From the NCBI GenBank assembly GCA_004376105.1, contig SOKA01000043.1, positions 1 to 38,725 of the forward strand: a stretch of DNA of 38,725 nt, in the 5' to 3' direction. Both the position numbers and the translations under genes were made by a program. Positions 1 through 38,725 of this stretch are shown here, one piece after another. The stretch's first letter is position 1. Each line of letters opens with the position of its first letter. Below the pieces are notes generated by a model. That model was not told the origin of the DNA. It did no database searches and saw only the letters and a program-made list of their open reading frames with translations. Source of the DNA: Dehalococcoidia bacterium. Lineage in GTDB: Bacteria > Chloroflexota > Dehalococcoidia > Dehalococcoidales > E44-bin46.

Positions 1-987
1 CTTCAGCCACGGCATCATCTGGCGCAGCTCTTTGCCCACCAGCTCAATGGGGTGTTCGGCATCCAGGCGTTTTAGGGCATTATAGACCGGGCGACCAGCC
101 TGGTTTTCTAAAATCCACTCCTTAGCAAAACTACCATCCTGAATCTCAGCCAAGATTTGCTCCATCTCATCCTTAACCATATCATCAATAATCCGCGGTC
201 CTCGAGTATAATCACCATACTCAGCAGTATCACTAACTGAGTAGCGCATATAAGATAAGCCTCCCTGATATATGAGGTCAACAATAAGCTTGAGCTCGTG
301 GCAGACTTCAAAATAGGCTATCTCTGGCTGATATCCAGCGTCAACCAGCGTCTCAAAGGCAGCCTTCACCAGGGCAGAAACCCCGCCACATAACACTGTC
401 TGCTCACCGAAGAGGTCAGTCTCAGTCTCCTCAGCGAAGGTTGTTTCTATAATGCCGGCTCGGGAGCAACCGATACCCTTGGCATAGGCAAGGGCCACAT
501 TCTTTGCCTTACCTGAAACGTCTTGATGAACCGCCACTATCGCCGGCGGTCCTGCCCCCTCGATATAAAGTTGCCTCAGTATATGACCCGGGCATTTAGG
601 AGCTATCATGTTAACATCAATGTCGGGTGGCGGGATAACCTGTCCATAATGGATATTAAAGCCGTGAGCAAACATAAGGGTATTGCCCGGGGCTAGTCCT
701 TTTTCAATTGATTGATAATAGATGTCTCGATGCAGGTTATCAGGAGCCAGCATTACAATAATATCGGCTTTTTTTGCCACTTCAACCGCCATCAGCACAT
801 CAAAGCCAGCATCCTTAGCATTCTTCCAGCCCTCACTCCCCTCAGCTTCAGCTACTATCACCTGGCAACCACTATCTCTGAGGTTTTGGGCTTGAGCATG
901 TCCCTGACTTCCATAGCCTATAACGCCAATTACCCTCCCCTCAAGCAAAGTTAGGTCGCAATCACTTTCATAATATATCTTAGCCAT
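1..987 (-). CDS. ilvC: Ketol-acid reductoisomerase (runs off the left edge; only the last few codons are missing)
   Basis: Not in the ORF track; translated by hand. ATG at 987 after AAGGAG gives [40 protein letters not shown], and the frame ends ...LRQMMPWLK at base 1. It lies downstream of ilvBN. Confidence 0.96.
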
Positions 988-1124
988 AATTTATCATCTC
1001 CTTTATTTTAATTTATTAACGCTAACTAGTGCTCTGAAGTAAGGGAAGATGGAGAAATACAGGTTTTAGAGAGGATTTTCACCTTAATTTTAAGCCCTTT
1101 CAAGCTTCCCCCGATAAATGAGCT

Positions 1125-1670
1125 TTAAGTTTTTTGCCTTTTGGCCTGAGCTTTGGATGACCTTTTTCCCACTGGTAGCCGCCCTGGACTTCCCCTGGTC
1201 ATAGCTATACGGCCAGTCCTAGTCATTTCCTTAATACCAAAACCACGAAGCAAATTAAATAAAGAATTAATTTTCTCCTCATCACCGGTAACCTCAATTA
1301 TTACCGAATCAGAGGCGACATCTACTATGTTTGCCCTAAATACATCCACAATCTGAATAATCTCGCTTCGGGTAGAGGCAGTGGCCCCTACCTTAATCAA
1401 GGCTAATTCCCGAGCCACTGTGTCATCTGCGGTAATATCAGACACCTTGACCACATTTATAATCTTATCCAACTGCTTTCTAACCTGCTCCACCATCGTG
1501 GTTGACCCATCAATTACAATAGTCATGCGCGCTAGATGAGGCAGTTCACTACGCCCCACAACAATACTCTCAATATTGAAGCCACGCCTTCGGAAAAGGC
1601 TTGCCATCCGGGTAAGCACCCCTGGCTTATCCTCTACCAAAGCAACTAAGGTGTGCTTTGTCGTGGTCAT
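1125..1670 (-). CDS. ilvN: Acetolactate synthase small (regulatory, ACT) subunit
   Basis: HTLVALVEDKPGVLTRMASLFRRRGFNIESI and RELALIKV motifs; 4-nt overlap with ilvB. Confidence 0.96.
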   Translation of the reverse strand: MTTTKHTLVALVEDKPGVLTRMASLFRRRGFNIESIVVGRSELPHLARMTIVIDGSTTMVEQVRKQLDKIINVVKVSDITADDTVARELALIKVGATASTRSEIIQIVDVFRANIVDVASDSVIIEVTGDEEKINSLFNLLRGFGIKEMTRTGRIAMTRGSPGRLPVGKRSSKAQAKRQKT

Positions 1671-3355
1671 ACTGCTACCTCTTTCCCAGGTTCTTCAATA
1701 ATCTCAGCTAAAGCCGCCCCCGGCGGCACCATAGGATAAACATTCTCCTCTGGTTCTACCATAAAATCAATTAGGAAAGGACCTTGTTCCTCCATGGCTT
1801 GCTCAATAGCTGAAACTACTTCCTCCTTACGTTTAACCCTCAGCCCAGGAATTCCATACGCCTCAGCCACCTTTACAAAGTCTGGGCCAGCTAGTGGTGT
1901 AGCTACATATCGCCGTTTATAAAAGAGTTGCTGCCATTGCCTCACCATTCCCAGATAACCATTATTGATAATAGCTATCTTAACCGCCACTTTTTCTTGA
2001 ACTATAGTGGCTAGCTCCTGAATAGTCATCTGGAAACCCCCATCACCAGCAATACACCAAACAATATTATCAGGACAGCCTATCTTAGCCCCCATAGCCG
2101 CTGGAAGCTCAAACCCCATAGCCCCCAAACCTCCTGATGATATCAGGCTATTTGGCTTATTATACCAATAGTGCTGAGCTGCCCACATCTGGTTCTGCCC
2201 TACTCCAGTAACAATTATTGCCTCGCCCTGCGTTACCTCATATATCTTGCGAATGACAAACTGAGGCGGAAGCCCTTCACTGTCTCTAACAAATGTTAAC
2301 GGGTGTTCCTTTCGCCAATCATCAAGCTGCTGAAACCAATCAATATGCTCAGTAGAGATAATTAGTTTATTTAATGCGTTTAGAACAAGCTTCACATCAC
2401 CAACTATAGGCACATCTACACGCATATTTTTACCGATTTCGGCTGGGTCTATATCAATATGAACGATGCTGGCGTGAGGAGCAAAGGCACTCACCTTACA
2501 CGTAGCCCTATCACCAAACCTCATCCCAACAGCAATAATGAGGTCAGCCGCCTCAACCGCCATATTAGCATAAGCTGTACCGTGCATACCCAACATACCA
2601 AAACTTAGAATATGGCTCTCAGGAAAACAACTAATGCCTAATAAAGTAGTAACCACCGGTATTTGTGCTGTCTCAGCTAGCTGCTTAAGCTCAGCATAGG
2701 CTCCGGAGATAATTACCCCCCTACCAGCAATAATAAGAGGTCGCTGAGCCTCATTTATAAGCTTGGCTGCCTTCTTAATCTGCGTCGGGTGCCCCTGAAG
2801 TGTTGGCTTAGAACTAGGTAAATCCACTTTGCTCGGGTAGTGAAACTCCGCCTGCTCTATAAAAACATCTCGTGGTATATCAATAAGTACTGGACTCGGC
2901 CGACCATTCCTAGCTAGATAAAAAGCCTCCTTAACTACTTTAGCCAGGGAACCCACTTCGAGAACAAGATAGTTATGCTTGGTAATAGGCAAAGTAATAC
3001 CGGTAATATCTACCTCCTGGAAAGCATCTTTGCCAATAAGGGATCTGACTACCTGACCGGTTATAGCTACCACGGGGACTGAATCAAGGTGAGCATTGGC
3101 AATACCAGTTACTAGGTTGGTGGCTCCCGGACCAGAGGTAGCCATACATACCCCTACCTTTCCTGTGGCTCTGGCATAGCCATCAGCAGCGTGAGCAGCC
3201 CCCTGCTCATGACGCACTAGAATGTGGCGAAGCTGAGGATATTGAGGTAAAGTATCATATAGGGGTATGACAGCCCCCCCAGGGAGACCAAAGATAACCT
3301 CTACCCCCTCTTTTACCAAGCTCTCACATAGAATCTGGGCACCTGTCATCTTCAT
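1667..3355 (-). CDS. ilvB: Acetolactate synthase large subunit
   Basis: RHEQGAAHAADGYAR, TSGPGATN, TPP-binding GDGGFQM...NN, GMVRQWQ. Confidence 0.97.
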   Translation of the reverse strand: MKMTGAQILCESLVKEGVEVIFGLPGGAVIPLYDTLPQYPQLRHILVRHEQGAAHAADGYARATGKVGVCMATSGPGATNLVTGIANAHLDSVPVVAITGQVVRSLIGKDAFQEVDITGITLPITKHNYLVLEVGSLAKVVKEAFYLARNGRPSPVLIDIPRDVFIEQAEFHYPSKVDLPSSKPTLQGHPTQIKKAAKLINEAQRPLIIAGRGVIISGAYAELKQLAETAQIPVVTTLLGISCFPESHILSFGMLGMHGTAYANMAVEAADLIIAVGMRFGDRATCKVSAFAPHASIVHIDIDPAEIGKNMRVDVPIVGDVKLVLNALNKLIISTEHIDWFQQLDDWRKEHPLTFVRDSEGLPPQFVIRKIYEVTQGEAIIVTGVGQNQMWAAQHYWYNKPNSLISSGGLGAMGFELPAAMGAKIGCPDNIVWCIAGDGGFQMTIQELATIVQEKVAVKIAIINNGYLGMVRQWQQLFYKRRYVATPLAGPDFVKVAEAYGIPGLRVKRKEEVVSAIEQAMEEQGPFLIDFMVEPEENVYPMVPPGAALAEIIEEPGKEVAV

Positions 3356-3530
3356 AATAGCCTTGTCCTCTTTTTAAGACCTTCGTCGAGCTTTATTTCC
3401 GCACCTGTTCACACGGACGTGTCCTTTTTTATCAACCACCAGCCCTGCTTCTCTCAATTTTTCTTTTCCCTCTTCACTCATCCTTGAGATTTAGCCACTC
3501 CTTCTTACCACCTACAGGCAACAGCGGCTG

Positions 3531-5210
3531 TTACCGACCAAACACAGCTCCGGTGCTAGCTGAAGATACCATCTCGGCGTAGCGCCTGAGATAGCCTGTT
3601 TTCACCCTAGGCTCAAACTCAGCTAACTGGGTCAAACGCTCAGATACTTCTTTGTCACTAAGCTCAACCTCAAGCTTATGATTAGGGATATCAATCCTAA
3701 TCATGTCCCCATCACTTAAGGCAGCAATAGGTCCCCGGCTAGCTGCCTCAGGGGAGACATGACCAATAGCCGCACCACGAGTTGCCCCGGAAAAACGCCC
3801 ATCAGTTATAAGGGCTACCTCTCTATCCATACCCATACCGCTCAGAAGTGCGGTAGGGGTGAGCATCTCTCTCATCCCAGGCCCTCCTTTAGGTCCTTCG
3901 TAACGAATAACTACCACATCACCCGACTTTATGCTGCCACCCATAATGGCTGCTGTGGCTTCCTCCTCAGAGTCAAATACCTTAGCTGGACCTCGATGAA
4001 CCATCATTTCAGGAACCACCGCTGCTCTCTTCACCACGGCACCATCCGGCGCCAGGTTACCAAAAAGTATAGCAATGCCCCCTGTAGTTGAGTAAGCATT
4101 GGCAATAGAGTGAATCACTTCTTTATCCACAAACCGGCTGCCAGTGATAATTCCAGCCACCGATTTTCCCGATACTGTTCTTGACTCTAGATTTAATAAT
4201 CCTTCTAGCTCCTTCATCACTGCGACTATGCCACCAGCACTGTCCAAATCCTCAAGGTAATGGTCACCGGCAGGACTCAGCTTACACAGATAAGGAGTGC
4301 GCTTACTTATCTCATTTAACATCGGCAGAGGGAAATCAACCCCTGCCTCGTGAGCTATAGCCATAAGGTGCAAAACTGAATTAGTGCTACCACCTAATGC
4401 CATATCAACAGCAAAGGCATTACGAATGGAATCTTTATTTATAATATCCCGGGGACGAATATCACTAGCTAACAATTCTATAACCTGCCGTCCTGCCTCT
4501 TTAGCTAACTGCATTCGCCTGGCATCAATAGCCGGGATAGTGCCGTTACCTGGTAGTCCCATTCCCAGGGCTTCGGTTAAGCAATTCATAGTATTGGCGG
4601 TGAACATTCCAGCACAGCTACCGCGACCGGGGCAAGCAACCTCCTCCAACTGCTCCAACTCCTCCTGACCCATTTCTCCTTTGACTACCCTACCTACTGC
4701 CTCAAAGACAGAACTGAGATCAACATGCTTAACCCCACTGTTACTACTCAGTCGCCCCGCCAGCATGGGACCACCGCTAATGAAGATAGCCGGTAGGTTC
4801 AGCCTCACCGCTGCCATAAGCATGCCAGGGATTATTTTGTCGCAATTAGGGATAAAGACTAAGCCATCAAAGGCATGAGCCTCAGCTACTATTTCCACCG
4901 AGTCAGCTATTAGTTCTCGGCTGGGCAGACTATATTTCATACCTGGGTGGTTCATAGCAATGCCGTCACATACGGCAATGGTATTAACCTCAAAGGGAAC
5001 ACCCCCTCCACTTCGCACCCCTGCTTTCACTGCCTGGGCAATATCTCGCAGATGTATATGTCCAGGGATGATCTCACTAAAGCTATTAATAATGCCTATA
5101 AAAGGCTTATCCATTTCCGTACTCGCCCAGCCTACAGCGTGTAACAAAGACCGGTGCGGAGCCCGCTCCACGCCCCTCTTAACCACATCGCTTTTCATAC
5201 TTTCGCCCAT
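3531..5210 (-). CDS. ilvD: Dihydroxy-acid dehydratase
   Basis: [46 protein letters not shown]. An alternative start is ATG 5198. Confidence 0.97.
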
Positions 5211-5228
5211 TCCCTTACCTCAATAATT

Positions 5229-5251
5229 AAAAACCGCCCCTCTGGGGACGG
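5229..5251 (-). terminator. Intrinsic terminator-like hairpin in the ilvD leader
   Basis: Minus strand reads CCGTCCC-CAGA-GGGGCGG-TTTTT: a 7-bp GC-rich stem with one G-U pair, then a U tract, about 20 nt before the ilvD start. Confidence 0.7.
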
Positions 5252-5290
5252 ACTAAAACTCTAAAATCCTAGCTTCAACCCCATTGACAA

Positions 5291-5319
5291 AACATAACAT
5301 AGCACTCATTTATTGTCAA
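5291..5319 (-). promoter_or_regulatory. Sigma70-type promoter for the ilvDBNC operon
   Basis: TTGACA (5319-5314), 17-nt spacer, TATGTT (5296-5291). Confidence 0.6.
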
Positions 5320-5335
5320 GCTAACTCCCATATAA

Positions 5336-5770
5336 TTAGCCTTCCATAGCTCTTATCTTATTTAGCCTCGGCAAGTGTCTTCCACCCTCAAACTCGCTGG
5401 TAAGATAAGCCTCAACGATTTCAGGTATTATATCTTGCTCCTGCTCCACCCCCAAACAAAGGATATTGGCATCATTGTGCTGACGAGCTCGGCGAGCGCT
5501 GAAGGCATCACGACATAGAGCAGCTCTTATTCCCTTAACCTTATTAGCTGCCATACTCATACCAATACCAGTATCGCATATCAAAATACCTTGCTCAAAA
5601 TAACCCGTGGTTACCGCTTCAGCTACCTTTTTAGCAATGTCAGGGTAGTCTACCGACTCAGCGGTATAACAGCCAAAGTCCTCATAAGCATACCCCATTT
5701 CAGTAATTAGCTTCATAATAAATTGCTTGAGATTCAGCCCCTTGTGGTCACAGCCAATAGCAATACGCAC
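5336..5770 (-). CDS. rpiB: Ribose-5-phosphate isomerase B
   Basis: IAIGCDHKG, VDYPD, ICDTGIGMSMAANKVKGIRAA, RQHNDANILCLG, FEGGRH. Confidence 0.95.
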   Translation of the reverse strand: MRIAIGCDHKGLNLKQFIMKLITEMGYAYEDFGCYTAESVDYPDIAKKVAEAVTTGYFEQGILICDTGIGMSMAANKVKGIRAALCRDAFSARRARQHNDANILCLGVEQEQDIIPEIVEAYLTSEFEGGRHLPRLNKIRAMEG

Positions 5771-5773
5771 TAC

Positions 5774-6418
5774 TCAGCCTCCTTTCCTAAACACAATGCT
5801 CCCGCATACCTGCTTGAGCTCTTTCCTGGCTATAGCACCTTCCCGCAAAACTACAGGCGTTTCCTTGGTTACATCAACTATGGTAGATTCCCTACCACCT
5901 GGGCACCTGCCACCATCAATAACCAAATCTATTTTATCACCAAACTGAGAATAGACCTCGTTAGCAGTCGCTGCACTTGGCTTACCACTCAGATTAGCAC
6001 TTGTGCCGACAATAGGTGCCCCCAGACCTTCAGCCAGGGCAACAGGAATAGGATGAGCCGGAATGCGAATGGCTACAGTTATACCCCCGGCAGTGATAAT
6101 ATCGGGGACTGAGTTAGACTTATGTAAAACTAAAGTCAAGGCACCAGGTAGGAATTTTTTAGCCAAGAGCCAGGCAATTTGCGGCACAGGCTCAGCAACC
6201 TCACTTATCTGTGATGTACGAGCTAGCAACAAAGGGAGCGCTATATTCTGCGGTCGCCCTTTCACTCGATAAACCCGCTCCACTGCCTGTTGATTACTAG
6301 CGCAAGCCCCCAAGCCATAGACGGTATCGGTAGGAAAGGCAACTATCCCCCCTTGCTTAAGAATAGAAATACCCTCCTCAACCTGTTTTTGGATATCCGA
6401 AGGCAGTTTATCTAACAT
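5774..6418 (-). CDS. tsaC: L-threonylcarbamoyladenylate synthase (YrdC/Sua5, single domain)
   Basis: AFPTDTVYGLG, VKGRP, PGALTLV, TSANLSG, STIVD. Confidence 0.94.
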   Translation of the reverse strand: MLDKLPSDIQKQVEEGISILKQGGIVAFPTDTVYGLGACASNQQAVERVYRVKGRPQNIALPLLLARTSQISEVAEPVPQIAWLLAKKFLPGALTLVLHKSNSVPDIITAGGITVAIRIPAHPIPVALAEGLGAPIVGTSANLSGKPSAATANEVYSQFGDKIDLVIDGGRCPGGRESTIVDVTKETPVVLREGAIARKELKQVCGSIVFRKGG

Positions 6419-6519
6419 TACCCTGACTACCTACTAAGGATGGTTTTCCTCTTGACGATAGTATATCACAGTGTTATGTCAGCCCCAAACACCCCAGCGA
6501 CTACATACGGCAACTCGGC

Positions 6520-6690
6520 GAGGCTTTGAGTTTAGCTTCTCAAGCGCTCATGCTCTTAACGGCTTGTGGCTCACTGAAGGATGAGTTCATTGTTTATTCT
6601 CTGGTTTTTGGTGGGTTACGAGTAAGCGAGCTAAAGCATCTTCGAAGAAGCTGGTAAATTAGAGGAGAGGACGATAACCGCCCCTTCAAG
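6520..6690 (+). pseudogene. Fragment of a tyrosine recombinase/integrase (box I region)
   Basis: Frame 1 reads EALSLASQALMLLTACGSLKDEFIVYSLVFGGLRVSELKHLRRSW* (stop 6655-6657). A shifted frame continues LEERTITAPSR. GLRxSEL is the catalytic-Arg motif of tyrosine recombinases. Confidence 0.72.
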
Positions 6691-6739
6691 GGAGAGGGAT
6701 TTTATACGACATTATGGGGGATACTATAATAACAATATC

Positions 6740-8992
6740 CTATTTTTCCACCCACTTTTCAACCTGGAGCAAAGTAGTGTTGGTGCAGAATGCACCAGCT
6801 GGTGATTTGGCATCCTTGGTCAGTACATTGGCGCAGCCGCCGTGGTCTATCCCTTTTTCATCGGGGTCATACCAAGCACCCTGCGGGATATTCACTACAC
6901 CGGGCATTATCCTTTGTGTAACCTCAGCCGGGAGAACCGTTTGTCCCCGGTCATTATAGACTCGAACCAAGTCCCCGTTAGAGATGCCCCTAGCCTGGGC
7001 ATCAGCAGTATTTATCTGTACGCTTTGAGGAATCAGCTCTCTAAGCCAAGGTATATTGTCAAACTGACTGTGTGCCCGTCTACGAGCATGGGTGGTGACC
7101 AGTTGCAATGGATACTTCTTTGCCAGAGGGTCGTTCCGGCCCTCCCAGACCTCAATATACTTTGGAATGGGTGGAAGCTGAGGGTTATCCCAGTCGGCTA
7201 ACTCTTGAGAATATATTTCGATCTTCCCTGAAGGAGTAGGGAAAGGGTGATTCTCCAAGTCTTCGATTTGTTCCTTAAAAGCCACATAGGGCTCATCAGT
7301 TGGGAACCTATAAAGGGCCTTCTTCTTAAGCGTTTCGTAATCGGAACCTTCTCTGTCCTTGGCAAAGACCTCTCTAAATCCCTCTACTATGCCCTTTAGC
7401 CATTCCTCTTCCGTTTTATCGTTATAATCATCGATACCCATTGCCTTGGCTATTCCGCTGGCTATCTCGAGGTGAGACTTAGATTCATAAAGAGGTTCTA
7501 CAGACTTGTTTACCATACCATACCAGGGAGTAGCCCCACCACTGGTAAAATCATTTCTTTCAAAGTAGGTATTGACCGGGAGCAATATATCGGCATACTT
7601 GGCGGTAACTGTCATAAACTGCTCCTGAACAGCAATAAACTCTAGAGCCTTAAAAGCTTCTATGGCCTTGTTAGTATTTAGAACCTGGTTGACATAGTTA
7701 GTATTTGCCAGATAGAGAAGCTTGTAATCGGCAGGATAGCCACCGGCCTTGCCTTTTAATACGGCATCGGCTATCTGACCAACATTTATTTTTACACTGC
7801 TATTCGCTTTAGAGCCGCGTGCTTTAACGGTATCCCGGCGCGTCGGCCATCCCTCCTCAACCGGATTCCTGGGAGCACCCATCCGCCCCTTGGTGCGGGC
7901 TAGAAAAGGCATCTCCCCACCCCAGTACTCGCCACCCCATGACCTGCCGCCGGAACTTCCCCCGCTGATACCTATATTGCCGGTCATAGCCGATAAGGTA
8001 ATAGCAGCGCGGTGATACTGCTCCCCATAGGCAGTACGCCCCGGCGCGATGCCGGTAATCAAGGCTGCCGGCTTGGTGGTAGCGTATTCTCGGGCTAACC
8101 TTTCGATGGTAGCTGCCTTTGCGCCAGTAATGGCCTCAGCCCAGGCGGGCGTCTTTGGTTTACCGTCGTCAATGCCTAATACATAGTCCCTGAATTTCTC
8201 GAAACCTACGGTATATTTGTCGAGGAATGCTTGGTCCTGGAGGTTTTCTGTAATAATCACATAAGCCATGGCAATAAGCATGGCGGCATCAGTACAGGGG
8301 TAAATAGGTACCCATTCATCAGCGAAGGTGGCTGCGGAATCTGTATACCTTGGGTCGATAGCAATGATTCTGGCGCCTGCTTCCTTAGCCTGGGCCAAAT
8401 AGTATGGAGTATTGCAACGGTGGATTGAAACCGCCGGGTCCCACGCCCACATTATTATCAGTCGGGAGTTGAGAAGGTCGTCCCTGGTACTGTTAGTCAT
8501 ATGCGTTCCGTAGGTAGCGCATTCGGCAAAGACGCCACCCTCGTAGGAAAAAAAGCCCCAAAGTGGAGTATAACCTCCGGCCATGCAGAGTAATCTGTGC
8601 ATTGGTGCCATGGTATGGAGAGTATGTACATCAGCCAGTGAACAGAAATAGATAATAGATGCTGGGCCATAGGTATCTCTGACCCGTATTAGCTCTTTAG
8701 CCACCGTGGAAAACGCTTCGTCCCAGGAGATTCGCTCAAACTTGCCTTCGCCCCTGGCCCCCACCCTCTTCATGGGATACTTGAGGCGGTCTGGAGCATA
8801 CAGCCGCTGTCGGTAAGCACGGCATCTTAGACAAGCCCGGAATTGAGGCTCTTCTCCATCATCAGTTTCGATCCTAATAACTGCACCGTCTTTAACGTGA
8901 ACTCTGAGCAGGCACGCTCCCCCGCAGTGGCTATTACATACAGTGTAGATAACCGTTTCATTATTCTCTGTTTGTTGGTTATTTTCGCTCAT
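6740..8992 (-). CDS. DMSO-reductase-family (DmsA-like) molybdopterin oxidoreductase catalytic subunit, no Tat signal
   Basis: N-terminal CxxxCxxxC...C Fe-S motif (CNSHCGGAC...RACLRC), RLKYPMKRVGARGEGKFERISWDEA, putative Mo-ligand Ser in GFFSYEG (DmsA has GDYS), TPSGKIEIYS, domain IV AHSQ...PQGAW. Confidence 0.9.
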   Translation of the reverse strand: MSENNQQTENNETVIYTVCNSHCGGACLLRVHVKDGAVIRIETDDGEEPQFRACLRCRAYRQRLYAPDRLKYPMKRVGARGEGKFERISWDEAFSTVAKELIRVRDTYGPASIIYFCSLADVHTLHTMAPMHRLLCMAGGYTPLWGFFSYEGGVFAECATYGTHMTNSTRDDLLNSRLIIMWAWDPAVSIHRCNTPYYLAQAKEAGARIIAIDPRYTDSAATFADEWVPIYPCTDAAMLIAMAYVIITENLQDQAFLDKYTVGFEKFRDYVLGIDDGKPKTPAWAEAITGAKAATIERLAREYATTKPAALITGIAPGRTAYGEQYHRAAITLSAMTGNIGISGGSSGGRSWGGEYWGGEMPFLARTKGRMGAPRNPVEEGWPTRRDTVKARGSKANSSVKINVGQIADAVLKGKAGGYPADYKLLYLANTNYVNQVLNTNKAIEAFKALEFIAVQEQFMTVTAKYADILLPVNTYFERNDFTSGGATPWYGMVNKSVEPLYESKSHLEIASGIAKAMGIDDYNDKTEEEWLKGIVEGFREVFAKDREGSDYETLKKKALYRFPTDEPYVAFKEQIEDLENHPFPTPSGKIEIYSQELADWDNPQLPPIPKYIEVWEGRNDPLAKKYPLQLVTTHARRRAHSQFDNIPWLRELIPQSVQINTADAQARGISNGDLVRVYNDRGQTVLPAEVTQRIMPGVVNIPQGAWYDPDEKGIDHGGCANVLTKDAKSPAGAFCTNTTLLQVEKWVEK

Positions 8993-11025
8993 TTTTCCTC
9001 CGATGAAATTGCCTTGTCTGGCAGATGTTTCGGTTTAAATATAATGGAAGGCTTGGTGTTTGATGAATATGTAAAACCAACAGCCTCTTGAATATCTCCA
9101 TGTTTTACCTTCAGTTCTTCTATCGAACCCCAGTCCAAGGCTCGCATAATGCAGGCATCCACGCAGATAGGGTTTTTGTTCTCTTCCAGCCTGTCCAGAC
9201 AAAAGTCACATTTCTCCATCTTTGCCCCTTTTTCGGCTCCAAACTGAGGGACATCATAGGGACATACTCTGAGGCAAAGCCTCCCGGCACAGTTCACGCA
9301 CCTCTTGGCTTCGGTAATGGCCTGCTCCTCACCGTACCCCAGCGCTATCTCGTTAAAACTATGAACCCTTTCCTGTACAGAAAGAGTAGGCATTTCCTGC
9401 CGTTCGGCTTTAACAAGGTCAGCGGGTATCTCAACTTTAATATCTGAGGCTATGATGGGAACATCTATGTAGCTCTTTCCCAGAACCTCCCCCTTCAGAT
9501 AGCGGTCGATGTAGTATGCAGCCCTCTGTCCAGCCGCAATAGCGTCGATAACCCAGGCCGTTCCTGTAACTGCATCTCCCCCGGCAAAGACCCCAGGACG
9601 ACTGGTTTCCAGAGTTTCGGGGGCTACAGCGATGGTGCCACGTTTGGTTACCTTGATGTCGGTGCCCGCCAAGAGGGGGTTTAGCTCTGGAGATTGGCCG
9701 ATTGCGAATATAATCGTGTCTGCCGATAAGACATGCTCGGATCCTTCAATGGCCTCGAGGTGCAATTTCCCATTCTTATCAAACTCCATCCAGCGCAGTT
9801 TAAGGCACTCTACACCAGTAGCATATCCATTTTGGCACACAACTCTGTTGAAGGTGAGTGAGGGGTAAATGATTATTCCCTCCTTCCCAGCCTCAGCAAT
9901 GTCATAGTCTAGCGCTGGCATCTGCTCTCGGGACTCCAGGCATGCCACTTCCGCTTTTTGTGCTCCTAGGCGGAGAGCAACACGGGCACAATCAATGGCT
10001 ATACCGCCACCACCGAGCACTAGGACTCTCTGGCCCAGCTTTATCTTATTACCCAGATTTACGTCGCGCAGGAATGAGGTACCCACCAATACATTATCAG
10101 CTTCAGTGCCAGGAATAGATAGCTTATGGCCATTATGGGCCCCCACCGCAATGAAGATGGCTTTGTAACCCTGTCGAGATAGGTCATCCAAAGTCATCCC
10201 CTTACCTATAGGTGTGTTGGTCCTGATTTCTATCCCCAGACCTTTAAGATACTCAATGTCCCGGTTCAGGACTTCTCTCGGCAGGCGGTAATCAGGAATA
10301 CCGACCGCCATCATGCCTCCTATAACAGGAAGTGCTTCAAAGATTGTAACCTTATAGCCTTTTCTTATCAGATCGTAGGCTACGGAAAGCCCTGCCGGCC
10401 CTGAGCCAATAATGGCCACACCCTGCTCTTTTGTCCTGGGAAGAGGAGCCGTCTTTTCATCAACCACGGCATCATAGGCGAATCGCTTTAGGTCTCTAAT
10501 AGCCAGGGGCTTATCAACTTCACTTCTTTTGCACTCACTTTCACAAGGCTGAGAGCATACCCTGCCCAAAACGCCAGGCAAAGGTAGTTTCTCTCTCATC
10601 AAGTCTAGTGCCTCCTTAAACCTACCTTTACTAATTAGAGCGATATAGCCTGGTACATCCACATGAGCTGGGCAGGTTACCTCACAGGCAGACACATTTA
10701 TCTGGCCATTTCCGTTGGTGACAGTGATACCACAGCGTGCATTCTCCTGACACTTTTCCCTGTCCACTACGACTATGCCGTCCTCTTCTCTTCTGGTTAT
10801 CGCTTCGGCAGGACAAACCACGGCACAGAGAGGGTCCTCACAATGATAGCAGGCAGCGGAAAGGTAGGCCAAGAAAGGCTGAGGGAATTTCCCTTCTTCA
10901 AGTGGGGTTACCCTCCGCCAGTGAGCCGGCCCGGCGGGTATATCATGCCAGTCTTTACATGCTACGCAGCAGGTAAAGCACCCGATACACCTAGTCTGGT
11001 CGAAATAAAAGCCTGTCTGCATCAC
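8989..11025 (-). CDS. DmsB-like 4Fe-4S subunit with an internally inserted GltD/NfnB-type FAD/NAD(P) oxidoreductase module
   Basis: DmsB N-half (CIGCFTCCVACK; CYHCEDPLCAVVCP), then a GltD module (CPAHVDVPGY, LGRVCSQPCESEC, IIGSGPAG, VLGGGGIAIDCAR, VFAGGD), then the DmsB C-half (CLRVCPY, KCDFC, PICVDAC). 4-nt overlap with the dmsA-like gene. Confidence 0.88.
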   Translation of the reverse strand: MMQTGFYFDQTRCIGCFTCCVACKDWHDIPAGPAHWRRVTPLEEGKFPQPFLAYLSAACYHCEDPLCAVVCPAEAITRREEDGIVVVDREKCQENARCGITVTNGNGQINVSACEVTCPAHVDVPGYIALISKGRFKEALDLMREKLPLPGVLGRVCSQPCESECKRSEVDKPLAIRDLKRFAYDAVVDEKTAPLPRTKEQGVAIIGSGPAGLSVAYDLIRKGYKVTIFEALPVIGGMMAVGIPDYRLPREVLNRDIEYLKGLGIEIRTNTPIGKGMTLDDLSRQGYKAIFIAVGAHNGHKLSIPGTEADNVLVGTSFLRDVNLGNKIKLGQRVLVLGGGGIAIDCARVALRLGAQKAEVACLESREQMPALDYDIAEAGKEGIIIYPSLTFNRVVCQNGYATGVECLKLRWMEFDKNGKLHLEAIEGSEHVLSADTIIFAIGQSPELNPLLAGTDIKVTKRGTIAVAPETLETSRPGVFAGGDAVTGTAWVIDAIAAGQRAAYYIDRYLKGEVLGKSYIDVPIIASDIKVEIPADLVKAERQEMPTLSVQERVHSFNEIALGYGEEQAITEAKRCVNCAGRLCLRVCPYDVPQFGAEKGAKMEKCDFCLDRLEENKNPICVDACIMRALDWGSIEELKVKHGDIQEAVGFTYSSNTKPSIIFKPKHLPDKAISSEEK

Positions 11026-11084
11026 TACTCCTCTTCGACTTTTTCAATTTTGAGCCCAAATTTGACACTTATCAGTCTGTGGTG

Positions 11085-11537
11085 TTATTGGTTCGCCCCT
11101 TCACCTACAGTAGGGAATCCTTCTAGCTTCCATCCAATACACCCGCCCGTCATATTATAGACTTCCCAGAAATCAAGCTCCTCCATTATAGCTAAAGCGT
11201 TCCAGCCAGGACCATCACCACATGCGGAAACAGAATAAATGAGATACGCCTTATTCTTATCCAGCTGGTTAAGCTCATCCCTGAAAGTTTCAGAATCCAA
11301 ATCTATGTTGATAGCATTTTCTAAATGCTCATAGGCAAATTCTTCCGGGGTTCGCAGATCAATAATGACAAAATCGGGATTAACCTGGTTTTCCTGGACT
11401 AAGGTAAACGCCTCTTGTGGGGTAACATTTTCAATTATCTGGGCTTTGCCAATACAACCACCAGCTAACACAGCTACAATAACCAGCGATACCGAGAGCA
11501 CCAACATCACTAATTTTTTTAGACTCTTTTTTGCCAA
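11085..11537 (-). CDS. Rhodanese-like domain protein, probable lipoprotein (copy 1)
   Basis: Signal peptide ending LAGGC; IIDLRTPEEFAYEHLENAINID; YNMTGG...W. Start moved to TTG 11537 by alignment with the paralog and the AAGGGGGTGA RBS. Confidence 0.82.
   Translation of the reverse strand: MAKKSLKKLVMLVLSVSLVIVAVLAGGCIGKAQIIENVTPQEAFTLVQENQVNPDFVIIDLRTPEEFAYEHLENAINIDLDSETFRDELNQLDKNKAYLIYSVSACGDGPGWNALAIMEELDFWEVYNMTGGCIGWKLEGFPTVGEGANQ
11464..11536 (-). repeat. 73-bp perfect inverted repeat shared with 23877-23949 (5' ends of the rhodanese paralogs)
   Basis: Base-by-base comparison. A second identical 48-bp block (GATTCTGAAAC...GAATAAG) is also present in both genes. Confidence 0.9.
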
Positions 11538-11580
11538 GGTTATCACCCCCTTTCTTTTCAATTATATTCCGGCGTGCTTG

Positions 11581-12504
11581 TTAATCAGCCCTCCCTATTT
11601 CCAGCATCTTGTCCACAGCCAATTTTGCCTTGAGACGAATCTCTTCAGGAACCTTCACCTCAGGAGACATCTCCTCCAGAGACCACAGTATCTTTTCTAG
11701 GGTGATTCGTTTCATATTAGGGCAGACTGCTTGCTCAGAGGCAGGAATAAATTCCTTGCCCGGGTTTTCCTTTTTAAGCCTATATATAATCCCAATCTCT
11801 GTGCCCACAACTATCTCTTTAGCTTCTGTCTTCTGGGCGAACTTGATCATCCCGCTGGTGCTCAATGCCTCATCAGCAAGAGCAATCACCTCGGGCCTAC
11901 ATTCCGGGTGAACTATTATTTTGGCTTTTGGGTATTCTTGTTTCAGCCTGGTTATTTCCTGTGGCAGTATTCTGGCATGAGTGGGGCAATACCCAGGCCA
12001 CAGTATCATCTTCTTATTGGTCTTGGTTGAGATGTAATTACCCAGGTACTGGTCAGGAACAAATAGTATCTCATTGGCATCAAGACTTTCGATGACCTTG
12101 AGTGCATTGGCCGAGGTGCAGCAAATATCTGATTCTGCCTTAACCTCAGCCGAGGAGTTGACATAGCAAACTACGGTAGCATTTGAGAGCTCCTTTTTCC
12201 TCTCTCTGAGTTTATCGGCAGTAACCATATCGGCCATAGGGCAGCCGGCATTTATATCCGGAAGTAAGACTATCTTATCCGGGCAGAGGATAGAGGCTGT
12301 TTCTGCCATGAAATGAACCCCACAAAATACAATTACCTCGGCATCTGTCTTGGCAGCGTTTTGGCTCAAGCCTAAAGAATCACCGACAAAATCAGCTATG
12401 TCTTGGACTTCGCCCAATTGGTAGTTATGGGCGAGGATAACAGCCCCCCTTGTTTTCTTGAGGCTTAAAATTTTCCCAGTTAGTTCGACATGCTTATTTT
12501 CCAT
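11581..12504 (-). CDS. nadA: Quinolinate synthase
   Basis: ILAHNYQ, FCGVHFMAETA, AGCPMA, YVNSSA, HPEC, GTEIG, CPNMK. Confidence 0.97.
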   Translation of the reverse strand: MENKHVELTGKILSLKKTRGAVILAHNYQLGEVQDIADFVGDSLGLSQNAAKTDAEVIVFCGVHFMAETASILCPDKIVLLPDINAGCPMADMVTADKLRERKKELSNATVVCYVNSSAEVKAESDICCTSANALKVIESLDANEILFVPDQYLGNYISTKTNKKMILWPGYCPTHARILPQEITRLKQEYPKAKIIVHPECRPEVIALADEALSTSGMIKFAQKTEAKEIVVGTEIGIIYRLKKENPGKEFIPASEQAVCPNMKRITLEKILWSLEEMSPEVKVPEEIRLKAKLAVDKMLEIGRAD

Positions 12505-12510
12505 CAGTAA

Positions 12511-12960
12511 CTATCCTCCAGCCCTCTCCAATACCCTTATTGTGTCCCCCACCTTCACCAATCCCCCCCTGATTACCTTGGCAAATACTCCCTCTTTGGG
12601 CATGATGCACTTGCCTATCTGACGATATATGGCACATCCGATATGGCACTCTTTGCCAATTTGGGTGAGTTCCAAGACAATCTCTTCTTCAATACGTATG
12701 TGTGTGCCAACAGGAAGCGAGACCAATTCTATCCCCTCAGTGGTAAGATTTTCGGCGAAATCCCCAGGGCCTACATCAAAGCCCAGACCTCGCATCTTGT
12801 TGATGCTTTCAGTTGCCAACAGGCTTACTTGACGATGGGTACAGCAATCGGCATGAGCATCACCAACAAGACCATAATCGTCCTTAAGGACACCTTTAGC
12901 TACAGGTTTCTTCTTAGTACCTTTTTTCTTGCTCTTACAGACGGCAATTATTTTAGCCAT
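12511..12960 (-). CDS. MOSC domain protein
   Basis: GLVGDAHA, RQVSLL, PGDFAENLTT, TQIGKECHIGCAI...CIMPKEGVFAKV. Confidence 0.92.
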   Translation of the reverse strand: MAKIIAVCKSKKKGTKKKPVAKGVLKDDYGLVGDAHADCCTHRQVSLLATESINKMRGLGFDVGPGDFAENLTTEGIELVSLPVGTHIRIEEEIVLELTQIGKECHIGCAIYRQIGKCIMPKEGVFAKVIRGGLVKVGDTIRVLERAGG

Positions 12961-13021
12961 GTCATCATTACTCCAACCAGCCAGTCAAATGCTTTTCTGG
13001 CGCTTTATCGAAGGCGTCTTT

Positions 13022-13082
13022 TAGCCTCATCAGGCTAGGTTTTACCTGGCGACTAGGAGCTAATAGCTCCTAGTTTCGGCTA
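13022..13082 (-). ncRNA. Type II hammerhead ribozyme; predicted cleavage after GUC, between 13051 and 13050
   Basis: Minus strand: UAGCC-GAAA-CUAGGAGC-UAUUA-GCUCCUAG-UC^-GCCAGGU-AAA-ACCUAGC-CUGAUGA-GGCUA. All core nucleotides are present with exact spacing. Stem II (UAGCC/GGCUA) is the open stem, stem III is a perfect hairpin, and stem I has one C-A mismatch. Confidence 0.93.
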
Positions 13083-13140
13083 CCCCGGGTCTTTGTTCCT
13101 AGACCTCTTTATTTATGATTTTCTTCTTCATTCACTTTAC

Positions 13141-13335
13141 TCATCCCCCTGCTATCACTGGGATTAATGTTACTTTATCCCCTCTCCTTAATCTTCTGTC
13201 CTTTATCGCATCTGGATAGAAAATCTCCCCACTCACCTCCAGCAGGATGGGAGCAGAGGAAAGCTGGAGTTCATCCATAAGCTCCTTTATTGTCTTATCT
13301 TCCTTGACCTCTATCTCCTCAATGCCCACTTTCAT
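13141..13335 (-). CDS. ThiS/MoaD-family ubiquitin-like sulfur carrier
   Basis: 64 aa, ending GDKVTLIPVIAGG. Start placed at ATG 13335, which overlaps the upstream stop (ATGA). Confidence 0.88.
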   Translation of the reverse strand: MKVGIEEIEVKEDKTIKELMDELQLSSAPILLEVSGEIFYPDAIKDRRLRRGDKVTLIPVIAGG

Positions 13336-14132
13336 TTTCCATGTAAACTGTCTAAGATTCTGGCATGCTGCCCACAAAGCTCATATCCGCTCCCAAGCTG
13401 AGCAAAGATGAGTTCCTCTTGCCAGTGTGCATTATAAAGTCTACAGCCTTTATCCTTGCAAAAGGGGTCGCCGACAAGATAGTAGAAAAGCGCCTGCATT
13501 GCATACCCCTTCACAACCTCGGTCAGCCGCTCATCCTCGTAATCGATGAAACTCGCCTTCAATCTCTCTTTGAGTTCCAATAGGTCCTTTCCCAGCATCT
13601 CGTACTGTTGCTTAACAAGATAGTACTCCCTCGGCTTGGCCGGTGCCTCTACGAGCCCTGTGGTTGAGATAACCGAGGGGACACCATACACGCTTGTCCT
13701 GGCGTGGTACCGTTTGTCGCTCTCCTCCCAAGTGGCAAACAAACGGTTGGTAAAGAAGATGTGAACAAACCCAAGACAACGCTCCTCCCGTGCTACGAGC
13801 TCCGAAAAGACCCTTTGAAGTTGAAACCCGTCGTAGACGACTCCGAAGGCCTTTGTTTTTCCCAGAATTCTTCTTTTTTCATACTGGACCTCGCCATAGA
13901 GAGGTTCCGGCTCGGGTGCTATCTTTCTGCTCGCATCTCGAATCTTGATAGATGCGAGCTTTCTTGCATAATCTGGACTCTTCTCTAGCCGAAAAGCAAA
14001 GGGATTCCCCCTCACCTTGACTTGTACTTTCTTCAGCTTCTCTCTTAAATATCCAGCGATCTCCCCTATATCTAGCGTCTCAACCGCACCTTCATCGTAG
14101 ACGAGAACCTTCTCTATCCTGCGAACTTTCAT
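13332..14132 (-). CDS. Hypothetical protein resembling the DUF6775 putative metallopeptidase (archaemetzincin-like)
   Basis: C-terminal [20 protein letters not shown] and YHAR...[17 protein letters not shown], recalled from this family. No HExxH motif. ATGA overlaps on both sides. Confidence 0.6.
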
Positions 14133-14911
14133 CTCAAATTTTCAAGAGCAATCTCAGCCGCCACCTCCCCTGATAGGAGCATAGCCCCAAAGGTTGGCCC
14201 CATCCTGGGCAATCCATAGGTTGTTGATACCGCCATGCCGGTGACAATCAACCCCGGGTGAACCTCTCCGGTGTGCTCAACAACTAGGTCTTCCGACCTC
14301 TCTACCCACATGGCACCTTGACCCTTGGTTTTGATTAGTCCCCTCTCCTCCAATTTCTTCACTACCTGAGCATCATGACCGGTAGCGTCGATAACCACTC
14401 TTGATTCGAGGGCAATGGGATCAACACACGTTATCTCTCTAGGCAATGCCGAGATGGGTGTCCAGTTAATCACGACTCCGGCAACACGATTATCTTCTCT
14501 TATGACTAGGTCATCGAAGTTCGTCATATTGAGAAACTTAACGCCGGCATCACAGGTTGAAGCAATAAGCTTTGAACACGCATGAGGGCCATCGGCGATC
14601 AATAGGTTCTCATTGACAGCCTTGTACGGTATACCAAGCTCGTCCAAGATCCTCTCTCCCGGATGTCTTATGGTTACCGTGTTCATCAGGAAACCTCCAA
14701 TCCAGAAGCCACCCCCCAGGTAGTTATTCCGTTCGACGATAAGAACCCTCTTGCCTGCTGTTGCCAAATTCCTACCTGCCATAAGCCCACTGGGACCGCC
14801 GCCGATGATGATGCAGTCGCTTTCCACATGTTCTTGAAACTGGGCGGCAAATTCAGCGACTATGGCACTACTTATGTCTTTTTCACTCACCGGACCGAAC
14901 TTCTGCGCCAC
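14129..14911 (-). CDS. thi4: Thiazole synthase Thi4 (Cys-type)
   Basis: [44 protein letters not shown]; GTG start after AAGGAGG. Confidence 0.93.
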
Positions 14912-15015
14912 TTTAGCACCTCCTTACCAATACTAACCCGTGGGTCTTCCACTCTTAGCATGTCCATCCTCCATTCTCAAAATGTCGATGAGAGATTTTA
15001 CGGACTTCAGGGATT

Positions 15016-15426
15016 TCATAGGCTAACGTTATTTTTTCCCCTCCGATTCTTAGTCAGGTAATCATCTATAGCTGATTTAAGCGCTTCCTCAGCCAAAACC
15101 GAGCAATGCATCTTAATTGACGGCAGCCCATCCAGGGCTTCGGCAACTGCCCGATTGGAGATTTCCAGCGCCTCTCCTATGCTCTTCCCTTTTACCATCT
15201 CGGTGACCATAGAGCTCGTAGCGATGGCGGCTCCGCAGCCGAAGGTCTTGAATTTGGCATCAGCGATGGTGCCATTATTCACCTTGATGTAAAGCTCCAT
15301 GATATCACCGCACACCGGGTTCCCCACATGTCCGACGCCATCAGGATTTTCTATCTCGCCCACATTCCTGGGGTTCTTGAAGTGCTCCATCACCTTATCA
15401 CTGTATAGCGACCATACATTACGCAT
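15016..15426 (-). CDS. iscU: Fe-S scaffold protein IscU/NifU-like
   Basis: YSDKVMEHFKNPRNVG, GNPVCGD, FKTFGCGAAIA, KMHCSVLA. Confidence 0.95.
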   Translation of the reverse strand: MRNVWSLYSDKVMEHFKNPRNVGEIENPDGVGHVGNPVCGDIMELYIKVNNGTIADAKFKTFGCGAAIATSSMVTEMVKGKSIGEALEISNRAVAEALDGLPSIKMHCSVLAEEALKSAIDDYLTKNRRGKNNVSL

Positions 15427-15437
15427 CTTTTCGTCTC

Positions 15438-16604
15438 CTATCTGTGGCTTTTTAGTAGCGGCGACATGGCTCTGAGTTTAGCTACAATTTGGGGTAATAC
15501 CTCCAGAACTCGACCTATATCCTCCTCACTGGTCCATTTCCCTAGAGTAAACCTCAACGAGCCGTGGGCCTGTTCATGGGAAAGCCCTATTGCCAAGAGA
15601 ACATGAGATGCTTCAAGGCTTGATGAGCTGCAGGCTGAACCCGTAGAAGCACAAATGCCCTCCAAGTCAAGATTCAGGACCATTGATTCCCCTTCTACAT
15701 AATCAACGCTTACATTGACATTGTTGGGCAGCCTCTTTTGGGGATGACCGTTTAAACGAATGTGGTCAATCCGCTCCAGAAGACCCTTAATAAGCTGGTC
15801 ACGAAGATAAGTCAGCCGCTCCGCTTCTTCACTCATTTCCTGCTGAGCAAGTTCCACGGCTCTGCCAAAACCCACAATTCCAGGGACATTCTCAGTGCTG
15901 GCCCGTCGCCTTCTCTCCTGCTCACCCCCATGCATAAAGGGAATTAGTTTTGTCCCCTTTCTGATATATAACGCTCCAACCCCCTTAGGACCGTAGAGCT
16001 TGTGGGCTGAGATAGAGAGTAAGTCTACCTCAAGCTCATTCACATCTACCGGGATATGCCCTGCCGTCTGCACAGCATCGGTATGAAAATAGATTCCTGC
16101 GCCCTTGGCAATCCTTCCTATTTCGGCTATGGGCTCTATGGTGCCCATTTCATTGTTAGCGTGCATCACCGAAATGAGAATAGTCTTATTAGTGATAGCC
16201 CTCCTGACATCATCAGGGTCAACCAAGCCATACTCATCCACCGGGAGATAGGTTACACTGAACCTCCTTCTCTCCAAAAACTTGCACGTCTCTATCACTG
16301 CATGGTGCTCAATGGAGCTAGTAATAATGTGATCCCCTTTTTTCTCATTAGCATAGGCCACACCCTTTAAGGCGAAGTTATCTGCCTCGGTGCCGCCACT
16401 GGTAAAGACGATTTCCTCATCCCGGGCACCAATAAGCTCAGCAACCCTGACCCTTACCTCCTGAATAGCCCCCTTTGCCTCCTGCCCACAGGAATAGAGG
16501 CTCGAAGGATTGCCGAAGCTACCGGTGAAGTATGGCAACATAGCCTTCACCACCTCGGGATGCGTGGGCGTGGTGGCAGCGTAATCAAGGTATATCCGCT
16601 TCAT
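15438..16604 (-). CDS. iscS: Cysteine desulfurase IscS/NifS
   Basis: [38 protein letters not shown]. Confidence 0.96.
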
Positions 16605-16607
16605 TGC

Positions 16608-16850
16608 TTATCCCTCTACAATATCGCCAATGACTGGGTCGACCCTTACCCCCTTGCTCGTCACCCAGGCGATGCCCTGCTCGATTTCTTTCTCCTCCCC
16701 CTCCAGCTCCAGCACTACCCAACCTCTATTTTCGGATACATCAGCCCGGCGGATATTGGTCACTACCTTAAACTGGTGACTAAGGTTATAGATGATGGGC
16801 TCCCTAACCAATTCCTGGGGAAAGGTAAACATTACTTGTCTCTTGGCCAT
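16608..16850 (-). CDS. NIL domain protein
   Basis: 80 aa; EPIIYNL...TNIRRADV...GWVVLELEG...GVRVDP pattern. Confidence 0.85.
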   Translation of the reverse strand: MAKRQVMFTFPQELVREPIIYNLSHQFKVVTNIRRADVSENRGWVVLELEGEEKEIEQGIAWVTSKGVRVDPVIGDIVEG

Positions 16851-16892
16851 CTTATCCTCCTTCTTTATATAGCCCAGGTCGAATATCGAGTT

Positions 16893-18116
16893 TCAAGCTC
16901 GCGCACCGAGCACCTCCTCAAATGATTCTAGGCTGGGCTGGACAGTAAGTGGTCGAACGATGTCTGACACTATTTCCTGTGTCTTGGGTCCCGCCCCAGT
17001 GACAAAAGCCACTGTAAGTTCGTTCCTTTTAATTACCCCTGAAGCTGCTAACTTCCTTAGTGCGCCTACTACTACCCCACCCGCTGCCTCAGCAAAGATA
17101 CCCTCAGTTTGAGCCAGCAGCTTCATCCCGGCGATGAGTTCCTCATCGGTGACGGCGCAGGCACCACCGCCCGACTGCCGGGCGACCCGCAGCGCATAGT
17201 AGCCGTCAGCCGGGTTCCCAATGGCTACGGACTGGGCAATGGTGTTCGGCTCTACTGGGTGCACATGGAGAGTGCCCGCGTGAAAGGCGTTGACAATGGG
17301 CGAGCTACCAGCAGCCTGGGTGAGATACATATGAGTATTAGCCGGTTCGATTAAACCAAGCATAGATAGCTCATCCAGGCCTTTCCATATTCGGGTAAAG
17401 AGGAGTCCCGAGGCGGCAGGAGCCACCACACAATCGGGGGCACGCCACCCTAGCTGCTCGGCTACCTCATAGCCCAGAGTCTTGCTCCCCTCGGCGTAAT
17501 ACGGTCTTAGGTTAATATTAATGAATCCCCAGTCATATCTTTGCACCAGCTCAGTACAGAGGCGGTTGACATCGTCATAGCTTCCATTAACCGTCATCAG
17601 GACCGGCTTGTAGATTGCTATCCCTACCAGCTTGCCCGGTTCTACCCCAGCGGGAACGAAAACATAAGCTTTCATATTTGCCTTGGCGGCGTGGGCAGCG
17701 ACACTGGCGGCCAGGTTGCCAGTTGAGGCACAGGCTAAAGTATCAAACCCGAACTCACGTGCTTTGGTGGCAGCAACTGAGACCGGCCTATCCTTGAACG
17801 AGTAGGTTGGATTAAGGCAGTCATTCTTAATATAGAGCTGGTCTAACCCCAGCTCACGGCCGAGGTTATCGGCTTTGAGCAGAGGGGTAAAGCCAGTGCC
17901 AATATCCACCTCCTTGCCTTCCACGGGCAGCATATCGCGATAGCGCCACATGCTCAGCGGTCCCCTAGCCAGCTTCTCCCGATTTAAAGCTCTAGCCATA
18001 GCCTTGTAGTCATAGCTTACCTCCAACGGGCTAAGGCAGAAATCGCACAGGTTGAGAGGCTGCACAGGATACTCCTGCCCACATTTTCGACAACGCAAAC
18101 CTCTGGCATAAGACAT
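16893..18116 (-). CDS. Threonine-synthase-like PLP enzyme
   Basis: N-terminal CxxC...CxxC, NPTYSFKDR (PLP Lys), CASTGNLAAS, EGSKT, AIGNPADG. The sulfur-cluster context leaves the true substrate uncertain. Confidence 0.85.
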   Translation of the reverse strand: MSYARGLRCRKCGQEYPVQPLNLCDFCLSPLEVSYDYKAMARALNREKLARGPLSMWRYRDMLPVEGKEVDIGTGFTPLLKADNLGRELGLDQLYIKNDCLNPTYSFKDRPVSVAATKAREFGFDTLACASTGNLAASVAAHAAKANMKAYVFVPAGVEPGKLVGIAIYKPVLMTVNGSYDDVNRLCTELVQRYDWGFININLRPYYAEGSKTLGYEVAEQLGWRAPDCVVAPAASGLLFTRIWKGLDELSMLGLIEPANTHMYLTQAAGSSPIVNAFHAGTLHVHPVEPNTIAQSVAIGNPADGYYALRVARQSGGGACAVTDEELIAGMKLLAQTEGIFAEAAGGVVVGALRKLAASGVIKRNELTVAFVTGAGPKTQEIVSDIVRPLTVQPSLESFEEVLGARA

Positions 18117-18127
18117 ATCTCACTCCT

Positions 18128-19270
18128 TCAGCTAGGCTCAAGCGCTTGACCCAAATCCTCAATCAAATCATTAATGTTTTCCAAACCTACCGATAACCTG
18201 ATTAGCTGGTCAGTAATTCCCACTTTTTCTCTATGCTCTTTGGGCATTGAGGCGTGGCTCATTGTCGCTGGATGTTCAGCAAGAGAGGCGACACCGCCTA
18301 GTGACTCCGCCAAGGAAAAGACCTTGATTCTTTCTAGAAAGCTGTTAACCGCCTCAGTCCCACCTTTTAATTCAAATGAGACTACCCCTCCAAAGCCCTT
18401 CATCTGCCTCTTAGCGATTTCATGTCCAGGATGGGACTTGAGTCCAGGATACATCACCCTCTTTACCATAAGATGCCCTTTGAGATAGTTTGCTACAGCG
18501 ATGGCGTTTTTCTCGTGCTGCCTCATTCTGAGCGGGAGGGTTTCAATTCCCCGGATTACCAGCCAGCAATCAAAGGGAGAGGCACAGGTTCCCATAGCAT
18601 TGAGGAGAAATTGAACCCGCTCAGTTAATTCGTCGGTAGTGGTTACCACGGCACCCCCGACAACATCGCAGTGCCCATTGAGATACTTGGTTGTGGAATG
18701 GACAACGAGGTCAACCCCATACTCGATTGGTCTTAAAAAATAGGGAGTGGCAAAGGTATTATCCATCACCGTCATCAGGTTGTGCTGCCTAGCAATACCA
18801 ACCGCCATCTCAATATCAACGATATTTAGCAGGGGGTTGGAAGGGGTCTCCAGCCACAGCATCTTGGTATTTGGCTTTATCGCCTGTTCAATCCTCCTTC
18901 GGTCGTCCATTCTCAAGAAGGTGAACTCCAGCCCAAAGTCACGCATCACATTCTGAAATAGCCTATAGGTTCCCCCATAGACATCATCCCCCGAAATTAC
19001 GTGATCACCAGCCTTAAGCAGGTGCATAACCGTGGCTTCGGCAGCCATCCCGGTGGCAAAGGCAAACCCTGCCTTCCCACCCTCAAGCTGAGCAATGGTA
19101 TCCTCCAGGACCTTCCTTGTCGGGTTTGCTGTGCGGGAATAGTCATAGCCTCTCGTCTTGCCTACATCTTCAAAGACAAAGGTCGATGTCTGGTAGATGG
19201 GTACTGAGACAGCGCCGAATGTCGCATCCGGCCTCTCCCCAGCATGAATGGCTATTGTTTCAAATCTCAT
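18128..19270 (-). CDS. Cystathionine gamma-synthase/lyase family PLP enzyme
   Basis: PIYQTSTF, YSRTANPT, ETPSNP, DNTFATP, HSTTKYLNGHCD, LAESLGG. Confidence 0.93.
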   Translation of the reverse strand: MRFETIAIHAGERPDATFGAVSVPIYQTSTFVFEDVGKTRGYDYSRTANPTRKVLEDTIAQLEGGKAGFAFATGMAAEATVMHLLKAGDHVISGDDVYGGTYRLFQNVMRDFGLEFTFLRMDDRRRIEQAIKPNTKMLWLETPSNPLLNIVDIEMAVGIARQHNLMTVMDNTFATPYFLRPIEYGVDLVVHSTTKYLNGHCDVVGGAVVTTTDELTERVQFLLNAMGTCASPFDCWLVIRGIETLPLRMRQHEKNAIAVANYLKGHLMVKRVMYPGLKSHPGHEIAKRQMKGFGGVVSFELKGGTEAVNSFLERIKVFSLAESLGGVASLAEHPATMSHASMPKEHREKVGITDQLIRLSVGLENINDLIEDLGQALEPS

Positions 19271-19297
19271 ATTCCTCCTCCTAGGCTGAACTCACTC

Positions 19298-19990
19298 TCA
19301 ATTTTCCTTCTTCTCTCTTCTCTCCCTCAATTCATCTTCAGGGGCTACTAGTCCGCTTAAACTCTCAAGCCTTTCCAGACGCTCTCCTAACCTTTCCTGG
19401 TCCTCTAGGACAAGCCTTATAGCTTCTGCTACCGGGTCAGGCAACTTCCCGTGCTCTAAGTCCGAGAGTGGCTTATGGCGATCCTCTATGATTCTTCCTG
19501 GGACTCCCACCACCGTAGCTGCGGGTGGAACTGATTTTACTACCACTGAGCCTGAGCCAATCTTGGCTCCATCTCCTATAGTTATAGCGCCCAAAGCCAC
19601 CGCTCCGGTTCCTATTACCACATTATTACCAATTGTAGGATGGCGCTTCTCCTTCTTTAAACTGGTTCCACCCAAGACAACCCCCTGATATATCAGAACA
19701 TCATCGCCTACTTCTGCTGTCTCTCCGATAACCACACCAGCCCCGTGGTCTATAAAGAAACGGCGGCCGATTTTGGCTCCGGGGTGGATTTCAATACCGG
19801 TTAGGAAGCGACTGATATGGGAGCCGAAGCGAGCCAGAAATCTAAGCTTATGGCGCCACAGGAAATGAGCCAAGCGGTGAAACCATAAGGCATGTAGCCC
19901 TGGATAACAGAAGATTACCTCCAGCGTACTCCTCGCTGCAGGGTCTTTAGTAAATACCGTTTGAATATCTTCTTTCAAGGTTTTGAACAA
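19298..19990 (-). CDS. cysE: Serine O-acetyltransferase (3' tail out of frame; see findings)
   Basis: [37 protein letters not shown]. Start placed at TTG 19990, after the cysK stop. Confidence 0.94.
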
Positions 19991-20010
19991 GAAACTATCC
20001 TTTTCCTCTT

Positions 20011-21024
20011 TTAAATTCCCGGTGCTGCCCGATAAAGCTCCTGGAAGAGCCAAGTGGATAGGTAGCGCTCACCGGTGTCAGGTAAGACTACCACTATAAG
20101 CTTTCCTGCGCTTTCCTGCCTTTTGGCTACCTCTAATGCTACCCAGGCTGCTGCCCCCGAAGATATGCCGGCCAGTATCCCTTCCTCTTTGGCTAATCGT
20201 CTAGCCATTTTTCCCGCATCTTCATTAGTAACCTTAATAATTTCATCAACCAAATCCATTCGCAAAACATCGGGGACAAAACCAGCCCCGATACCCTGAA
20301 TTTTGTGGGCTCCTGGCTTCCCCCCGGAGAGAACTGGGGAATCGGCGGGCTCAACGGCGATAGCTTTAAACTGGGGTCTCCTAGGCTTGATTGCCTCAGC
20401 TACCCCGGTAATCGTCCCTCCGGTTCCTACCCCCGAGACCAGAATATCCACCTTGCCATCAGTATCTCTCCAGATCTCCTCGGCTGTGGTCAGTCGGTGT
20501 ACCTCTGGATTTGCCGGGTTTTTAAACTGCTGGGGCATGAAGTAGTTGGGGTTTTCTGCCACCAGTTGCTCAGCTTTCCTCACCGCCCCGGGCATCCCCT
20601 CCACCCCTGGGGTTAGCACCATCTCAGCACCGAAAATAGATAGGAGTTGCCTCCGCTCCAGAGACATGGTATCAGGCATGGTAAGGATGAGCCTATATCC
20701 CCTGGCGGCGCAGACAAAGGCCAGGGCAATGCCAGTATTGCCACTGGTGGGCTCAACGATAACCGTATCTTTGTTGATGAGCCCCTTCTCTTCAGCATCC
20801 ACAATCATTGACACCCCAATCCTGTCCTTCACATTCCCAATAGGATTAAAAGACTCAAGCTTGGCCACCACCTCTGCCTTCAACCCCTCGGTTATTCGGT
20901 TCAATCTGACTAGGGGTGTGTTTCCGATTAGCTCGGTTGAGTCCTTGGCTATGCCCCTGGTTAGCTTCGGTATCTCTATAGTCTTATACTGAAGCTTGTC
21001 CACTTTTGGAATTACCTTTGCCAT
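20011..21024 (-). CDS. cysK: Cysteine synthase A
   Basis: [50 protein letters not shown]. Confidence 0.96.
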
Positions 21025-21037
21025 GTTGGTTTCCTCC

Positions 21038-22237
21038 TCATCTTAATCTTTTGACTGGTTCTAAGCTGCTCTCTCTGTTTTGACGTGATAATTTTCCAGC
21101 CTTCGCAATCTTCCCCAAGGCGTGAAGAGTTAGATCAATCTCCTTCGCAGTATTGAAGTACCCCGGACTTAACCGTATGGTACCTAACGGATAAGTGCCC
21201 AAGGTCTTATGAGCCGCCGGGGCACAATGAAGTCCCGTTCTCACTTTAATGTCAAAAGCCTGGTCAAGAATGGCTCCTACCTCCCCTGGCTCATATCCCT
21301 CAATGTTGAAGGAGAGGATAGGTGCTTGCTTAAACCCATCTTTAGCCGGATAAAGAGTTACTTTAGGAATGTTGGCTAAACCTTCAATCAGCCTATCTAT
21401 CAAGTATTGCTCATGAGCATGAATCCTCTCCAAACCTTCACCGAAAATATATTTCAGCCCGGCACCAAGCCCACTAATGCCGACGCTATTCACTGTCCCA
21501 CTTTCGTACCTATAGGGCAGAGTAGCTGGTTGCTCCTCCAGTTCCGAATATGAGCCTGTGCCACCCTCACGCAATGAATCAAGGTCAACCCGGTTACCCA
21601 CATAAAGCACCCCGGTACCTGGAGGTCCTAGTAGTCCTTTATGCCCGGAAAAGGCGAGCAAATCAATGTTACCCGCTTGGACATCAAGAGGATACTTACC
21701 AGCAGTTTGCGCCGCGTCTACCATGAAAATTAGGTTATACTTCCTAGCAACTACCCCATATTCTTCAATGGGTTGAATGACCCCAGTCACGTTAGAGGCA
21801 TGAGTAACTACCACCAGTTTGGTTTCTTTGGTTATCGCTTCCTCAATATCCCGGGCAGACATAACTCCGGCCTCTGGGCAAGGCGGCAATCTGGTGACTT
21901 TGACACCCTGCTGTTCAAGTTTTCTAAGAGGGCGAACCACGGAATTGTGCCCGATACAACTGGTGAGCACGTGATCCCCTGGCCTAAGCAGCCCTTTTAA
22001 CCCCAGGTTCAAGGCATCTGTGCAGTTGAGCGTGAATATAACTCGCTCCGCTTCTGAGGCGTTAATAAGGCGCGCTATAAGCAACCTGGTTTCCTCGACC
22101 GTCTCCCTGGCAGCTACAGCCATACTGTGGCTACTACGACCAGGATTACCGCCTTTTCTTCTCAAGAACTCGTCCATGGTTTGATAAACACTCTCTGGTT
22201 TGGGCCAGGATGTCGCTGCATTATCTAGGTAAATCAT
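21038..22237 (-). CDS. Class V PLP cysteine desulfurase/selenocysteine lyase-like protein
   Basis: [37 protein letters not shown] (catalytic Cys). Start placed at ATG 22237. Confidence 0.9.
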
Positions 22238-22247
22238 GGTATCACTC

Positions 22248-23258
22248 TCATGTTCCAATGTATTTGGCATAGAGCCCTCGTGCTAGTGACTCGTCGGTGG
22301 TGTTTTTAACGATAGCCCGTCCGTCAGGAAAGATAACCATTTCTCGACCATCAACTGTAAACTGTAGCATGAACTCGTTATAGGTAACCTCCCCCACCAC
22401 TTTAAGGCGAGTCTCAAGCTCCTTGAAAGAGAGCTTTTCTATATCAGGATTTAGCACCTGCACCGCATTTTGACCGCAAAGTGAAGTGGTTCTTACTCCA
22501 AACTTCCCCTCTAAAAACTCGTATCTGCCCAAGCAAGCGGGGCAATCGTGGCGAGGAATTATTTCAAGCCGCTCAAAGCTCCCTGTCCAAACATCAATAA
22601 GTATAAGCTGTCGATTGATTTCCTTAGCTCCGACGAGTATCTTCATTGCCTCAGCGGTCTGCAGAGAGCCAATAATGAAAGGGGCAGGACCGATTACCCC
22701 TGCTGTATCACAAGTAGGCACTACTCTTGCAGCAAGCTCAGTAGAGCAGAAGCACCGGAAGCAAGGAGTTTCACCTGGGATTATGTTCATAGTCATTCCA
22801 GAAGAAGAGATGGCTCCACCGTAGACCCACGGGATTTTATGCTTTAGCGAGACATCATTGATAAGAAAACGAGTTTCAAAATTGTCCAATCCATCTAGGA
22901 TTAGATCCGCACCAGTGATGAGCCTTTCAACGTTTGTAAAGTTCACATCGGCGACTATGCCTTCAATTTCAACCAAGGAGTTTACCTTCCTCAGATGCCG
23001 CTCGGCGGCTATTGCCTTCGGCAGTCCATTCCGTATGTCATCTTCATCGAAAAGGACTTGCCGCTGCAGATTGTGGTACTCTATGAAATCTCTGTCTATG
23101 ATTCTGACCTTACCCACACCAGCACGCACCAGAGAGGTGGCAATAATTGTTCCTAGGGCTCCACAGCCAATAATCAGCACACAACTATTACCCAATCTCC
23201 TTTGTCCTTCTTCGCCTATACCAGAGAAAAGGATTTGCCTTGAATACCTCTCAATCAT
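22248..23258 (-). CDS. ThiF/MoeB-family sulfur-carrier adenylyltransferase
   Basis: ERYSRQI, IIGCGALG, NLQRQ, DGLDNF, CxxC...PTCD...CPAC, plus a C-terminal LCG...FPDGRA domain. Confidence 0.92.
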   Translation of the reverse strand: MIERYSRQILFSGIGEEGQRRLGNSCVLIIGCGALGTIIATSLVRAGVGKVRIIDRDFIEYHNLQRQVLFDEDDIRNGLPKAIAAERHLRKVNSLVEIEGIVADVNFTNVERLITGADLILDGLDNFETRFLINDVSLKHKIPWVYGGAISSSGMTMNIIPGETPCFRCFCSTELAARVVPTCDTAGVIGPAPFIIGSLQTAEAMKILVGAKEINRQLILIDVWTGSFERLEIIPRHDCPACLGRYEFLEGKFGVRTTSLCGQNAVQVLNPDIEKLSFKELETRLKVVGEVTYNEFMLQFTVDGREMVIFPDGRAIVKNTTDESLARGLYAKYIGT

Positions 23259-23312
23259 AGAAATGAATTACCTCCTTCGACACACCCTGTCCAAGCTATC
23301 AACCTAGCAAAC

Positions 23313-23756
23313 TTATATGTAGTACATCACCTCGTTAGGCCGCTCTTTCCTTTTTTGTCGCTCGACCAAATCCTGCAAGGTTGTTGACTCCAAAACCCCA
23401 TTCACTGCCTTTTTCAGCTCACCCCAGATGTCCCGGGTAACACATAGTTCAGAGCGAGTACATATCCCTGGGTTATTAACGCACTCCACCGGAGCAATTG
23501 AGCCCTCAAGAAGCTGAATGACTACGCTCAGCCTTACCTCCTCAGGAGGCTTGGCTAACGAAACTCCACCCTTGGCGCCTCGAGTGCTCCGGACTATACC
23601 CCCAGCTATGAGGGGAGCGATCAAATGCTCTAGATACCATGCTGAAATCTGCTGCCTTTGGGCAATATCTTTTAATAGAACCGGTCCCTCTCCCTGGTGA
23701 AGGGCTAAGTCCAAGAGTGCTCTAGTTCCATACCGTCCTTTAGTAGAAAGTTTCAT
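23313..23756 (-). CDS. Rrf2-family transcriptional regulator (IscR/CymR-like, three Cys)
   Basis: MKLSTKGRYG, YLEHL, STRGAKGG, ECV...ICTRSELC. Confidence 0.93.
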   Translation of the reverse strand: MKLSTKGRYGTRALLDLALHQGEGPVLLKDIAQRQQISAWYLEHLIAPLIAGGIVRSTRGAKGGVSLAKPPEEVRLSVVIQLLEGSIAPVECVNNPGICTRSELCVTRDIWGELKKAVNGVLESTTLQDLVERQKRKERPNEVMYYI

Positions 23757-23772
23757 TGACTTCGCTCAATTG

Positions 23773-23826
23773 TTGACAAATATCATCAACATAGTCTATA
23801 ATATCATAGACGGGGAAGATTGTCAA
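23773..23826. promoter_or_regulatory. Overlapping divergent sigma70-type promoters
   Basis: Minus strand: TTGACA (23826-23821), 17 nt, TATTAT (23803-23798), toward rrf2. Plus strand: TTGACA (23773-23778), 18 nt, TATAAT (23797-23802), toward rhodanese copy 2. Confidence 0.72.
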
Positions 23827-23875
23827 TACCCCTTAAGATGTTTAAAGGAACAACCTGGAAAGGGGGTGATAACTT

Positions 23876-24340
23876 ATGGCAAAAAAGAGTCTAAAAAAAT
23901 TAGTGATGTTGGTGCTCTCGGTATCGCTGGTTATTGTAGCTGTGTTAGCCGGTGGCTGCGTTGGCAAAGAAATCGAGACTCCAATTCAAGAAACCCCGAA
24001 CCAAATAATTGAAGGTATCACTACACAAGAGGCATTTAGCTTAATACAGGAAAACCAGAATAATCCCGATTTTGTCATTATTGATCTGCGATGGCCAAAA
24101 TTATTTGCCAATGGGCATATAGAAAATGCTATCAACATAGATATCGATTCTGAAACTTTCAGGGATGAGCTTAACCAGCTGGATAAGAATAAGACGTATC
24201 TCATTTATACCAGTTGCTCATGTGGAGGTATCGGCTGGAAAGCTTTACGTATAATGGAAGAGCTTAATTTCAGGGAAGTCTATAATATGTGGAGCGGGTT
24301 GGATCGATGGAAGGAGGAAGGATTACCTACCACAAAATAG
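23876..24340 (+). CDS. Rhodanese-like domain protein, probable lipoprotein (copy 2)
   Basis: Same signal peptide as copy 1; IIDLR...GHIENAINID; LIYTSCSCGG; YNMWSGLDRWKEEGLP. Confidence 0.85.
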   Translation: MAKKSLKKLVMLVLSVSLVIVAVLAGGCVGKEIETPIQETPNQIIEGITTQEAFSLIQENQNNPDFVIIDLRWPKLFANGHIENAINIDIDSETFRDELNQLDKNKTYLIYTSCSCGGIGWKALRIMEELNFREVYNMWSGLDRWKEEGLPTTK

Positions 24341-24579
24341 AATCAATATCATACGAATCTTTGGAAATATATGGTCTCTTTCTAGGCTCCATCCTCTTTT
24401 TTGGGGGTCTCAGCAAGGCCACCTTCAATGATATGAAAAGATAGCGACCTAATGTGCCACCTAACACCGTCAAATAGCGGGGAGTACACAAGGTGTCGTC
24501 GGCCTCCTGCTCCTTCATATAGCGGACGCGGATGAATCGGGAGGGCATCAGTTCCTGGTTGGCGATAGCCTGCTTGGCC

Positions 24580-25068
24580 TCAGTGATAAGCCAGGGGAAA
24601 ATAGTGCAGTGAGCTGATCTCTTCTAAAACAAGATTTACGACTCTTGGTATAGCTTCCTTTACCTTTTGCGTCATTTCTTCAGTAACCTTGGTTACTTCC
24701 TGAGTGCCTACGGCAAAGACTATAATTTCTCCTGGTATCTGCTCTGCAAAAAGCTTTTTCCCTATTTCAATCGTGGTAGCAAGATTTAAATGGTGCGGTG
24801 AGATAGTCAAACGTACAGGTTCACCAGTATTCTCCGGCTTAAGCCTATATATTTCCCCTACTTTTTCATCCTCAGTCATAATTGCATCAATTACAATCAA
24901 CTTATCGTATCCAACAATGAGCTCTAATAAATTTAAGCCGTCTATGCTGGTATCCTTTACATCAATGTTTTCATCTTTAATTTCCTTAGCTAATTCTTGC
25001 GCAATATGAAACCCTATACCATCATCTCCCAGGATTGGATTACCTATACCTAAAACCAGAGTCCTCAC
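24580..25068 (-). CDS. Hydrogenase maturation endopeptidase
   Basis: LVLGIGNPILGDDGIG, IVIDAI, SPHH; directly follows the large-subunit gene. Confidence 0.93.
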   Translation of the reverse strand: MRTLVLGIGNPILGDDGIGFHIAQELAKEIKDENIDVKDTSIDGLNLLELIVGYDKLIVIDAIMTEDEKVGEIYRLKPENTGEPVRLTISPHHLNLATTIEIGKKLFAEQIPGEIIVFAVGTQEVTKVTEEMTQKVKEAIPRVVNLVLEEISSLHYFPLAYH

Positions 25069-25069
25069 G

Positions 25070-26491
25070 CTAACTCCTCAACACTTGACGAATATTTCCA
25101 TCTGGGTCATAAATAGTGATTTCTAGAAGCATCTGACCTAGGGCATGTGTGGAGCAAGAGAGACAGGGGTCATAGCAGCGAATAGCCACCTCGACCCGAT
25201 TAAGTATCCCTTCAGTAACCTTCCCATCTTTGATAAATTCCCTAGCTACTTCATAGACAGCGCGATTCATTGCCAAATTATTATTACCGGTGGCTACAAT
25301 CAAATTGACCTTGCGCATCTTACCACTTTTGTCTACCCAATAATGGTGGAAAAGTGTCCCTCTGGGAGCTTCAATTACTCCTATGCCCTCCTCGTTAATC
25401 TGGCTCGAATTGACCCATATTTCCTTTGAGCAGATGAGTTCGTCTTGTACAAGTGACTTTATCTTTTCAGCGGCATTGAGCATCTCAATCAATCGGGCAT
25501 AGTGGTAGTATAACGACCCCTGCACTACGCCATTGTTGCTCAGTTTCTTGAAGCTAGCAAACTCTTTATTAGCTAGAGGAGTACTGCACCCATCGGCAAC
25601 ATTGAGTCGTCCTAAAGGTCCTACGCGGTACATACCACTGGGGTAACCCAGTTTCTTGTAATAAGGGAACTTAAGATAAGACCAATCCTCAACCTTTTCT
25701 TCAATGATGGAAAGGTAATTCTCAGGAGCTATATTATCTTCCAGGGTAACGCCTTTACTGTCTTTCAATCTCAGCTTTCCGTCATAATACTCAACGTTAC
25801 CATTATTATCTATAAGTCCGAGGTAGCCAGTGCCAAAATTAGCAAAGCTAGCAGCCTCCTCACTATGTTGAGTATAATCCTTAATCAGGTTAACGGCGAA
25901 CTGGCAGTCAGCGATAATATCATCCACTTGGCTTAGAATTTCATCACGCTTATCAAGACCAAGAGCCTTATTCATTCCCCCGGGGATAGCAGCATTGGGA
26001 TGAACTCTCTTATCCCCGAGCATCTCTATTATTTTCTGACCGAAAGCACGAATCTTTATTCCCTTTCTGGCAATTTCCGGCATCTCGGCAATAAGACCCA
26101 TGATATTTCGCTTAGCTGGGTCAGCAGCCATGCCGAAGAGCAGGTCGGGGCTAGCCAAGTAGAAAAAATGAAGGGCATGGGACTGAACAATCTGTGCCAT
26201 GTGAATTAGCCTGCGTAGCATCTCTGCTGTAGGTGTCAGCTTCACCCCCAAGATGACATCTCCAGCTTTAGCTGAAGCGAGGTGGTGACTTACCGGGCAG
26301 ATACCACAGATTCGGGCAGTAATGATTGGCATCTCCCAGAAAAGTCGCCCCTCACAAAACTTCTCGAATCCTCGCACTTGAGTAACATGAAACCTAGCTT
26401 TATCCACATTCCCTCTATCGTCAAGGTGGATGGTTACCTTGCCATGCCCCTCAACCCGGGTAACCGGCTCGATTGTAATCTTTCTAGTCAT
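25070..26491 (-). CDS. hoxH: NiFe hydrogenase large subunit, group 3 (HoxH-like)
   Basis: PVTRVEGH, L1 [20 protein letters not shown]2 DPCLSCSTH, followed by a cleavable C-terminal extension. Confidence 0.92.
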
Positions 26492-26514
26492 AATGCCTCC
26501 AGCGTTTTGAAATC

Positions 26515-27054
26515 TTAATCAAACCTCATCATCTCGCTCGGGAGCACTGGAATTCTACCCTCCAGAAGTTCGGTCAGAGCATAGTGAATAGCTTTAGAAG
26601 AGGGTGGGCATCCTGGGACATAACAGTCAACTTTAACTACTTGATTTACCGGCTTAACCTGCTCTAAAAGCGGCGGGATGTCTTCTGAGGAGGGAATCTT
26701 ACCGTTTTTAGTGCTCTCAGTCTCAATATAATACCTACGAAGAACCTCTTCTTTAGTGAATAGGTTGCGCATACTATTTATGCCTCCGAAACAAGCACAA
26801 TCACCCAATACCATCAGTATCTTGCAATTGGCACGCAAGTCTTTAGCTACTTCTTCATCATGAGGATTACTCACTGACCCTTCAATAATCCCAATATCAA
26901 CTGATGAAAATTCTTTAATATCGGTTATGGGAGTGGCGGTGAGTTCCATTACATCTGCCAGATCAATAAGTGCCTCATCCAAATCCAGAAAAGACATATG
27001 ACACCCAGAGCAACAATCTAACCACGCTGTAGCCACTTTTACCTTTGCCAACAT
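26515..27054 (-). CDS. hoxY: NiFe hydrogenase small subunit (HoxY-like)
   Basis: CSGCHMS, EGSV, GDCACFGG, PGCPP; short form with the proximal cluster only. Confidence 0.9.
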   Translation of the reverse strand: MLAKVKVATAWLDCCSGCHMSFLDLDEALIDLADVMELTATPITDIKEFSSVDIGIIEGSVSNPHDEEVAKDLRANCKILMVLGDCACFGGINSMRNLFTKEEVLRRYYIETESTKNGKIPSSEDIPPLLEQVKPVNQVVKVDCYVPGCPPSSKAIHYALTELLEGRIPVLPSEMMRFD

Positions 27055-27066
27055 TAGCCTCCCAAC

Positions 27067-29031
27067 TTAGGATAACCGGTGTCCCAATTTTTTGGAAATC
27101 TCTATTAATATTTCTTGATCCTGAGGTAGACCATCTTTGGGCTGAAGCACCTGTTTTAATTCGAGAACACGCCCATCCGTAGTCACATATTTGCCCTCTC
27201 TTTCCGCCCATATCGGCGAGGGCAGAACCACATTAGCCAGAGATGTAACCGATGAGTAATAACTTGTCTGCACTACCAGGAAATCTATTCCCTTAAGCCA
27301 ACTCAATAATTCCTCGCTCTCACGTTCGTCGGCGAGAAGGAGATAGAGTCCCTTCGGCTTGTCCTGCTTTATACCTTTGGCTAACCCTAACTCCCAGGCA
27401 CCACGACTATTAGCGCAGGGCTTAAGCGAGATAACCCTTAGCTCACCTTCAACTTGATTTCCGGTTATATTAGCCAAGTTTAAGATAGTGGTAATCGAGC
27501 TGGCATCATTCCCCTGCAGCAGCCCTTCTCCATAGATGATGACTCCATGCTCAGCCCAGCCATACATCTCCGCCGCCAACTCCAGTCTCTCATTCTCTAT
27601 GCCAGTGGTCCTGCTCACTTCGCCTGTTTCATACTGGCTAAGAGACTGAATAAGCTCGGCTTGTGCCTTTCCTGGCCCGACTAGACCCTTGTCAATAAGA
27701 ATCTTGGCTAGGCCGTTAAGAAGAACTCCTTCACTACCTGCCCTCGGTTTAAGCCAGAGGTCAGTCCAAAGGGGAAAAACATCCCTAGATGAGTCTATCA
27801 CTATCAACTTTGCCTTCCTTTGGCTCACTGCTCGGCGCACGAGAGTACTAATGATGGGATTGGTCTTCTCAGGATCGGCTCCTACTACAATAATGCAATC
27901 TGCCTCCAATATATCCTCAATAGGACACTCAATGTCCAGTCCCCTTCCATTATTCTGAAATAGCCTAATACCCTCGCTAATTATCCGATAGCTTTCTCCG
28001 TCCCGAGTATCAATCGAATCGCTACCTACTACCTCACCGATGAACTTATTAAATAAAGAAAGTGTCTCATTTGGAACCCTTGTAGATATCATACCAGCAA
28101 AGCCGTCTTTTGCCTCTGCCAGTCTCTCGACGATTACCTGCACTGCCTTATCTAGACTACATTCCTCTAGTTCACCTTGCTTACCTCGTACTAAGGGTGA
28201 GGTAATCCTAGGAGGAGTTGGCTCAAGCAACCTAAAGCGTCCCATTCTACACAGTGGCCCCCTTGGCTCTGTTAAGCTAGGCGCTTCAATCCTCACCAAG
28301 TTATTATCTTTCACCAGTACATTCAGTTCACAGCCTACTCCACAGGCAGGGCAAACGGTCTTTATCTGTTGACACTCATCCGTTTTGCCTTTGTAAAGAT
28401 TGAGTTTACTGAAAATAGCACCAGTAGGACATGCCTGAACACAGGCACCGCAAGAAGTACAAGATGATTCGCCTAGTGGTTGCTCCAGGTCGGCAGACAC
28501 CAGCGCTTTCCAGCCTCGCTGACTGAAATCTAGGGTATGACTTGCCGCTACTTCGCTACAGGCTCGAATGCACCTGCCACAGAGGATACAACGATTATGG
28601 TCAATTACCAAGTAATCGCTTAATGCATCCACAGGTAGAGAAGGAAAGGTATAAGGATAGCGCACGTTGTCCATCTGATATCGGTAAGCCAGTTTCTGTA
28701 GTTCACAATCCTCGCTTTGCTCACAGAACATACAGAAATGATTGTGCTCGGTAAATATGAGTTCCAATATCTGGCGACGATATCTCTCCAGCTGCTCAGT
28801 GTTGGTTTTCACCACCAGTCCGTCTCTGGCAAGATAGGTACAGGCAGGAACTGGGCTCCTCTCCTTTTCAATTTCTACCACACACATTCGGCAGGCCCCC
28901 ACATCGCTCAATCCTTCATGATGACAAAGGGTAGGCACATCAATACCATTAGCCTGACAAATCTCAAGAACAGTGTCTCCCTCTTTCCCTTTAACCTGCC
29001 TATCATTGATGGCTAAGGTTATTTCATTCAT
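27067..29031 (-). CDS. HoxU/NuoG/BfuA-like Fe-S subunit with a degenerate molybdopterin-oxidoreductase-like domain
   Basis: 2Fe-2S (PTLC..GACRMC..PAC), HxxxCxxC, two 4Fe-4S motifs, CPACGVGC...LC, then an FdhA-like body with no evident catalytic Cys/Sec segment or domain IV. Confidence 0.85.
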   Translation of the reverse strand: MNEITLAINDRQVKGKEGDTVLEICQANGIDVPTLCHHEGLSDVGACRMCVVEIEKERSPVPACTYLARDGLVVKTNTEQLERYRRQILELIFTEHNHFCMFCEQSEDCELQKLAYRYQMDNVRYPYTFPSLPVDALSDYLVIDHNRCILCGRCIRACSEVAASHTLDFSQRGWKALVSADLEQPLGESSCTSCGACVQACPTGAIFSKLNLYKGKTDECQQIKTVCPACGVGCELNVLVKDNNLVRIEAPSLTEPRGPLCRMGRFRLLEPTPPRITSPLVRGKQGELEECSLDKAVQVIVERLAEAKDGFAGMISTRVPNETLSLFNKFIGEVVGSDSIDTRDGESYRIISEGIRLFQNNGRGLDIECPIEDILEADCIIVVGADPEKTNPIISTLVRRAVSQRKAKLIVIDSSRDVFPLWTDLWLKPRAGSEGVLLNGLAKILIDKGLVGPGKAQAELIQSLSQYETGEVSRTTGIENERLELAAEMYGWAEHGVIIYGEGLLQGNDASSITTILNLANITGNQVEGELRVISLKPCANSRGAWELGLAKGIKQDKPKGLYLLLADERESEELLSWLKGIDFLVVQTSYYSSVTSLANVVLPSPIWAEREGKYVTTDGRVLELKQVLQPKDGLPQDQEILIEISKKLGHRLS

Positions 29032-29034
29032 TGC

Positions 29035-32000
29035 TTATCCTCCAACCTCAAGATCGCATCTCAGACATCGTGACGCCTCTTCTCTGGCTTCTTCTGGGCT
29101 ATAGGGCAAAGTAACCTCCTTAAACGATGTTTTTCTTTTGCTCATGGCAATTTCTGAAGCCCTAATTCTGGCTTTTTCTTTTGTTTCTTCATCGCTAGGT
29201 GGTATAGAAGAGATGGCGATGGGTTCATAACCATTACGCTCTACCAAGGGTGCAAGCCCCTTCCCCTGCAGGTATCTTCTTATAGAGGAGGCTGCCCTCT
29301 GTCCGGCAGCAATGGCTTCAATTACTGTTTGAGGGCCACTGGCGGCATCTCCGCCAGCAAAAACGCCCTTTCTCCCGGTAGCCAGTGTCCGCCGGTCCAC
29401 CGCTACTGTCCCACCCCTTCCTGTTTGAATCTCACCATCCTTGATAAAAGAGGTATCCGGCCTTTGCCCTATAGCTTCGATAACCATATCTGTGTTTACC
29501 AAATATTCGGCCCCCTCAACAGGATTAGGGGTTCTTCTACCGCTTCGGTCAAATTCCCCTAGCTCCATAGGGATAAGCTCAAGTCCGCTGACCCTTCCAT
29601 CATTACCCAAAATCTTAGTCGGAGCCGTCAGGAAATGAAAATGGATTCCCTCTTCTTCAGCGGCTTCTGTCTCTTCAGCTATAGCGGGCATATCCTTCTT
29701 TTCCCGCCTATAGAATAGGTGTACTTCCTCAGCCCCCTTTCTTAGAGCCACTCTGGCAGAGTCAATGGCTGAGTTGCCACCACCAATAACAGCCACTCTC
29801 TTACCCACAGGTACTTTTTTGCCTAAATTGACCTCTCTTAGAAATTCAATAGCGTCATAGACTCCCTTCAGGTCTTCACCAGGAATGTTTGCCTTAGTCC
29901 CTTTATGAGCACCGGTAGCGATGAACACTGCTTTATAACCGTCCTTAAGCAAGAATTCAACATCACTAATCGGTGTATTTAGCCTTATATCCACTCCGAG
30001 ATTTTCGATCTCCTGGATTTCCTTCCTCAGAATATCTTTAGGCAGACGATATTCGGGGATAGCCACCGCTAGCATGCCTCCAGCTACCGGGAGCGCCTCA
30101 AATATAGTAACTTGGTACCCCTCCAGGGCCAGGTCCCAAGCGGCTGACAGCCCGGCGGGACCAGCCCCGATGATAGCTACCCTTTCCTCTTTCCCCTCCC
30201 TTATTCTAGGAGTATATTTGACCCCCGAATTGAAAGCGTAATCAGCAATAAATCTCCTAAGATCCCTGATAGCTATTGGTTCATCAATCTGAACTCGATT
30301 GCACTTAAACTCGCAAGGATGGTTACATACCCGACCGCATACAGCCGGTAAGGGATTACGCTGTTTGATTAAACAGTAAGCCTCAGCAAACTTACCCTCC
30401 TTAATCAAACTGACATAACCGGGAATGTCCAACTGTACTGGACAGGTGTGCTGGCACGGGGCTCTAAATAGACCCTGGCAAACGGCAGCGGGGCACTTTT
30501 TATCTATAATATGAGCCTCATACTCCTCACGGAAGTGTCGTAGTGTGGTTAACACTGGATTGGGACTCGTTTGCCCTAGACCACATAGAGAAGCCGAGGC
30601 AACCATTTCCGCTAGTTCTAGTAGGGTGTCTAGCTCTTCCAATGTTGCTTCTCCCCGGCTGACCTTGTTTAGAATCTGCAGCATCTCGGGGATCCCTGCC
30701 CGGCAAGGGATACATTTACCACAGGACTCGTCTCTGGTGAATTGAAGGAAAAACTTAGCTACATCTATCATACAGCTATCCTCATCCATTACAACGAGCC
30801 CGCCGGAGCCCATAATTGCCCCTAGAGCAGTAACAGCTTCATAGTCAATAGGCGTATTGAGATACTCTATAGGAATAACGCCGCCAGATGGCCCACCTAT
30901 CTGAACTGCCTTAAATTTCTTCCCCTCTGGTATCCCCCCGCCGATGTCGAACACAATTTTCCCCAGCGGTGTCCCCAGAGGAACTTCCACTAGCCCAGTG
31001 TTATTCACCTTTCCCACCAGGCATAGGGTTTTTGTGCCCTTGCTTTTCTCAGTGCCAACGCTGGCAAACCAATCAGCATCCCTCAAAATAATTTGAGGGA
31101 TATTTGACCATGTCTCCACATTATTGATGGTAGTAGGCTTGCCAAAGAGCCCTCCCCCAACGTTTGCCGGGAAGGGAGGCCTTTGCCTGGGATTCCCCCT
31201 TTCTCCTTCAATAGAATGCAGAAGAGCGGTTTCTTCTCCGCAGACAAAAGCACCAGCACCAGGGAAGATGTCAAGGGAAAACTCAAAACCGGTGCCTAGG
31301 ATATTCTTGCCCAGAAGTCCATATTCTCGGGCCTGGGCAATGGCGTGGCTTAGAGTCTCAATAGCCAGGGGATATTCAGCTCTGACATAGGCATAGCCCT
31401 GGCGAACATTCCCTATAGCACAGGCTCCGATTGCCATACCCTCGATTATGGAGTGAGGATTGCCTTCCAGAACCGCCCGGTTCATATAGGCACCCGGATC
31501 GCCTTCGTCACCGTTACAAACTACGTATTTTTCCTCACTAGGTGCACTACGAACAAACCCCCACTTCGTGGCCGTGGGAAAGCCGGCTCCACCCCGACCA
31601 CGTAACCCCGCTTTCTTAACCTCATCAATGACCTCCTCAGGCTTCATCTGAGTCAAGACCTTACCCAAGGCTTGATAGCCACCTCTAGCAATATACTGTT
31701 CAATATCCATTGGGTCGAGGTCTTGATTATGCATTACTCTTATCTCTTGAAACTTAAGCAGAGGCTCATCCAGAGCTAACGTCCACTCCTTAACCGGTCT
31801 CCCTCCCACCAAATGCTCTTCAACAATTCGGTGGAGCTTATCCTCATCAAGGTCACAGTAGATAACCTTTTCCTCTCCGGGAGCAATGACTGTCACCACA
31901 GGCTCACGGCCACAGAGCCCTATACATCCTGCCCTCAATACGACAACATCTAATAGCTTGCGTAACTCTACCTCCCTAACAAAAGCATCTAAAATCTTAT

Positions 32001-32133
32001 TTGCCCCCGAAGAGATGCCACATGTCCCCAAATGTACCTTGACTTGAATCTTCTTTTCCTGCTTTGCCAGTCTTGCTTTAGCTTGCCTCTCTAAATTCAC
32101 TAGCTCTTCTACAGAACTGAGTGGACTCATCAT
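29035..32133 (-). CDS. HoxF/NuoF/BfuB-like FMN/NADH subunit fused to a C-terminal GltD/NfnB-type FAD/NADP module
   Basis: N-terminal thioredoxin-like 2Fe-2S domain, GLRGRGGAGFP, DEGDPGA, FVCGEETAL, ESCGKCIPCR, then PCQHTCP, CGRVC, IIGAGPAG, VIGGGNSAID..YRR, VFAGGD, RCLRCD. Confidence 0.9.
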   Translation of the reverse strand: MMSPLSSVEELVNLERQAKARLAKQEKKIQVKVHLGTCGISSGANKILDAFVREVELRKLLDVVVLRAGCIGLCGREPVVTVIAPGEEKVIYCDLDEDKLHRIVEEHLVGGRPVKEWTLALDEPLLKFQEIRVMHNQDLDPMDIEQYIARGGYQALGKVLTQMKPEEVIDEVKKAGLRGRGGAGFPTATKWGFVRSAPSEEKYVVCNGDEGDPGAYMNRAVLEGNPHSIIEGMAIGACAIGNVRQGYAYVRAEYPLAIETLSHAIAQAREYGLLGKNILGTGFEFSLDIFPGAGAFVCGEETALLHSIEGERGNPRQRPPFPANVGGGLFGKPTTINNVETWSNIPQIILRDADWFASVGTEKSKGTKTLCLVGKVNNTGLVEVPLGTPLGKIVFDIGGGIPEGKKFKAVQIGGPSGGVIPIEYLNTPIDYEAVTALGAIMGSGGLVVMDEDSCMIDVAKFFLQFTRDESCGKCIPCRAGIPEMLQILNKVSRGEATLEELDTLLELAEMVASASLCGLGQTSPNPVLTTLRHFREEYEAHIIDKKCPAAVCQGLFRAPCQHTCPVQLDIPGYVSLIKEGKFAEAYCLIKQRNPLPAVCGRVCNHPCEFKCNRVQIDEPIAIRDLRRFIADYAFNSGVKYTPRIREGKEERVAIIGAGPAGLSAAWDLALEGYQVTIFEALPVAGGMLAVAIPEYRLPKDILRKEIQEIENLGVDIRLNTPISDVEFLLKDGYKAVFIATGAHKGTKANIPGEDLKGVYDAIEFLREVNLGKKVPVGKRVAVIGGGNSAIDSARVALRKGAEEVHLFYRREKKDMPAIAEETEAAEEEGIHFHFLTAPTKILGNDGRVSGLELIPMELGEFDRSGRRTPNPVEGAEYLVNTDMVIEAIGQRPDTSFIKDGEIQTGRGGTVAVDRRTLATGRKGVFAGGDAASGPQTVIEAIAAGQRAASSIRRYLQGKGLAPLVERNGYEPIAISSIPPSDEETKEKARIRASEIAMSKRKTSFKEVTLPYSPEEAREEASRCLRCDLEVGG

Positions 32134-32148
32134 CTTTGTTAGACCTTC

Positions 32149-32661
32149 CTATCGATAAGAATTCAGAATATCCTCTATCTGGCTGGGTTTGACCTTTCTA
32201 TGGACATCTTCACCAATAGCCATCACCGGGGATAGACCACAGCAGCCTAGGCAGCGGACAGTCTCCAGAGAAAACCTGCCATCGGCAGTAATTCCCTCAG
32301 GTTCGAGGCTCCACTTCTTCTTTAACGTATCCAGAAGCCTCTGCCCTCCCTTAACATAGCAACTGGTACCCATACATACTTGAATAACATACTTACCCTT
32401 AGGCACCATAGAAAAGAAGTGATAAAAACTGATAATCCCATATACCTCGCTGAGAGGAACCTTTAGATCTCTGGAGATAGTCTTTATTACTGGTGCTGGA
32501 AGATAGCCAATTAGCCCTTGTGCCTGCTGCAAAACCCGAATGAGAGCACCAGCTTGCCCACCGGTATCGCCAATTATTCGCTGAACCTGGGCAAAAATCC
32601 TCCCCGCATACCCAATACCAATTTCCCGCCTTGGGGGCACATCAATCTCAATCCGGTCCAT
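32149..32661 (-). CDS. HoxE/NuoE/BfuC-like 2Fe-2S subunit
   Basis: LIRVLQQAQ..IGYLP, SFYHFF, VCMGTSC, RCLGCCGLSP. Confidence 0.92.
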   Translation of the reverse strand: MDRIEIDVPPRREIGIGYAGRIFAQVQRIIGDTGGQAGALIRVLQQAQGLIGYLPAPVIKTISRDLKVPLSEVYGIISFYHFFSMVPKGKYVIQVCMGTSCYVKGGQRLLDTLKKKWSLEPEGITADGRFSLETVRCLGCCGLSPVMAIGEDVHRKVKPSQIEDILNSYR

Positions 32662-32857
32662 CTTCTGCCTCCTGCTGTGGTTAATAATTATTAGCTCGTT
32701 TGGTCAAGTTGTACTTTCTTACCACATCGTAACGTGGAGAGGGCATGTATCGCAAGCTGGTACGCTCCCCATTAACTGCCACACATGCCCTCGAAGTGAA
32801 TGGTATTACACAACTCAGCGTTATTGTTATTATCTAATCCCAGCCCCCCGTTTCCAG

Positions 32858-33499
32858 TCACTTCGAAATTGATTTCAAAGAGGTATCAATGCCCTTACCA
32901 AAGAGCTTTATCTGTATCAGCTCGCCGTGGCCATATCTCTTGTAAACCCGGCATACTTCACAGATGCTGGTATCTAGGCCAGTGACCCCATAATCATCCA
33001 GCTTGCAGTAGGTTCCCTGTATCTCCCAGCAGGGCAGAGACCGATACTTAAACGCAGGGCACTCAATTTTTATCGCCTCCGGGCAACGGAACATCTCCCA
33101 GCAGGGTGTCTTCCCTTCCCAGAAGCCCAGAGTTGGCTCCGCCAGAATCCTCCCTTTCACTTCGTTAATGACCCTCCCTACCTCTACAATATCCTCTACC
33201 GTAGTAACGCCCTTCATGATCCCTTCCACCTGTTCAACCACCTTCGTCTTCATTGTCTTCCCCCTCCTTCTATTGCTCGTGCCCTGCGTCTCACCCGCTT
33301 TAGGTAGTATCTCCACCTCACCCTCCCGAAAACCATAAATCTTGCCTGTACGTTCGCCAGAGGTCATCTTGACCCATAAAGGATATACAGTATATTTTTC
33401 GAACTCTTGGATTTGCATATCTACTATCTCCGCATTTTCGCCAACCAGTTCTGGCAGTGAATTGCATTCCCTAATTTTGACTATATCACCTATTTTCAT
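32858..33499 (-). CDS. Hypothetical protein with a Cys-rich 'two-CW' C-terminal domain
   Basis: Strong RBS (AAAGGAGGGG); CWEMFRC...CPA...CWEIQGTYC...CEVC; first gene upstream of the hydrogenase operon. Confidence 0.75.
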   Translation of the reverse strand: MKIGDIVKIRECNSLPELVGENAEIVDMQIQEFEKYTVYPLWVKMTSGERTGKIYGFREGEVEILPKAGETQGTSNRRRGKTMKTKVVEQVEGIMKGVTTVEDIVEVGRVINEVKGRILAEPTLGFWEGKTPCWEMFRCPEAIKIECPAFKYRSLPCWEIQGTYCKLDDYGVTGLDTSICEVCRVYKRYGHGELIQIKLFGKGIDTSLKSISK

Positions 33500-33659
33500 T
33501 TTCTCCCCTCCTTTCCTACCATTATTTGAGCCCTCTTTCCTTTACTACCATTCATCATTCTCTGCTTCTATTTATATTCAACCATATCGGAAATCTAGCG
33601 CCATCCGCCCTAATGCCTATTTCTCACTTTGCCTTAACGCAAACATCCCGACCGCCTAT

Positions 33660-33689
33660 TAGGCATTTTTACCTAGGTATTTTCACCTA
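33660..33689. promoter_or_regulatory. Tandem inverted repeats, candidate binding sites for the NarL-family regulator
   Basis: TAGGCA-TTTT-TACCTA (33660-33675) overlaps TAGGTA-TTTT-CACCTA (33674-33689), in the divergent intergenic region. Confidence 0.55.
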
Positions 33690-33773
33690 GATGATTACCT
33701 TCATAGCACTCACAATCACTGCGGTTGAACGTATTGCTGAAACGGCTTATACTGGTAGTAGAGAAAGTATGCT

Positions 33774-34439
33774 ATGAATACTATCAGGATTCTACTTGCT
33801 GAAGACCACGTGGTAGTACGAGAGGGTACTCGCCAACTCCTAGAGCGTGAACAAGATTTTGAGATTGTCGGTGAGGCTGGTGATGGTGAGGAGACGGTCC
33901 GACTGGCCAGCCAACTCAAGCCCGATGTGGTCATTATAGATGTCGCTATGCCCAAAATCAGTGGCATCGAGGCTACCAAGCAAATTAAGGCTATCTTGCC
34001 CGCGACCACAGTGCTTGTCCTCACTGGTTATGATTATGATGAATATATTTTCAGCATGCTAGAAGCAGGTGCCGCCGGTTATCTACTAAAGAGTGTGAGT
34101 GGTGACGAGTTGATTAATGCTGTCCGGGCAGTCTATGCCGGAGAGCCGATGATTCATCCTACAGTCCTTCGCAAGTTGATAACCCGCTTCAAAACTCTAG
34201 CTGCTGAACCTGCGCCGGTTCAGCCTATGCAACCCTTGAGTGAACGTGAGATGGAAGTACTCAAGATAGCAGCCCAAGGTATGAGCAATAAGGATATCGG
34301 CAACATGCTCTTTATCAGTAAGCGCACTGTCCAAGCCCATATGAGGAGCATCTTCAATAAGCTGGGGGTAGGTTCCCGCTCTGAGGCAATACTATATAGT
34401 CTAAAAAGGGGGTGGTTTACCATTGAAGACCTCCCTTGA
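33774..34439 (+). CDS. NarL/LuxR-family response regulator
   Basis: [28 protein letters not shown]...[15 protein letters not shown]. Confidence 0.95.
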
Positions 34440-36441
34440 GAAGTCAGCATTTTTAGCTTCACCGATGAAACTTATACGAAATCGTAATTTTTGGCTTATC
34501 CTAGTCTTTTTTGCAGTTTTTAGTGTACTTCACTACGCTGAGCTAATAGGTATTAGCGGCACACTTTACCCCAGCTTCCACTTCGGACTGACCCGACATG
34601 CCCTGGACCGTATGCTTTTCTTGTTGCCCATAATCTATTCTAGTTTCACCTTCAGGCTAAAGGGAGGCTTGATTACGTCTTTTGCTGCGTTGGCTGTTAT
34701 GCTACCCAGAGCCGTTTTTATCTCGCCCGCTCCTACAGATGCCCTTCTGGAGACCGGAGGCGTCCTTGCCATAGGTATACTAGCTTCCTGGGGGATTTGG
34801 ACACGAGCAACGGAAAGGGATAAAACCGAAGCGGCTTTAGCAAAACTACAGTCGGCACACGAGATTCTTCAGCATTATGTCCGGTCAGCGAGGGAGAACG
34901 AAAAACGCCAGACCATACTTAACACCATCTCTACCCTACTAGGCGAGTCTCTGGAGCTTGAGAAGACCTTAGAAAAGGCCATTCGTATGGTATCGGAGTT
35001 AATGGAAGTAGAGGTCGCTGTGATATTTTCTCTAGATGAGGAAAACCAAAAACTGAAGCTTGTTGCCCATGAAGGTGTATCCGATGAATTCGCCCGGGCT
35101 GTAGATGGGCAAAAGATTGGTGAGGGTTTTTATGGAGAGGTAGCCAAGACGTGCCAACCTATGGTAGTGGAAAATGCCTCTCATGACCCCAGGCTGACCC
35201 TGCCTGAGGTTAAAAAGATGCGAATTCAAGTCCAGCTCATTGTGCCAATGGTTCTCAGAGACCAAATTAGGGGTGTACTTTGCGTAGCTATGCGCCGCCC
35301 CAGGCAATTTTCCCTAGAGGATATGGAACTGCTCACCGCCATTGGCGCCCAAATAGCCACCGCCATGGAAAATGCTCGCCTCTATGAGAAAGATCGCCTT
35401 GCGGCACAACGATTAGCTATGTCAGAGAGGAACTATCGGCAGCTGTTCGAAAATGCTAATGATGCTATCTGGGTTCACGACTTGCAAGGCAATATTACAA
35501 CTGCCAATGAGGCAGCTGGAAAACTCGCCGGATACAGCGTAGAAGAAATGAAAAAAATGAACGTGAGGAAGCTTCTGCCAGATGAAAGCCTCAATCTAGC
35601 TGGCCAAATTAAGCACAAACTATTGGAAAAGGAACCTGTGGAACAACCCTACGAACAACACCTGCTCAGAAAGGACGGGACAGAGGCGACTCTGAAGTTG
35701 ACTACCAGTTTAGTTACCGAGAATGGGAAACCTACCGGTTTCCAGCATATAGCCAGAGATGTAACTGAAGAGAGGAGGATGCAGGATGGCCTACGTTACT
35801 ATCTTAGCCAGATTACTAAAGTTCAGGAAGAGGAACGCAAGCGTATTGCTCGCGAGCTTCATGACGATACAAGTCAAGTTCTCTATGCCCTTTCCCGCCA
35901 AGCGGACAACTTCGCCCGCAATAATGCGCAGCTGGCACCAAACACTGCTGCTTTCCTGAAAGAGTTGCGCCAGAAGTTGAACAATACATTGGAGGGGATA
36001 CGTCGTTTTACCCAAGAATTGCGTCCACCCATGTTAGATGACTTAGGCTTGTTGGCAGCGCTACGATGGCAGGTTAACGACCTCGAAAAACAACCTGGGA
36101 TAGAAGCAGATTTGACAGTGTCCGGCATTGAGCGACGCTTCTCGGCAGAGGTGGAACTAATAATTTTCCGCATCGTTCAAGAGGCATTAAGAAATGTCGC
36201 GAAGCATGCCCAAGCTTCAAGAGTGGAGGTTACGATAGAATTTGACGAAGGCAAAACAAAGGTATCTATCTGTGATAATGGTAAAGGGTTTGACCTGGGA
36301 GGAAGTTTGGCAGATTTACCTCGTGCCGGCAAGCTTGGGCTCGCTGGAATGGAAGAGAGGGTTCGCCTGCTATATGGCGGTATGAGAATTGAATCCGAGC
36401 CAAGTAAAGGCACTAGCGTGATGATAGAAGTACCAATATAA
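34423..36441 (+). CDS. Membrane sensor histidine kinase (TM-GAF-PAS-HisKA_3-HATPase)
   Basis: Hydrophobic N-terminus, GAF (..ENARLYE), PAS (..IARDVTE), ERKRIARELHDD, QEALRNVAKHA, DNGKGF. The start codon is uncertain. Confidence 0.93.
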   Translation: MKTSLEKSAFLASPMKLIRNRNFWLILVFFAVFSVLHYAELIGISGTLYPSFHFGLTRHALDRMLFLLPIIYSSFTFRLKGGLITSFAALAVMLPRAVFISPAPTDALLETGGVLAIGILASWGIWTRATERDKTEAALAKLQSAHEILQHYVRSARENEKRQTILNTISTLLGESLELEKTLEKAIRMVSELMEVEVAVIFSLDEENQKLKLVAHEGVSDEFARAVDGQKIGEGFYGEVAKTCQPMVVENASHDPRLTLPEVKKMRIQVQLIVPMVLRDQIRGVLCVAMRRPRQFSLEDMELLTAIGAQIATAMENARLYEKDRLAAQRLAMSERNYRQLFENANDAIWVHDLQGNITTANEAAGKLAGYSVEEMKKMNVRKLLPDESLNLAGQIKHKLLEKEPVEQPYEQHLLRKDGTEATLKLTTSLVTENGKPTGFQHIARDVTEERRMQDGLRYYLSQITKVQEEERKRIARELHDDTSQVLYALSRQADNFARNNAQLAPNTAAFLKELRQKLNNTLEGIRRFTQELRPPMLDDLGLLAALRWQVNDLEKQPGIEADLTVSGIERRFSAEVELIIFRIVQEALRNVAKHAQASRVEVTIEFDEGKTKVSICDNGKGFDLGGSLADLPRAGKLGLAGMEERVRLLYGGMRIESEPSKGTSVMIEVPI

Positions 36442-36492
36442 ATATTGAATAGTTTCCCCGAGATGCTCCTTCTAACACGAGCCGTCGACACA

Positions 36493-36552
36493 GCACGCAG
36501 GGCACACACCCTGAGTCGCCGGCTTCCCGTTCTTCATAGTTATGGCCTTAGC
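36493..36552 (-). pseudogene. Fragment of a DUF5679-like small zinc-ribbon gene
   Basis: Reads AKAITMKNGKPATQGVCPAC. The expected N-terminal CxxC and the GTKMF ending are absent. Family recalled from memory. Confidence 0.65.
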
Positions 36553-36801
36553 ACAACAAAGACAAAGTTTGAAGTAGAGCCAACCTTCTGCATTCTTTGC
36601 GGGCTATGCGTGCGTTACTGTGAAGAGGTGAAGAAGAAGAATGCCATTGGCTTTATTGGCAGAGGAACAGAACGAGAGGTAGTGTTTTTCCCAGAAATAG
36701 CTCGTGAGGAATGCCCCAACTGTGAGGAGTGCTATTCACTTTGTCCTACAGGGGTGCTTCCATCCCACTATGCCTTAGCCGAGGCGCGTCATTCTACATA
36801 G
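36553..36801 (+). pseudogene. 3' half of a small HoxU/NuoG-like 2x[4Fe-4S] protein gene
   Basis: CILCGLCVRYC..IGFIGRG..CPNCEECYSLCPTG. The 5' part of ORF 36445-36801 is unrelated sequence (antisense of the DUF5679-like fragment). Confidence 0.68.
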
Positions 36802-36817
36802 TCCCTCATGAGGAGGG

Positions 36818-37057
36818 ATGATTTCTTATCCCATCTGCACTCAGAATAGAATGACTGCTGACGAGATTGCCAGACTTCAAATAGGGATACATCCCGCGCT
36901 CATGGCTTCACCAGTAGCCTACCAGCTCATCAACGCAGCGGAACTTGCTGTTAAAGCGAGGAAGTCGGTGAGCAAGAATCAGCAGTTTAACCCTCTTGTA
37001 TCACTTGTTGATGACAGAATAACACCCGCTGGCGACAACATAACACCACTTGAATAA
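36818..37057 (+). pseudogene. C-terminal fragment of a pyridine nucleotide-disulfide (NADH oxidase-like) flavoprotein
   Basis: QNRMTADEIARLQIGIHPALMASPVAYQLINAAELA resembles the dimerisation-domain terminus of this family. No FAD/NAD domains lie upstream. Confidence 0.58.
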
Positions 37058-37085
37058 AAATTAACACAGTGGTAATCTTTGACAA

Positions 37086-38725
37086 ATGGGCAAGCCAAAA
37101 CAAGCCTTAAATGATAGCCGCCGCGTAACTACTAGCGGCGATATTGAAGTCTCCACCTATTTGGAGATTGCTAAGGAGCTTGGCGGTGAGCAGCCCTTGG
37201 CATTAAAAGAAGTTACACCTAGTGCTGAGCGGGAAGCCATAATTGTCATCGATTTCGGCTCACAATATAGCCTGCTCATTGTCCGACGAATACGCGAATG
37301 CCAGGTATACTGTGAGCTACTACCCTATGATACCCCGTGGGAAAAGATAGCCCCGTTGAATCCCAAGGGATTTATCCTCTCCGGAGGACCAGCTAGTGCT
37401 TATAAACCAGGCGCACCCCTGGCTCCAGCCTACATTTATGAAAGCCATCTACCAATATTGGGCATATGCTACGGGATGCAAGTCCTTACCAAGCAACTAG
37501 GAGGAAAGGTTACTCCGGGAGCAAAGTATGAGTATGGTCACGCTATCCTTCACTTGAGTGATATAGATTCACCTCTATTTGCCGATTTATCTTCCTCCTC
37601 CCCGGTATGGATGAGCCACGGTGACCAAATTGAAAAAATGCCACCTGGTTTCACTGCCTTAGCCTATACTGAAAATTCACCTATTGCCGTTATGGGCAAT
37701 GAGAAAGGAATATTTGGTCTCCAATTTCATCCTGAGGTAGCCCATACCCCTCAGGGAAAAACTATCCTAAAGAATTTCGCCTACCGAATATGTGGCTGCC
37801 AGGGAAACTGGACGGTAGGCAACCTCATAGATGAGAGTATATCCAGAATTAGAAAGCAAGTAGGTAAAGGTAAGGTCATCAGTGCTCTCTCCGGCGGAGT
37901 TGATTCCTCAGTAGTAGCCACCCTCATCCACCGAGCTATCGGTGACCAGCTCACCTGTATCTTTGTAAATCATGGGCTACTACGTCGTGAAGAGGTAGAA
38001 AGAACCTTTAATGTCTTCCGGCTTAATCTAGGCATGAATATTATCTATGTTGATGCCAGTAAAAGATTCCTTAGCCGCCTAAAAGGGGTAACAGACCCTG
38101 AGATGAAGCGCAAGGTTATTGGTGAGGAATTTATCAAAGTATTTGAGGAGGAAGCTAGCAAGATAGGTAAGGTTGACTTTCTGGCTCAGGGAACCCTATA
38201 CCCTGATGTTATTGAGAGTGCATTATCAGGCAGTGCCTCAGCCAAAATAAAAACCCATCACAATGTTGGTGGTTTGCCAGCCAAGATGACGCTCAACTTG
38301 CTTGAACCTTTGCGGTACCTGTTTAAGGACGAGGTGCGCCAAGTAGGGTTGGAGCTGGGTCTCCCCGAGGAGATGATATGGCGACAGCCCTTTCCCGGTC
38401 CGGGCTTAGCCATCCGCATTATTGGTGAGGTAACCAAGGAGAAGCTAGAGATACTGCGCGGTGCTGACTGGATTGTAATGAACGAGATTAAGAAGGCAAA
38501 GCTATACCGCCAGTTATGGCAGAGCTTTGCTATACTCACCGATGTCAAATCTGTAGGGGTAATGGGGGACTACAGAACCTATGGCTACCTGGTTGCTGTC
38601 CGTGCTGTAACCAGCGAGGATGCTATGACCGCTGACTGGGCACGCCTTCCTTACGACCTGCTGGCTAGGATTTCAAACCGCATCGCCAACGAGGTGCCCG
38701 GAGTAAACCGGGTAGTCTATGATAT
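37086..38725 (+). CDS. guaA: GMP synthase (glutamine-hydrolysing), runs off the right edge
   Basis: Not in the ORF track; translated by hand. [56 protein letters not shown], ...VNRVVYD. It has an N-terminal extension of about 45 aa. Confidence 0.96.

Follow-up and report, generated by a model that had tools for sequence, protein, structure and literature searches.

A candidate type II hammerhead ribozyme between thiS-family and MOSC genes points to a Dehalococcoidales-specific subfamily in cellular operons

Known bacterial hammerhead ribozymes lie mostly near phage or hypothetical genes of varying identity, according to two earlier studies (PMC3088659, PMC8782182). The locus described here raises the question of what such a motif does between two cellular genes and what its position there means. 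It belongs to a Dehalococcoidia bacterium (contig SOKA01000043.1, positions 1 to 38,725; this whole stretch of 38,725 nt is referred to as the window) and occupies the gap of 180 nt between a ThiS-family gene upstream (13141-13377, minus strand; Pfam PF02597, E 1.6e-08; protein ending ...IPVIAGG) and a MOSC-domain gene downstream (12511-12960, minus strand; Pfam PF03473, with an NCBIfam match to the MoaC/MOSC C-terminal part). A preliminary description had placed a type II hammerhead with full core and three stems in this gap, and the two flanking open reading frames confirm that location.

The motif spans 61 nt (13022..13082, minus strand), as assigned from the sequence, from model R1 and from the RF02276 register, and the minus-strand RNA from 13082 to 13022 reads UAGCC-GAAA-CUAGGAGCU-AUU-AGCUCCUAG-U-C/GCCAGGU-AAA-ACCUAGC-CUGAUGA-GGCUA, the slash marking the predicted cut. 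Stem II is open-ended, as the definition of type II requires, and is built from the 5' strand UAGCC (13078..13082, minus) and the 3' strand GGCUA (13022..13026, minus), which form 5 bp with each other. The core consists of G12 A13 A14 (13075..13077, minus), which is invariant in the alignments but was fixed by the search pattern, and of CUGAUGA, corresponding to C3-A9 with N7 = U (13027..13033, minus). The stem III hairpin with loop AUU (13052..13074, minus) is formed by the pair A15.1-U16.1 (13074/13052) and nine further pairs, giving 10 bp, and is followed by C17 (13051, minus) and the stem I hairpin GCCAGGU-AAA-ACCUAGC (13034..13050, minus), in which 13050-13044 face 13040-13034 over seven positions around the loop AAA. 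Inspection of these pairs upheld the sequence as previously given and added one detail, a single C.A mismatch in stem I of the window copy (13048/13036). Hammerhead numbering puts the predicted scissile bond 3' of C17, between 13051 and 13050, exactly where the cut had been proposed. All conserved positions of the core (C3 U4 G5 A6 N7 G8 A9, G12 A13 A14, A15.1-U16.1, and H17, which is not G) are present, and the element order II5'-GAAA-III hairpin-C17-I hairpin-CUGAUGA-II3' is that of the type II permutation, in which hairpin loops close stems I and III while stem II stays open.

A scan of the 978-kb assembly for all three hammerhead topologies returned the window site as the only strong match (6/5/10 stem pairs), together with two marginal matches elsewhere; five shuffled genomes yielded zero to two marginal matches each. 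The folding z-score of the 76-nt stretch around the motif was -3.99. Judged by its sequence, the motif is a genuine type II hammerhead and no chance occurrence.

Standard annotation nevertheless passes over the site. Rfam gave no match at this site in the window at the gathering score, the site was not matched at E<=10 when 301 nt were submitted, and a search of the whole genome with RF02276 (Hammerhead_II) did not list it. The comparison with this model, which had been suggested as a check of the motif, gave a divided answer: on 81 nt only, RF02276 aligned the site over its full length and in the correct register, but with 18.1 bits (E 0.078) the window copy falls below the gathering cut-off of 37 bits. 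Rfam calls were likewise absent from all 20 family loci submitted (the family is introduced below). Because the 81-nt run aligns the site full-length, the Rfam misses are a limit of filters and thresholds and no proof of absence. The low score follows from the model itself, which expects loop I to have 8 nt and to pair with the 3' tail. Here loop I is AAA, only 3 nt long (5 if the closing U-A opens) and too short for the usual pseudoknot, and the tail AAAAGACGCC carries no complement to it. No complement of loop I was found by eye in the flanks, and no substitute tertiary contact was identified. According to Perreault et al. 2011 (PMC3088659), this pseudoknot occurs in the majority of type II hammerheads, not in all, and was critical for fast cleavage at 0.5 mM Mg2+ in the type II ribozymes tested there. 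For annotation, the consequence is that a type II variant lacking the pseudoknot escapes current models.

Sequence searches revealed that the window copy has relatives. A blastn comparison of the 180-nt gap with 41 related genomes gave significant matches over the hammerhead part only, located in two other families of the order (89% and 84% identity). A 20-base pattern with two or fewer mismatches allowed was searched in 363 genomes of the order and matched seven of them, whereas a reversed control pattern matched one; none of the nine other genomes of the same family was matched. The pattern matched six loci among 185,579 species genomes, all titled as Dehalococcoidales, Dehalococcoidia or Chloroflexi MAGs and with coordinates that agree with those of the same-order genomes matched earlier by the pattern. 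In metagenomes it matched 111 stretches, and in viruses a single viral contig was matched twice, both times by short-stem variants of 51-52 nt. The family assembled in this way comprises at least 87 loci with 77 distinct core sequences; the set takes in 80 of the 111 metagenome stretches, and all named members are Dehalococcoidales/Chloroflexi MAGs. Ten metagenome matches of 35-60 bits, which are included in these totals, lie beside unrelated small ORFs without Pfam matches. With a covariance model built from seven genome copies, the element was detected in 10 of the 151 genomes searched within the order, but in none of seven that belong to the same family. Each genome holds one hammerhead copy, found once per operon. 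Model R1 scored the window copy with 90.5 bits over 13095..13014 (E 1e-22), the tenth-best value of 87 (best: 94.8), and the window copy shows the R1-type features, namely a stem III of 9-10 bp and a stem I of 6-7 bp with a short, purine-rich loop.

Covariation, another check that had been suggested, came out clearly in favour of the fold across the family. In the model alignment of 87 sequences, 91.3% of the cells were standard-paired, compared with 20-50% when the 3' partners were slid, and 125 double-change cells were observed against 42.5 in shuffles, a number reached in none of 500 shuffles. Changes on both sides were present in 12 of 22 pairs, including 8 of the 10 pairs of stem III. In stem II, two pairs (10.1-11.1 and 10.2-11.2) were invariant across the 85 distinct sequences of the family, pair 10.3-11.3 was GC in 66 and GU in 19, pair 10.4-11.4 varied (AU 42, GC 15, GU 3, CG 2, UA 2, unpaired 19) and the fifth pair was not conserved. 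Pair 1.3-2.3 in stem I was UA in 57 sequences, CG in 14, UG in 12, AU in one and unpaired in one, which is the window copy, while the C17 position is C or U across the family. As the core and portions of stems I and II had been set by the search pattern, invariance there is uninformative, and the evidence from covariation comes from stem III, from pair 1.3-2.3 and from pairs 10.3/10.4. When 44 loci with long flanking sequence were aligned by MAFFT and given to RNAalifold, it returned exactly the three hammerhead stems de novo, and the hammerhead junction lay within 1 kcal/mol of the minimum free energy (MFE) structure in 76 of the 87 loci. The stems of the family thus covary strongly and support three predicted helices around the core.

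These data bear on the simplest alternative, that the motif is a chance match or the footprint of a phage or other mobile element. Hammerheads are often phage-linked (PMC3088659), the search pattern did match one viral contig twice, and the ten low-scoring metagenome matches sit in unrelated contexts. The element described here, however, occurs as one copy per genome in a conserved operon position with covarying stems, and the viral copies are short-stem variants. Nor did any of the 19 neighbouring genes in the window match a phage or transposase family, in line with the phage-free context noted before. We therefore regard a chance or phage origin as very improbable. The element instead appears to belong to a Dehalococcoidales-specific, previously uncatalogued subfamily of type II hammerheads in cellular operons. 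No prior description of this family was found in the literature searched, though subscription papers or Dataset S1 of PMC3088659 could contain members.

What the family does is best approached through its neighbours, which were classified by motif rules, with a Pfam check on representatives that confirmed CsoR, YHS, SHOCT, MOSC, FdhD and P-type ATPases. In 47 of the 87 loci, the upstream gene encodes a Cys-rich protein of 51-54 aa, and it ends 0-22 nt before the ribozyme. The C-terminal end of this protein reads ...VEIGEKDNxCVLTKSEWExLKQKILNKEI; it matched no Pfam or NCBIfam family, and its 292 homologue clusters are all annotated as 'hypothetical protein', the named ones coming from Dehalococcoidia. 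A conserved hairpin around the stop codon of this small gene was considered as a further element and rejected, as RNAalifold predicted no such hairpin in the 44-locus alignment and the linker length ranges between 0 and ~22 nt. A YHS-domain protein is encoded directly upstream in another 18 of the 87 loci. Downstream, the most frequent gene is that for CopA, a P1B-type ATPase with HMA domains (46-50 loci), followed by MOSC (7-8), YHS (5-6) and SHOCT membrane protein genes (4 loci). The operon in genome G036, for example, runs from a CsoR-type repressor through a small gene and YHS to the hammerhead and CopA.

The copA loci reveal a second regularity. At 26 of them the start codon lies only 6-11 nt past the core (...CUGANGAGG), and here N7 is always a purine (G at 22 loci, A at four), never U or C; another motif resembling a Shine-Dalgarno (SD) sequence was present in just one of the 26. 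Where the start codon is 20-22 nt distant (24 loci), N7 is mostly U (14 loci), otherwise C (six), G (two) or A (two), and 23 of these loci have a separate GGAGG. In the Fisher test of these counts of N7 versus start distance, related sequences were taken as independent, which overstates the significance. In the 26 near-start copA loci, the predicted SD sequence GGAGG corresponds to N7-G8-A9-G10.1-G10.2 and so lies inside the ribozyme core and stem II. No natural precedent for a hammerhead that overlaps a ribosome binding site was found in the literature examined. The window copy is not of this type, having U at N7 and a separate GGAG downstream: the MOSC gene carries its own GGAG at 12974-12971, 48 nt downstream of the motif 3' end (13022), and its start codon lies 61 nt past that end (13022 to 12960), as at loci L055 and L097.

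Returning to the window, all 19 ORFs from the Rrf2 gene (23313-23756) through the DmsA-like gene (6740-8992) are encoded by the minus strand, which bears out the co-directionality reported earlier, and the thiS-MOSC gap contains no minus-strand sites resembling a consensus promoter or terminator, again as reported. With co-directional genes and a gap of this kind, a read-through transcript from thiS into MOSC would be cut if the RNA cleaves, and the genes 3' of the ribozyme on such a transcript are MOSC-nadA-rhodanese-Mo-enzyme. From the same features, the preliminary description had suggested that the ribozyme could split one long mRNA into a supply half (cys/isc/thi) and a client half (MOSC, nadA, rhodanese, Mo-enzyme), a proposal to which the gene order in the more distant Dehalococcoidales genome G321 (IscS-like, small gene, hammerhead, MOSC, NadA) lends some support.

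The junction with thiS, however, argues against such a purpose. MAFFT alignment of the window with seven MOSC-type loci (L055, L097, L062, L024, L103, L101 and L065) revealed that homology begins right past the thiS stop, inside what is left of the small Cys-protein gene, a remnant (MKKKIINKEV*, the last 10 codons plus stop) at 13099..13131 on the minus strand; at L055, an intact small gene ends in ...KEKIINKEV*. This onset of homology in the remnant, next to the thiS stop, marks the thiS|hammerhead junction as a deletion scar and not as a designed boundary between sulfur supply and clients, the small gene and any promoter ahead of it having been deleted in the window. Accordingly, the window retains one half of the recurrent surroundings: a downstream gene of the recurrent set is present on the same strand (MOSC), whereas an intact gene for the 51-54-aa Cys protein or for YHS is absent 0-45 nt upstream, where only the 33-nt remnant is left. 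By tblastn, none of the small-Cys, copA, csoR, YHS and SHOCT genes was found in the window assembly, which is 93% complete. Further, thiS lies directly upstream in none of the other 86 loci, the family is constantly associated with the small Cys gene or with copper genes and not with sulfur-supply genes, and searches of same-family genomes did not detect the hammerhead. The family module is thus small Cys gene-hammerhead-copA/MOSC/YHS/SHOCT, and the idea of a supply/client split, which did not withstand this comparison, appears improbable.

Comparison of the small-gene/MOSC junction among relatives gave a mixed picture with regard to the expectation that the element should recur at the syntenic site. 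Three loci of the same family (G006, G004 and G001) have the small gene, ~140 nt of spacing and MOSC, with FdhD and NadA following in G006 and G004, while the third same-family locus (L141) ends inside MOSC. None of the three contains a hammerhead, the best model score being 9.2 bits with filters off, and in G009, MOSC directly follows a Mo-enzyme gene. As both the pattern and the model searches had indicated, the expectation thus failed within the family, but it held in more distant Dehalococcoidales, where the hammerhead is present at the small-gene/MOSC junction in G013 and G321 and at six metagenome loci.

Other loci carry altered copies. Locus G140:C40 shares 99-100% identity with the window from mid-MOSC through NadA and 64-86% over the hammerhead and the 5' half of MOSC; its upstream gene is another one, and its hammerhead copy is degenerate and poorly paired (43 bits). 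This pattern indicates recombination or mosaicism at the hammerhead/MOSC spot. In genome G132, copies carry core substitutions (G5->A, C3->U), and the copy G132:C43 (G5->A) retains the SD sequence before copA. The decayed copies at G140:C40 and G132:C43 imply that the presumed ribozyme activity is dispensable in some lineages.

The window copy itself stands between these states. It is one base off the family consensus stems, and the base in question, C at 13048, makes it the sole sequence of 85 with an unpaired 1.3-2.3 position. Because this C unpairs 1.3-2.3, the predicted hammerhead fold of the window copy lies 2.1 kcal/mol above the MFE. DNA contigs, used for variants at 13048 and 13082 and for strain-level arrangement only, show that nearly all matching related contigs read U at 13048. 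A 97%-identical contig (12939-13172) appears to read U, and a 95%-identical contig that spans MOSC-hammerhead-thiS-DUF6775 seems to retain C, both as inferred from depths. Several contig joints, such as 12595->13375 in one contig, show 85% likeness and may come from other organisms. We conclude that the window copy has an intact core, is in all likelihood slightly destabilised and appears polymorphic among strains; the ribozyme may be a weakened leftover in this genome.

Such a leftover would be a decaying passenger, inherited with the small-gene/hammerhead/MOSC module, without a selected role after loss of the small gene and perhaps cleaving weakly and without consequence. The small-gene remnant that adjoins the hammerhead, the unpaired 1.3-2.3 position with a hammerhead fold that is not the MFE, the near-identical locus with its degenerate copy, the same-family genomes without a hammerhead and the core-mutated G132 copies all fit this explanation. 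Against it, the core in the window is fully intact and a single substitution separates the stems from consensus, at an R1 score of 90.5 bits against a best of 94.8; a C.A pair is plausible as a step between U-A and C-G, the two states that prevail at this position; and the 95%-identical strain contig retains the order thiS-hammerhead-MOSC. We consider passive decay a possible explanation of the window copy, though not a likely one.

The interpretation that we favour, and judge to be probable, is that the Dehalococcoidales subfamily of type II hammerheads acts as intercistronic self-cleavers in cellular operons, and that the window transcript would be cut between 13051 and 13050. The three-way junction would fold during transcription of the operon and cleave 3' of C17. 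The upstream product would carry a 2',3'-cyclic phosphate and have the 10-bp stem III hairpin at its end, and the downstream product would open immediately with the stem I hairpin, bearing a 5'-OH, while the short stem II (3-5 bp) would dissociate after the cut. Both products would thereby be capped by hairpins, which is peculiar to the type II topology, and the halves of the operon would gain separate stabilities and separate translation. At the copA loci with the SD sequence in the core (about half), folding and cleavage would in addition gate ribosome access by exposing the SD. In the window, the cut would still occur on a transcript running from thiS into MOSC-nadA-rhodanese-Mo-enzyme, possibly less efficiently given the C.A mismatch in stem I.

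A further-reaching version is put forward only tentatively. The subfamily would then be the first natural self-cleaving ribozyme to serve as operon insulator and translation gate, splitting csoR/small-gene messages from copA/MOSC messages, capping both products with hairpins and providing the SD sequence from its own core in about half of the copA operons, where ribosome access would hinge on its folding and cleavage; in the window, it would cut a 17-kb sulfur/Fe-S/cofactor transcript without RNase.

A subfamily in ordinary operons could help to show what bacterial hammerheads do. The elements described here have a fixed place in operons of known function, comprising copper export and molybdenum-cofactor/NAD genes, with recurrent neighbours, and their natural variants (core mutants, SD inside or outside the core, sister genomes without the element) form a testable system. 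The main value accordingly lies in the family-level findings, that is the fixed operon position, the SD in the core and the natural on/off variants, and less in the window copy, which is possibly vestigial. While type II hammerheads themselves are already known, a variant that lacks the pseudoknot, has its own operon context and is invisible to Rfam appears to be new.

Several known systems invite comparison. The glmS ribozyme is a self-cleaving RNA in a bacterial mRNA leader, and its cleavage leaves a 5'-OH product that changes what becomes of the message; it is ligand-dependent and has a different fold. In contrast, no ligand-binding element is evident in the hammerhead described here. Engineered devices that act on ribosome binding sites and RiboJ-type insulators are synthetic constructs derived from type I or III hammerheads, with the SD sequence hidden in an extended stem. 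They resemble the model proposed for the present family in that the ribozyme sits just upstream of the start codon and its cleavage sheds the RNA 5' of the cut, so that a hairpin remains at the new 5' end and the SD becomes free. Masking of the ribosome binding site by a hammerhead is described for such devices in a review (PMC12192606). The Dehalococcoidales family differs in that it would be natural, with an SD that extends from N7 to 10.2, and this in the 26 copA loci only and not in the window copy.

With the type II hammerheads of RF02276, as described in PMC3088659, the family shares the core CUGANGA, GAA, A15.1-U16.1 and H17, the capped stems I and III and the open, short stem II. It departs from them in its purine-rich loop I of 3-5 nt without pseudoknot, in its long stem III of 9-10 bp and in its context of cellular metal and cofactor operons instead of prophages. 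For clustered phage hammerheads, processing of polycistronic RNA has been proposed (PMC3088659), and three type II hammerheads of Desulfovibrio vulgaris cleave, also in vivo (PMC8782182). As portrayed in these reports, both groups resemble the present family in their intergenic position among co-directional genes and in the proposed cutting into gene-length pieces, but they lie near phage-like or hypothetical genes of varying identity. The Dehalococcoidales family, by contrast, is present as a single copy per operon, with a recurrent small Cys or YHS gene upstream and copA or MOSC downstream.

In 26 copA loci of the family (among them L025, L030–L034, L041 and L045–L048), the Shine-Dalgarno sequence of copA, GGAGG, coincides with positions N7-G8-A9-G10.1-G10.2 of the hammerhead, that is, with the end of the catalytic core and the first positions of stem II. 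None of these loci has a pyrimidine at the variable core position N7, which is always G or A, and the copA start codon follows 6–11 nt downstream. Two natural core mutants of the family were found in a single genome, G132. The first of these, L147 (G132:C43:6913-6994), lies before copA, carries the core CUAAGGA (G5 to A) and retains an AGGAG; the second, L152 (G132:C6), combines the core UUGAUGA (C3 to U) with eroded stems.

The small Cys-rich protein encoded by the usual upstream partner gene comprises 51–54 aa and features the conserved motifs LC-x4-CCP and EIGEKDN-x-C, as exemplified by the copies at L055 and L139 (2087-2242, minus strand). Its homologues form 292 clusters, and the protein itself has no family assignment. 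Because the gene is always located in Dehalococcoidia operons of the copper or MOSC type, its product may bind metal or act as a regulator. In three genomes, the spacer of approximately 140 nt between the small gene and MOSC lacks a hammerhead (L139 in G006, L140 in G004 and L141 in G001). The beginning of this spacer is conserved between L139 and L140 (...AAAGCxxxTAGTTAAGC...), and the spacer could represent another RNA element.

Comparison of window positions 11504-13097 with the related locus L151 (G140:C40) revealed mosaic identity, amounting to 99–100% from mid-MOSC through NadA and to only 64–86% across the hammerhead and the 5' half of MOSC, with a different gene located upstream in L151. 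This pattern points to a putative recombination boundary inside MOSC or, alternatively, to a chimeric assembly. The region between Rrf2 and NadA, a 12.3-kb block that includes the hammerhead, is itself flanked by two paralogous rhodanese genes (11110-11536 and 23877-24330; 71% amino-acid identity) forming inverted repeats with arms of 93–225 nt and 79–96% complementarity, through which the entire cluster could become inverted. Between the rhodanese gene and the DmsA-like gene, the minus-strand gene at 8989-11025 encodes a DmsB-like 4Fe-4S part fused to a GltD-like NAD(P)-binding part rather than a plain DmsB.

Two short-stem type II hammerheads, L153 and L154, were additionally observed on a single IMG/VR viral contig, each followed by the same tail sequence. 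Clustered phage hammerheads typically show this arrangement, and the two copies are distinct from the operon subfamily.
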